From Actinomycetes bacterium (lineage in GTDB: Bacteria; Actinomycetota; Acidimicrobiia; Acidimicrobiales; JAMCQF01), in the NCBI GenBank assembly GCA_021851885.1, contig JAJZBS010000004.1:1-61975 (forward strand): a stretch of DNA of 61,975 bases, read 5' to 3'. The stretch's first letter is position 1. The number at the start of each line of letters is the position of its first letter. The notes under the pieces were generated by a model that worked only from the letters and a program-made list of their open reading frames with translations, ran no database searches and was not told the origin of the DNA. A program made the position numbers and the translations under genes. This document shows, piece by piece, positions 1 through 61,975 of this stretch.

Positions 1-179
1 AATCGGTGAAGGTCACCGGCGTGTTCTCCTTTTCGTGCTCTGGCTAGGAACACGCCAAGGTTCACGCCGGTGACCACCCAGATGGTGGATGCCGGATCCG
101 ATTTACACCACGTCAGGGGACTCGATCGGTCAGAGCGTTTTGCGCCGTCGGGCGCCGTCCAGAAAGTGGGCCCCTGGCT
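1..179 (-). mobile_element. End of an unidentified insertion (IS, integrative element or intron) in tRNA-Ile; continues beyond the window
   Basis: Non-tRNA sequence abuts the anticodon loop and carries several inverted repeats (11-23/63-75, 1-6/98-103, 114-119/171-176). No ORF or second end visible. Confidence 0.55.
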
Positions 180-220
180 CATTATCAGTGCTGCGCTCTA
201 ACCGACTGAGCTATAGCCCC
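180..220 (-). tRNA. 5' half of tRNA-Ile(GAU), interrupted just 3' of the anticodon loop
   Basis: Minus strand reads GGGGCTA-TA-GCTC-AGTCGGTTA-GAGC-G-CAGCA-CT-GAT-AA-TG: acceptor 5' strand, D arm, anticodon 5' stem and GAT loop. The expected TGCTG 3' stem becomes TGAGC and no T arm follows. Position after gyrA is the usual actinobacterial tRNA-Ile site. Confidence 0.9.
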
Positions 221-228
221 GCGAGGCT

Positions 229-240
229 TTTACGCTACAC
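229..240 (-). promoter_or_regulatory. Putative extended -10 promoter of tRNA-Ile
   Basis: Minus strand GTGTAGCGT (TG-n-TANNNT; TAGCGT at 232-237) about 11 nt upstream of tRNA G1. Confidence 0.5.
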
Positions 241-318
241 CGTCATACGGGCCGCCTTACCGGGACTCGACGAGGCCGGCAGGCGTCCGAATTGCCGTCC
301 GTGTCGCTAGATACGGCG

Positions 319-4828
<4,510 letters not shown>

Positions 4829-4952
4829 TCAACCGGATCGGATTGGCACGTCACACGGGGCCCTGCCGACCGGGGCTGCGGTGTCCCGCCATCCCTACTC
4901 CCGACGGCCACGCCACCGTGTTCCTTGCCGGGCAGTCTACCAACGGGGTCTT

Positions 4953-5366
4953 TCACAGCCGGCGTTTCGGGGGATTGCCGGGGGATGCCTGTTGCGGGGG
5001 CGGTGGGTCCTGCCTGCGGGGACCGGCACCACCGGGGGGCACCCGCCGGCCCGCGCGCACCTCGATCCCGGTGACGGACTGTGCTCCGTCGATCTGGTGG
5101 AGACCGCCCAGGATCTGCGTTGTCAACAGGCGCATCTGGGTGGCCCATGCGGGGTCGTCCACACGCACGACCAGGCGGGGTCCGTCCAGGGCAACGGGCA
5201 CACAACGCTGAGCGACGTCGTCGCCGACGACGTCGGGCCATTTGGCTGTGATCATGGCCAGTACGGAGGCGCTCTCGCCCCCGGCACGCTTGAGGGCGGC
5301 GTCGAGGATCTCCTTGACGCGGCGGGGGTCCCTCCCACCGCCGTCTGCGAGCGGCCTCCAGGTCAT
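4953..5366 (-). CDS. dciA: DciA (DUF721) helicase-operating protein
   Basis: WPDVVG..VAQRCVPV.L..PRLVVRVDDPAWATQMRLL pattern; canonical position between recF and gyrB. Confidence 0.85.
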   Translation of the reverse strand: MTWRPLADGGGRDPRRVKEILDAALKRAGGESASVLAMITAKWPDVVGDDVAQRCVPVALDGPRLVVRVDDPAWATQMRLLTTQILGGLHQIDGAQSVTGIEVRAGRRVPPGGAGPRRQDPPPPQQASPGNPPKRRL

Positions 5367-6445
5367 CGGGCCCGTTCCAGCTCACCGGCGGCGACTGTGA
5401 AGTAGCGAGCGACAGCGACGGCCGGTGGCAACTGTGTCGCGGTTGTCAGGACGGCCTGACCAGGGGGGATCTGGCCGACGAGTCGAGAGGACCGCCCTGG
5501 ATCGAGGTCGGAGAAGACGTCGTCAAGCAGGAGCAACGGCGCCTGCTTGCGGACCGAGGTCACGATCTCGTGACCACCGAGGCGCAGAGCGAAGGCGAGG
5601 CTGCGCTGTTCGCCGCGCGAGGCGTGCGTTCGTGCTGCCATCCCGCCGATCGCCAGGGCTACGTCGTCGCGGTGCGGTCCGACTCCCGTCGTGCCCCGGC
5701 GCAGGTCCTCGGCTCGTGTGGCCCCCAGTGCCCCCAGAAGGGAGTCACCCCAGGAGCAACAGTACGTGGCGGAGATGGTGTGGCCGTTGCCCGCCAGGAC
5801 ACAGTAGGCGTGGGCGACCACCGGCTTCACTTCTTCCACAAAGGCGCGGCGGCGGCGCACGAGCTCGGTACCGTACTGATCGAGCTGGGCATCCCAGACG
5901 TCGAGGGTCGCAGCCGCCGGGGCGTCCAGGTGGCCCCCCGCCTGCTGGAGGAGAACGGCCCTCTGGCGCAAGACACGGTCGACCTTGCGGCGAAGGTCCC
6001 CGTGGCGAACGTCGAAGCTCGCGATCGTCTCGTCGAGAAAGGCGCGTCGCCCCTCTGGTCCGCCGGCAACCAGGTCGGCGTCGTCGGGAGTCATGACGGT
6101 GACCCCGACCAGGCGCGACAGCTCTCCTGGCTCCCGGATGGGTTTCCCGTTGAGGAGGATCTTCTCCCGGCCCCGTTCGGGGATCTCGGCGTCGACCCGA
6201 GCTGTGCGCGCGCCGTCCTCGAGATCCCCCGCCAGGGCTGCGGAGCTACGCCCGGTTCGCACCATGGCTGCGCGCTGCGCGCCGCGGAACGACCCGCGGC
6301 TCGCAAGGTACCCGATCCCTTCGAGGAGATTGGACTTGCCGGCACCGTTGACGCCGGCCAAGACGGTGATCCCGGTCGCCTCGAGCTCCAAATGCGCACT
6401 GCCGATATTACGAAAGTCGCGATACGAGACGGAAACAACCCGCAT
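5363..6445 (-). CDS. recF: DNA replication/repair protein RecF
   Basis: FRN motif, Walker A GVNGAGKSNLLE, GPHRDD, SRGEQRS, LLDDVFSDLD. Confidence 0.97.
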   Translation of the reverse strand: MRVVSVSYRDFRNIGSAHLELEATGITVLAGVNGAGKSNLLEGIGYLASRGSFRGAQRAAMVRTGRSSAALAGDLEDGARTARVDAEIPERGREKILLNGKPIREPGELSRLVGVTVMTPDDADLVAGGPEGRRAFLDETIASFDVRHGDLRRKVDRVLRQRAVLLQQAGGHLDAPAAATLDVWDAQLDQYGTELVRRRRAFVEEVKPVVAHAYCVLAGNGHTISATYCCSWGDSLLGALGATRAEDLRRGTTGVGPHRDDVALAIGGMAARTHASRGEQRSLAFALRLGGHEIVTSVRKQAPLLLLDDVFSDLDPGRSSRLVGQIPPGQAVLTTATQLPPAVAVARYFTVAAGELERAR

Positions 6446-6477
6446 CTAGGGAAACGTTCTGGGCGCTCGGGCCTCTC

Positions 6478-7599
6478 TCACGAAACTCGGACGGGCATGA
6501 GCAGGTATTGGAAGTCTGTCCGGTCGGGTGCGCGAATCGTTGCGGGCTTTGTCGTGTCGACGGTCTCGATGACGACATCGTCGCCGACAACCCCTTCAAT
6601 CCCATCGAGCAGGTAGGCGGGATTGAAGGCGATCGTCAGCGGGTTTCCCTCGTATGCGGCGTCGAGATCCTCGTGTGCAGATCCGAGATCGTGTGAGATC
6701 ACGGACAGGGAAGTCCCTTCGCGCTCCATCGCCATTCGGACAGGGGTCGTCGCGTCACGCAGGAGAAGCCGGACTCTCCGCAGGGAGGAGACGAGGGTCT
6801 CCTTGTCGATCTGCAGCCTGTTCGGGTAAGAGGCGGGGATCAGCTGGCTGTAGTCCGGGAAGGTGCCGTCGAGCAAGCGCGTGACAAGGCGCGTCGTCCC
6901 GACCGTGAAGGACGCGTCGTGCTCGCCCACGGTGACGACGACGGCCGCTTCACCGTTGTGATCCGGCGCCGCCGCTGAGGTGATGATCCGTTGTAGCTCC
7001 ACGAGCGCGCGGGCGGGAACCAGGATCATCTTGTCGTCCGTCATGCCCTTCAGTCCTGGGACATCGCGCAGGGCAAGACGGTAGGAGTCTGTTGCCACCG
7101 CGCGGATTCCGCCTTCGTAGGGGCCGAGGAGGACACCGGTCAGCAACGGGCGCGCGTCGTCGCTCGATGCGGCGCGCACGACCTGGTTGATCGCGCCGGC
7201 CAGCTCCGCTGCGGCGACAGTCGTCCCCTGCTGGGGTGTCGGTGGTTGAACGGGGAAGTCTGTGTGGACGATCGTGCGGATCAAGAACTGAGCCCGCGAC
7301 CCGACAATCTCGATGTCTTCGTCTTTCTGGTCGACACGCAGCATGCCCGGCTCGAGAGACCGCGTGATGTCGACGAACAGACGAGAGGGAACGAGGACGG
7401 TGCCGTCGGCGGCGTCGCCCACGGCGCATGTCGCCTCAATCGTGAGATCGAGGTCGGTCCCCGTCACATGCAAGGACTCGCCGCGCACCTCCAGGCGGAT
7501 ACCGCCAAGTGCGGGGGAGCCGAGGCCGCGGGTACTGACTGCTCGAGCTGCCGCGCCCGCGGTCTCCACGAGGATGTCCCGGTCACATCGAAATCGCAC
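6478..7599 (-). CDS. dnaN: DNA polymerase III beta clamp
   Basis: GTDLDL, ATDSYRLA, TRLLDGTFPDY, AFNPAYLLDG, YLLMPVR; downstream of dnaA. Confidence 0.97.
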   Translation of the reverse strand: MRFRCDRDILVETAGAAARAVSTRGLGSPALGGIRLEVRGESLHVTGTDLDLTIEATCAVGDAADGTVLVPSRLFVDITRSLEPGMLRVDQKDEDIEIVGSRAQFLIRTIVHTDFPVQPPTPQQGTTVAAAELAGAINQVVRAASSDDARPLLTGVLLGPYEGGIRAVATDSYRLALRDVPGLKGMTDDKMILVPARALVELQRIITSAAAPDHNGEAAVVVTVGEHDASFTVGTTRLVTRLLDGTFPDYSQLIPASYPNRLQIDKETLVSSLRRVRLLLRDATTPVRMAMEREGTSLSVISHDLGSAHEDLDAAYEGNPLTIAFNPAYLLDGIEGVVGDDVVIETVDTTKPATIRAPDRTDFQYLLMPVRVS

Positions 7600-7950
7600 T
7601 GTTGTCTCCCTCAGGATGTGGTGCCCGAACTACTGAGCTCTGGGGTATGGAAAAAGGAGTGGTAGTAGTAGGGCTGTGGATTGAGGATAACGTGAAGAAT
7701 GCCAGCGCAGGGGTGTTGTTTTGTCCACACTCCATACACAGGGCCACGCATGGTCCACCGTGGGCGGAGCGGTGTGAGCCCGATCTGTGGATCGACAGGG
7801 GCTTAGCCACAGGCATGCCGGCCGTCGTCCCCAGACTGTCACCAAGGGCGAGGGATATCCGCCAGACGGCGGCTTGGCGCGGGGGCACCCAGGTGGGGAG
7901 GTTGACGGGAACGGCGGTGCGGACTGTTGGTCTCAGGAGGTCGGTGGGGG
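7600..7950. other. oriC, dnaA-dnaN intergenic part with DnaA boxes and DnaA-trios
   Basis: TTGTCCACA 7721-7729; minus-strand TTATCCTCA (7682-7690) overlapping CAATCCACA (7675-7683), then GCCC-TAC-TAC-TAC-CAC (7659-7674); further degenerate boxes near 7786 and 7803. Confidence 0.9.
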
Positions 7951-9378
7951 TCATGCGCTGCGCTTGATGCGGATGATCAGGTTGGTGACCTGATCGTAGA
8001 TTTGGCGTTTCTGACCCATGAGTTCCTGAATCTTCTTGACCGCGTGGATGACGGTCGTATGGTCACGCCCTCCGAACTCCCGGGCGATCGCCGGGTAGCT
8101 GTACTGGGTCAGGTCCTTAAAGACGTACATCGCGATCTGGCGAGCCGTGACGAGGGGACGGCGGCGGCTTGGCCCGCAGATCTCGTCGATCGTGAACCCG
8201 AACTCGGCAGCGGTCTGTTCCAGGATGAGGCGGGGGGTGACCCGGCGTTCCTGGTGACTTGTGACGATGTCGGAGAGGACGTGCTCGACCAGGGACAAGT
8301 CAACGGGCTGGTGGTTGAGGCTGGCGAAGGCACGGACCCGGATGAGGGCGCCTTCGAGCTCGCGGATGTTGTCGGTGACGTTCTTGGCGATGAACTCCAA
8401 TGCGTCGTCGGGGATGGCAGCGTTGTCCGCCTTCATCCGCAAGATGGCGAGCCGGGTCTCGAGCTCCGGGGGTTTCACGTCGATGAGCAGGCCTGCCATG
8501 AAGCGGCTCCGGAGACGGTCCTCGATCGTCGAGAACGAGCGAGGCGGGCGGTCCGAGGTCAGCACGATCTGGCGGGCGGCCCCGTGGAGGGCATTGAACG
8601 TATAGAAGAACTCTTCATGGAACTTGCCCGTGTTGCTCTCCATGAACTGGACGTCGTCGACGAGCAGAACGTCGCACTCGCGGTAGCGGCGCTTGAAATC
8701 GAGTGTGGTCTTCGTCCGGATCGCGTCGACGAAATCGTTGAGGAGGGTCTCCATCGATGCGTACTCGACCTGGCTCCCCGCGGAGATCTCCTGGATGTAG
8801 TTACCGATGGCATGGAGGAGATGTGTCTTGCCCAGCCCGACCCCTCCGTGGATGAACAGCGGGTTGTAGGAGTGCCCTGGGGACTCGGCGACGGCGAGAG
8901 ACGCCGCGTGGGCGAAGCGGTTCGATGCGCCGACGATAAAAGCGTCGAAGGTGTACCGAGGGTCGAGCGTCGTCCTGGTGCGCAGGCCGGGGTGGGTGCC
9001 GTTGACGACCTTCCGACTCCGGGCCGCAGGGGTCAGGGTGTGGAGATCTTGGCCGGCGTCCTGTTGCTCGAAGCCGGACGGGAGCACGACGGGGTCGTCG
9101 AACAACCCGGCGCCCGCCGAGGATGGGTCGGCCAGGTCGATCGTGACTGCGAGGTGTTTGCCGGCGGTCATCGCGACCGCCTCCTCGAGAAGAGGCAGGT
9201 AGCGGGTTTCCACCCGTTCTTTGACCACGGTGCTCGGGGCGGAAAGGGTGAGGGACTGGTTCGTGAGGCTGGTCGGCACCAGAGCTTCGAGCCAGGTCCG
9301 CCACGCCGACTCCGACACCTGTTCGCGCAGAGCTGTCGTGCACTGTATCCACAGCTGGCCTAGCTCGTTCACCTGCAT
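7951..9378 (-). CDS. dnaA: Chromosomal replication initiator DnaA
   Basis: [60 protein letters not shown]. Confidence 0.99.
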
Positions 9379-9399
9379 TTCCGCCCCCTATTCGCCCCG

Positions 9400-9432
9400 T
9401 TGTCCACAGAGCAGTCCACACGCTGTGGATTT
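9400..9432. promoter_or_regulatory. DnaA-box cluster upstream of dnaA
   Basis: TTGTCCACA 9400-9408, CAGTCCACA 9412-9420, TGTGGATTT 9424-9432. Confidence 0.8.
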
Positions 9433-9688
9433 TCGTACCTCGTCGGCCGCTCCGAGTCTGCCGATGACGGCCCCGGGGAAGAGGGACCGGATGCACGGTT
9501 TGTTCCGGTCACAGTGACCGCTGCAACCTACACCGCCCCCGTCGGGATTTCGAACGGTCAAGCGCAGTGGGCCGATGCGGGCCGGCCGCTCGCTCGCGGC
9601 GGCGCGCGCCCGGTAGGGTAGACGGACCGGTTGGCGGGCAGGTGGGCCGGCTGTGGAGCGCGCGAGGCGAGACCGGCGAGGAGAGAAC

Positions 9689-9823
9689 GTGAAGAGGACC
9701 TATCAGCCGAACACCCGCAGACGGGCCAAGAACCACGGCTTCCGGCAGCGCATGTCGACGAGGGCAGGGCGCAGCATCATCTCTGCACGCCGGCGTAAGG
9801 GACGCGCCCGCCTCTCCGGGTGA
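9689..9823 (+). CDS. rpmH: 50S ribosomal protein L34 (not in ORF track)
   Basis: GTG start; [44 protein letters not shown]. Confidence 0.98.
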
Positions 9824-9824
9824 C

Positions 9825-10169
9825 ATGAGCGGCCGTGCGCGGTCCGTCACCGATCGCGCGACGTTCGCCTCGCTCCGATCCTCCCGTCACCGGGGCCGCT
9901 CGGGCCCGCTCGGCGTCGCCTACGTCCCCGGTGGTTCGTCAGATGCGCCACGCGTCGCCTACGCTGTTGGGCGCTGGGTCGGGAATGCCGTGGCCCGCAA
10001 TCGCGTCCGTCGTCGCCTCCGAGCTGCGGTTGAGACCATGGCCGGCAACCTCCCCGCCGGCGCATACCTCATCACGGCAGGTGCCGACGCTTGCGACCTC
10101 CCTTTCGATCAGTTGAGAGCACAGTTATGGAAGGCAATCCAGACGGCGACAGGCACGAACCCGGGGTGA
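9825..10169 (+). CDS. rnpA: RNase P protein component
   Basis: [24 protein letters not shown] motif; follows rpmH. Confidence 0.93.
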
Positions 10170-10444
10170 GACCCCTGGCTCGGTTACTGCTCCGCCTGGT
10201 ATCGGTGTACAGAGCCGCCCGGGCAGGGCGCCCTTCCCAGTGCCGCTACGTCCCGAGCTGCTCAGCGTACGCCGCCGAGGCCATAGGCACCCACGGTGCC
10301 GGTCGGGGTCTGTGGCTGGCTGCCCGCCGTATCGCACGGTGTAACCCCTTTGGGGGGCACGGCTTCGATCCGGTTCCTCCCCCGCGCCACGAGGCGGGGC
10401 AGCGCCACCCCGGCGTTGCCGGAGCGCAAGGGCTCCACCGATGA
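10166..10444 (+). CDS. yidD: Membrane protein insertion efficiency factor YidD
   Basis: [38 protein letters not shown]; GTG overlaps rnpA TGA. Confidence 0.92.
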
Positions 10445-11634
10445 CTCTTCTTGCGGCCGCAAAGGCAAGCTCGCCGGGCATCTCCGTTCTCTATGAATGG
10501 CTTTTTCGGCTTTTCGCAACGATTCTTGCATTTTTTTATGCACTCATTCCTAACTATGCAATAGCGATCGCCCTCCTGACTCTTGCCGTCATGCTGATCA
10601 TGACGCCGCTGACCATCAAGGGGACACGCCAGATGGTCGCCATGCAGCGTTTGCAGCCGGAAATGCAGAAGCTGCGGACAAAGTACAAGGACGACCGCCA
10701 GCGCATGAACGAAGAGATCATGGCGCTGTACAAAGAACAGGGCGTCCCGATGACGGGCGGGTGCATCACCCAGCTCCTGCAGTGGCCGGCATTCCTCGTT
10801 CTCTACCAGGTGATCCGGGGTCTGACCAACATGACCCCAGGAAAGCACCCCGTCCCCAACCCCCGGTACGTCGCGACGTCCACCCGCCTCTACCACGACC
10901 TTGTCCACGCCAACGGCCACCTGGTCTCGTTCGGTATGGACCTGTCAAAGTCGGCGACGAGCCATCACTCTTCGACATTGGCGGCCCTTCCCTATTGGGG
11001 GATACTCGGCGTCACAGTCCTGCTTGGATACCTGCAGATGCAACAGATCAACAAGCGGAATCCTGCTGTTGGCAAGATGGCGTCTCAGATGCAGAGCATG
11101 CAGAAAATAATGCCGCTAATGTTCGGTGCTATTTATATTGTTCTGCCCGCTCTCCTCAATGTCTATTTTGTCGTGTCAAGCCTCTACCGAATCATGGTCC
11201 AGGAGTTGATGTTCCGGTACGACCCGGTCTTGTCGTACTCCCCCATGGGCGAGCGCGCCCGCAGGGACGCAGCCGCTGCGGAAGCCGGGAAGCCGCTGAA
11301 GGCTCCAGATGGGGTTGCCGCGACGAAGGAGAGTCCCTTCAGGCGCGTGACGTCTCTCCTCAAGCCGCCGGAGCTCGGCGCGGGCCCTCAAAAGGAGGCG
11401 GGGACGAACGGCTCGGCCGGCAAGGCAGCCCCGGGCGCCAGAGAAGGCCGTGAGACCCCCGGCACGACCGGGTCGGCAAGGGCTGATGGTGGACGCCCCG
11501 CCCAGAGTCGCCCACGCCGTGCTAGCGGGCGAAAGCCCGAACAGAAAAAGGCGGCGCCGGACGAGGACACGCCATCTGCCGAAGCACGACCTCATCCGCG
11601 CGCCCAAGGAAAACGCCCGAGGAGGCCGCGTTAG
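10441..11634 (+). CDS. yidC: Membrane protein insertase YidC with long C-terminal tail
   Basis: [36 protein letters not shown]; transmembrane segments; synteny. Confidence 0.93.
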
Positions 11635-11636
11635 GC

Positions 11637-12818
11637 ATGGAGTGGGTTGTCACTACGGGGAAGACCGTCGACGAAGCGCGTGAGGCCGCACTGGACACGC
11701 TCGGTGTCGACAAGTCCGATGCCGAGTTTGAAGTTCTCGAGGAGCCCCGACCGGGTTGGTTCGGCCGGACGAAAGGCGAGGCCCGGGTCCGGGCCCGGGT
11801 CCGGTTGGCGGCTCCGCCCCCCAAACGCCCGACCCGGCCGCGCGAGCGCGGGGCAAAGCGCGGTACCAGTCGCGGGCGGGGGTCAAACGGGGCCCGGCGG
11901 CCGTCAGGACGGGAGAAGCCGACCGGCGCGCCGCCTGGAGGCGAACCCTCAGGGTCTGCCGGAGGTGGCGAGGAAACCGCACGTCAAGCCGGCGCCGGCG
12001 ACGCGCCGCGGTCTGCGCAGGGGCGCCAGCCGAGCCGACGGGGCTCGACGGGAAGACGCCCGCGCAGCTCCGAGGGATCGAAAGGCTCGACCGCACAGGA
12101 CGGGTCGCAAGAACCGGAGCCCGCGCGCCCGCAGCGACGGGAGCCCGTGCAGGGCGCCGATGCCGCCGAGCCAAACGGCGGAGAGGCGGTGCAAGGGGAC
12201 CGCACGCGCCGCGGGGGTCGCGGTGCCGGACAGCAGAGGTCTCCACAGTCGCGAGGGCGCGATCGAGCAGCGGCGGGCGCGAGCAGCGACGGTACAACTG
12301 GAACGAGGGACGAAGACAAGGAGGGCCCGATGGCTCCAACACTGACCGTGGACGAAGAGGCGACTGAAGCACGGAACTTCCTGACAGGCCTGCTCGAGGA
12401 GTTCGGCCTGACTGGAACGGTGACGACGACGATCGCCGACGAAGAGACCATCGAGATCGCCGTGGACGGCCCCGAGCTGGGGCTCCTGATTGGCCCTCGA
12501 GGAGCCACCTTGTCGGCTCTGCACGAGATCGTTCGCGCGGTTCTCCGGACGCGCAGCGAAGGAGACAGCAGAAGGATTCGTGTCGACGTGGCCGGCTACA
12601 GGGCTCGCCGTGCCGAGGCGCTTGCTCGCTTCATCACCGGGGTCGCCAACACCGTGGTCGAGACCGGCCAGGAGCAAGTCCTCGATCCGATGCCGGCCAA
12701 CGACCGTAAGGTCGTCCACGACGCTGCGAAGACAGTCCCCGGGGTCGCAACGCGTTCCGAGGGTGAAGAGCCACGGCGCTACGTCGTCATTTACCCGGCG
12801 GAGGGCGAGCTCAACTGA
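11637..12818 (+). CDS. jag: Jag/EloR/KhpB RNA-binding protein (Jag_N-KH-R3H)
   Basis: TTGKTVDEA..AAL..LG (Jag_N), GLLIGPRGATL (KH), MPANDRKVVHD..SEGEEP.R (R3H); long disordered linker. Confidence 0.93.
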   Translation: MEWVVTTGKTVDEAREAALDTLGVDKSDAEFEVLEEPRPGWFGRTKGEARVRARVRLAAPPPKRPTRPRERGAKRGTSRGRGSNGARRPSGREKPTGAPPGGEPSGSAGGGEETARQAGAGDAPRSAQGRQPSRRGSTGRRPRSSEGSKGSTAQDGSQEPEPARPQRREPVQGADAAEPNGGEAVQGDRTRRGGRGAGQQRSPQSRGRDRAAAGASSDGTTGTRDEDKEGPMAPTLTVDEEATEARNFLTGLLEEFGLTGTVTTTIADEETIEIAVDGPELGLLIGPRGATLSALHEIVRAVLRTRSEGDSRRIRVDVAGYRARRAEALARFITGVANTVVETGQEQVLDPMPANDRKVVHDAAKTVPGVATRSEGEEPRRYVVIYPAEGELN

Positions 12819-13654
12819 TCCAGGGACCCGTCCGGGCAGCCCTCATCTCGGCCCTCGCGCAGGGCAGGGAGCTCGGTCTTCTTGGGCCCGGACCGGTCGA
12901 GGACCACCTCAAGCACGCCTACGGGTTTACCCAGGTCCTGGGCGACCTCGACCCTCTCCCTCGCCGCTTCCTGGATCTCGGCAGCGGGGGCGGGCTCCCC
13001 GGCCTGGTCATAGCCGCGGCGCTGCCCGAGATCGAGGGAGTGCTGCTCGAGGCCGGGTCCCGGCGGGTCGAACACCTGGAGCGTTCGATCGCCCTTGTCG
13101 GCCTGGGCGGGAGAGTAACCATCGCCCACGGCCGAGCGGAGGAGATCGGATCCAACTCCCCCCTGCGAGGAGCTGTCGACGTCGTCGTCGCCCGCTCCTT
13201 CGGTCGGCCGTCGGTCACAGCCGAGTGTGCAGCACCACTTCTCCGTATCGGGGGCTATCTCGTCGTGTCGGAACCGCCCCGCCCCGCGCCCCCCCATCGC
13301 CTGCCTGCATCTCCTCCGGCGTTCGAACCATCGACCTCTCGCACTCCCCCACCACAGCCGAGCCCGTCTCGGCATTCCAGCCCGCTTCGAGGTGACGCCT
13401 GCCCATCGGCGCAGGAAGAGCCCCGTCAGGTGACCAAGATGGAAATGGCCGCAGGCGGACGTGCAGGCGAGACCACCGCGAGAGCGCCGTCAAGCGAACG
13501 TTGGCCGCCCGGGCCTTTGGCCGACCTCGGGCTCGAGTCGACGGCGACGGTCACCGCTGAGGGATTCACCTACCAGGTTCTGTGCCAGGTGCGGTTATGC
13601 CCCGAACGCTTCCCACGCCGTGTCGGGGTCCCTTCCCGCCGCCCCCTTTTCTGA
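12815..13654 (+). CDS. rsmG: 16S rRNA m7G527 methyltransferase; start uncertain (probably CTG at 12815)
   Basis: DLGSGGGLPGL lies in frame upstream of the ORF-track GTG at 13040; GRAEE, VVARSFG, PERFPRR.G. The frame has no ATG/GTG/TTG between the stop at 12764 and 13040. Confidence 0.88.
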   Translation: MIQGPVRAALISALAQGRELGLLGPGPVEDHLKHAYGFTQVLGDLDPLPRRFLDLGSGGGLPGLVIAAALPEIEGVLLEAGSRRVEHLERSIALVGLGGRVTIAHGRAEEIGSNSPLRGAVDVVVARSFGRPSVTAECAAPLLRIGGYLVVSEPPRPAPPHRLPASPPAFEPSTSRTPPPQPSPSRHSSPLRGDACPSAQEEPRQVTKMEMAAGGRAGETTARAPSSERWPPGPLADLGLESTATVTAEGFTYQVLCQVRLCPERFPRRVGVPSRRPLF

Positions 13655-13841
13655 GATCTCGCGATCGGTACCCGCCAGCGACAAGACAGCTACGACGATC
13701 TTCCGGTGCCGGGTCGGCTCGTCGTGCAAGACCACCGGCCGTTACGGCAGCCACAGGAGCTCGTGGATGCAGTGACGCCGGGATCTTGGAGGTGCCGTGA
13801 CCGAGGATCCCACCTGGTGCTTCGATTGGGAGAGCCAGCGG

Positions 13842-13857
13842 TGTTCCACGTGAAACA
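13842..13857. promoter_or_regulatory. parS centromere-like site
   Basis: TGTTCCACGTGAAACA matches the universal parS palindrome. Confidence 0.93.
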
Positions 13858-14086
13858 CGCTCCGGCGATCCTGGTCGCCACTCCCGGGATCTCTCTGGCC
13901 AGGCTCGCCGGCGCACTCCGGGCGCAATCTCCACCCATGCCTCCAGGGGTCCTGCGGCAGCAGATCCACACCGCACGCCACGCGGCGGAAGGCGACGTGC
14001 ATCTGGAGAGACAGGAAGAGGACACGTGGAAGTCACTGTTCCCCCTGATGACCCCCAGCCAGATCCGCCGCGAGGGATTGCCCGGG

Positions 14087-14102
14087 TGTTTCACGTGGAA
14101 CA
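14087..14102. promoter_or_regulatory. parS centromere-like site
   Basis: TGTTTCACGTGGAACA, exact reverse complement of the 13842 site. Confidence 0.93.
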
Positions 14103-14225
14103 CGCCAAAGCAGCCGGGGATCTCCTGGACCAGGAAGAGATTTCCCTCGATAGCACGGAAACCTTTGACCTGAGGCGCGCGAATGGGAAGAATGGCGTAG
14201 TGACTCGTGTCAGCCAAGGTCGAGG

Positions 14226-16043
14226 ATGAAGCGCGGCCGATTTCGAGGACGCCTTGGGCGCAGTCGAGACTCGAGAGCCCAGGGCGACGAGGTGAGTGAG
14301 ACTCCCCAGGAGAGTGACCAGCCGGATGTGGTCGCGCCGCTCCCGGGGGAGGTGTTCATACTCCCCCAGCCTGGTCACGGAGATGTGGCGCCCACACGTG
14401 CGAAGCCAAGGGAAGGCACGCCGGCGACGTCTGGAACCCCCTCCTCGCCAACCGACCCCGTGACAGCCCAGGTCAATCCGGTCTCAGCGCCCACGCAACC
14501 GGGGGCAGCGGAAGCAGGGGGCGTGGTGAGCGCGGCCGTCGACGATGACGAGCTTGCCGACGTGATCCGCGACAGGGCAGTGGAAGGCGGGGACGTGGTG
14601 AGCGCCCCCCCCACCACTGTGGCGGCAACCACATCCGTTCCTATGGTGGAGGCAGCAGGGGAAGGAACCCGAGCATCGGCAGATCCGACGGCCGCTCCCT
14701 TGGTCCGGCCTGGTGCCGTTGCCGACGACCGCCGAGGCTCCATAGGCCGGGTCACGGCGCCACCTACTCCCCCGGGAGATGAGATCTCCCCCGGTCAGGG
14801 CGACGCCAAGGGCGTGGATGGGGGCGGGCCGGCGACAGTTGCCGGGCCGGCGACGACTGCAGGGGATGCGATCGGTGTCCATGCGGGCCCAGCCGGCGGC
14901 GGTGCCGAGAAGGTGAAGCCAGGAGCGGCGCGACCGCAGACGCAGGCATCGGGCAAGAAGGCGGCAAGGGGAGGCAAACGACCCTCGACGACGCCTGGAG
15001 CCAAGGGGGAGGCGAAAGGAAAGCAGCAGAGCGCGGCCGACCCGGTAGGGGCCGTACCTGCACCGGGTGCGGGCGGCGCAACGACCGGTGTGACGACGGA
15101 CGTGAAAGGATCGCCGCCCGCCGACGACGGCGCGACCCCGGCGACCCCGGCGACCACTGCGACCACTGCGACCCCGGCGACCCCGGCGACCACTGCAACG
15201 GAGGGATCGGCCGCCGCCGGCGAGGTGCCTCTCGGGAGCGGCCCTGCCGAAGACGGGAAGGCGACGATGCCGCGCGTCATGGCGATCGCCAACCAAAAGG
15301 GCGGGGTCGGCAAGACGACGACGGCGGTCAATTTGGGCGCCGCCCTTGCCGACCTGGGCTTTCGCGTGCTCGTCGTCGACTTGGACCCGCAGGGCAATGC
15401 GACGACCGGTCTTGGTCTCGACGGCCGGAACTTCGAGGTCTCGATGTACGACGTCATCATGCGTGATGTCCCGATGGAGGACGTCGTCGAGCCGACGAGT
15501 GTGCGCAACCTCTTCGTCGCCCCGGCGACCATCGACCTCGCCGGTGCCGAGATCGAGCTCGTCCCCGCCTTTAGCCGGGAGATGAAGCTCCGGAGGGCGA
15601 TCGACTCGGTCGCCGACGAGTTCAGCTACGTGCTCATCGACTGCCCACCATCGCTCGGCCTCATCACCGTGAACGGCCTGGCGGCCGCACGGGAGGTCCT
15701 GGTGCCGATCCAGTGCGAGTACTACGCCCTCGAGGGACTGAGCCAGTTACTGCGCAACGTCAACCTCGTCGCTTCGAACCTCAACCCCGAGCTGAAGGTG
15801 TCGACGATCGTGCTCACGATGTACGACGCGCGCACCAAGCTCGCCGAGCAGGTCGCCAACGAAGTCCGTGAGCATTTCGGAGCGGCTGTGTGCACGAGTG
15901 TCATCCCGCGGACGGTACGTCTTTCGGAAGCGCCCTCGTTCGGCCAGCCCATCACCGTCTTCGACCCGTCCTCTCGTGGGGCGATCGCCTATAGGGAACT
16001 TGCCAAGGAGGTCAGTGGTGGCTCGTCGCAGCGGTCTGGGTAG
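14226..16043 (+). CDS. parA: Chromosome partitioning ATPase ParA/Soj; start uncertain (14292 long form or ~15267 short form)
   Basis: IANQKGGVGKTTT, DLDPQGNAT, IDCPPSLG, VPIQCEYYALEG, IPRTVRLSEAPSFG. Confidence 0.95.
   Translation: MKRGRFRGRLGRSRDSRAQGDEVSETPQESDQPDVVAPLPGEVFILPQPGHGDVAPTRAKPREGTPATSGTPSSPTDPVTAQVNPVSAPTQPGAAEAGGVVSAAVDDDELADVIRDRAVEGGDVVSAPPTTVAATTSVPMVEAAGEGTRASADPTAAPLVRPGAVADDRRGSIGRVTAPPTPPGDEISPGQGDAKGVDGGGPATVAGPATTAGDAIGVHAGPAGGGAEKVKPGAARPQTQASGKKAARGGKRPSTTPGAKGEAKGKQQSAADPVGAVPAPGAGGATTGVTTDVKGSPPADDGATPATPATTATTATPATPATTATEGSAAAGEVPLGSGPAEDGKATMPRVMAIANQKGGVGKTTTAVNLGAALADLGFRVLVVDLDPQGNATTGLGLDGRNFEVSMYDVIMRDVPMEDVVEPTSVRNLFVAPATIDLAGAEIELVPAFSREMKLRRAIDSVADEFSYVLIDCPPSLGLITVNGLAAAREVLVPIQCEYYALEGLSQLLRNVNLVASNLNPELKVSTIVLTMYDARTKLAEQVANEVREHFGAAVCTSVIPRTVRLSEAPSFGQPITVFDPSSRGAIAYRELAKEVSGGSSQRSG
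15132..15194 (+). repeat. Seven 9-bp units GCGACC(CCG/ACT), in frame in the ParA N-terminal extension
   Basis: Encodes ATP-ATP-ATT-ATT-ATP-ATP-ATT. Confidence 0.95.
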
Positions 16044-16959
16044 AGGTCTCGGTTCCCTGATTCCCACGGAGGTGGCGGCACCGCAGGGAACGAAGTCCCC
16101 TCTCCGGGAGATCCCGCTGGCACAGATCCGGCCGAACCCCTTGCAGCCGAGGCTCCACTTCGAAGAAGAGGCCCTGTCCTTCCTCGCGTCGTCGATCAAG
16201 GAGCTCGGGGTGTTGCAGCCGATCTTGGTGCGGGGTGTCGCCGACGACGAGTTCGAGCTGATCGCGGGGGAGCGGCGCTGGCGCGCGGCACGCCGGGCCG
16301 GACTCCAGGTCATCCCCGCGCTCGTGCAGCCGGCAAACGACATCACGAGCCTCAAGCAGGCGCTTGTCGAGAACCTGCACCGGGAAGACCTCAACCCCCT
16401 CGAGGAAGCAGCGGCCTACCAGCAGCTGATCGAGGACTTCGGCCTCACCCACGAAGAGGTCGCAGCGCAGGTCGGACGGAGCCGGGCGGGTGTCAGCAAC
16501 ATCCTGCGCCTCCTCCAGCTTCCCGCGGGTATCCAGCGCGCCGTCGTCGAGGGGCATCTCACGGCGGGCCATGCGCGAGCGCTTCTCGGAACGCCAGACC
16601 GGAACCTCCAAGAGGCCCTTGCCCGCAAGGCGATGGCGGAGGGCTGGACGGTGCGGGCCGTCGAGGAGGCGGTGCGCGCGGCGGTCGGAGAGACCGGAGA
16701 AGCCGCCGAGGCGGACGACGGAGGCAGCGGCCGGCCTAGCCCGGATGGCGAGGTGGCCGGAGCGCCACCGGCGGTCGCCTCGCCAGCAGGGATACTCCGT
16801 CCGCCCGGGCTGCTGGAGCTCGAGGAGCTCCTCGCCGACCTGTTAAATACCCGCGTCCGCGTCGAGATGGGATCCAAACGTGGTCGGGTCGTCGTCGAGT
16901 TTGCCACCCTCGAAGACCTCGAGAGGATCTACCGGGTCATGGCCCAGGGGAGCGCGTGA
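16018..16959 (+). CDS. parB: Chromosome partitioning CTPase ParB
   Basis: GLGRGLGSLI, PNPLQPR, GVLQPILVR, LIAGERRWRAA, ENLHREDLNPLEEA; AAGGAGG RBS at 16005-16011. Confidence 0.97.
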   Translation: MARRSGLGRGLGSLIPTEVAAPQGTKSPLREIPLAQIRPNPLQPRLHFEEEALSFLASSIKELGVLQPILVRGVADDEFELIAGERRWRAARRAGLQVIPALVQPANDITSLKQALVENLHREDLNPLEEAAAYQQLIEDFGLTHEEVAAQVGRSRAGVSNILRLLQLPAGIQRAVVEGHLTAGHARALLGTPDRNLQEALARKAMAEGWTVRAVEEAVRAAVGETGEAAEADDGGSGRPSPDGEVAGAPPAVASPAGILRPPGLLELEELLADLLNTRVRVEMGSKRGRVVVEFATLEDLERIYRVMAQGSA

Positions 16960-17152
16960 CGGTGAGAACCCTGCATCGAGGTTGAGGGACCGAGCCAGAC
17001 CTCCACCAGAGATTGGCACGCGGGCCTGCCGGGCATACCGCTATCGGAGATATATCTCACGTACAGTGGGTACTTGACGAATCCGAACATTTAGTTCGAG
17101 AAAATGACCACAAAGAGTGGTGATTAATGCTCAAGCATCACTGAACGGTGAT

Positions 17153-17177
17153 CCACAACCTGTGCATGAGGTTGTGG
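17153..17177. terminator. 9-bp hairpin between convergent parB and cwlM
   Basis: CCACAACCT-GTGCATG-AGGTTGTGG, 8 bp past the cwlM stop; no U-tract. Confidence 0.55.
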
Positions 17178-17184
17178 AAATCGG

Positions 17185-18174
17185 TCAATCCCACGTGGTG
17201 ACGGCCCACGTCCTCAACGCTTCGGCAACCGCGCGGGCCAGGAGGGCGACGCGCTCGGTGACACGCGCGGGGGCGCCCATCTCGACGACGACGGCCGGCA
17301 TGCGCGTCTCGCGCAGGACCGGGAGTGTCATCCGGCGCGTTCCCCCGTCGGCGAGGCCGAGCGTTGCGGGCACCCTCTCCTGGAGAAGCTCGGCGAGCCG
17401 CCGGCCGCCTGTGGACTCGTAGCGGTACCCGCCGTAGAAGGCGGTCGTGCACGAGGTGCGCGCCGGGTCGACGAGAAAGCCGACGAAGACGTCGGCCCGG
17501 GTGGCGTTGGCCGCCGCGGCGAGGCGGGAGCTGTCGGGGTGGTGCAGGCGCACCACGGTGGCCCCCGTTCCGCCGAGGCCACGCTGGACGGCGGCGGTGA
17601 TGACGTCGAGCCCGCCCCCTTCCCCGAGCGCCAGGCGGCGGTCCGCGAGGCTGCGCGGGGCATTGCGGAGGCGCTCGCGGTCACGGACGGTGCTGACCAG
17701 CTCGGAGACCTCGTGGCGGGGGGTCAGGCGCACGAGTGCGACGAGGGTTTCCTGGCCCAGAATGCCGTCGGACGGTAGCCCGGCATTCTGCTGGAACTCT
17801 GCCAACGCGGCCATGGTGAGGTCCCCGAAGATGCCGTCGACACGCCCCGTGTCGAAGCCGAGGGCGCTCAGCCGGCGTTGGAGCTCGGCGACGTCGTCGC
17901 CGCGGAGCATCGGCGTACGCCGGTAGAGGTAGCGATCGCCGAGCTTGTACCCGGCTTCGACGAGGGCCGACCAGGTCTCGTGCCCGCAGATCCCGTCGAC
18001 GTGCAGCCCGCGTTGGTTCTGGAGATCCCTGACGGCCTTCTCCGTGGAGGGGCCGAATACGCCCGGCGGGTCGCCGCTGTCGATCCCGAGCGCGGCGAGG
18101 CGGCTCTGGACGTCGGCGACCGCGATCCCGGAATCCCCCGCGTGCACTGGAAGTCCTCCGTGACCGCAACTCAT
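17185..18174 (-). CDS. cwlM: CwlM-like protein: two PG-binding domains plus Amidase_3-like domain
   Basis: QNQRGLHVDGICG.ETW, LRGDDVAELQRRLSALGFDTGRVDGIFG, LRETRMPAVVVE; actinobacterial position between trxA and parB. Confidence 0.85.
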   Translation of the reverse strand: MSCGHGGLPVHAGDSGIAVADVQSRLAALGIDSGDPPGVFGPSTEKAVRDLQNQRGLHVDGICGHETWSALVEAGYKLGDRYLYRRTPMLRGDDVAELQRRLSALGFDTGRVDGIFGDLTMAALAEFQQNAGLPSDGILGQETLVALVRLTPRHEVSELVSTVRDRERLRNAPRSLADRRLALGEGGGLDVITAAVQRGLGGTGATVVRLHHPDSSRLAAAANATRADVFVGFLVDPARTSCTTAFYGGYRYESTGGRRLAELLQERVPATLGLADGGTRRMTLPVLRETRMPAVVVEMGAPARVTERVALLARAVAEALRTWAVTTWD

Positions 18175-18201
18175 CGCCGTGTCCTGTGGCGGCCTCGCGG
18201 C

Positions 18202-18528
18202 CTACAGGTAGGGGGCGAGGTCCTCGACGAGGCGGGCCTTGCCTTTGGCGCCCACGATACGCACAGCAGGGTTTCCGTCCTTGAACAGGATCAATGTGGG
18301 GATGCTCAGCACCTCGTAGCGGCGGGCGATCTCCAAGCTGTCGTCGACGTTGACTTTCGTGACCTCGATCTTTCCGGTCTGCTCCCGGGCGATCTCCTCA
18401 AGAACGGGCTGGAGCTTCTTGCAGGGGCCGCACCACTCGGCCCAGAAGTCCACGAGGACCGGGACGTCGGTCGCGACGAGGTGCTCGTCGAAGGTCGCGT
18501 CGTTCAGCTCCCTCAGCTCACTGGCCAC
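18202..18528 (-). CDS. trxA: Thioredoxin
   Basis: VLVDFWAEWCGPC, SIPTL; GTG start at 18528. Confidence 0.95.
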   Translation of the reverse strand: MASELRELNDATFDEHLVATDVPVLVDFWAEWCGPCKKLQPVLEEIAREQTGKIEVTKVNVDDSLEIARRYEVLSIPTLILFKDGNPAVRIVGAKGKARLVEDLAPYL

Positions 18529-18681
18529 GCTCGTGGTTCCTCCTGGAGAAATAGGCGTCCCGACCACAGGGCGGGCACGCGCCGTTCTGCCCACGGTTGC
18601 ACGCGAACGACCGGGCGCGCCACTCCCCGGCAATGGGCGGGCCGATCCGCACGAGGCCGCTCGATGCGCCGCTGCGCAGGT

Positions 18682-19644
18682 TCAGCCGGCGTGGGCCCGG
18701 TGATCGAGCCAGCGCTCGACGTCGATGGCGGCCATGCATCCGGACCCTGCCGCAGTGATCGCTTGGCGGTACACGTGGTCTTGGACGTCGCCACAGGCGA
18801 AGACGCCCGCGACGTTGGTCGCGCTGCTGCCCGCCGTCTGGATGTACCCGGCCGCGTCGAGGTCGAGCTGGCCCGTGAACAGGCTGGAGTTCGGCTCGTG
18901 CCCGATGGCGACGAACAGGCCGGTCACCGGGAGGACCTCTTCGGATCCGTCGGTGGTATCGCGGACGCGCACGCCGGTGACCTTGTTGTCTCCGATGACG
19001 TCTTCGACGACGGCGTTCCAGCGCATCTTTACACGATCATTCGCGAATGCCCTGTCCTGCATGATCTTCGACGCACGGAGGGCATCCCGACGGTGGATGA
19101 TCGTGACGGTCCGGGCGAACTTGGTGAGGAACAGAGCCTCTTCGACGGCAGAGTCGCCGCCGCCAACCACGGCAATGTCCTGGTCGCGGAAGAAGAAGCC
19201 ATCACACGTTGCGCACGTCGAGACGCCGTAGCCGAGCAGGCGCCCTTCGTTGGGAAGCCCGAGCATGAGCGACTGGGCACCGGTGGCGACGATAAGCGCC
19301 TTGGTCTCGACCGCGGGCTCGGCATCCCCGCCCTGGGCGGTCCAAACCCGGAACGGCCACGACGCGAGGTCGACGCGGGTGGCGCGGGTCGTGACGAGAT
19401 CAGCTCCGAATCGCTTGGCCTGGCCGCGGATCGCTTCCATGAGCTCGGGCCCCTGGACGCCATCGGGAAAGCCGGGGAAGTTCTCGACCTCGGTCGTCAA
19501 CATCAGTTGGCCGCCAGGCTGGTCACTGGTCGACGAGGGCTCGCCTTCAATCACGAGTGGCCGGAGGTCGGCCCGCGCCGTGTACACGGCCGCGGTCAAG
19601 CCTGCCGGTCCTGAACCGAGGATGACGACGTCTCTCGTCTCCAC
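18682..19644 (-). CDS. trxB: Thioredoxin reductase
   Basis: ILGSGPAGLTAA, GGQL..TTEVENFPGF, CATCDG, GGGDSAVEEA, QAITAAGSGC. Confidence 0.97.
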   Translation of the reverse strand: METRDVVILGSGPAGLTAAVYTARADLRPLVIEGEPSSTSDQPGGQLMLTTEVENFPGFPDGVQGPELMEAIRGQAKRFGADLVTTRATRVDLASWPFRVWTAQGGDAEPAVETKALIVATGAQSLMLGLPNEGRLLGYGVSTCATCDGFFFRDQDIAVVGGGDSAVEEALFLTKFARTVTIIHRRDALRASKIMQDRAFANDRVKMRWNAVVEDVIGDNKVTGVRVRDTTDGSEEVLPVTGLFVAIGHEPNSSLFTGQLDLDAAGYIQTAGSSATNVAGVFACGDVQDHVYRQAITAAGSGCMAAIDVERWLDHRAHAG

Positions 19645-19765
19645 CTTCTACCTCCTGGGGTACTCCCGATTTCACTGACAGGGCCGCAAGTCACGGCACT
19701 TTCCTGGTTCGCCTGCGCGTGACCAATGGGCGCGCGGGCGTGAACTCCTTGGCGGCTGCGGGCGG

Positions 19766-20110
19766 CTAGTCGCCCGCCTTTGTCGGCCGGCGGCGGGACC
19801 ACAGCAGTGCGCCGGCCGAGGCAAAGAGCAATCCGATGAACAAATCGGTTGCCCAGACCCTGCCTCCGAACGCGTAGGCGTCGAGGAGCTTGACCAGCGC
19901 AGTCGCGAGCAGGACGACGACGACGACGGAGACGACGGCGATGACGATGCCATAGACAAGGGCTCGCGTCACGAGGGTCAAGGGACGGACCGAGTAGTCC
20001 CGAACCGTGCTGACGACCGTTTCGATCGTCGACGTGGCCTTCGCAGCCCAGTCTGCGGCACCCTCGGGCTGTTCGCCCGGCGTTGCTCCAGGGTCTGCGG
20101 CGGTGCTCAC
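19766..20110 (-). CDS. Small two-TM membrane protein, unknown function
   Basis: Two hydrophobic helices (ALVYGIVIAVVSVVVVVLLATALV; LFIGLLFASAGALLW); codirectional in the degV-trxB run; GTG start inferred. Confidence 0.7.
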   Translation of the reverse strand: MSTAADPGATPGEQPEGAADWAAKATSTIETVVSTVRDYSVRPLTLVTRALVYGIVIAVVSVVVVVLLATALVKLLDAYAFGGRVWATDLFIGLLFASAGALLWSRRRPTKAGD

Positions 20111-20249
20111 ACTCTCACGATAGCCGGGTGCTCCGAGCAGACCCCGGACTGTGGCGCGCGCGGGCGACTCGGCGTCCATGCAGCCCGTGTGCCGGGCTCG
20201 CGCCGGGTGCACGCAGTTGGACGAGGAGACCCGAGAGCGCCGGCTCGGT

Positions 20250-21101
20250 TCAGGAGATCGGGTTCGCGAGCTGGAGGCACAGGCCAATGGCGCCCGGCCC
20301 GGCGTGGGTCCCGATCACGGGGCCGAGCTCCGAGACGACGACGTCGAGGCCCGGCCACGTCTCTTTCACGAGGGAGAGGAAATCCTCGATGTCTCGGGCG
20401 TGGGCGTGAACGACGGCGACCCGTTCGACGAGGCCCTCGGAGCGTCCTTCGTCGACGAGCTGCCGCAGGGCGCGACCGCGGGTGCGCTGGCGCTGGCCCG
20501 GCTCGACCCGGCCCTCGTGGAGGACGAGCGTCGGCTTGATCGCGAGCAGGGACCCAAGGAGAGCCTGCGCATTGCCGATGCGTCCGCCGCGGCGAAGGTA
20601 GTCGAGCGTGTCGAGCGTGCCCCGGACCCGCACGCGGGGGATGAGGTCGGCGACAGCGCTCGCCACGCCATCGAGCGACCCGCCCTCGCGGGCGACCCGC
20701 AGCGCTCGGTCGACGATGAGGCCCTCGCCCATGGTCACCGACCGGGAGTCGATCACCTCGACACGGATGCGGTCGCCGAGGTCGGCGGCAGCGGTGAGCG
20801 CCGACTGGTATGTCGCCGAGAGACTGCTCGACATGGTGACGCAGACGACACCGTCGGCACCACGGTCGGCGGCGGCGAGAAATGCCTCCCGGAAGTCGCC
20901 GGGCGCCGGGGCGGATGTCTCTGGTGGGGAGTCCTGCGACTCGCAGCGCTCCCAGAACTCGTCGATCGAAAGCTCGGAGCGGTCGCGCAGCTCGACGGCG
21001 CCGAAGCGGATCGTCAGGGGGACGATGGCCAGGTTGTCGCTGTGCGCGATGTCCACAGGGAGATCGCTCGCGCTGTCCGTCACCACCTCGACTCGGGCCA
21101 T
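20250..21101 (-). CDS. DegV/FakB family fatty-acid-binding protein
   Basis: VVTDSASDLP, ETSAPAPG, SSSLSATYQSA, IDSRSVTMG, LRRGGRIG, IGTHAGPG. Confidence 0.93.
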   Translation of the reverse strand: MARVEVVTDSASDLPVDIAHSDNLAIVPLTIRFGAVELRDRSELSIDEFWERCESQDSPPETSAPAPGDFREAFLAAADRGADGVVCVTMSSSLSATYQSALTAAADLGDRIRVEVIDSRSVTMGEGLIVDRALRVAREGGSLDGVASAVADLIPRVRVRGTLDTLDYLRRGGRIGNAQALLGSLLAIKPTLVLHEGRVEPGQRQRTRGRALRQLVDEGRSEGLVERVAVVHAHARDIEDFLSLVKETWPGLDVVVSELGPVIGTHAGPGAIGLCLQLANPIS

Positions 21102-21197
21102 CGTCTACCTCACCAGCTTGGCAACAGGTCGGGGTCCCGACCATGCTCGCGAGTCTGCCACCATCGAGGCCTGAGGGGTCACCCGATGCTTGGCGGG

Positions 21198-23003
21198 CTA
21201 GTCCGGCCCTTCCGGGCTCCGAGGCGGTCGCGCGGGGCGTGACGGGCGTGACGGGCGTGACGGGCGTGACGGACCGAGTTGGGGTGGGTGCCGCGGCCGC
21301 GGGGGTGGCCGTTGGTCGGTCGAGGCGCGCGGGGAGATCGGGGAGTGGATCGTCCGCAGTGGTGGCCCGTATAGGCGATGCCGGGTCCGGCGGCGAGCTG
21401 CGGAGAACGCAGCGAGGGCGACCGAACCGACTCCGAAGCTCACGATGCCCACAGCCACCTCGCAGGCGATTGCCCACAGCAGGCCAAGACCGCTGTGGAA
21501 GCCGACGATGGCGCGCGTCGCCAGCACCGCGCCGGCCATGACTCCGCTCGCCAACACCACGTGCACGAAGGGAAGAGCCGTCCCCGCCGCAGCCCGGGCG
21601 TGTGTCCGGCGCCGCAAGACCCGCAGGGCAACCAGGGCGGCCACGCTGTAGGCAACCGACAGCGACAGGGCGATCCCTTCGACGCCGAGCGGCTTGGCGA
21701 AGGCGAAGGCGAGGACAAGATTGATGCCGTTCTCGACGAGGTACAGGACGAAGACCGTGCGCGTGTCCTGCATGGCCTGGAAGCCGCGCACCGCGTAGAG
21801 GTAGACGGAGAAACCCGGAAGCCCGATGGCGAGCATCGCGAGCGTGCTCCCTGTTGCCCCCGCGTCGTTCGGGCCGGCCGCCCCGTGCGCAAGGAACAGG
21901 CGGATGAGCGGCTGGGCGAGGATGAGCATGCCGATGGACGCCGGGACGATGACGGCGAGCAGCGATCGCAGGCCACGCGAGAAGTAGTGGGCATAACCCT
22001 CGCCGTCGCCGGCCAACCAGCGAGTTGCCATCTCCGGCGTGACGGCGCTCATGACCGACACGGCGATGACGCCGTAGGGGAGCTGGAAGAAGGTGAACGC
22101 GTACGTGTAGGCGCTGACGCTCCCGGGGTGGAGCCCGGCGGCAAGGGCCAGGATGATGAAGGCGGTGATCTGGTTGGCGACGACGAAGCCGAACGTCCAC
22201 GACGACAGTCGTGCGATCGTCCGCACGGCGGGGTGGCCAGGTTCCCAGGTCCAGCGCAGGTGCAGGCTGTTGCGCCGGAGCGCAGGGACAAGGGCTGCGC
22301 ACTGGAAGGCGACGCCGAGGGTCGTGCCGATCCCGAGCAGGAGGATCGCGCCCATGTCGGAGTGGAGGTGCTCGACCGAGGGGTGGCGCAGCAGGGAGGC
22401 GAAGCCGAGGTAGACGGCGACGGAGACGATGTTGTTGACGATCGGGGCGTAGGCGGGGGCGGTGAAGTGGCGGCGCGCGTTGAGCAGGGCCGTGAACAGC
22501 GAGATCGCTCCGTAGAAGGCGAGCTGCGGGACGAACAGGCGCAGGAGGTCGGTGCCGAGCACGCGCTCGGCACCGACCGAGGGGGCGTGGTTGCTGATCG
22601 TGTACAGCCGGATGATCGTCGGCGCAGCTATCTCGAAGAGGACCGTCGCGACGGCGAGGACGACGAAGGAAAGGGTGACGACCGCCGAGATGGCGCGCCG
22701 CCCCGTTTCGTTGTCGTCGGCCGGATGGCGCGCGAGGTGGTCGACGAAAACCGGGACGAACGTCGCACCGACGACACCTCCGAGGACGAGGTCATGGACG
22801 ATGTTCGGCGTCGTATTGGCGAGGTTGTATGCGTCGGCGGCGGCTCCGACGCCGAGCGCGTATGCGAGCGTCGCAAGCCGTGCGACACCGGTGATGCGCG
22901 ACACGAGCGTGCCGAACGCCATGTTTGTCGCGGCGATCGACAGGGGAGCGCCCCGCTTGTCGCCGGGCGTGGTCCGCCGCGCCGGCGCCGCTTGTTCGGT
23001 CAT
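21198..23003 (-). CDS. murJ: Lipid II flippase MurJ/MviN
   Basis: GTLVSRITG, DAYNLANTTPN, FAPI-like YAPIVNN, QLPYGV; about 14 TM segments; ATG at 23003 overlaps the DUF6049 stop. Confidence 0.93.
   Translation of the reverse strand: MTEQAAPARRTTPGDKRGAPLSIAATNMAFGTLVSRITGVARLATLAYALGVGAAADAYNLANTTPNIVHDLVLGGVVGATFVPVFVDHLARHPADDNETGRRAISAVVTLSFVVLAVATVLFEIAAPTIIRLYTISNHAPSVGAERVLGTDLLRLFVPQLAFYGAISLFTALLNARRHFTAPAYAPIVNNIVSVAVYLGFASLLRHPSVEHLHSDMGAILLLGIGTTLGVAFQCAALVPALRRNSLHLRWTWEPGHPAVRTIARLSSWTFGFVVANQITAFIILALAAGLHPGSVSAYTYAFTFFQLPYGVIAVSVMSAVTPEMATRWLAGDGEGYAHYFSRGLRSLLAVIVPASIGMLILAQPLIRLFLAHGAAGPNDAGATGSTLAMLAIGLPGFSVYLYAVRGFQAMQDTRTVFVLYLVENGINLVLAFAFAKPLGVEGIALSLSVAYSVAALVALRVLRRRTHARAAAGTALPFVHVVLASGVMAGAVLATRAIVGFHSGLGLLWAIACEVAVGIVSFGVGSVALAAFSAARRRTRHRLYGPPLRTIHSPISPRASTDQRPPPRPRHPPQLGPSRPSRPSRPSRPARPPRSPEGPD
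21236..21271 (+). repeat. Four copies of GGCGTGACG in the MurJ C-terminal tail
   Basis: Perfect 9-bp tandem repeat encoding (PSR)n on the minus strand. Confidence 0.95.
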
Positions 23004-25390
23004 GCGGCACCGGCGGGCAGGCGCGCGCCGCCGGTCCGCCGGGCGGTGCGGCGCTTGCGCCGTCCTATGACGACAGTGCGAAGCCACCAGCCGACCAGAA
23101 CGGCGAGGGCTCCCGCCGTGAGGATGATGGCGACGGCGGAGATCGCCGTTGATCGCACCGTGAACTGCCCCGAGGCGACCACGAGGCCACCCGTTGGCGT
23201 CGTCAAGGTCACCGTGAGCGGGAAATCCCCCGACACCCGGGCCCGGACGGCGACGTCGAAGGCACTTGTCGGGCGGTCGAGCACGACGGCCATCGTCTGA
23301 TCATTGTGGAGGAACTTGATCTTGTCGCTCGTCAAGTGCAAGACGACGCGCACCGGGAACGATGCACGCGACGTCACGGTGATGGGGACCTGGCTCGCGC
23401 GCGCGGTGAGGATGATGGTGCGATCTGGCGTGAGGGTGACCTGGTTTGTTTGGCGTGCAAGGAGGGAGGTGAAGGCGCGCAAGCGAGCGGTACGGCTTGC
23501 CGGGCGCGCGCCGGCCGTCTCGGCGGCGAGGATCTCGTCGGACATGCCTGCTGTGATCGCCGCCACAGCAGGGGGCGCCGAGCTGGGCATCGCCGATTCG
23601 AAGGCGGACAGACGCTGTCGAGCCGAGCGGATGGCCGCAGCCGGGAGCGGTGCAGCCGCGGCCGAGGTCACGAGATGGCGCACGACCCGGCTGCCGCTCG
23701 ATCCGGGGACCGTCGAGAACAGCGTCGACAGCGTGACCGGCTCGGCGACAGGGCTGGTGCGCAAGCCGGCGAGAAGGGCCGACAAGAAGGCCCCGTTGGC
23801 GTGCCAGCCCTCCGGGGCGGCGGCGACAACCCCTCGGGCGAACGTCGCGTTCGGCGCGTCGAAGTAGATCTCGGCGAGGTCGGCGAGCATGCGGTGCGCC
23901 GCAAGCACCGGGTCGTTGCCCGATGAGAAGTCGGCCGACAGCCCTGAGTCGGCGGCGATGACCGGGGTGGTCCCCGCACCCGTCTGGGCCGCCGCCGTCC
24001 CTGCGCCCGTGCCGGCTGCCGTCCCGGCGCTCGTTGCGGAACCCGCGTCGAGCAGGAAGGTGTCCGTCGGCGTCGTCGAGCTGGCAATGGTGGACAGGCT
24101 GGAGGGCGCGACGACGAGCGGTCCGGCGCCGTCGGCCTCCAGCTCGTCGACGGTCGCACCGTCCAGCGGCCCGAGCGCGATCCACGGCTCCGGCGAGGCG
24201 GTCTTGACGCCGAGCATCGTCGCGAGGAGCTGCCGTCCGCGGGCGATCTGCGAGCGCAGCTCGCCGGACAGTCCCGACTGCACGAAGGACAGCGGGTCGA
24301 CCGAGGTGAAGGTCGGGTCGCAGATCTCGTGGACGAGGGGGTTGGCGGCCACGACGACCAGCTGGTGCAGGGTCTGGCGGTCGGCGGCACGTCCGCTACG
24401 GGCAAGGCTGAGGAGGGAGGTGCCATCGAGGACGAGGCTCGCCGGCACGTCCGGGTGTGCCGCGAGCGCCCCCGCTTCGGTTGCCAGGAGCTGCGACTGG
24501 GCGGCCCCGAGCCGGCTTGGCGACGAGATCGTCCGGGTAGCGGCGGACCGAGTGGCGTCGGGCAGGGCGAGAGCCACTTCGAGGCGCGTCGCGCCGGCGG
24601 AGGGGTGGACGTAGATGAGGTGGGTCGTCAGGCCCGCGACCTCGCGCTGGGCGCCGTCGACGTTGCCGAGGAGGGTGACGACGACGGGGTAGACACCGTG
24701 GCAACTGCCCGCTGAACAGTGCAGGTCGACTGTCGCTGCCGGGGAGGGGGCCGGCACCGATGGTCCGGGCGACGAGGGGGTCGACGGCGACGGCGGTGCC
24801 GTGCCGCCGGTCGTGACGATGGCGAGGCGGAGTGCGACGCCGCCACTCGATGCCTGGGGCAGCTGCGCGACCGGCAGAGCCGCGGTACGCGCGATGGCCG
24901 TGCCGTGCACAGTTCCCGACAGGGTCTGGTCGAAGGCCGAGCGCGTCCGGAGCCGGGCGAAGACGGCGACCTGCAAGGTAAGGGCTGTGGCGCGCTGGGC
25001 CGCCGAGGGGGCGATCGCGATGGCCAGGTCGAACGGCTGGCCGGGGCTCACCCAGGAGGTTTGCTGGGTGAGCTTGAGGAGCGGTGCCGCAGGGGTCCGC
25101 GCCTTGGCGCTGTGCCGGGCGGCAAGGCGGGCCGCGCCGGAGCGCGGCGGTGCACCTGCTGTGCCACTGGCACGGGTCTTGCCCGCGCCAGGCTGCCGGG
25201 TGCCGGCGAGCACGGGGGAAGACCCGGGCCCCGCCCCGCCCCGGGAGGGTGCAGCCGAAACGATGGTGGCGCTCCCCGTGCGCGGGGTCGCGAGGGTCCC
25301 CGCGAACGCGGGGGCACCGGCCGTCGCAACGGCGCAGACGGCGATGCCGAAGAGGGAAAGGGCAGCGTGCCGCCGCCTCGCGCGGGTCAC
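23000..25390 (-). CDS. DUF6049-like exported, C-terminally anchored protein
   Basis: Signal peptide, HGVYPVVV, I.LTARASQVPITV...PV.V.L.LTSDK and C-terminal TM; conserved position upstream of murJ. Confidence 0.8.
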   Translation of the reverse strand: MTRARRRHAALSLFGIAVCAVATAGAPAFAGTLATPRTGSATIVSAAPSRGGAGPGSSPVLAGTRQPGAGKTRASGTAGAPPRSGAARLAARHSAKARTPAAPLLKLTQQTSWVSPGQPFDLAIAIAPSAAQRATALTLQVAVFARLRTRSAFDQTLSGTVHGTAIARTAALPVAQLPQASSGGVALRLAIVTTGGTAPPSPSTPSSPGPSVPAPSPAATVDLHCSAGSCHGVYPVVVTLLGNVDGAQREVAGLTTHLIYVHPSAGATRLEVALALPDATRSAATRTISSPSRLGAAQSQLLATEAGALAAHPDVPASLVLDGTSLLSLARSGRAADRQTLHQLVVVAANPLVHEICDPTFTSVDPLSFVQSGLSGELRSQIARGRQLLATMLGVKTASPEPWIALGPLDGATVDELEADGAGPLVVAPSSLSTIASSTTPTDTFLLDAGSATSAGTAAGTGAGTAAAQTGAGTTPVIAADSGLSADFSSGNDPVLAAHRMLADLAEIYFDAPNATFARGVVAAAPEGWHANGAFLSALLAGLRTSPVAEPVTLSTLFSTVPGSSGSRVVRHLVTSAAAAPLPAAAIRSARQRLSAFESAMPSSAPPAVAAITAGMSDEILAAETAGARPASRTARLRAFTSLLARQTNQVTLTPDRTIILTARASQVPITVTSRASFPVRVVLHLTSDKIKFLHNDQTMAVVLDRPTSAFDVAVRARVSGDFPLTVTLTTPTGGLVVASGQFTVRSTAISAVAIILTAGALAVLVGWWLRTVVIGRRKRRTARRTGGARLPAGAA

Positions 25391-25483
25391 GGCGGTCCGA
25401 GCTTACGATTCCCGGTCGGCCGAGGGCCACCTGCCGAGATGCCGCACAGCCACAGCGGGGGGGCCGACCGGTATCGTCGCGAC

Positions 25484-26602
25484 GTGACTCTGCTGGTGGG
25501 CACGCACCCCAGCTTTCTCGACCACAGCGCCGGAGAGGGCCATCCGGAGCGCCCGGCCCGTCTTGCGGCCGTCGCCCGCGGCCTCGAATCGTCGGGGCTT
25601 GGGGGCGAGATCCGCCATTTTACGCCGCGCCCTGCGACCCGCGCCGAGCTTGTCGCGGTCCACGACCCGGCCTACCTCGACGCTCTGGAGGAGGCAGCCG
25701 GGAGGGGTGGGGGCCGGATCGACGCCGACACCGCCTTCGGTGCCGGCTCCTGGGGGGCGGCGTTGCATGCCGCGGGGGCCGGCCTCGACGCCGTCCAGCG
25801 CTTGGCCGACGGCGAGGGGACCGCGGCTTTTCTCGCGCTTCGCCCGCCGGGGCACCACGCCCGCCCGGCGACCGGTATGGGCTTCTGCCTTCTCAACAAC
25901 GTCGCCGTGACGGCGGCCGCCCTCGCCTCGGCCGGCCAGAGGGTCTGCATTGTCGACTGGGACGCACACCACGGCAACGGCACCCAGGAGATCTTCTACG
26001 ACGACGCGCGCATCCTCTACGTATCGCTCCATCAGTGCCCCTTCTACCCCGGGACCGGTGGGCGGACCGAGGTCGGCGCGGGGCCTGGGGCGTGGGCGAC
26101 CCTCAACATTCCCCTACCGCCAGGCAGCGCCGGTGACGCTTACCGTATGGCCCTGGCGGATCTCGTGCTTCCCCGTATCGCGGCCTTCGGTCCGGATTGG
26201 CTTCTCGTCTCTGCCGGCTTCGACGCGCATCGTGACGATCCGTTATGCGATCTCGGACTGTCCGCCGGGGACTTCGGCGACCTGGCCCGCGCCATTGGCG
26301 CGGCAGCCCCGCCCGGACGGTGTGTGGCGTTTCTCGAGGGGGGCTACGACCTGGTCGCCCTTGAGCGCTCCGTCGCGGCCTGCGCGGCAGGGCTCGTGGG
26401 CGCGACCGTGGTCCCGGAGGACCCGACCAGCATGGGCCTCGGCCTCGACGCCGTTGCCGCCGCCTGCCGCCGGTGGGAAGGGCACGTTCTCGCGGGCCCC
26501 GCGCCGGGCGGGGCAGGTCGATCGGCCGGCGGGGCAGGCCGGTCAACCGACGGCGCGACGCGAGGTGGCGCACCCGGAGGGCACTACCCTCGGCGGGCGT
26601 GA
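25484..26602 (+). CDS. Zn-dependent histone deacetylase family amidohydrolase
   Basis: HPERPARL, RPPGHHA, GFCLLNNVA, DWDAHHGNGT, SAGFDAH..DP, LEGGY. Confidence 0.93.
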   Translation: MTLLVGTHPSFLDHSAGEGHPERPARLAAVARGLESSGLGGEIRHFTPRPATRAELVAVHDPAYLDALEEAAGRGGGRIDADTAFGAGSWGAALHAAGAGLDAVQRLADGEGTAAFLALRPPGHHARPATGMGFCLLNNVAVTAAALASAGQRVCIVDWDAHHGNGTQEIFYDDARILYVSLHQCPFYPGTGGRTEVGAGPGAWATLNIPLPPGSAGDAYRMALADLVLPRIAAFGPDWLLVSAGFDAHRDDPLCDLGLSAGDFGDLARAIGAAAPPGRCVAFLEGGYDLVALERSVAACAAGLVGATVVPEDPTSMGLGLDAVAAACRRWEGHVLAGPAPGGAGRSAGGAGRSTDGATRGGAPGGHYPRRA

Positions 26603-27978
26603 TCCCGGCCCGCCTTGCACCTCTCATCGCGTCGGCGGAGGAGCTTGCCACCCGTTTTGCCGATGCCGGGTTCTCCCTGTACCTGGTGGGGGGCAGCGTG
26701 CGCGATGCCATTGTCATGTCGCCGCCTGCCGCGGAGCACGACCTCGACTTCACGACCGACGCGCGGCCCGATGAGATCGAGGGCATCGTGCGTGGCTGGG
26801 CAGACGCCGTCTGGCTGCAGGGAAAGCGTTTCGGGACGATCGGCTGCCGGTACCGCGACCAGCGCTACGAGATCACGACCCACCGGGCCGAGGTCTACCA
26901 GGCCGGGTCACGCAAGCCGTCGGTCTCATTTGGCGACGACGTGAACGCCGATCTCGAACGCCGGGACTTCACGATCAACGCGATGGCCCTGCGGCTTCCC
27001 GGCCTCGATCTCGTCGATCCCTTCCACGGGCTCGACGACCTGGCGGCGAGGAGGCTGCGCACGCCGATGGCGCCCGAGATCTCCTTCGGCGACGACCCGC
27101 TGCGCATGCTGCGGGCCGCGCGATTTATCGCGACGCTCGGTCTCGTCCCCGACTCCGCGCTGGTCGACGCCGTGCACTCGGGCGCATCCCGCCTGCGCAT
27201 CGTCTCGGCAGAACGGATCCGGGACGAGATCGACAAGCTCCTGGTCGTCCCCGACCCCTCAGAAGGACTGTGGTTCCTCGTCCGGACGGGTCTCGCCGAC
27301 CAGTTCCTCCCCGAGCTGTCCGCACTCGCTCTCGAGCAGGACCCGATCCACCGCCACAAGGACGTCCTGGCTCACACGATTGCCGTCGTCGCCAAGAGCG
27401 CTCCCGACCGCCAGCTCCGCCTGGCGGCCCTGTTCCACGACATCGGCAAGCCGCGCACGAGGTCCTTCGATCGGTCCAAGGTGAGCTTCCACCACCACGA
27501 GGTGGTGGGGGCGCGTATGACGCGCGAGCGGATGAAGGCGCTGCGCTACTCGGCGGCCGACGTCGACGTCGTCGGCGAGCTGGTCGCGCTCCATCTGCGC
27601 TTCCACACCTACCGGATGGGTTGGACGGACAAGGCCGTCCGCCGCTACGTGCGCGATGCCGGGCCGTTGCTGGATCGGCTCAACGCATTGACCCGCAGCG
27701 ACTGCACGACGCGCAACGAATCGAAGGCCCGTGCCCTCGCCCGCCGCATGGACGAGCTCGAACGCCGCATCGAGGACCTGCGTGCCCGGGAGGAGCTCGA
27801 CGCCCTGCGCCCCGAGCTTGACGGGTCGGAGGTGATGGAGCTCCTCGGTGTGCCGCCGGGGCCGGCGGTCGGCAAGGCGCTCGCGTTCCTCATGGAGATC
27901 CGCCTCGAGGAGGGGATCATCGGCGCCGTGGAGTGCCGGCGCCGCCTGGTCGCCTGGTGGGCGGAACAGCCGGACTAG
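26599..27978 (+). CDS. cca: CCA tRNA nucleotidyltransferase with HD domain (PcnA-like)
   Basis: [47 protein letters not shown]. Confidence 0.93.
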
Positions 27979-29069
27979 GCGCCGGCGAACTCCTCCACCA
28001 TCGTGCGGGCCTCCTCGTCGCGGTACTGCACCGGGGGCGACTTCATGAAGTAGGCGCTCGGTCCGAGCAGAGGTCCGCCGATCTTGCGGTCGAGGGCCAG
28101 CTTGGCGCAGCGTAGGGCGTCGATGATGACGCCGGCGGAGTTCGGCGAGTCCCAGACCTCCAACTTGAGCTCGAGGTTCAAGGGGACGTCCCCGAAGTTG
28201 CGCCCTTCGATGCGGATGTAGGCCCACTTGCGGTCCTGGAGCCACGGCACGTGGTCGGACGGCCCGATGTGGATGTCGTCGGCGGGCAGGACCCGCTCCA
28301 TCTGGCTGGTGACGGCTTGGGTCTTCGAGATCTTCTTCGACTCCAGGCGCTCCCTCTCGAGCATGTTCTTGAAGTCCATGTTCCCGCCCACGTTGAGCTG
28401 GTAGGTGTGGTCGAGGGCGAGACCCCGGTCTTCGAACAGGCGCGTCAGGATGCGGTGGACGATCGTCGAGCCCACCTGGCTCTTGATGTCGTCGCCGATG
28501 ATCGGCAGGCCCGCGTCGGCGAACTTCTTCGCCCAGGCGGGGTCGCTCGCGATGAACACGGGGATGGCGTTGACAAAGGCAACTCCGGCCTCCAGGCACG
28601 CACTGGCGTAGTGGCGCTGTGCCTCTTCGGAGCCGACAGGCAGGTAACTCACGAGGACGTCGGCCCGGGCGTCACGCAGGACACCTGCGACGTCGACCGG
28701 CGGGGCCGGGGACTCTTCAATCGTCTCCCGATAGTATCGGCCGAGGCCGTCAAGCGTCGGGCCGCGCATGACCGTCGTGCCGAGGTTCCCCACTTCGGCA
28801 AAACGGATGGTGTTGTTCTGCCCGAGGAAGATCGCCTTGCCGACGTCGGCGCCGACCTTGGTCACGTCGACGTCAAATGCGGCGACGATGTCGATGTCGC
28901 GCACGTGGTACCCGCCGAAGCGCACGTGCATCAGGCCGGGGACCTCGTCGGCCGGATCGGCGTTCTCGTAGTACCGCAGGCCCTGGACGAGCGAGCTCGC
29001 ACAGTTGCCGACGCCGGCGATGGCGACGCGGATGCGCCCCGCGGGCGTGGTCGGATCAGTCGGGTTCAT
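27975..29069 (-). CDS. ino1: myo-inositol-1-phosphate synthase
   Basis: [47 protein letters not shown]. Confidence 0.97.
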
Positions 29070-29785
29070 CTTGTGGACTCCTCGCTTTCGCTGGGACTGT
29101 CAAGAACGGGTGTGCCGGCGACGGCGATCCCCGCGGGGTTGCCATTGGGGGCGGCGGAGCGCTCGGCACCGGCGGAGCGCTCGGTTGCGAGCAGGCCGTC
29201 GAGCCAGACGATGTCGTGGCGCGCTGCTTGCCTGCTGTGCTCGACGACGGAGCGGGCGTAGGCGTCGAGGCGCCCGGTCGGCGGCGTGCCCTGGGCCGGG
29301 CTCTCGTCGAGCTGGCGGACGAGCTCCGCTCGCCGGCGTTCGAGGAGGCGGATACGCGCCTCGCGCGAGAGGTGACGCGCGAAAGCAAGGCGCAGGTCGA
29401 AGTAGCGCTCGCCCGACCGACCGCTGCCCTCGCCCGACAGCAGGCTCTCGAAGAGCTCGCGGCCGCGGTCGGTGATGCGGTAGACCTTGCGCGCGCGCCG
29501 GCTCCGGCCGCCCACGGGCGCTTGGCGCCGGGAGCTCTCGGCGGCTCTCTCCCCGCTGAGGGAGCCGGTCAAGGGCATCGCCCCGGCAGGGGAATGGGCC
29601 GGAGCGTGCGCGTGTTGTTCTACGGCCGTGACGGCCCCGGCCGCCTCTAGGCGGCCGAGAGCGGGGTACAGCGACCCAAAGGACAGGTCGGAGAAGAGCC
29701 CAAGGCGCGCCCGCAGGCGCTTGCGCAGCTCGTAGCCGTGGAGGTCCTGCTCTGTGAGAAGGCCGAGGACGGCCAGCTCAATCAC
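29066..29785 (-). CDS. PadR family transcriptional regulator upstream of ino1
   Basis: ELAVLGLL...[29 protein letters not shown]; same arrangement as mycobacterial Rv0047c-ino1. Confidence 0.92.
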
Positions 29786-29851
29786 TGGCCGGCCCGACCC
29801 GACAGGTGATTGCCGCCGCGGGGCGAGCGCCTCTCGAAGGACATGTTGCCA

Positions 29852-29875
29852 TGATATATCGAGGTGATATATCGA
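29852..29875. promoter_or_regulatory. Putative operator: direct repeat of TGATATATCGA
   Basis: Copies at 29852-29862 and 29865-29875, each containing palindrome GATATATC, in the divergent padR/DUF5318 promoter. Confidence 0.6.
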
Positions 29876-29933
29876 TCAACCGGTTCTCGGCCTCTCCGCC
29901 CAACCGCAATGACGCGGCGTTACGCTTTGTGAG

Positions 29934-30380
29934 ATGCCACGGGGACCGAACGACCCGACCTTGCCCCATGCGAGCCGAGCCGTTGGTGTCGTCGACTACC
30001 GCCTGGCGCGCAACGCCGTCGTCGAGGAGCTGCGCCGCGGCCGTCTCTCCCGCCGGGACGTCTGCGACGCCCACCCCGAGCTGATGCGCGCTGCCCGTAG
30101 TGTGGGAGCGACGACCTCGGAGCTGTGCCCAGTCTGCGACGAGGGTGACCTCGTCCACGTCACCTTCGCCTTCGGTGCCCGCCTTCCGGCCGGGGGCAGG
30201 TGCGTGAGCTCGCGACGGGACGCCGCGCAGCTGGAGCGGCGCGCGACCGAAGTGGCCTGTTACGTCGTCGAGGTTTGCCCGAGCTGCGCCTGGAACCACC
30301 TGGCGCGCATGTTCCTCACCGGTGGACGCTCGCAGGCGGCGCGCCCACCGCGCGAGCAGGCGAGCAGTAAGGCGCCCTGA
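29934..30380 (+). CDS. DUF5318 family protein (Rv0049-like); start uncertain
   Basis: VDYRLAR, DVCDAHPEL.RAA, CPVC, YVVEVCPSCAWNHL. Confidence 0.88.
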   Translation: MPRGPNDPTLPHASRAVGVVDYRLARNAVVEELRRGRLSRRDVCDAHPELMRAARSVGATTSELCPVCDEGDLVHVTFAFGARLPAGGRCVSSRRDAAQLERRATEVACYVVEVCPSCAWNHLARMFLTGGRSQAARPPREQASSKAP

Positions 30381-30511
30381 GGGCCGGGTGCAGAGCGGGC
30401 ACAGGCCCCGCCTGCATTGCGCAGGAGAGGCCTGTGCCCGAGGTCACGCGGCCGCGGACCTCGACCGGACCGAGGGGGGGCGGCCGGTGTGGCGCGTCGC
30501 GCGACGGGAGC

Positions 30512-30844
30512 TCAGCGGGCGACGGTGAGGCCGAGGTCGGCTTCGATGAGCCGCCGCGGCTTGGCTCCGACGCTCGCGGCGACGAGATCACCGTCCCTGA
30601 AGAGCCCTATCGTCGGGATGCCCTGGATCCCGTAGCGGCCCGCGACGCTCTGGTTGGCGTCGACGTCGACCTTGACGACCTTGAGGGCGTCACCGTGCGC
30701 CTCGGCCAAGGCCTCAAGCTCCGGGGCGACGCGCTTGCAGGGACCGCACCAGTCGGCCCAGAAGTCGACCACCACAGGAACGGTCGACTCGAGCACCTCC
30801 TTCTGGAAGGTCGCCGGGTCGTCGGCGTGGGTGATCGTGGCCAT
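30512..30844 (-). CDS. trxA: Second thioredoxin
   Basis: VVVDFWADWCGPC, GIPT. Confidence 0.93.
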   Translation of the reverse strand: MATITHADDPATFQKEVLESTVPVVVDFWADWCGPCKRVAPELEALAEAHGDALKVVKVDVDANQSVAGRYGIQGIPTIGLFRDGDLVAASVGAKPRRLIEADLGLTVAR

Positions 30845-31154
30845 GAGCTATCTCCTCGCAAGTCGGGGCACGGGCAGTGGTCGCACGCGCAAGTGTCCGA
30901 TGCGGCCAACGTGTCGTCACCCGCGCGTATTCCCGTCGCCATGGGCGCACGACGGCCGCCCGGTACCTGCTGCCCGATATTGGGCGCCCGCCGCCGGCCG
31001 CCTGGCGTCCCCGCCAACGGCCGCGTGGCGCGAACCGACTGCCGGCTGGGGCGGCCGACTCCTGGCGACCCGGTAGGATTGAAGCGAACGCCCTGACCCG
31101 ACCAGCCGGCAGCCGATGCGCCGGACCGCATGTCCGGGTCGGCCGTGAGGAGGC

Positions 31155-31973
31155 ATGATGCCCGAGAAGGTGACGGTGCCCGGGATCCGGGCCCGCAAGC
31201 GGAGCGCCGGCCACGAGCCGATCGTGATGGTCACCGCCTACGACACGCCGTCGGCGCGCATCGCCGACGAAGCGGGGGTCGACGCGATCCTCGTCGGCGA
31301 CTCGGTCGCGATGGTCGCTCTTGGCTACGCGGACACCCTGCAGGTCGACATCGACGTGATGGCCCACCACGTGGGTGCCGTCGCGCGGGCACACCCGCGG
31401 GCACTCCTCATCGGCGACCTTCCCTGGTTGAGCTACCACACGGGCGAAGCCGATGCCGTGCGGAATGCAGCCGCCCTCGTCCGGTCGGGGGCCGAGGCCG
31501 TCAAGCTGGAAGGGGGCAGCCGGCGCGTGCCGGCCGTCGAGGCGATCGTCGGAGCCGAGATCCCCGTCATGGGACACCTCGGCCTCACCCCCCAGTCGGT
31601 GCACGTCATGGGGGGCTTCAAGGTCCAAGGGCGCCAAGAAGCAGAAGCCGACGCCTTGCTGGAGGACGCCCGCCGCCTGGAGGACGCGGGTTGCTTCGCC
31701 GTCGTGCTCGAGGGCGTCCCGGCGGACCTCGCCGCCCGGGTGACCGACGCGGTCGGCGTGCCGACGATCGGCATCGGAGCCGGGGCGGCATGCGACGGTC
31801 AAGTCCTCGTCTTCCACGACCTGCTCGGCCTCGGCTCCGGCCGGGTACCGCGCTTCGTTCGCCGTTACGCCGACCTGGCCGCGGATGCGACCAAGGCCCT
31901 GTCGGCCTTTGCCGCCGACGTCCGGGAGGGACGGTTCCCCTCGGGTGAGGAGAGTTACGGCGCCCCGTCGTGA
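31155..31973 (+). CDS. panB: 3-methyl-2-oxobutanoate hydroxymethyltransferase
   Basis: MVTAYD, ILVGDS, AVKLEGG, GHLGLTPQ, IGIGAG..CDGQVLV.HD. Confidence 0.96.
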   Translation: MMPEKVTVPGIRARKRSAGHEPIVMVTAYDTPSARIADEAGVDAILVGDSVAMVALGYADTLQVDIDVMAHHVGAVARAHPRALLIGDLPWLSYHTGEADAVRNAAALVRSGAEAVKLEGGSRRVPAVEAIVGAEIPVMGHLGLTPQSVHVMGGFKVQGRQEAEADALLEDARRLEDAGCFAVVLEGVPADLAARVTDAVGVPTIGIGAGAACDGQVLVFHDLLGLGSGRVPRFVRRYADLAADATKALSAFAADVREGRFPSGEESYGAPS

Positions 31974-31989
31974 TCGGCTAGCATCTCTT

Positions 31990-32060
31990 CGACCGATTTC
32001 AAACCCTGCTCCGCGGGCCGGAGCCCCGTGTGTCCGTCACCGGGTCCAGAGGGAGGACAA
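31990..32060 (+). promoter_or_regulatory. Candidate S6:S18 autoregulatory mRNA leader
   Basis: -10 TAGCAT at 31979; hairpin GCTCC/GGAGC; CCCTG can pair with the AGAGGG RBS region; CCG motifs present. No covariance test run. Confidence 0.4.
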
Positions 32061-32471
32061 ATGCAGAAACGGCCATACGAAGTGATGGTCATCTTTGACG
32101 CCGCAGTCGGCGACCAGGCGATTCGCGACGTCGTCGACCGGGTGCTCGATACCGTGCGCGCCGGCGGAGGCACTCCCGGGCATGTGGCGCGCTGGGGGCG
32201 GCGCACCCTCGCCTACGAGCTGCGCAAGCGGACCGAGGGCTACTACGTCCTCATCGAGGCGAACGCCGAACCCGCCGCCATGGCCGAGGTCGGGCGACTG
32301 CTCACCCTCGCAGACGAGGTCCTGCGTTACAAGACGATCCGCCTCCCTGACGCCGTGGCACTGAAGCCGCGCAAGGCGTCCCCGCCGCCGCCTGACGATC
32401 CGGGTAGCGGCGAAGAGGCGGGAGGCGGCCGCCGTCGGCCGCCGCGGCGTGAGAGCCAGGAGGTCGCCTGA
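32061..32471 (+). CDS. rpsF: 30S ribosomal protein S6 with C-terminal extension
   Basis: RPYEVMVIFD, WGRRTLAYEL, EGYY, RLLTLADEVLR. Confidence 0.96.
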   Translation: MQKRPYEVMVIFDAAVGDQAIRDVVDRVLDTVRAGGGTPGHVARWGRRTLAYELRKRTEGYYVLIEANAEPAAMAEVGRLLTLADEVLRYKTIRLPDAVALKPRKASPPPPDDPGSGEEAGGGRRRPPRRESQEVA

Positions 32472-32473
32472 CC

Positions 32474-32935
32474 ATGTCGAACGGCAACACAGTCACTGTC
32501 GTGGGCAACATCACCCGCGACCCGGAGCTGCGGTTCACGCCGTCGGGTCAGGCCACGGCCTCCTTCGGCCTGGCGGTGAACCGGCGTTGGCAGAACCGTC
32601 AGACCCAGGAGTGGGAAGAGGCGACGTCGTTCTTCGACGTCGTCTGCTGGCGTGAGATGGCCGAGAACGCCGGAGAGTCGTTGAGCCGGGGTGCCCGGGT
32701 CATCGTCACCGGCCGTCTCGAGCAGCGCAGCTGGGAGACCCCGGAGGGTGATCGAAGGTCGAAGGTCGAAATCGTTGCCGACGAGATCGGCCCCAGCCTG
32801 CGCTGGGCGACGGCCCAGGTGACCAAGAACGAGCGCCGTGGGGCGGGCGAGTCTTCGGGCGCGCCTGCCCGGGCCGCCGCCCCGCCGCCCGCCGATCCCC
32901 CCGCGGGGTACGGCTTCGACGAGGAGCCGTTCTAG
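32474..32935 (+). CDS. ssb: Single-stranded DNA-binding protein
   Basis: [25 protein letters not shown]-terminal DEEPF. Confidence 0.97.
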
Positions 32936-32937
32936 CG

Positions 32938-33462
32938 ATGGGACGGAGCGCAACTCGCGATCGCGGGACCAGGAGGACAACCAGGGACGCGACACGCCGG
33001 ATCAAGAAGAAGCCGTGCTTGTTCTGCAAGGACCGTGTCGAATGGGTCGACTACAAGGACATCGTCGTCCTGCGCAAGTTCATGAGCGACCGTGGCAAGA
33101 TCCGCGCTCGCCGTGTCTCCGGCTGCTGCACGCGTCACCAGCGCGAGGTCGCCGTGGCCATCAAGACGGCCCGTGAGCTCGCGCTGCTGCCGTACGCGCA
33201 GAGGACGGTCAGCGAGCGCAGCCGCGTCAGCCCGGGTCGGGGCCGCGGCGAGAGCGGTGGCGGGGATGGGCGAGCCCCCGAGAGACCGTCGGCCGTAGCT
33301 GAGAGTGCCGTAGCTGAGAGTGCCGTAGCTGAGAGTGCCGACCAAGGCAACAACGGGGGAGGCGGCACCGAGGGCCGGGACGAGCTCGCCGGGTCAGCGG
33401 TAGAGCCGGTGGCCGCGCCCGTGCCCGAAGAGGCGGCCTCCGACGGCACGGGAGAGGCGTGA
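32938..33462 (+). CDS. rpsR: 30S ribosomal protein S18 (Zn-binding C+ type) with long C-terminal extension
   Basis: [32 protein letters not shown]. Confidence 0.95.
33292..33340 (+). repeat. Three perfect copies of GCCGTAGCTGAGAGT in the S18 tail
   Basis: Encodes AVAES x3. Confidence 0.95.
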
Positions 33463-33908
33463 TGCGCGTCGTCCTCCGCCACGACGTCACCGGGCTGGGG
33501 CTGCGCGGGGACGTCGTCGACGTCACCGGGGGCTACGCGCGCAACTACTTGGTGCCGCGCGAGCTCGCCTTCGTCGCGACCGACGGCGTGGCCAAGCAGG
33601 CCGGAGCGATGCGTCGCGCACGCGATCTGCGTGAAGCCCGCAGCCGCGAAGCGGCCGAGACGATCGCGACGACTCTCGTCGCGAAGACTCTCTCCATTGC
33701 GGTGCGCGCCGGGAGCGGGGGGCGCTTGTTCGGTTCGGTGACAGCCGCCGACATCGTCGACGCGCTGAAGGCGCAGGCCGGCGTCGAGATCGACCGGCGC
33801 CGTGTGCACCTGGACGAGCCGATCAAGTCACTCGGCATGCGCGAGGTCCCGGTCCGCCTCCATACCGACGTCGAGATCACGCTCAACATCGAAGTCGTCA
33901 GCGCCTGA
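33459..33908 (+). CDS. rplI: 50S ribosomal protein L9
   Basis: [33 protein letters not shown]. Confidence 0.97.
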
Positions 33909-34127
33909 GCCGGTTCCCGGGTGTGCGCACCCGGGCGGCAGCGCTCCGGTTCGCCCCGAGCCCGACGTGCCGTCTCGCGCGGTGTCACAGCCGCCGAGTT
34001 GAATGCAGCGCGTGCACGGCCACGATCATCCCCAGTGCCGGCCGCTTTATCCCCAGATGCGGTGGGGGATTCCCACACGAAGTTCCCCTATTGATCCACC
34101 GGGCGGATCTGTCATCGTGGTGGAGCC

Positions 34128-35516
34128 ATGGTCCACCTGATCGAGGATGCATCCCACCGCCGGCGGGGATCGCAGAGTGCGGGGTCCTCCTCGGCCGGGG
34201 CACGCGTCCCCCCGCATAACTTGGAGGCCGAGAGCTCGCTGCTCGGGTCGATGCTCCTGTCGCGTAACGCCGTCGCCGAAGCTGTGGGGCGCTGCAGCGA
34301 GGACGACTTCTACAAGCCGGCGCACGGGCACGTCTTCCGCGCGATCACCGCCCTATACGGCCGGGGCGAAGCGGTCGACGCCGTGACGGTCTCCGACGAG
34401 CTCCGCCGCCAAGGAGTGCTCGACGCCATCGGGGGCCCCGGTCTTCTCCTGACCTTGCAGTCGGAGACCCCGGCGATCTCGAACGCGCAGCGCTACGCCG
34501 GTCTCGTCGAGGAGTACGCCCTCCTCCGGCGCCTCATCGGCGTCGCCTATGAGATCGCCGAGATTGGCTACGACGTCCCCGAAGACGTCACTGCCGCGAT
34601 CGACATGGCCGAGTCGATGGTCTTCAGTGTCGCCCAGCGCCGGGTCTCCGACTCCCTCGCACCGCTGAAGCAGCTACTCGAGGCGAGCCTCGACCACCTC
34701 GGCATGCTCTACGACAGGGGCGAGATGATCACCGGCGTCCCGACGGGCTTCCGGGACCTCGACGAGCACCTCGGCGGGCTGCAGGCGGCGAACCTCGTCA
34801 TCGTCGGCGCCCGGCCGTCGATGGGAAAGACCTCGTTCGCGCTGGGGGTCGCCGCACACGCCGCGGTCGTCGCCAAGACGAGCGTGCTCCTGTTCTCGCT
34901 GGAGATGAGCCAGCTCGAGATCACCAATCGCCTCCTGTGCGCCGAAGCGGGGGTCGAGGCGACGCGGATGCGCAACGGGCGGCTCCAGGAGAGGGACTGG
35001 CCGCGCATCAGCCACGCTGTGAGCCGGCTCGGCTCGGCCCCGCTTTTCATCGACGACGACCCCAACCTGACGGTCATGGACATCCGGGCGAAGGCCCGGC
35101 GGCTGAGCGCCAGCGACGCGGGCCTCGGTCTTGTGATCGTCGACTACCTGCAGCTCATGACCGGTCGCACCAAGGCCGAGAACCGCCAGGTCGAGGTCTC
35201 CGAGATCAGCCGCGGCCTGAAGATCCTCGCGCGTGAGTTGCGAGTCCCGGTCATTGCCCTCTCCCAGCTTTCCCGCAGCCTCGAGGCGCGCGCCGACAAG
35301 CGGCCGATGCTCGCCGACCTGCGCGAGTCGGGCAGCCTCGAGCAGGACGCCGACGTCGTCATGTTCATCTACCGGGACGAGGTGTACAACCCGGACTCGC
35401 CGGACCGCGGCAGCGCGGAGGTTATCGTCGCCAAGCACCGCAACGGCCCGACCGGCAAGACGGACCTGGCCTTCATCGACAAGTACACCCGCTTCGCCAA
35501 CATCGCGCGCGTCTGA
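34128..35516 (+). CDS. dnaB: Replicative helicase DnaB
   Basis: PPHNLEAE, GARPSMGKT, IVDYLQLM, ALSQLSR, DLRESGSLEQDAD, KHRNGPTG. Confidence 0.98.
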   Translation: MVHLIEDASHRRRGSQSAGSSSAGARVPPHNLEAESSLLGSMLLSRNAVAEAVGRCSEDDFYKPAHGHVFRAITALYGRGEAVDAVTVSDELRRQGVLDAIGGPGLLLTLQSETPAISNAQRYAGLVEEYALLRRLIGVAYEIAEIGYDVPEDVTAAIDMAESMVFSVAQRRVSDSLAPLKQLLEASLDHLGMLYDRGEMITGVPTGFRDLDEHLGGLQAANLVIVGARPSMGKTSFALGVAAHAAVVAKTSVLLFSLEMSQLEITNRLLCAEAGVEATRMRNGRLQERDWPRISHAVSRLGSAPLFIDDDPNLTVMDIRAKARRLSASDAGLGLVIVDYLQLMTGRTKAENRQVEVSEISRGLKILARELRVPVIALSQLSRSLEARADKRPMLADLRESGSLEQDADVVMFIYRDEVYNPDSPDRGSAEVIVAKHRNGPTGKTDLAFIDKYTRFANIARV

Positions 35517-35545
35517 ACAGGTGCGCTACGCGCGCCGCGGCGGCC

Positions 35546-37834
35546 TCACTGGGTCGTGATGGCCGCCTCGGCCTCGCCTTCCGGATCGACGAAAGGCGCC
35601 CCGTCGACATCGACGACGACATGTTCGATCGTGCCTGTCCAGGGGAAGGTCCCCGTCCAGCGCCGTGAGACGGGGAGTCCGTCGCCTCGGCCGCAGGTGA
35701 GCCCGGCACCGGTGAGCGAGAAGCGCACAGGGGTGAAGTGTGGGATCTCTCCGCGGGCGAGCTCGGTGCCGTCGACGAGGAGGTGCCCGATGCCGGAGTG
35801 CTCGCCGGTGCGCGAAAAGACGTAGGTGATCTCGTGGCGACCGCCCTCGAGCGGGGTGTCGGCGGCGACGTGCTGCTCCTCGATGCTGACGTAGTTGTGG
35901 ACGTAGCCGGGCCGGCCGCCGAGGACGTAAACCGCCCAGCCGCCGAGCCCGGATCCCTGGGCGACAAGCACGCCTTCGCCGCCACCACTGGGCACGATGC
36001 ATGCGACGGTGATGCGGTGGTCCCGATTGCGCACGTTGACGGCGACGATCTCCGGGACCGGGGTGCCGCCCGGGCGGTAGACGTAGCGGTGGCGCGCGGG
36101 CACCGCGGGCGGGCGTTCCAGGACGAACTCGGAGAAGGCACGGTTGTCGAGGGGCAGCACCTGGTTACGCCCCGCCTCGCTCCACCAGCGCTCGACCATC
36201 GAGCGCAGGCGCTGCGGCTCGTGCTCGGCGAGGTCGTGGCATTCGGACGGATCCGCGCGCACGTCGTAGAGCTCCCAGATGTCGTCGTCGAAGGCGACCG
36301 AGGTGTCTTGGATCGTGTGGTAGGTGACTGCCTTCCAGCCGTCGTGGTAGAGGGCGCGGCAGCCGAACATCTCGTAGTACTGGGTGGTGCGGGGGCTCTT
36401 GGCACCGGGGTCGGAGAATGTCGCGGCGAAGCTCGCGCCGTCGATTGACGATTGGGGGATGCCGCCGAGTTGCATGGGCGCGTCGATCCCGGCTGCGTCG
36501 AGAACGGTGGGCAGGATGTCGATCGCGTGCACGTACTGGGAACGTGTCTGCCCGGGTGTCGCGACGCCGGCCGGCCAGTGGACGAGGAGCGGGTCTGCAA
36601 CGCCACCCTCGTGAACCTCCCGCTTCCAACGGCGAAACGGCGTGTTGCCCGCAACCGTCCACCCCCACGGGTAGTTGTTGTGGCACCACGGGCCCCCGAT
36701 CTCGTCAATGCGCCCGATCGCTTCGGCGACCGTCTGGGGGGCGACATTCCACAGGCGCACATCGTTGACCGAGCCAAATGGCCCGCCTTCCGAGCTCGCG
36801 CCGTTGTCCGACAGGACGATCAGCAGGGTGTTGTCGAGGTCGCCGCTGCGCTCAAGGGCTGCGACGAGCCGCCCGACGTTGTCATCGGTATGGCTGAGGT
36901 AGCCCGCGAAGGCCTCCATATAGCGTGCGTAGAGACGTTGCTCGTCGCGCGACAGGCTGTCCCATGACGGCACCCAGTCGGGGCGTGGGGAGAGCTCGGT
37001 GTGAGCGGGCAACAAGCCCGAAGTGATCTGGCGCTCCAGGGCCTGCTCCCGCCACCGGTCCCAGCCGTCATCGAAGGCGCCGCAGTAGCGGGTCATCCAC
37101 TCTCGAGGCGGCTGATGGGGAGCGTGGCAAGCTCCCGGGCAGAACCAGAGGAAGAAGGGTTTGGCCGGGTCGACGGCGCGCAGGTCGTCGATCAACGTGA
37201 CGGCGTGGTCGACGAGGTCCTCGGTCAGGTGGTAACCCTGCTCGTAGGAGCGCGGCGGCGGCACCGGGTGGTTGTCTTCCACGAGGGCGGGGACGAACTG
37301 GTGCGTTTCCCCTCCGAGGAAGCCGTAGAAGCGCTCGAAGCCGCGTCCGAGGGGCCAGCGGCGCCGGGTGGCCCCGACGTGGCCCTCCTCTTCGGGTGCC
37401 AGATGCCACTTGCCAACGGCAAAGGTGGCGTAGCCGGCGTCGAGGAGGATCTCGGAGAGCATTCCGTTCGCCGCGGGGATACGCGCGTTGTAGCCGGGGA
37501 ATCCCGTCGCAAGCTCTGCGATGCGGCCCATGCCGTTGCGGTGGTGGTTCCTTCCGGTGAGCAGGCACGCTCGTGTCGGTGAGCAGAGCGAGGTCGTGTG
37601 GAAGTTGGCGTAGCGCAGGCCACCGCCGGCCAGCCTGTCGAGCGTGGGCGTCGCCAGGTCGGAGCCGAAGCAGCCGAGCTGTGCAAAGCCGACGTCGTCA
37701 AGGACGACGACGACGACGTTCGGCGCGCCGGTGGGGGGACGACGTTCCTCTGGCCAGTGCGGGACTGCCTCGGAGAAGTCCCGCCCGGCGACACCAGCGA
37801 AGCCGGCCCCTGCGCGAGACGCGGCGCCGCTCAT
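35546..37834 (-). CDS. Arylsulfatase (Cys-type, AtsA-like)
   Basis: VLDDVG, LCSPTRACLLTGR, GKWHL, SDNG, PWGW..AGNTP.RRWK, HEGG; ATG at 37834 inferred. Confidence 0.93.
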   Translation of the reverse strand: MSGAASRAGAGFAGVAGRDFSEAVPHWPEERRPPTGAPNVVVVVLDDVGFAQLGCFGSDLATPTLDRLAGGGLRYANFHTTSLCSPTRACLLTGRNHHRNGMGRIAELATGFPGYNARIPAANGMLSEILLDAGYATFAVGKWHLAPEEEGHVGATRRRWPLGRGFERFYGFLGGETHQFVPALVEDNHPVPPPRSYEQGYHLTEDLVDHAVTLIDDLRAVDPAKPFFLWFCPGACHAPHQPPREWMTRYCGAFDDGWDRWREQALERQITSGLLPAHTELSPRPDWVPSWDSLSRDEQRLYARYMEAFAGYLSHTDDNVGRLVAALERSGDLDNTLLIVLSDNGASSEGGPFGSVNDVRLWNVAPQTVAEAIGRIDEIGGPWCHNNYPWGWTVAGNTPFRRWKREVHEGGVADPLLVHWPAGVATPGQTRSQYVHAIDILPTVLDAAGIDAPMQLGGIPQSSIDGASFAATFSDPGAKSPRTTQYYEMFGCRALYHDGWKAVTYHTIQDTSVAFDDDIWELYDVRADPSECHDLAEHEPQRLRSMVERWWSEAGRNQVLPLDNRAFSEFVLERPPAVPARHRYVYRPGGTPVPEIVAVNVRNRDHRITVACIVPSGGGEGVLVAQGSGLGGWAVYVLGGRPGYVHNYVSIEEQHVAADTPLEGGRHEITYVFSRTGEHSGIGHLLVDGTELARGEIPHFTPVRFSLTGAGLTCGRGDGLPVSRRWTGTFPWTGTIEHVVVDVDGAPFVDPEGEAEAAITTQ

Positions 37835-38043
37835 GGCGCTGTCGGACGGCTGGCGGTGGCGAGCAACAAGGCGGCGAGCGGATCTGTCACGGGTTCCTCC
37901 CGGCTCTCGTCTCGATCGCGCTCCGGTCGTCGGCCGAAGTGCTCGCCTAGAAGCGTCCCACATCTGCGCTCTGGCAGGCACCGGGCTTGCGACGGGAGTG
38001 GTCGCCGGCTTGTGCACCGGGGCAACCGCATAAGGTGGCCCGC

Positions 38044-39042
38044 ATGGAGCATCGCCATCTCGGACGCAGTGGTCTCGTGGTCTCGGCCGTCGCTTACGGC
38101 AACTGGCTCACCCACGGGAGCCAGATCGAAGAGGACCGCGCCATGGCGTGTGTTCACGCCGCGCTCGACGAAGGCATCACGACTTTTGACACCGCGGATG
38201 TCTACGCGACGACGAAGGCGGAGGAGGTGCTCGGCCGCGCGCTCAAAGGCATGCGGCGGGAGTCACTCGAGATCTTCACGAAGGTCTACTGGCCGACCGG
38301 TTCCGGCATGAACGACCGTGGCCTGTCGCGTAAGCACATCATGGAGTCCTGTGAAGCATCGCTGCAGCGTCTACAGACTGATCACATCGACCTGTACCAA
38401 GCGCATCGCTACGACTACGAGACGCCTCTCGAGGAGACCCTGCGGGCCTTCGACGACCTCGTGCGCCAGGGCAAGGTGCTCTACGTCGGTGTATCGGAGT
38501 GGCGCGCCGAGCAGATCGCAGCGGCCCTGCGCATCGCCGGCCAGATGGGCTTCGACCGCATCGTCTCCAACCAACCGCAGTACTCGATGCTGTGGCGGGT
38601 GATCGAAGACGAGGTGATGCCCCTGTGCGCTGACGAAGGCCTCGGCCAGGTCGTCTGGTCCCCGATCGCCCAGGGCGTTCTCACCGGCAAGTACGCGCCC
38701 GGCGCCAAGCTGCCCGAAGGGTCGCGCGCAACGGACCCCACGGGAGCGGGTTTTATCACCCACTGGTTGCGCGACGAGATCCTCGAGCGGGTCGCCCTGC
38801 TCGGGCCCATCGCCACCGATGCAGGGCTCACCTTGGCGCAGCTCGCCGTCGCATGGGTTCTCCAGCACCCGGAGGTCTCGGCGGCCATCGTCGGCGCCAC
38901 CCGCCCGGAACAGGTGCGCGAGAACGCGGCCGCCGCAGGTGTGAAGCTCGACCGGTCGGTCATGGCGCGGATCGACGAAGCCGTCGGGCCCGTCGTGCTC
39001 CGGGACCCTGCGCTGACCGTGAGCCCCGAGCGCAGGCCCTGA
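38044..39042 (+). CDS. Aldo/keto reductase (Kv-beta/Tas-like)
   Basis: GITTFDTADVY, IFTK, RLQTDHIDLYQAH, GKVLYVGVSEW, SPIAQGVLTGKY. Confidence 0.93.
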   Translation: MEHRHLGRSGLVVSAVAYGNWLTHGSQIEEDRAMACVHAALDEGITTFDTADVYATTKAEEVLGRALKGMRRESLEIFTKVYWPTGSGMNDRGLSRKHIMESCEASLQRLQTDHIDLYQAHRYDYETPLEETLRAFDDLVRQGKVLYVGVSEWRAEQIAAALRIAGQMGFDRIVSNQPQYSMLWRVIEDEVMPLCADEGLGQVVWSPIAQGVLTGKYAPGAKLPEGSRATDPTGAGFITHWLRDEILERVALLGPIATDAGLTLAQLAVAWVLQHPEVSAAIVGATRPEQVRENAAAAGVKLDRSVMARIDEAVGPVVLRDPALTVSPERRP

Positions 39043-39063
39043 GAGCGCGGACCGGTAGAGGGC

Positions 39064-39534
39064 TCAGGCTCCGAGAAGGCGAGTGACCGCCTGGCGGGTC
39101 GACTCGTTGACCTGGGCGAGCCGATCGAGCTCTTCGGCGAGGCGTCGCACCCAGACGTCGACGGTGACCTCTTCGGTGCCGATCGTGACGCCCCGGACAC
39201 GCCGGACCACTTGGGCGGTGAAGCCGTGCGGGTGCGCCGCGAGGACCAGGTCGACCTTGTCGCCGTGGACCGTGATTGCCGTCGCCCGTCCCGGCCGGCC
39301 CGCGACGCGGTCGCCAAAGGAGCGGTCCCGTCCGATCTCGACCATGCCAGCGGGCAGGGCGTCGGCGAGCGACGTCGTGATGACGTCCGCGTAGGTGGCG
39401 AGATCTTGCGAGTCGGCTCGCAGGGCCGCGGCCAGCATGTCGATCGTGCTGGTACCGGCCACCTCGTCCCCGCCGCCGGGGCCCTTTTCGCCGCCGGGCT
39501 CCGTGCTTCCGCCGGAGCCCCCGGTCGCGCTCAT
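39064..39534 (-). CDS. Hypothetical protein, third gene of the YbjQ operon
   Basis: ATGA overlap with the upstream stop; DMLAAALRADS.DL..Y helical start followed by predicted beta strands. Confidence 0.7.
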   Translation of the reverse strand: MSATGGSGGSTEPGGEKGPGGGDEVAGTSTIDMLAAALRADSQDLATYADVITTSLADALPAGMVEIGRDRSFGDRVAGRPGRATAITVHGDKVDLVLAAHPHGFTAQVVRRVRGVTIGTEEVTVDVWVRRLAEELDRLAQVNESTRQAVTRLLGA

Positions 39535-40349
39535 CGATCCGTCAGCGGGAGGACCATCTGTGGCTTGGCGATGACGTGGTCGGCCTTCAGCGCGCGCACC
39601 GCGGTGCCTATGGCGAAGAACTCCGTCGTGTGGCCGCCCCAGCGGTGGTTGAGGGAGAGGAGCTGGACCCCGACGATGCCTTCGGCGTGTAGCTGCTCGG
39701 CCTCGGTCTGCATCCGGCTCATGGCGAGCTCCCGGGCGTCGTAGAGCGCTTCGGTGAACTGGGGGATCTCGGTGTTGCGCCCGACGTTGCCAAGGGCGCG
39801 GAAGGCTCCCTGGTGGGCGATGTGGTACACGCAGCTGCCCATCACCATGCCGAGAGGCGCGTAGCCGGCCTGGACGAGCGTCCAGAAGTCCTGGCCCGAC
39901 AGGTCGGAGGTGAAGGGCTTGTTCTCGTCGTTGCGCCAGCTACCCTGCTCCTCCGCCTTGACGGCGGTGCCGACCGCGATGAACTCGGCGAGGTCGTTGC
40001 CGAACTCCTTGAACTCGATATCGAGCCGCACGCCGACGATCCCATCTGCGCCGAGTGCATCGGCCTCGGCCTCCATGCGGGTCATCGCCAGCTCACGCGC
40101 CTGGTACATGGCGGTCGACAGGCGATCGAGCTCCATGTTCGTCGACCAGCGTCCAACCTGGATCCCGACGTGATAGATGCTGGACCCGAGGACGAGCCCG
40201 ACCGGTCGAAATCCTGCTTCGCGCACGAGGAGGAACTCGTTGACGGTCAGATCCGACGTGAAGAGGGCGCCCGGTTGGCCGGGACGCATCTCGGCGAGAC
40301 GTCGCATGGCATCTTCAGGGACGCCGATCTCGTTCGTTTCGATTGCCAT
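39531..40349 (-). CDS. Tandem YbjQ/UPF0145 (heavy-metal-binding-like) domain protein
   Basis: Two internal repeats: G.V.GS.IYH...ARELAM.RM..EA..L.ADGIVGV.L...EF.AVGTAV. Confidence 0.8.
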   Translation of the reverse strand: MAIETNEIGVPEDAMRRLAEMRPGQPGALFTSDLTVNEFLLVREAGFRPVGLVLGSSIYHVGIQVGRWSTNMELDRLSTAMYQARELAMTRMEAEADALGADGIVGVRLDIEFKEFGNDLAEFIAVGTAVKAEEQGSWRNDENKPFTSDLSGQDFWTLVQAGYAPLGMVMGSCVYHIAHQGAFRALGNVGRNTEIPQFTEALYDARELAMSRMQTEAEQLHAEGIVGVQLLSLNHRWGGHTTEFFAIGTAVRALKADHVIAKPQMVLPLTDR

Positions 40350-40364
40350 CGATATCTCCTCGCG

Positions 40365-41309
40365 TTACTTCGTAAGACTGTTTGGGGCGTCGCGCATGGG
40401 CAGCACGATCAGTGGGGCGGCGCCGGTTGCCGGGCGCCGGGCGAATCGCGCGACCGCCGTGGCCACGACCGACGCCTCGGCGACGTGGTCGGTGTGGCCC
40501 TCCGATACCTCGAGCTTGTGCATGTGGGCCGTCACCGGGGCTGTCAGGATCGCACCCTCGGCACCGACGGCCGAGGTCCGGGCGGCGAGGACGTGGCGGG
40601 CATCGGCACGGACGTGGGTCAGGAGCTCCGTGTAGCCGCTCACCTCGACGTTCTGGCTTTGGAACGCCATCGCCTCGTAGCGCGTGCGCAGGTCGTCGTG
40701 ACGGATGGCGACCGAGATGCCGATGACGATTGACGCCGGTGCCCATCCCGCGTGCAGGAGCTTGGCCGCGTCCTGGCCGTCGAGGGCGGTGGTGAAGGGC
40801 CGGCGTGGTCGCGTGCGACCGCGGGAGCGCACCGCGGTGCCGAGGACGACGAACTCACGGTTCAGGTTCTCCATGTGCGTCTCGGTGAGCCGCACGTCGA
40901 CGACCCCGTCGCCGCCGATGGCCGCGCACTCGGCGAGCATCCGGCTCATCGCCGTGTCCCAACCGGCGTTGAGGGCGTCGACGTAGGGCTGGAAGCCGAC
41001 CCACCCGGTGGCCGCCCCCACAGGCGGTGGGGCCGCCATCGTGCCGAAGCGCCCGAAGGCACCCATCCCACCCATCCCGCTCATGCCGCCCATGCCGGGT
41101 CCGTAGTAGCCACACCCGCCGAAGCCCTGCCAGCCGATGTGGGCGACAACGCAGCCCATGACCTCACCGACGGGAGTGAATCCGGCGCTTTCAATGCCGG
41201 TGTGTCCGCCGACGCTGAGCAGGCTTGAGTGCGCTCCGTCGGCTTGGGCCCTATCGAGGCGCGCCCGGGCGGCGGGTGGAAGCCCTTGCCCGTCCCACTC
41301 CTCGGCCAC
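40365..41309 (-). CDS. Tandem YbjQ/UPF0145 domain protein, paralogue of the adjacent gene
   Basis: GEVMGCVV...AMSRML.EC..IGGDGVVDV.L...EFVVLGTAV; second repeat ARHVL......GAEG....GTA-like; Gly/Met-rich loop. Confidence 0.75.
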   Translation of the reverse strand: MAEEWDGQGLPPAARARLDRAQADGAHSSLLSVGGHTGIESAGFTPVGEVMGCVVAHIGWQGFGGCGYYGPGMGGMSGMGGMGAFGRFGTMAAPPPVGAATGWVGFQPYVDALNAGWDTAMSRMLAECAAIGGDGVVDVRLTETHMENLNREFVVLGTAVRSRGRTRPRRPFTTALDGQDAAKLLHAGWAPASIVIGISVAIRHDDLRTRYEAMAFQSQNVEVSGYTELLTHVRADARHVLAARTSAVGAEGAILTAPVTAHMHKLEVSEGHTDHVAEASVVATAVARFARRPATGAAPLIVLPMRDAPNSLTK

Positions 41310-41363
41310 GTGTGCCTCCGTTCGTCGACGCTGCTCTGGCTATGTTCGTTGCCAAGCCCGAAC

Positions 41364-42710
41364 CTATCGCGCTCCACTGCGGTCTGCGGCGGCGGGTGCC
41401 TCCTCTTCGGGCGGCAGCTTGCGGAAGAAGACCCAGTACAGGAGGGCGTTGGCCGCCTGGAGGACGGCGGCGATCTCGAAGGGGAGCGTCAGGCTGACCT
41501 CGTCGAAGAGGTAGCCGGACAGTGCCGGGCTGGCGGCCATGGCCATCTGGCTCGGCAGGTTCGCGAGTGCGGCGACCGCCCCGCGCTCTTCTGAGTCGGC
41601 CATTGCAAGGACATAGGACTGGCGCAGTGGCATGCCGACGCGCTGGATCACCATACGCACGAGGTAGAAGGCACCCGCGACGGCGAAGGTCGGGGACAGT
41701 GCCAACGGCACGAGGAGGACCGCCTGGGCCGCGCGCACCGAGACGACGGTGCGCACGAGGCCGAAACGGCGGGCAATGGGCGCGGCCGACAAGGTGGATG
41801 GAATCGCCGCGACGTTGACGACGGCGAAGAGCACTCCGATCTCGGCCACGCTCGCGCCGAAACGGCGGAAGAGCCAGTAGGAGACGAACGGTCCGAACAT
41901 GCCGACGGCGAGGCCGTTGAGGGTGTTCGTCGCCCACAGGCGGTGGAGCAGGTGCCGGGAGCGTCGCGGCAGGCGCAGGCGCCGGCCCGGCCTGTCCCCG
42001 GGACGCGCCCCGGCCATTCGTCCGCCGGGCTCGCGGATGGCCAAGGCGACCAGGCCGGCCGCAGTCGCCAGGATGGCGGCTGCGACGAAGGCCGGGCGGA
42101 ATATGGCCATGGCTGCTTGCGCGCTCGGATGCCGGGCATGGACGAGGAGAGCAAGAAGCCCTCCCGTGAGGGCCCCGAGTGAGGAGACGAATGCGAGCCT
42201 CCCGAAGGCGGCGTTGCGCCGCACGGCGGCCACGCCGTCGGTGACAAGGGCGGCTTCCGCCGGCTGGTACGGACCGACCGCTCCGGCCCCGGCTCCCGCT
42301 CCGCGCCCGAAGGTGCCCAAGGCGGCCGCGACGAACAGGATGGGAACCGAACGCGTCGTCGCGAAGACGGCACCGGCGGCACCGGCGAGCAACGGGACGG
42401 CCACGAGGAACGGCTTGCGCCCAACCCGGTCCGAAGCCGTCCCGATGAGGGCCGACATCACGGCTGCGGCGAGTGCGATCACCAGGAAGAGGATCCCGAG
42501 CCGCAGGGCGCCGAACCCTTCGATCGCAAGGTAGACCGGAGCGACAACGGCGACGAGGGCCCGGCAGGCGCTCATCAACGCACGTGCAACGAGGACGATC
42601 GCGAAGTTGCGGTTGACCCATTCGGGGACCAGCCATCGCCAGCGGTGCGCCGCATTGCGGTGGGTCACGCTGGGATTTTCGGCGCCGGCTGCGCTCTCGT
42701 CGGGTTGCAT
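41364..42710 (-). CDS. MFS transporter
   Basis: About 12 TM segments; motif A GTASDRVGRK; second-half motif IARRFG. Confidence 0.9.
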   Translation of the reverse strand: MQPDESAAGAENPSVTHRNAAHRWRWLVPEWVNRNFAIVLVARALMSACRALVAVVAPVYLAIEGFGALRLGILFLVIALAAAVMSALIGTASDRVGRKPFLVAVPLLAGAAGAVFATTRSVPILFVAAALGTFGRGAGAGAGAVGPYQPAEAALVTDGVAAVRRNAAFGRLAFVSSLGALTGGLLALLVHARHPSAQAAMAIFRPAFVAAAILATAAGLVALAIREPGGRMAGARPGDRPGRRLRLPRRSRHLLHRLWATNTLNGLAVGMFGPFVSYWLFRRFGASVAEIGVLFAVVNVAAIPSTLSAAPIARRFGLVRTVVSVRAAQAVLLVPLALSPTFAVAGAFYLVRMVIQRVGMPLRQSYVLAMADSEERGAVAALANLPSQMAMAASPALSGYLFDEVSLTLPFEIAAVLQAANALLYWVFFRKLPPEEEAPAAADRSGAR

Positions 42711-42782
42711 CGGTCGCGGTGAAACTAGCGGAGCCGGTCGTCGCGCGAATGGACTTCGCAGCGTCGATGGTAACTTGACACG

Positions 42783-43475
42783 ATGAATCAGGGTCGCGAA
42801 CCCAATTCGTGGGGTGACGGCAATTCGCCGCCGTCACTTGCTCAGCGGCTGCGCAAGGCGATCCTGAAGCCTCCGAAGCCAGAAGAAGAGGGTTCGGGCC
42901 AGGGCGCCACGGCACCCTCCGCGCCGCGGTCGGTCGAACAGATCGAAGAGACGGTCCGCAAGATTGACGACAAAGAGCGGATCATCGGCCTTCTCGCGGC
43001 GCCAATCGCGGCCGCGATCGCCCTGATGGTCACCGCAGCGCTCATCGCCAACGACCCCCCCGCCCATCTCAAGAGCGGTCAGGTCAACCCGAAGCACGTC
43101 AGCTTGACCCTGTACCACGACCTCACTTACGTGCTCCTGGGGCTTGCCGTCGCCATCCTCGCCGCCGCATGGTTCCGCAAGCGTCTCTTCCTCGGGATCG
43201 TCGTCGCCCTCTACGGCCTCGCCCTGTTCAACCTGCGCTACTGGGGATTCGGTGTCCCGTTCCTCCTGGTCGGCGCGTGGTATCTCGTGCGCGCCTTCCG
43301 GGCGCAGCGCGACCTGCGGGACACCACCGGCACCTCGTGGGGGTCGGGCTCGTCGCCCCGCCGCTCCAGCCGCGGGCCGTCCGGGCCAAAGGCGAACAAG
43401 CGCTACACGCCACCCAGCTCCTCGCCGAAACGCCGCCTTCCGCCGGCGTCAGGGCCGGAGAAGCGAGTCGGCTAA
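42783..43475 (+). CDS. Hypothetical membrane protein (about 4 TM)
   Basis: Hydrophobic segments flanked by charged tails; upstream -10-like TAACTT. Confidence 0.7.
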   Translation: MNQGREPNSWGDGNSPPSLAQRLRKAILKPPKPEEEGSGQGATAPSAPRSVEQIEETVRKIDDKERIIGLLAAPIAAAIALMVTAALIANDPPAHLKSGQVNPKHVSLTLYHDLTYVLLGLAVAILAAAWFRKRLFLGIVVALYGLALFNLRYWGFGVPFLLVGAWYLVRAFRAQRDLRDTTGTSWGSGSSPRRSSRGPSGPKANKRYTPPSSSPKRRLPPASGPEKRVG

Positions 43476-43999
43476 GCACGCCGCTCCGTGCGCCGGACGG
43501 CCAGGGCGAAGGCGACCGACAGGGCCACGAACAGGACGGCGAGGACCGACGGGAGCACGTAGGCGGCCGCCGAGGCGCGCGCAGCCGCTGCCCCCGGCAC
43601 GCTCCCGACCAGCGCGGGATCCCCTGGTACGACGACGATCTGGACGGGCGACCCCGGAGCGTGTGACGCGTCGCCCGGGAGGGTCTCCGTATAGCTCGTG
43701 CCGCCAATGCGGTAGGTCCCCCGGCAGGTGGAGCCGACCGGATTGCTCCCGCTCCCGCCGAGGTGCCGTTCGCATGTGACCACCGTCGCGGTGACGGGCA
43801 CGCCTCCGTCGTGCAAGAGCGTGAGCTGGGCGTTGGAGTGGATAGCTGACGCGAAGAGGAAGGCGGCTGTCGCGGCGAGGCCCAAGAGGCCGAACACCGC
43901 GAGGCCGCGCGCGGCGCGGCGCGCGTCGATCGCGACACCCGCACCGCGCAGGACGGCCACGGTGTCGCCCGACCGGTCGGACATCTCGGGATCGGCCAT
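43472..43999 (-). CDS. Membrane protein with DUF3592-like TM-beta-TM topology
   Basis: TM, then GVPVTATVV..C...C.GTY.I.G..Y, then V.IVVVPGDP, then TM. Confidence 0.6.
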   Translation of the reverse strand: MADPEMSDRSGDTVAVLRGAGVAIDARRAARGLAVFGLLGLAATAAFLFASAIHSNAQLTLLHDGGVPVTATVVTCERHLGGSGSNPVGSTCRGTYRIGGTSYTETLPGDASHAPGSPVQIVVVPGDPALVGSVPGAAAARASAAAYVLPSVLAVLFVALSVAFALAVRRTERRA

Positions 44000-44066
44000 G
44001 CGAGAGCTGTCATCGTAACAAGGTCATCCCGGCGTTTTGCAGGCCACGGGCACGCATCGGGGCCAG

Positions 44067-44104
44067 TTCACGCGGCGTTAACACTTGCGTGACGGCGCGG
44101 AAAC
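44067..44104 (+). promoter_or_regulatory. GlnR binding site (double box) upstream of amtB
   Basis: TTCAC-n6-TTAAC-n6-GTGAC-n6-GAAAC at exact 11-bp period (44067, 44078, 44089, 44100), fitting gTnAc-n6-GaAAc repeats. Confidence 0.8.
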
Positions 44105-44235
44105 GGTGGTCGTGCATTGTTCGTGCAACAGGGCGTGGCCCTGCCGTGGCCTGGCCCGTACCGGGAAGGGCGGCTTGCCGCCGATCTTCTTGATGCGCAA
44201 GGGCGTGTCGACCAGACGAGAGGAGTGTTCGAGCC

Positions 44236-45810
44236 GTGCACCTGCTTGCAGCTTCGGTTCCGGTTCCCTACCCCAGTTGGCTGAACACGGGAGACAACAC
44301 GTGGCAGTTGGTTGCCGCGACTCTTGTCGGCCTGATGAGCATCCCGGGTCTCGCGGTGCTCTACGCGTCGATTGTCCAGAAGAAGTGGGCAGTCAACGTC
44401 TTGGCGATGACTTTTGCCGGCTTCTCCCTGGTTCTCATCGTGTGGGTGCTGTGGGCGTACAAGATGGGCTTCGGATCGACTTCGATTGGCGGAGGCGTCC
44501 ACAATGGAGTTTGGACGCAACAACCGTTATCGGGAATAAATCCCATCGGGACCTTAAAGCACTTTTTCGACAACATGGTCGGCAAGCCCGGGCAGATAAT
44601 GAACGGCCCAGCTGAGCAGAGTCAGGCAGTGTCGGCCGCCAACACAGCGATCCCATTCCACTTCCCGACGATGACGCTGGCGTACTTCCAGTTTGTCTTC
44701 GCCGCCATCACCCCCCTGCTGTTCCTCGGCAGCGTCATGGGCCGGATCAAGTTCAGTGCTTGGGTGTTGCTCGTGCCGATGTGGACGACCTTCGTCTACG
44801 CCATCGACGCCTTCCTTCTCTGGGGTGGCGGCTACTTCGCTCAAGAGGGAGCCCTCGACTTCTCCGGAGGATTCGTCATCCACATGTCTGCGGGGGTGTC
44901 GGGCTTTGTGGCGGCTTGGGTGCTCGGTCCGCGCCTTGCCCGGGACCGGCGCCACGCGCTCCCCAACAACCTCGTTGTGGCAGCGATCGGCGCCGGGATC
45001 CTATGGCTCGGCTGGAACGGGTTCAACGGTGGTGACCCCTACTACGCCGGTGTCGACGCCGCGGCCGCCGTCGTCAACACGAACCTGGCCACCGCAAGTG
45101 GTGTCCTGATGTGGATGGCACTCGACGGAGTGTTCACACGGTCGAAGAAGCCGACGTTCCTTGGCGGTGTGAACGGGATGATCTGCGGCCTGGTCGCAAT
45201 CACCCCGAGCGCCGGCTGGGTCAACGGCTGGGGCGCGATCGCCGTCGGCGTCATCGCAACGGCCGTGGTCTGGGTCGCCTGGAACTACCTTTCGAAGGTG
45301 CGGCCGTTCTCCAGGGTCGACGACGCCCTCGGGGTTATCTACACCCACGGCATCGCCGGCCTGCTCGGCGGCCTGCTCGTCGGTGTGTTCGCCGATCCGA
45401 CCATGTTCGAGTACGGGTGCGGCACGCTGACTTCGAGCGGTCAGGTCCTGTCGACACCACACTTCGGTGTGGCCACGAAAGCATGTTCGCCGGTGTCGGT
45501 GGGCGGCCTGATCTACACAGGGTCCTTCCACCAGCTGTGGGAGCAGTTCCGGGCGGCGATCTTCGTCATCATCTGGTCTGCCGTGGTGACCTACATCATC
45601 TTGCGGATCATCAAGTTCGTCCTGCGTGGCCTGCGCTACAAGGACGAGATCCTCGAAGTCGGCGACCTCGCCATTCACGACGAGGAAGCCTTCCCCGAGG
45701 AGAGGATCGCCGTACGTGCCGGAGCGTTCCACCTGGCCGGGGTCACCGGCGGCGAGAAGCCTCCGCCGATAGCATCCGGTCCATCGGCTCCGCCGGGCCA
45801 AACGTCATAG
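44236..45810 (+). CDS. amtB: Ammonium transporter
   Basis: FQFVFAAITP, DFSGGFVIH, GWNGFNGG, DDALGV..THG; both pore His residues present. Confidence 0.97.
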   Translation: MHLLAASVPVPYPSWLNTGDNTWQLVAATLVGLMSIPGLAVLYASIVQKKWAVNVLAMTFAGFSLVLIVWVLWAYKMGFGSTSIGGGVHNGVWTQQPLSGINPIGTLKHFFDNMVGKPGQIMNGPAEQSQAVSAANTAIPFHFPTMTLAYFQFVFAAITPLLFLGSVMGRIKFSAWVLLVPMWTTFVYAIDAFLLWGGGYFAQEGALDFSGGFVIHMSAGVSGFVAAWVLGPRLARDRRHALPNNLVVAAIGAGILWLGWNGFNGGDPYYAGVDAAAAVVNTNLATASGVLMWMALDGVFTRSKKPTFLGGVNGMICGLVAITPSAGWVNGWGAIAVGVIATAVVWVAWNYLSKVRPFSRVDDALGVIYTHGIAGLLGGLLVGVFADPTMFEYGCGTLTSSGQVLSTPHFGVATKACSPVSVGGLIYTGSFHQLWEQFRAAIFVIIWSAVVTYIILRIIKFVLRGLRYKDEILEVGDLAIHDEEAFPEERIAVRAGAFHLAGVTGGEKPPPIASGPSAPPGQTS

Positions 45811-45826
45811 AACCGTCGAGAGATAG

Positions 45827-46177
<351 letters not shown>

Positions 46178-46229
46178 CCCCCAGCCGGTTCCCAGGCGGC
46201 GTTCCCGCCGGAGCCCTGTGCCGGCAGGC

Positions 46230-48647
46230 TCAGGTGTCTCCGGTGGGAGCACCCCTGGCGCGCCCCATCCGATTCTCGACCTCGGCCACGCGCCGCATCG
46301 TCGGGATGACCGAGTCCGGGTTGAGGCTCATCGAGTCGATGCCGATCTCGACGAGGAAGTCCGCCATGTCCGGGTAGTCCGACGGCGCCTGGCCGCAGAG
46401 GCCCGAGTGGATGCCGTTGCGCCGGCACCCCTCGACGGCGAGGCGGATCATCTCCTTGACTCCCTCGTCTCTCTCGTCGTAATCGAAGGCGACTATCGCG
46501 CTGTCCCGGTCGACGCCGAGAGTGAGCTGGGTGAGGTCGTTCGATCCGATCGACATGCCGTCGAAGCGCTCTGCGAAGCGGTCGATGAGGACGACGTTGT
46601 TCGGTATCTCGCACATCGCATAGATCTTGAGCCCGTTCTCGCCACGCCGCAGGCCGAGCTCGGCCATGCGCGCGAGCACGGCATCGGCTTCTTGGAGGCG
46701 GCGGACGAAGGGGAGCATGAGGATGACGTTGGTCAACCCCATGTCCTCGCGTACCCGCCGCATGGCCCGGCACTCGAGGGCGAAACCCTCTTCGTAGGCG
46801 GGGTGGGTGTAGCGGGACGCACCGCGGAACCCGATCATCGGGTTGGCCTCTTCCGGCTCGAAGTCGGTGCCGCCGAGCAGGCTCGCGTACTCGTTCGTCT
46901 TGAAGTCCGACATACGGACGACGACGGGGCGCGGCCAGAACGCAGCGGCGATCGTGCCGATTCCCTCGGAGAGGCGTTCGACGAAGAAGGCTCCACCATC
47001 CGGGTAGCCACCGACGAGGCGATCTATTGCGCGGCGCGCCTCTGGGTCGCGCACCATTTCGGGATGGAGGAGGGCCAGGGGATGCGCCTTGATGGACTCG
47101 CTGACGACGAACTCCATGCGGGCGAGGCCGACGCCGTCAGTCGGGAGGAAGGAGGTGCGGAAGGCGAGGTCTGGATTGCCGAGATTGACCATGATCGCCG
47201 TGGCCGGCTTGTCGATGTCGCCCACCCCCGTCTCCTCGACGTGGAAGTCGACCCGGCCCCGGTAGACCTTGCCCGTATCGCCTTCGGCGCACGAGACGGT
47301 AACGGTCGCGCCCTCCGGGACGACCGACGTGGCGTCGCCGGTCCCGACGACGGCGGGGATGCCGAGCTCGCGGGCCACGATGGCCGCGTGGCAGGTCCGC
47401 CCGCCCCGGTTCGTCACGATGGCGGCGGCGGTCTTCATGACCGGTTCCCAGTCCGGGGTCGTCGTGTCGGCAACGAGCACCTCGCCCGGGCGTACCTCGG
47501 CGAGCTCGGCCAAGTTGCCGACACGCCGCGCGCATCCCGCAGCGACTCTCTCGCCGACAGCCCGACCCTGTGCCAGGACATCCCCGCTCCCGTCGACGAC
47601 AAATGTCTCGAGACTCGTCAGATCCCGTTGCGACGTGACGGTTTCCGGGCGTGCTTGGACGATGTAGAGCTGCCCGTCGACGCCGTCTTTGGCCCACTCC
47701 ATGTCCATGGGCCTGCCGAAGTGGCTCTCGATCTTGCAGGCGTCGTCGGCGAGCTTCAGGACATCGTCGTCGGTAACGCAGAATCGGTCGCGGTCGGCTC
47801 GCGGTGTGGGGACATTGCGGGTCGTGCGGCGAGTCTCGCCCTCGACGAAGACCATCTTCACGGCTTTGTCGCCGAGGCGGCGGCGCAGGACGGCCCGATG
47901 GCCCGCGGCAAGCGTCGGCTTGTGGACGTAGAACTCGTCCGGGTCAACTGCGCCCTGGACGACGTTCTCGCCGAGCCCGTAGGCACCGGTGGCGAACACG
48001 ACGTCACGGAATCCCGACTCGGTGTCGAGGGAGAACATGACGCCGGCTGCTGCGAGATCTGAGCGCACCATCTTCATAACCCCGATGGACAGGGCGATCT
48101 TGAGGTGGTCGAAGCCCTGGTCGATGCGGTAGTGGATTGCCCGATCGGTGAACAGGCTGGCGTAACAGCGGCGGCACGCGTCGAGGAGGTTCTCGTCCCC
48201 GCGAACGTTCAGGTAGGTCTCGTGTTGTCCGGCGAAGCTCGCCGACGGGAGGTCCTCGGCAGTGGCAGACGATCGGATGGCGAGGCTCATGTCGGGGCCG
48301 TACTCGTCCTGGAGGGTCCGGTAGCCCGCGAGGATCTCCTTGGCCACGTCGCCGGGCAGGCCGGCCCCGTAGACGATCTCGCGAGCCCGCCTCCCGGCGC
48401 GGGCCAAGGTGGTGACGTCGCCGGGAGCGATCGCATCGAGGGCGTCGCGCAGGCGGTCCCAGGCATCGGCGGCATCGAGCATCTGCCGGTACGCGTCGGC
48501 CGTCACGGCGAAGCCGTCGGGCACGAGGACGCCTGCTTTGGTGAGCGAGCGGTACATCTCGCCGATCCCGGCGTTCTTGCCACCGACCACCGGGACGTCT
48601 CCGACGGCGATCTCGGAGAAGAAGCGAAGGTGCTCGAACCGGTTCAT
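46230..48647 (-). CDS. ppsA: Phosphoenolpyruvate synthase (pyruvate,water dikinase)
   Basis: VGGKNA.IGE, RSSATAEDLP.ASFAGQ, QARPETV, GGRTCHAAI, GFRGASRY, IGSNDLTQ, CGQAPSDYP. Confidence 0.96.
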   Translation of the reverse strand: MNRFEHLRFFSEIAVGDVPVVGGKNAGIGEMYRSLTKAGVLVPDGFAVTADAYRQMLDAADAWDRLRDALDAIAPGDVTTLARAGRRAREIVYGAGLPGDVAKEILAGYRTLQDEYGPDMSLAIRSSATAEDLPSASFAGQHETYLNVRGDENLLDACRRCYASLFTDRAIHYRIDQGFDHLKIALSIGVMKMVRSDLAAAGVMFSLDTESGFRDVVFATGAYGLGENVVQGAVDPDEFYVHKPTLAAGHRAVLRRRLGDKAVKMVFVEGETRRTTRNVPTPRADRDRFCVTDDDVLKLADDACKIESHFGRPMDMEWAKDGVDGQLYIVQARPETVTSQRDLTSLETFVVDGSGDVLAQGRAVGERVAAGCARRVGNLAELAEVRPGEVLVADTTTPDWEPVMKTAAAIVTNRGGRTCHAAIVARELGIPAVVGTGDATSVVPEGATVTVSCAEGDTGKVYRGRVDFHVEETGVGDIDKPATAIMVNLGNPDLAFRTSFLPTDGVGLARMEFVVSESIKAHPLALLHPEMVRDPEARRAIDRLVGGYPDGGAFFVERLSEGIGTIAAAFWPRPVVVRMSDFKTNEYASLLGGTDFEPEEANPMIGFRGASRYTHPAYEEGFALECRAMRRVREDMGLTNVILMLPFVRRLQEADAVLARMAELGLRRGENGLKIYAMCEIPNNVVLIDRFAERFDGMSIGSNDLTQLTLGVDRDSAIVAFDYDERDEGVKEMIRLAVEGCRRNGIHSGLCGQAPSDYPDMADFLVEIGIDSMSLNPDSVIPTMRRVAEVENRMGRARGAPTGDT

Positions 48648-48732
48648 CGTGGCCCTCCTTCCGTCGGGCGGCTCTTTGCGCGACGCCTCGCCGAGGTGCA
48701 GACGCCGGCGCCGGCCGGCCCTGCCGCCCTCG

Positions 48733-48987
48733 TCAGTCGCCCGGGTGGGAGAGGTTGCGCTCGACACCGAGCTCAAAAGGCGCCGCGGCGGGGCGGACGA
48801 GACGGATGTCCAGTGTCGAGACGGGGCTGGAGGAGGCGTCGTCGACCTCGATGACCGCCTTGAGAGTCTCTGACAGCTTGATCGGGTCACCTCCCGTGTC
48901 GACGGCGTTCTCGCTCACCTCTTCCGCCAGCCAGCGCAGCATGGCGGCGACGTTGTGCGGGCCGGACACTTCGAGGACGTGCATCAT
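48733..48987 (-). CDS. Small protein, amphi-Trp-domain-like
   Basis: GGAGG RBS; ATG overlaps the CBS gene stop; VAAMLRWLAEEV amphipathic helix followed by beta strands (family recalled, not searched). Confidence 0.55.
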   Translation of the reverse strand: MMHVLEVSGPHNVAAMLRWLAEEVSENAVDTGGDPIKLSETLKAVIEVDDASSSPVSTLDIRLVRPAAAPFELGVERNLSHPGD

Positions 48988-49376
48988 CCACCTCCCGCCT
49001 TTGCAAGGTCGCGGATCGAGACGATGCCGACGAGCTCCCCGTCGTCGACGACCGGAAGGTGGCGTATGCCGGCTGCCGCCATGATGTCCACTGCCGAAGC
49101 GACGTCGTCGCCGAGGGTCAGGTACCGCGGCCGCCGGCTCATCACCGACGCGACGAGCGCCTCGTCCGGATCGGCGCCAGCGGCGAGGGCCCGGACGATG
49201 TCCCGTTCGGAGACCATGCCGGCGACGGCATCGTCGTCCATGATGGCGAGCGTCCCCACTTCGGCCCGTGCGAGCTCGGCGGCTGCCTGGCGCAGTGTCA
49301 CTTCCGGCTGGATCGACGCCACCGACGTGCGCATGACGGATCCGATCAGCGTGGTGCGGGACACGCGAGCCTCCAT
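48984..49376 (-). CDS. CBS-domain pair protein
   Basis: V.SIQPEVTLRQAA, GMVSERDIVR, IRHLPVVDDGELVGIVSIRDL; ATG at 49376 inferred. Confidence 0.9.
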   Translation of the reverse strand: MEARVSRTTLIGSVMRTSVASIQPEVTLRQAAAELARAEVGTLAIMDDDAVAGMVSERDIVRALAAGADPDEALVASVMSRRPRYLTLGDDVASAVDIMAAAGIRHLPVVDDGELVGIVSIRDLAKAGGG

Positions 49377-49412
49377 TCCGGCATCGTCGCGTGGTCCCGA
49401 CACGGCGTGGAA

Positions 49413-49426
49413 GGGGCAAAGGTCAC
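49413..49426 (-). promoter_or_regulatory. DosR/OsdR-like box upstream of CBS-ppsA operon
   Basis: GTGACCTTTGCCCC in operon orientation; 13/14 identical to the 54193-54206 site. Confidence 0.55.
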
Positions 49427-49648
49427 ATCGGCGATCCTCGGGGCGACGGCTGTTGCGCTGTCGCCTACAAGACCGGGCAGCTCGTGGCGTACGAACAGAC
49501 GTTGAAGTCGTCGCGGGTGGGGCCCGGCGCCGACGGCGTCGCCGCAGTCGTCCCGGAGGTCAAGACCAGCCGGATCGCCCCGCCGGAGACGTCGCGCAGG
49601 GTGATGCTCCTGTGTTCCTTGCGCCCGAGCGGTGCGCGTCCCCCGGCG

Positions 49649-50302
49649 TCAGGGGCCCCGTTTTCCGGCGTCTTCGACGTGGACCGCGACCTCCTCGACG
49701 CTGGTCGCGACCGCAAGCCCGTCGACGTCGGCCAGCCAGGCGCGATTGAGGGCGTGCAGCTTCTCGTCGGGGTCGAATCGGTTGAGGAAGACGACGACGG
49801 GCACCGGCGCGAGCGCCCGCGTCGCGAGGCGCACGTCGTTGATCGTCCCGAGCCCGGGGTGCGCGACGACGACGGCGATGTCGGCGCCGAGGCCGCGGGC
49901 GATGTCGGTCGTGTCGCAGTCCGCCGCAAGGGGCGATGCCACTGCACCGGCGCCTTCGACGAGCGCGATGTCGGCTCGCGGGACAGCCCAGCTTGCTTTG
50001 ACCTCGTCGAGGAGCTGTCCACGTTCCGGCGGGGCCAAGCCGAGGACGCTCGCGGCCATGGGGGGAGCCATCGGAACCGCATACCAACGGTGCCGCGGGC
50101 ACACCCTCAGGAGATCCTCGCCGGTCGCCGCGGCGAGAAGGTGCGCGTCCGTCGCCGTCGAGGACGCGTACGACTGCACAGGCTTGCGGGCTGCGACGGC
50201 AAGGCCGCAAGCGCGCAGGTGCCGTGCGAGCTCGACGGTGAGCCAGGTCTTGCCGATGCCGGTGCCGGTGCCGGTCACGACGGCGACGCGCCGCGGCCTC
50301 AT
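49649..50302 (-). CDS. bioD: Dethiobiotin synthase
   Basis: VTGTGTGIGKT, KPVQS, PMAPPMAA, LVEGAGAV, LGTIN. Confidence 0.93.
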   Translation of the reverse strand: MRPRRVAVVTGTGTGIGKTWLTVELARHLRACGLAVAARKPVQSYASSTATDAHLLAAATGEDLLRVCPRHRWYAVPMAPPMAASVLGLAPPERGQLLDEVKASWAVPRADIALVEGAGAVASPLAADCDTTDIARGLGADIAVVVAHPGLGTINDVRLATRALAPVPVVVFLNRFDPDEKLHALNRAWLADVDGLAVATSVEEVAVHVEDAGKRGP

Positions 50303-51456
50303 TCGGCACGCCCCAGACCGGCCAGCGCGCGTGCAAGATGCGTGACGTCGGCATCGCAGTGGGCGGCGCTCAGCGAGATCCGCAGCCGCGACGATCCGGC
50401 CGGCACGGTCGGGGGCCGGATGGTCGGGACGAACAGCCCCTGGTCGAGGAGCACCTCGGCAACGTGCAGGGCCTGCCGCTCGCCTCCGATCACGATAGGG
50501 ATGATGGGTGTGGAGTGGGCCGGGCGTAGCCTGTCCACATTGCTGCGCAGCCGTTGCCGAAGCCGCTCCCCGTCCTCGGAGCGGCATACGGCGATCGCGG
50601 CTGCTGCAGCGGCGGCGTCAGCCGGCGAAAGGCCTGTCGTGTAGACGAAAGTGCGCGCCTTGTTGATGACAAGGTCGATCCACGGGCGCGGGCCTGTGAC
50701 GTATCCACCCTGGGAGCCGAACGCTTTCGACAGGCTGCCGACGCGCAAGACATGTGCCTGCGGGTCCGGGGTCTCGACCGGGAGCACCGCGTGGGCGTCG
50801 TCGAGCACGAGCAGCGCATGGTGGCGCGCACAATGGGCCGACAACGCGGCGATCGGCGCGACGTCGCCGTCCATCGAGAAGACCGTGTCTGTGACGACAA
50901 CGGCCCGATCGGGTGCGGAGGCGATTAGATCCGCAGCGTGGTCGGCGTCACCGTGGCGGTAGATGGCGACTTCGCCGCGCGCGAGGCGGGCCCCGTCGAC
51001 GATCGAGGCGTGGTTGAGCGCGTCGGAGACGATGCGTGCACCGTGCCCGAATGTCGCGAGAACGGCCAGGTTCGCCTGGTAACCGGTCGGGAAGACGAGC
51101 GCTGCTTCGCTCCCGCTCCACTCGGCGAGTGCCGCTTCGAGGTCACGGTGAACGGACCGTTCCCCGGCGACGAGACGTGACGATCCGACCCCCGCCCCAA
51201 AGTGGTCGGCGGCGCCGGCAGCCGCTGCCCGCACGAGCGGGTGATGTGCGAGGCCCAAGTAGTCATTGGAGGCAAAGGAGATCACCGGCTCGGAGCGTCC
51301 TTCCAGCCGGACGCGGGTTCCGCCGCCTTCGACGCCACGCAGCGTCCGCCAGCGTCCGGCGTCGACGATCGCTCGTGCCTGCGCGCTCACCCACGTATCC
51401 CAGGGGTCCGTCGCCTCGTCCCCGGCCCCCGGGGCCCGGACCCGCCTCTCAGCCAC
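50299..51456 (-). CDS. bioF: 8-amino-7-oxononanoate synthase
   Basis: FASNDYLGLA, FPTGYQAN, NHASIVDG, VFSMDGD, DDAH, GSLSKAFGSQGG, IRPPTVP. Confidence 0.95.
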   Translation of the reverse strand: MAERRVRAPGAGDEATDPWDTWVSAQARAIVDAGRWRTLRGVEGGGTRVRLEGRSEPVISFASNDYLGLAHHPLVRAAAAGAADHFGAGVGSSRLVAGERSVHRDLEAALAEWSGSEAALVFPTGYQANLAVLATFGHGARIVSDALNHASIVDGARLARGEVAIYRHGDADHAADLIASAPDRAVVVTDTVFSMDGDVAPIAALSAHCARHHALLVLDDAHAVLPVETPDPQAHVLRVGSLSKAFGSQGGYVTGPRPWIDLVINKARTFVYTTGLSPADAAAAAAAIAVCRSEDGERLRQRLRSNVDRLRPAHSTPIIPIVIGGERQALHVAEVLLDQGLFVPTIRPPTVPAGSSRLRISLSAAHCDADVTHLARALAGLGRAE

Positions 51457-52738
51457 AGACGCCCGCGATCGCCGCTTCGAGCACGTCGGCGATCCGGTCG
51501 ATCTCTGCTTCGGTCGAGGTGAGGATCGGCATCACGACGACAACGTCGCCGAGAGGGCGAAGCAGCACGCCCGCATCGACCGCTGCCGCGCAGACCCGCC
51601 GTCCCCGTCGCGCGCCGGGCTGTCCCGGCGCGAGCTCGACCCCGGCCATCAAGCCGCAGACGCGAACTTCTCCGACGGCGTCGAGGGCCCGGAGATCGGA
51701 GAGGCGCCGATGGAGCTGCCGGGAGCGTTCGGCGACGTTGGCGATGACGCTCCACTCTTCGAACAGCTCCAAGTGGCGTAGTGCGACGGCTGCCGCGAGG
51801 GCGTTCCCTCCGTAGCTGTGCCCGTGGTAGAGGGTCTCCGGTCCGAGGTCGTCCCCGAGAAAGGCATCGGCGACCGCCCCCGAGGCGACCGTCGCGCTCA
51901 TCGGTAGGTAGCCGCCCGACAGTCCCTTGCCCAAGCAGAGGAGGTCGGGGGTCAGCGAGCACTGGTCGCTGGCGAACATCGTGCCCGTCCGCCCGAAGCC
52001 CGTCGCAACCTCGTCGCAGACGAGGAGGACTCCCGCCTCATTGCACGCTTTCCCGAAGGCGTGGACGTCTTCAGGATCGGCCACGTAGATCCCAGAGGCC
52101 CCCTGGACGAGCGGCTCGACGACGGCGGCGGCGAGACCTGATCCATGGGATTCGACAACGTCGAGCGCTTTGGCCAGCCAGTTCCGGTCGCCATATCCCG
52201 GCGTGCGGACGACGCCGGGAAATCGCAGCGGATCGAACAGGTCGGTGCCGAATCCACCGGCGCCGACAGACAGGGCGCCGACGGTGTCGCCGTGGTACGC
52301 GCCGCCGAGTGCGAGGTAGGTCGTGCGCGACCGGTCGCCACGGTTCCACCAGTACTGGAAAGCGATCTTGAGAGCCTGCTCGACCGCAGTCGCACCGTCG
52401 GACGCGAACAGAAAACGCGGGTCGCCGACGGGCACCACCTTGGCCAGCGCTTCGGCGAGCTCGACGACGACCGTGTTGCCGTTGCCGAGCATGGTCGAGT
52501 GGGCCACCCGGCCGATCTGGTTGCAGAGGGCCTCGTCTAGCTCGGCAAGGTGATGCCCGAGGGTGTTCACCCACAGGCTCGAGATCGCATCGAGGTAGCG
52601 GCGCCCGTCCGGGTCGATGAGCTCGCGCCCTTCGGCTCGTTCGACGACAACCGGCCGGCCGTCGGCGTATGTGGCCATCTGGGTGAAGCCATGCCACACA
52701 CGTCGCGCGTCGCGCGCGACCCAGCTGGCGGTGCTCAC
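51449..52738 (-). CDS. bioA: DAPA aminotransferase; alternative start at 52804
   Basis: WHGFTQM, DAISSLW, AYHGDT, EPLVQGA, DEVATGFGRTG, LGKGLSGG, HGHSYGGN. Confidence 0.95.
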   Translation of the reverse strand: MSTASWVARDARRVWHGFTQMATYADGRPVVVERAEGRELIDPDGRRYLDAISSLWVNTLGHHLAELDEALCNQIGRVAHSTMLGNGNTVVVELAEALAKVVPVGDPRFLFASDGATAVEQALKIAFQYWWNRGDRSRTTYLALGGAYHGDTVGALSVGAGGFGTDLFDPLRFPGVVRTPGYGDRNWLAKALDVVESHGSGLAAAVVEPLVQGASGIYVADPEDVHAFGKACNEAGVLLVCDEVATGFGRTGTMFASDQCSLTPDLLCLGKGLSGGYLPMSATVASGAVADAFLGDDLGPETLYHGHSYGGNALAAAVALRHLELFEEWSVIANVAERSRQLHRRLSDLRALDAVGEVRVCGLMAGVELAPGQPGARRGRRVCAAAVDAGVLLRPLGDVVVVMPILTSTEAEIDRIADVLEAAIAGVCG

Positions 52739-52855
52739 CGTTCTCGTGCTCTGTGCTGGCGTGCTCTGTGCTGGCGGCACGGCCTCGCAGCGTAGTGGTC
52801 GCATCTCTATCAGGGAGCGCCCGCGATTTGGCACGAGATCGGTGTGTGGCCGACG

Positions 52856-53764
52856 TCAGGCTCCTCCGAGGGTGGCGTCGAGCTCCGCCGCTTGCCAGGC
52901 GAGCTCCGCCTCTTCGCCTCGTGGCCCGGAGCGGTCACGCGCGGCGAGCCGGGCATGGCGGGCTGCGTCTCGTGCGGCCGCCCACGCGGGTTCGTACTGG
53001 AAGGCGAAGTGTGCACCGGTCATCTGCGGTCCCCAGGGCGTCGGGCGGACGGTTCCCGCCCGCGTCGGGGTCCGCCGGTCCATCATGCGGTGCTCGGCAT
53101 GCTCGACGTTCCCTTCTTCGAGCGCGACGTAGAGGTGAGGGAGGACGTGATGGTGCACCGCCTCGATCGCCGCGAGGACGGAGTCGATGACGGCGATCAC
53201 TGCTTCGTAATCCGGGTCGTCGAGAGCTTCGGCGTCGCGCGCCTCGTCCTCGCCGAGAAGCTCGACGGAAAGGCCAGTTGTCTCGAAGCGGTCGCGGCGC
53301 ATGCGGCGAAGAGCGCGGACGCGCGCCAAGTACCCGAGGCGGTCGAGGTGCTCCGGCGCGGTCTCGTCGAGGACGCGGCGCGCCTCCCCGACGGCGTCGG
53401 CGAGAAGGGTGCCGTCGGGGAGGCCGAGGACGCCCGCCCGGTCGGCAGCTCGCTCCGCGCATGACAGGGCAAAGTGGGTTGCGGACTCGACGTTCCAAGC
53501 AGTCTCCGCCACGAGACGGGCCGTTCCAACACGCAGTGATCCGTCTCGTTCGGCTTTCCCGACCGGCGTACCGGCTGCCTCGGCGTACCAGATGCGCTCG
53601 TCGAGAACGTTGAGCAGCACCTTGGACGGTCGCAAGACGAGCTGAGGACCATGCGTCTCTCCCACGCGCCCGTCAATGGGGAGCTGCCACGGGATCCTTC
53701 CGTCAGCGGTGTGCTCGACGCCTGTTGCGTCCGTCGGTACGTACAGTGCCGGCTCCATGCTCAT
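52856..53764 (-). CDS. Hypothetical protein (possible Imm5-like helical segment)
   Basis: Coding-like 302-aa ORF codirectional with bioA; ARLVAETAW...FALSCAERA..AVGEARR resembles Imm5-like patterns from memory. Confidence 0.7.
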   Translation of the reverse strand: MSMEPALYVPTDATGVEHTADGRIPWQLPIDGRVGETHGPQLVLRPSKVLLNVLDERIWYAEAAGTPVGKAERDGSLRVGTARLVAETAWNVESATHFALSCAERAADRAGVLGLPDGTLLADAVGEARRVLDETAPEHLDRLGYLARVRALRRMRRDRFETTGLSVELLGEDEARDAEALDDPDYEAVIAVIDSVLAAIEAVHHHVLPHLYVALEEGNVEHAEHRMMDRRTPTRAGTVRPTPWGPQMTGAHFAFQYEPAWAAARDAARHARLAARDRSGPRGEEAELAWQAAELDATLGGA

Positions 53765-54192
53765 GCCGCGCGACTCTAATCCTGGGCCGCCGCTACAGCA
53801 GCCCTACGGGCCGGACGGTGGCGAAGGGCAATATCCGCGGGAGCGACAGCGAGCTTTCCCACGATCGCGATGCGTCGACGGGACAACCGGCGGATGCGGG
53901 AAGGGTCCGCCGGCACATCGAAGAAGTCCTCGCTGCCACCGCAATCGGTGCATCTGCCCTTCGAGTGCGTGGCGCCTTCGGGTTTGTTGTCGGCACTTCC
54001 TCTTCCTTCCGGAAGGGCGACGTCGAAGGCGAGGAAGACCCGGGCACAGCGCCCGGTACCGGGGGCAATCCAAGCGGCGCCGACTGACCCGCGCAAGCAA
54101 GTGCGGCGGGGGGCCTGCCTGCGGCAGCGGGGCACGCCCGAGCGGTTTCCCCACGCGATTCTGCCAACGGTCGCCTGCCATACGGCGGTCCC

Positions 54193-54206
54193 GTGACCTT
54201 TGGCCC
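54193..54206 (+). promoter_or_regulatory. DosR/OsdR-like box upstream of DUF1918-CBS operon
   Basis: GTGACCTTTGGCCC, preceded by a GGTCCC half-site. Confidence 0.55.
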
Positions 54207-54316
54207 TACCCGTTTGCCGTGGAGAGTTCGATCCTGGTTCGTGCAGGACGGTGGAGAAGCGACATGCCATCTTGCGGGAGGGGCGGGGTGCCCTGCCCGG
54301 AGGAAGGGAGGTGGCC

Positions 54317-54517
54317 GTGCAAGCTGCAGTCGGCGACAGGATCGTGATCAAGAGCCACCGCATCGGAGAGCCAGACCGGGACTGCGAGGTGCTCGCCGTC
54401 CGAGGAGCAGACGGAGGGCCGCCGTACGCGGTGCGCTGGGACGACAGCGGGCAGGAAGGCTTGTTCTTCCCCGGATCCGACGCGACAGTCCAGCACTTCG
54501 AGCACGTCACGTCGTGA
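54317..54517 (+). CDS. DUF1918 family protein (Rv0569-like)
   Basis: MQAAVGDRIVI..HRIGEPDR.CEVL.VRG.DGGPPYAVRW.D.G.EGLFFPGSDA. Confidence 0.9.
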   Translation: MQAAVGDRIVIKSHRIGEPDRDCEVLAVRGADGGPPYAVRWDDSGQEGLFFPGSDATVQHFEHVTS

Positions 54518-54543
54518 CGCGCCTGGCCTTGGAAGGAGGAAAC

Positions 54544-54990
54544 GTGCAGACGATCGATGCTCTGCGGCGTTCCGGGGTCGGCATCGAGCCCGGTCAAACC
54601 ATCCGTGAAGCGGCGGCTCTCATGGAGAGTGCCGGGGTCGGCTCTCTGGCCGTCCTGGACGGCACCACGGTGATCGGCATCGTGACCGATCGGGATCTGG
54701 TGCGCCGAGGGATGGCGCTCGGACTGCCCCTTGATGCACGGGTCGATGCCGTCATGTCGTCGCGGGTTGTGACGATCAGCGCCGACGCCGACCTTCACGA
54801 GGCGTTCTCGGTCTTCCGGACCCACGGCGTGCGGCGGCTTGCCGTCGTCCGCGACGGGGCGTTCGCGGGAATGATCACCGTCGACGACTTGCTGGTCGAT
54901 CTCGCCGACGATCTGGTGGATCTCAGCCGGCCGATCGACGCCGAGATCCGCGCTGCTTACCACGACGGGGCCGTGCCGGCGACGACCTGA
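54544..54990 (+). CDS. CBS-domain pair protein
   Basis: GGAGGA RBS; AA.LM...GVGSL, GIVTDRDLVRR, VRRLAVV...G.ITVDDL. Confidence 0.9.
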   Translation: MQTIDALRRSGVGIEPGQTIREAAALMESAGVGSLAVLDGTTVIGIVTDRDLVRRGMALGLPLDARVDAVMSSRVVTISADADLHEAFSVFRTHGVRRLAVVRDGAFAGMITVDDLLVDLADDLVDLSRPIDAEIRAAYHDGAVPATT

Positions 54991-55088
54991 ACCGGAACCG
55001 TCCGCCATTTCACGGCTTGCGCGCAGGTCGCTGAGGTGGATGGCAGGCGGCTGGATACGGCAAGGGCCCTGCGCCAACATGGTGGCTG

Positions 55089-56114
55089 ATGGCGACGGGG
55101 TCGGATGCCACGGAGGGCGGCCAGGTCTACAGGGCCTCGGTCGCGCCCCGCCCAGCGGGCGCCAAACGTGCCCGTCGTCGACTGTGGTGGCCGAGGTCCG
55201 CGTTGATGGCCGTGTTCGCGGTTGTCGCCGCCTCCGGTGGCGTGGCCACAGCGAATGGGGCGTGGTCGGCATCGACCGCGGTCCGTGTTGGTGGTCGCAC
55301 GACGATCCCGCGCGGCTCGTCCCCGTCACAACGTCCCTCTGTCGAGCCCTCCGTCGCCGGCAACCGGTCTGTGGAGCCTGTGACAGTCGGAGGGTTGACG
55401 ATCGACCCCGCGCCCCGCGGCGCCGGCCCCGCTCCCCTCGGCATGGACCGTGCGGAAGCCCGCGCCTATGCGGGCTTCACCGGTGGCCTTGGCGGCTCGC
55501 CGTCCGTCATCTTCGGCTTCGTCACGCTGCGCGGCGTCTCCATGCCGGACGGCGTGCCCGCGCTGGACGACACCGCAGCCTGGGTAGGCGTTGTTCGCTA
55601 CGTCAACCAGGGCGGCTTCAACTGTCCGGATGAGAGAGGCACGCCGCAATCGGCCCGGCCATTCCAACCGGAGGACCGCGCCGTGATCTTCTACGGCGGC
55701 GACGGGCGCGGCGCCGTCCTTTACGACACGGGCGGTACGGCGCCTTGTACCGGAGCTCTCACTGCGCCGACGGTGGCTATCGCCGATGCCCTCGTGCCGG
55801 TCCGCTGGCATCAGCAGGGGCCGCCGGGGCTGGCCACCACCATCAGCTACCGGGCGCCGCTGTGCGCCGTCCAGATAAGTGTCGGCGCGAATGGGAATGC
55901 CAAGACGGGCATCAACACGGTCACCGTCGTCGTCGCGTTCCCCTTCGCCCGTTCAGGCTGCGCCGCCGTGAAGACCTTCACGACAACGGTGCGTGTGTAC
56001 CCGGTCTCGGTAGGCCCTGGAGCACCTCCGGCACCCACGCATGTCGTCCTGGTGCCGAGCGTGTGGCCCGACTTTGTCCCTGCCGTCTTGGTCGGGCCCA
56101 TCCCTTCCGACTGA
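55089..56114 (+). CDS. Hypothetical membrane-anchored/exported protein
   Basis: Basic RARRR followed by a hydrophobic helix, then a beta-rich region with four Cys. Confidence 0.65.
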   Translation: MATGSDATEGGQVYRASVAPRPAGAKRARRRLWWPRSALMAVFAVVAASGGVATANGAWSASTAVRVGGRTTIPRGSSPSQRPSVEPSVAGNRSVEPVTVGGLTIDPAPRGAGPAPLGMDRAEARAYAGFTGGLGGSPSVIFGFVTLRGVSMPDGVPALDDTAAWVGVVRYVNQGGFNCPDERGTPQSARPFQPEDRAVIFYGGDGRGAVLYDTGGTAPCTGALTAPTVAIADALVPVRWHQQGPPGLATTISYRAPLCAVQISVGANGNAKTGINTVTVVVAFPFARSGCAAVKTFTTTVRVYPVSVGPGAPPAPTHVVLVPSVWPDFVPAVLVGPIPSD

Positions 56115-56354
56115 CGGTTCCTCGCCGGTTCCCACCGGCGCCGGGGCAGGCGACGAAGGACGGACCCGATGTGAGCCGCCGCAGGAGGCAGAGGCGAAGG
56201 ACGTGGCCGAGGAAGCCCGTTCGCGCTCGCGCATCGTGGCGACGCCGCCGCGCGTCTCCTGACCACAGCCAGTGCCGTTGGGGCGCACCGACGCGACGAC
56301 ACTTGAACGCAAGAAGTGGCTTGTGGCGGGATGCGCACCCCCTGCCTTGAGGCC

Positions 56355-57029
56355 CTAGCTGGACAGCCACGGCAAGCCGAGCTCTGATCGCAGAATCGCG
56401 ATCGCCGCAGCTTTGGATGTCTCGTCGCGTTGAAACTGCAACTTCCATGACGAGAAGTGAAGGGTGCCGAGGGAAGAGAGCCTGCTGAGATCGGTCGATA
56501 TCGCCGATGCCGCAGCAATGACATCGTTGAGGTCGGCCGCCGCAGGTGGGTACGCCCGTGCAAGGGCCCGAAGATGTGGGACGGCACGCGATATCGCCGC
56601 GACGACCGGGCGGGCGTCAACGGTCATGTCGACATTCGTCGTGCGAGCGGTCCAATTGTTCATCTTGTTCTGAAGTGTTGTTGCTGCGGCACTCACGGGC
56701 CGTGAAATCGACAGAAAGCGTTGCGCTGCTTGATGTTTCGTCAACGAAGACCCCACCGAGAGCGTGTTGCCGGAGTTGGCCGTCTCTGAACCGGAGCCGT
56801 TCGATCCACTTGGCGCCGTCCCGACAGAACATGCCGACGCGATCACCGCCACGCAGAGCAAAGCGAGGAGTGGCGGTGATCGGAGCCATGCCCCATTCCT
56901 CGAATGCGAGCCTTCAGGTCGCGCGCGCGTGGCGACGGCAACGACTCCCAACGGGCCGTCACGGACCTCCTGGCCCGGGAGCAGCGGAGTGATGCCCACC
57001 TTCTCGGTCATCCCAACGTTCGGCTCCAC
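56355..57029 (-). CDS. Putative lipoprotein; start uncertain
   Basis: LLALLCVAVIASA-C lipobox-like sequence, Ser/Gly linker, helical domain. Confidence 0.6.
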   Translation of the reverse strand: MEPNVGMTEKVGITPLLPGQEVRDGPLGVVAVATRARPEGSHSRNGAWLRSPPLLALLCVAVIASACSVGTAPSGSNGSGSETANSGNTLSVGSSLTKHQAAQRFLSISRPVSAAATTLQNKMNNWTARTTNVDMTVDARPVVAAISRAVPHLRALARAYPPAAADLNDVIAAASAISTDLSRLSSLGTLHFSSWKLQFQRDETSKAAAIAILRSELGLPWLSS

Positions 57030-57128
57030 CCATCTCTCCCAATATCGGGCTCGGTGCCCAAGACGCTACAAACGCGACTGCGCGTCGGCAATGGCACCTG
57101 AGAGCTCTCGGAGCTGGCGAGCCTGAAG

Positions 57129-58718
57129 GTGTCTTCGACGGCTGGCAGGGCTCCCCTACCATGGCTTGGAGTGGATAAACGCTGGAAGATCCGCTTCGCT
57201 CGTCGCCGTCGCACTCCGAGTAAGGGGGACGGGGCGGCGTCCGCTGCTGAGGCAGCCGGCGCGCCGGGAGACCGCACCACCCCTCGCCCACCGGATTCTG
57301 AGGCGGGCGGCTCGCTGCAGCCCGCACCGACCGGTCCGCGGGAGCGCCATATCGCGGGCATTGGACAGTGGAGGCTCGCTCCCGAGGGTCACAGCCTGGT
57401 GGCTCGGACGCGCGACTGGCTCTTCGGCATGGCGGAACCGGGTCGGGCTCAACCGGTCCGGCTGCCCGAGCCCGAGGAGCGCGCCGTCTACCGGATCCTC
57501 AACTTCGCGCTCCGTGCCGGTGGACTGATGCTCAGCAGCGGTGCCGGCACCATCGAGGTCGAATCGATCATCCTGGAACTCACCGCGGCCTGTGGCCTAC
57601 TGCACTGTGAGGTGGACGTGACGTTCACCTCGATGACGGCCTCTTACATACGCGGGGACGACGTCGAGCCCGTCACCACGTTGCAGGTCGTGCGGCACCG
57701 TCGCGTCGACTACTCCCGGCTTGCCAACGTTTACGCGCTGCGGGCCGATCTCGTCGCCGGGCGGATCACTCCGGACGAAGCCTTGGCCCGGCTCGATGCC
57801 ATCGTGGCCGGCACCAAGGCGCGCCGGCGCACCTTGGTGGTTCTGAGCTGGGCCGGGATGGCGGCGGCGTTCACCGTGCTGCTCGGCGGTGGCGTGCTCG
57901 TCGCGGCGGTCGCCTTCGTGTCGACGTCGGTTGTCTACATGGCCAACTTGTCGCTGGCGCGTCGGGCCATTCCAGATTTCTTTCTCTCGGCGTTCGGCGC
58001 CGCGGTTGCGACGATGTTTGCGACGGTGCTGGTGGCGGCGAATGCCCCCGCGACGGCGTCGTTGGTCGTCGCGGGAGGGATCATGGTGCTCGTCCCTGGC
58101 TACGCGCTGGTGGCGAGCGTGCAGGATGCGCTTACGGGCTTCCCGATCAGCGGCTCGGCGAGAGGCCTCGAAGTCCTGCTCACGGCTACGGGGATCATCA
58201 CCGGCGTTGCGGGTGGTCTGTACCTGTCGATCACGCTCGGGGTGCGGGTCCATCTGCAGTCCGTGCAGCTCCTGCCCGTCGTCCACGTGCCCGTGCAGGT
58301 GGCAGCTGCGGGCGTGGCAGCGGCTCTCTACGCTGCGGCCACGTCGGTACCGCGGCGCTCGATCCCGTGGGCGGGGATCGCCGGAGCCATCGGTTGGGGA
58401 ACGTTCCTGGCGTTGCGCCACGGCGGCGGATCCCTCATCTTCGCGACGGCCGTGGCTGCGGTCGTCGTCGGCGCTCTCGGCAACGTGTTCGCCGGCCGGC
58501 GGCAAACCCACCCGTTCCTCTTCGTGGTTCCCGGCATCATGCCCCTCGTGCCCGGCCTGACCATCTACCAGGGCATGTTCAACCTGTTCACAGGAGAGAA
58601 CGGAGGCGGACCGGCAACGCTGTTTCGTGCGCTCGGCATGGGGCTCGCCATCGCCGCCGGCGTCACCTTTGGCAACATGGTGATCAAACCCCTGCGCCGG
58701 CCGCGTCCCCCCCTATAG
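57129..58718 (+). CDS. Threonine/serine exporter (ThrE family, fused); start uncertain
   Basis: G.LMLSSGAGT.EVE, DYSRLA.V, GGIMVLVPG, PGIMPLVPG; about 10 TM segments. Confidence 0.9.
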   Translation: MSSTAGRAPLPWLGVDKRWKIRFARRRRTPSKGDGAASAAEAAGAPGDRTTPRPPDSEAGGSLQPAPTGPRERHIAGIGQWRLAPEGHSLVARTRDWLFGMAEPGRAQPVRLPEPEERAVYRILNFALRAGGLMLSSGAGTIEVESIILELTAACGLLHCEVDVTFTSMTASYIRGDDVEPVTTLQVVRHRRVDYSRLANVYALRADLVAGRITPDEALARLDAIVAGTKARRRTLVVLSWAGMAAAFTVLLGGGVLVAAVAFVSTSVVYMANLSLARRAIPDFFLSAFGAAVATMFATVLVAANAPATASLVVAGGIMVLVPGYALVASVQDALTGFPISGSARGLEVLLTATGIITGVAGGLYLSITLGVRVHLQSVQLLPVVHVPVQVAAAGVAAALYAAATSVPRRSIPWAGIAGAIGWGTFLALRHGGGSLIFATAVAAVVVGALGNVFAGRRQTHPFLFVVPGIMPLVPGLTIYQGMFNLFTGENGGGPATLFRALGMGLAIAAGVTFGNMVIKPLRRPRPPL

Positions 58719-58851
58719 GGGAGAGCGACCTCAAAGGCGCGCACCGCCTTCTTCCATCGCGGTGCCGGCCAGTTGACGGCCGCCATCGCTGCGCTCGCAG
58801 CCGGCCTGAGCACCGTCTTGGCCGGAATGGGCGACAGCGGCGGCGGCTTCC

Positions 58852-59406
58852 CTACATGCTTCTCACGACCCGCGCCGGAACCCCGGCCACGAGTGTCGCG
58901 GGAGGGACGTCGTGCGTGACGACAGCACCGGCGGCGACGACGGCGCCTGCTCCCACGCAGACGCCGGGCAAGACAGTTGCCGCCGCCCCGATCCACACGT
59001 TCGTCTCTATCGTGATCGGTTGCACTGTGATGTATAAGCGCCGCTTGTCCGGCTCCACGGGATGGCCGGCAGTGACCAGGTTGACCTTGTGGGCAATCAT
59101 GACTTCGTCTGCGATGTCGATGGCGCCATGGCCTGTGAACGCACAGTCCGGGCCGATGAACACCGCCCGGCCAACACTGATGTTCCAGCCATAGTCGGTG
59201 TAGAAGGGAGGAATGAGTGTGAACTTGTCCCCGGCCGGCTTGCCGATGAGCTCCTCGAACGAACTTCGGATCGCATCCGGCTCGCCCATGTGGTGAGCGC
59301 TGATCCCGGCGGACATCCGGGTCGCGACCTTGACTCGTTCGACGACTGCTTGGAACTCAGGCGACTTGACGCCGATCAGTCTCTGTTCGTGCATGCCGTC
59401 ATTCAT
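58852..59406 (-). CDS. Hexapeptide-repeat sugar O-acetyltransferase (Maa-like)
   Basis: [50 protein letters not shown]...LVAGVPARV. Confidence 0.9.
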
Positions 59407-59881
59407 CCTCGCGAATCCGGTGTGATCGCGGAAGCATACTGATGCGAACTCCATCCCCCGGCGGGCTTCCGCAAAGGGCTGCGCCCGCGCGATGACAAGC
59501 CACCGGCGGGCCCACTCCACCCGTCATTCTCGTCGAATCCGAGGGTCCGTGGGCCAGTGCACACGTCCGACAAATGCTTCATTCTTCGGGTTCGATCCGA
59601 GGAGGTCATCGAGGAGCTCGGCGTACGTGGCGATCAGGTCCCGAAAACACTCATCGACCGGACGGCGAGCGACCGGGCCCCAGGCTGAGAGCCTGGGTCG
59701 GCATCGACAGCCCGCGAGGGCTGCGGACAGCCCCACTCGTTCCCGCGGAACTTCGCGCTGCCCACAAGGTGCCTCGCCCGTTCGCCCGCACATCTTCTGT
59801 CGGCGGCGCCTCCGGTCCCGTCTACGCTTTCTTTATTGCCGTCTGACACGAGACCGGCCAGCCTCCAGCAGAGAAGAACCC

Positions 59882-61726
<1,845 letters not shown>

Positions 61727-61768
61727 AAGCACGTCCTTGACATTCGGCACGCGGCGACCTGGTCGGCC

Positions 61769-61975
61769 GTGGCCCCCAGCTCAGGGGCCAGGTGTAGCCG
61801 TCACCACTTGAACTCGCCCAGCGCGCACGAACGTGAGGAGATCCGCGTAGGGATCGAAGCAGACGAGTCGCAGCGAGCAGTGGCCCGCCGGCTCGGTCGT
61901 TCAGCGTCGACGATCACGAGGGAGGTCAGTTGCAACGGCGGCCGACACCGGTACCGGGCGACGGCCGCAGACCGC
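61769..61975 (+). mobile_element. IS30-family transposase N-terminal HTH (partial, runs off window)
   Basis: EREEIRVGIEADESQRAVARRLGRSASTITREVSCNGGRHRYRA matches the IS30 HTH_38 pattern; starts possible at GTG 61769 or TTG 61808; no terminal IR recognised. Confidence 0.75.

Follow-up and report, generated by a model that had tools for sequence, protein, structure and literature searches.

A tyrosine-integrase island has, most probably, split the tRNA-Ile(GAU) gene downstream of gyrA in its anticodon loop, leaving an orphan 5' half at the old locus and rebuilding the gene at its own far end, that is, with a polarity that mirrors the usual one. We put the probability of this reading at roughly 0.87. 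The window, by which we mean the whole analyzed stretch of 61,975 nucleotides, is contig C122 of an Acidimicrobiales metagenome-assembled genome (MAG) of 221 contigs, which is 92.8% complete and whose order is also indicated by the names given to homologous proteins; position 1 of the window is the first base of the contig.

On the minus strand of the window, gyrB (2858..4816) precedes gyrA (319..2880, 853 amino acids, taken from the ORF list), which is the host gene preceding the tRNA-Ile locus. The sequence GGGGCTATAGCTCAGTCGGTTAGAGCGCAGCACTGATAATG (220 to 180), beginning 98 nt past the gyrA stop, corresponds to nucleotides 1–41 of tRNA-Ile(GAU). This orphan fragment (180..220, minus strand) extends from the acceptor arm and the D arm through the 5' strand of the anticodon stem and the loop CTGATAA to two bases in the 3' strand of that stem; the match is perfect from +1 through the anticodon loop. 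Past nucleotide 41 the window reads AGCCAGG in place of the CTGAGG of the tRNA (in longer context, AGCCAGGGGCCC versus CTGAGGTCG). ARAGORN called no tRNA in the whole window. A search of positions 1–400 with Rfam models at E <= 10 returned a single sub-threshold tRNA hit of 14 bits, which attempts to bridge the insert, and no intron, riboswitch or other family.

The surroundings of the orphan half are those of a native gene. A relative from the same family, G002, has recF-gyrB-gyrA and then, 109 nt further on, a whole tRNA-Ile(GAU) gene whose 5' half is identical; since the gyrB-gyrA-tRNA-Ile order is intact there, the orphan half appears to occupy the ancestral chromosomal position of tRNA-Ile. 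The element GGTGTAGCGT (232..241, minus strand), 12–21 nt upstream of the tRNA +1, was picked out by conservation: in G002, G031, G034 and G036 the tRNA-Ile, whether native or orphan, is preceded at an equal distance by GGTGTAGCCTC. It is a candidate -10 region of the host promoter and would still be joined to the orphan half, although scans of the host side for sigma-70 promoters and terminators gave neither a strict consensus match nor a terminator.

The 41-nt tRNA half recurs once elsewhere in the MAG, inside the 2.8-kb contig C102. There the orphan sequence is 100% identical (E 3e-14) to positions 1182–1222, the first 41 nucleotides of an intact tRNA-Ile(GAU) of 76 nt (C102 c1147-1222). 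According to the genome-wide ARAGORN search this is the sole intact tRNA-Ile(GAU) among the 49 tRNAs of the MAG, and the target gene is regenerated in it as a complete foldable tRNA. Identity between the two copies starts exactly at +1, with wholly different sequences upstream (element-type on C102, host-type at the orphan), and ends after ...GATAATG (...CTGATAATG), so that the identity block of nucleotides 1–41 terminates in the anticodon stem-loop. Thus the split at the anticodon loop, which the original prediction had read from the window, is borne out by comparison with the intact gene, and the reconstituted copy that it had named as one way for the cell to survive has been located.

A 416-aa ORF starts 74 nt from the 5' end of the C102 tRNA on the divergent strand. 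It matches the Phage_integrase profile PF00589 (E 1.7e-18) and the SAM-like N-terminal domains PF14659 and PF13102, and residues R211, K248, H342, R345, H368 and Y378 are invariant in an alignment of 32 sequences (the C102 integrase and 31 homologues). The profile together with these catalytic residues identifies the predicted protein as a tyrosine recombinase. Sigma-70 and terminator scans of the 74-nt spacer between the integrase and the tRNA gave no match; because the rebuilt tRNA is the sole tRNA-Ile(GAU) copy, it is presumably transcribed from this spacer.

Past the integrase, C102 terminates in the IS repeat with which the window begins. In the other direction, 3' of the tRNA, it leads into C192 (7.8 kb, with tRNA-Leu CAG) and ordinary chromosomal genes: C102:1-353 and C192:1-353 overlap by 353 bp at 99% identity in opposite orientation. 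The two contigs can be joined through this overlap, which helps to scaffold the locus. The membrane protein gene located 3' of the C102 tRNA has no homologue beside the tRNA-Ile of G002, the relatives being too distant for downstream synteny. The orphan half (C122) and the intact tRNA with the integrase (C102) lie on separate contigs of the MAG; C122 and C102 are likely the two ends of one insertion.

These observations would be explained by an island that entered the tRNA-Ile(GAU) gene behind gyrA through site-specific recombination at its anticodon loop. Its attP would carry tRNA nucleotides 1–41, presumably with a promoter, next to the integrase gene, instead of the usual 3' part. The first product, attL, would consist of the host promoter, the orphan 5' half as the core (220 to 180) and then the island arm (179 to 128); the second product, attR on C102, would be the 5' half brought by the island fused to the 3' half of the host, i.e. 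a rebuilt functional gene. At a later time an IS256-family element would have inserted 52 nt inside the arm, with a second copy beyond the integrase. Among the candidates listed originally was an integrase element that recombines in the anticodon loop, and both the integrase beside the C102 tRNA and the islands of relatives described below speak for it.

The arm of attL (128..179, minus strand) comprises 52 nt of element DNA beside the core, truncated by the IS, and is recognized by homology to the arm in G031. This genome is the closest relative, with an integrase 83% identical to that of C102 and an IS-free homologous arm. Over 91 aligned nucleotides, covering the tRNA half and the arm, the window is 85% identical to the orphan tRNA-Ile locus of G031, which reads ...GATAATG/AGCTCC...TTCTGGACGGCGCCAGACGGCAAAAAGAGCTCTGAGC TGCAGTGATGTAGACG... 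(the slash marks the break), the junction GATAATG/AGC being the same in both. Positions 128–179 are single-copy in the MAG, and neither the 52-nt arm nor its IS-free continuation turns up anywhere else in the MAG contigs, from which the island interior is absent.

The window opens with a repeat cut by the contig end, C102 is no longer than 2.8 kb, and the integrase region is polymorphic and of higher depth in metagenomes. One could therefore suspect an assembly or binning artefact, with C102 coming from another strain or organism and the half tRNA being a chimeric contig end. Four mine-drainage metagenomes were consulted as Logan contigs; these are interrupted in the 41-nt repeat and cannot phase the two ends. 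One contig from run X1 spans window positions 151–197 without a mismatch; another X1 contig spans positions 98–180, including the joint between the IS and the arm (depth 2.6, in this one run only); and runs X1–X3 contain contigs of 1.3–1.45 kb with a variant arm and the tRNA half but without the IS. The exact X1 contig over 151–197 and the variant contigs in X1–X3 show that the orphan junction is not an assembly artefact. As to binning, the depth of the host part of C102 matches that of C122 in all four runs (in X2, 28.1 versus 28.5), and the 99% overlap with C192 and the homologous junction in G031 also run against a foreign origin, so that we regard such an artefact as very unlikely. The IS-free flank in X1–X3 (...TGCAGTGATGTAGACGAGCGACGA) equals the continuation of the G031 arm; therefore, an IS-free version of the island coexists in the samples. 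For C102 (L008) positions 1230–2400, runs X1–X3 contain many variant integrase contigs, whose summed depth exceeds that of the host sequence beside them; the mine-drainage communities seem to harbor several related islands or alleles of the integrase side by side.

The remainder of the window end, positions 1..127 (minus strand), is the left end of an IS, very probably of the IS256/Mutator family, that runs off the contig, as seen from repeat copies on other contigs. The original prediction had taken at least 180 nt at the contig end for non-tRNA sequence; the divergence from the tRNA holds, but only positions 128–179 are unique, while 1–127 belong to a multi-copy IS end. Window positions 1–131 recur in the MAG at 99% identity at the end of C102 and at 70–83% on C118, C148 and C109. 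The C148 copy (70% identical) precedes an ORF matching Transposase_mut (PF00872, E 1.3e-42). The 5' leader of the IS end includes a long hairpin, and the end also bears the ribosome-binding site AAGGAG and, at 16 to 14, a putative GTG start codon of the transposase; within the window the element amounts to this leader and only five transposase codons, and a contig end likewise truncates the 99% copy on C102. Three different flanks, those in the window, on C102 and at a third site in metagenome contigs, set the IS terminus at 127/128. It is these repeats that broke the assembly and left the island interior out of the MAG.

The IS leader is predicted to fold strongly (window 1–127, minus strand: MFE -57.3 kcal/mol, z = -4.4), pairing GGUCACCGGCGUG with CACGCCGGUGACC; the putative GTG is buried in this hairpin and AAGGAG is partly paired with CCUU. 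The candidate promoter of the host tRNA-Ile is directed straight into this IS256 copy. IS10 and IS50 use fold-back inhibition against read-through transcripts, and the leader hairpin of the IS256 element may act likewise.

A gene half next to an IS end could also be the remnant of a decayed duplicate, or the 3' half could have been lost through an IS256-mediated insertion, deletion or inversion, with no integrase involved. Two near-identical IS256 ends in inverted orientation do lie near both tRNA copies, and recombination between them could invert or delete DNA. The IS terminus, however, is 52 nt away from the break, and hence the IS appears to be a secondary passenger in the island arm that did not make the tRNA split. 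Moreover, the arm is homologous to the IS-free arm of G031, IS-free variants occur in the same samples, and at least eight other genomes have their break at just this place, the anticodon stem-loop. Taken with these observations, decay or IS-mediated loss is very unlikely.

A self-splicing group I or group II intron in the anticodon loop, or an insertion of the IS110 or IS3 type, is extremely improbable. Group I introns of bacterial tRNAs do typically sit in the anticodon stem-loop, and the motif TAATGAG had been likened to an IS end, but the Rfam search of positions 1–400 at E <= 10 retrieved no intron model, no 3' exon follows, and the DNA beyond the break is island arm. Three of the candidates listed originally are thereby set aside: an IS110/IS1111-like element and an IS3/IS150-like element, since the sole transposase family present is Mutator/IS256, whose end lies at 127/128, 52 nt from the break; and the intron.

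The short segment at window positions 121–137 (CTCGATCGGTCAGAGCG) resembles the antisense of a tRNA D arm at 14 of 17 positions. It is composed of 7 nt of the IS end and 10 nt of the arm, and since the IS-free G031 homologue does not have the IS part, the likeness is most likely a coincidence.

The C102 integrase has more than 1,200 homologues at E < 1e-20. We compared 80 genomic loci of such homologues, all from Acidimicrobiales or Actinomycetota MAGs, and in 69 of the 80 a tRNA gene is located 59–215 nt upstream of the integrase start. Forty five of these 69 loci have the classical orientation, with the 3' end of the tRNA toward the integrase gene; they are mostly Val-CAC, and five are Ile-GAU. 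In the remaining 24, of mirror orientation, the 5' end of the tRNA points toward the integrase and the genes diverge; Ile-GAU accounts for eleven, and Arg, Thr, Ser, Lys and Met for the others.

An orphan 5' half (nucleotide 1 to about 30–43) was present in all eight mirror-type tRNA-Ile genomes examined. In three of the eight it lies on the same contig and strand as the rebuilt gene and upstream of it, the islands between them measuring 8.4, 12.4 and 17 kb. The layout in these relatives is orphan 5' half, island, intact gene and host DNA, with no displaced 3' half. In G031, G033 and G034 the tRNA-Ile gene follows an acyl-CoA thioesterase gene, not gyrA. Complete mirror elements within the fetched flanks were also found at other tRNAs: L074 (Met) has a distal repeat of nucleotides 1–36 and L100 (Arg) one of nucleotides 1–39. 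The orphan Met half of L074 remains beside the host tRNA-Asn, and in the MAG of the window (G000) tRNA-Asn directly precedes tRNA-Met. This 3.2-kb element (L074:1203-4656) splits a tRNA-Asn/tRNA-Met operon; the distance from tRNA-Asn to the orphan is 96 nt, and the element separates the rebuilt tRNA-Met from the operon promoter.

Genes of the mirror-type Ile islands in relatives encode HTH_17 excisionase-like proteins, Phage_capsid, Terminase_7, RES toxin and HD/dGTPase-like proteins and extra recombinases. Judging by this gene content, the islands seem to be small phage-related or satellite-like islands; that of G031 has large membrane proteins instead of phage-type genes. Two complete islands of 12–17 kb (L108:1632-13845 and L110:2680-19606) contain a capsid (PF05065) or small terminase (PF25673) gene along with genes for an HTH_17 excisionase-like protein, a RES toxin with its upstream partner, an HD/dGTPase-like protein and a second XerC-like recombinase, a set reminiscent of phage satellites.

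The ends of the fragments delimit the site of strand exchange. Orphan 5' halves end at ...GATAAT/, ...GATAATG/, ...GATAATGC/ and ...GATAATGCT/, the identity blocks of relatives stopping between nucleotides 36 and 43, and the classical 3' fragment at tRNA-Ile in G036 begins at /TGATAATGCTGA, nucleotide 33. The mirror and classical identity blocks overlap only on TGATAAT, i.e. the anticodon loop, and therefore both polarities exchange strands at the same place. By these alignments, the two types would differ solely in which tRNA half the element carries, and the crossover in the window is placed somewhere in or before the anticodon loop CTGATAA. Some chromosomes (L111:1507-1534, L109/L111 on contig C10 of G036, and G038:C65:40097-40140) harbor a mirror island on the 5' side of tRNA-Ile together with one or two classical 3' fragments (nucleotides 40/42–76) 12–16 kb downstream of it; thus, both polarities have used one gene on one chromosome.

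The G031 arm carries GGAGTTGTAGTCCAAGTTGTAGTCC about 95–125 nt from the core, and the integrase-tRNA spacer of C102 and its clade carries GGAGTTGTAGTCCAGAAGTAGTCC 30–50 nt from the core; the GTTGTAGTCC repeats are common to both. Repeats flanking the core on both sides are the usual look of arm-type integrase sites, and the GTTGTAGTCC repeats are putative sites of this kind, which might double as part of a promoter. The IS lies between the core and these putative sites and probably impairs excision.

In a quick maximum-likelihood tree of 67 integrases, the C102 protein belongs to a clade of nine, all mirror-type and mostly Ile-GAU (SH-aLRT 98). A second mirror-type Ile clade and a classical Ile clade are nested within the classical Val-CAC group. 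On this tree polarity requires at least four changes, a provisional count as some branches are long. We tentatively suggest that polarity may have flipped repeatedly in one Acidimicrobiales integrase family, the two mirror-type tRNA-Ile clades and the classical tRNA-Ile clade all crossing over in the same anticodon loop. Such repeated flips would be a mildly novel observation at the family level; if they are real, the family offers a natural series for studying how attP swaps the carried tRNA half via the symmetry of the anticodon stem, and the same series is suited to asking how attP acquires a promoter.

For annotation, the half tRNA should not be taken for an intron, a misassembly or the loss of an essential gene: it marks the edge of a genomic island, and the working tRNA-Ile sits on a small contig that is easily discarded from a bin. 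An island that replaces the 5' half of a tRNA gene has to provide for its transcription as well. The integrase family, for which our literature search found no published description, is well populated and environmentally widespread, its members coming from Acidimicrobiales of peat, soil and mine drainage. It enlarges the small class of islands replacing the 5' half, and both polarities occur at one target within this one family.

Among systems already described, the arrangement belongs to a known minority class, since Islander counts 159 islands with a 5' tDNA fragment against 3,760 with a displaced 3' fragment, 3,919 in total (PMC4383910); the original prediction was right to call a promoter-proximal orphan 5' half uncommon. 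The configuration filter of that resource explicitly permits a 5' fragment upstream of the tDNA (PMC4383910), and we met this configuration on single contigs in L074, L100, L108, L109 and L110. Apart from these Islander statistics, a full-text literature search yielded no description of integration on the 5' side of tRNA genes. Like the Islander 5'-fragment islands of the anticodon-centred attP class 'A', the island has a tyrosine integrase beside a regenerated tDNA, restores its target, leaves (in relatives) the orphan 5' fragment upstream in the same orientation, and has an identity block that ends in the anticodon loop. It differs from them in coming from an Acidimicrobiales MAG with the two ends on separate contigs and in having an attL arm interrupted by an IS256 element. 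The IS itself resembles other IS256/Mutator elements, as window positions 1–127 match the left ends of copies preceding PF00872 ORFs and are multi-copy and assembly-breaking, but here it is apparently a passenger in the island arm and not what split the tRNA.

In tRNA-dependent lysogeny, as described by Guerrero-Bustamante and Hatfull (2024), the core is about 10 bp, the target gene is left unrepaired, and the phage makes up for the loss with a complete tRNA of its own (PMC10865867). An island of this type, which destroys the tRNA gene and supplies its own complete tRNA, would also leave a broken gene behind; such systems exist in actinobacteriophages (PMC10865867), and the intact tRNA-Ile(GAU) does lie inside or beside element DNA. 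As in that system, an actinobacterial element sits in a tRNA gene and the cell then depends on tRNA sequence borne by the element. Here, however, the common block is 41 nt long and starts exactly at the tRNA +1, so as to rebuild the gene across the junction; there is no orphan 3' half accompanying the intact copy on C102, and the complete islands of relatives have no displaced 3' half. Complementation by an element-borne complete tRNA is thus highly improbable, and we retain the tyrosine-integrase island that rebuilds the gene from its own 5' half.

Mechanistic parallels to this island are found among elements that use the same part of a tRNA gene. Mycobacteriophage L5 in tRNA-Gly and HP1 in tRNA-Leu are classical anticodon-loop integrators; elements of this type carry the 3' part of the tRNA and leave a 3' fragment, and the host promoter keeps driving the gene. 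Like them, the island recombines in a 7-nt anticodon loop that a symmetric stem encloses, has arm repeats (putative here) to either side in attP and keeps its integrase gene next to attP. In contrast to L5 and HP1, it supplies the 5' part of the tRNA and must supply transcription too. The island is ordinary in mechanism and uncommon in polarity.
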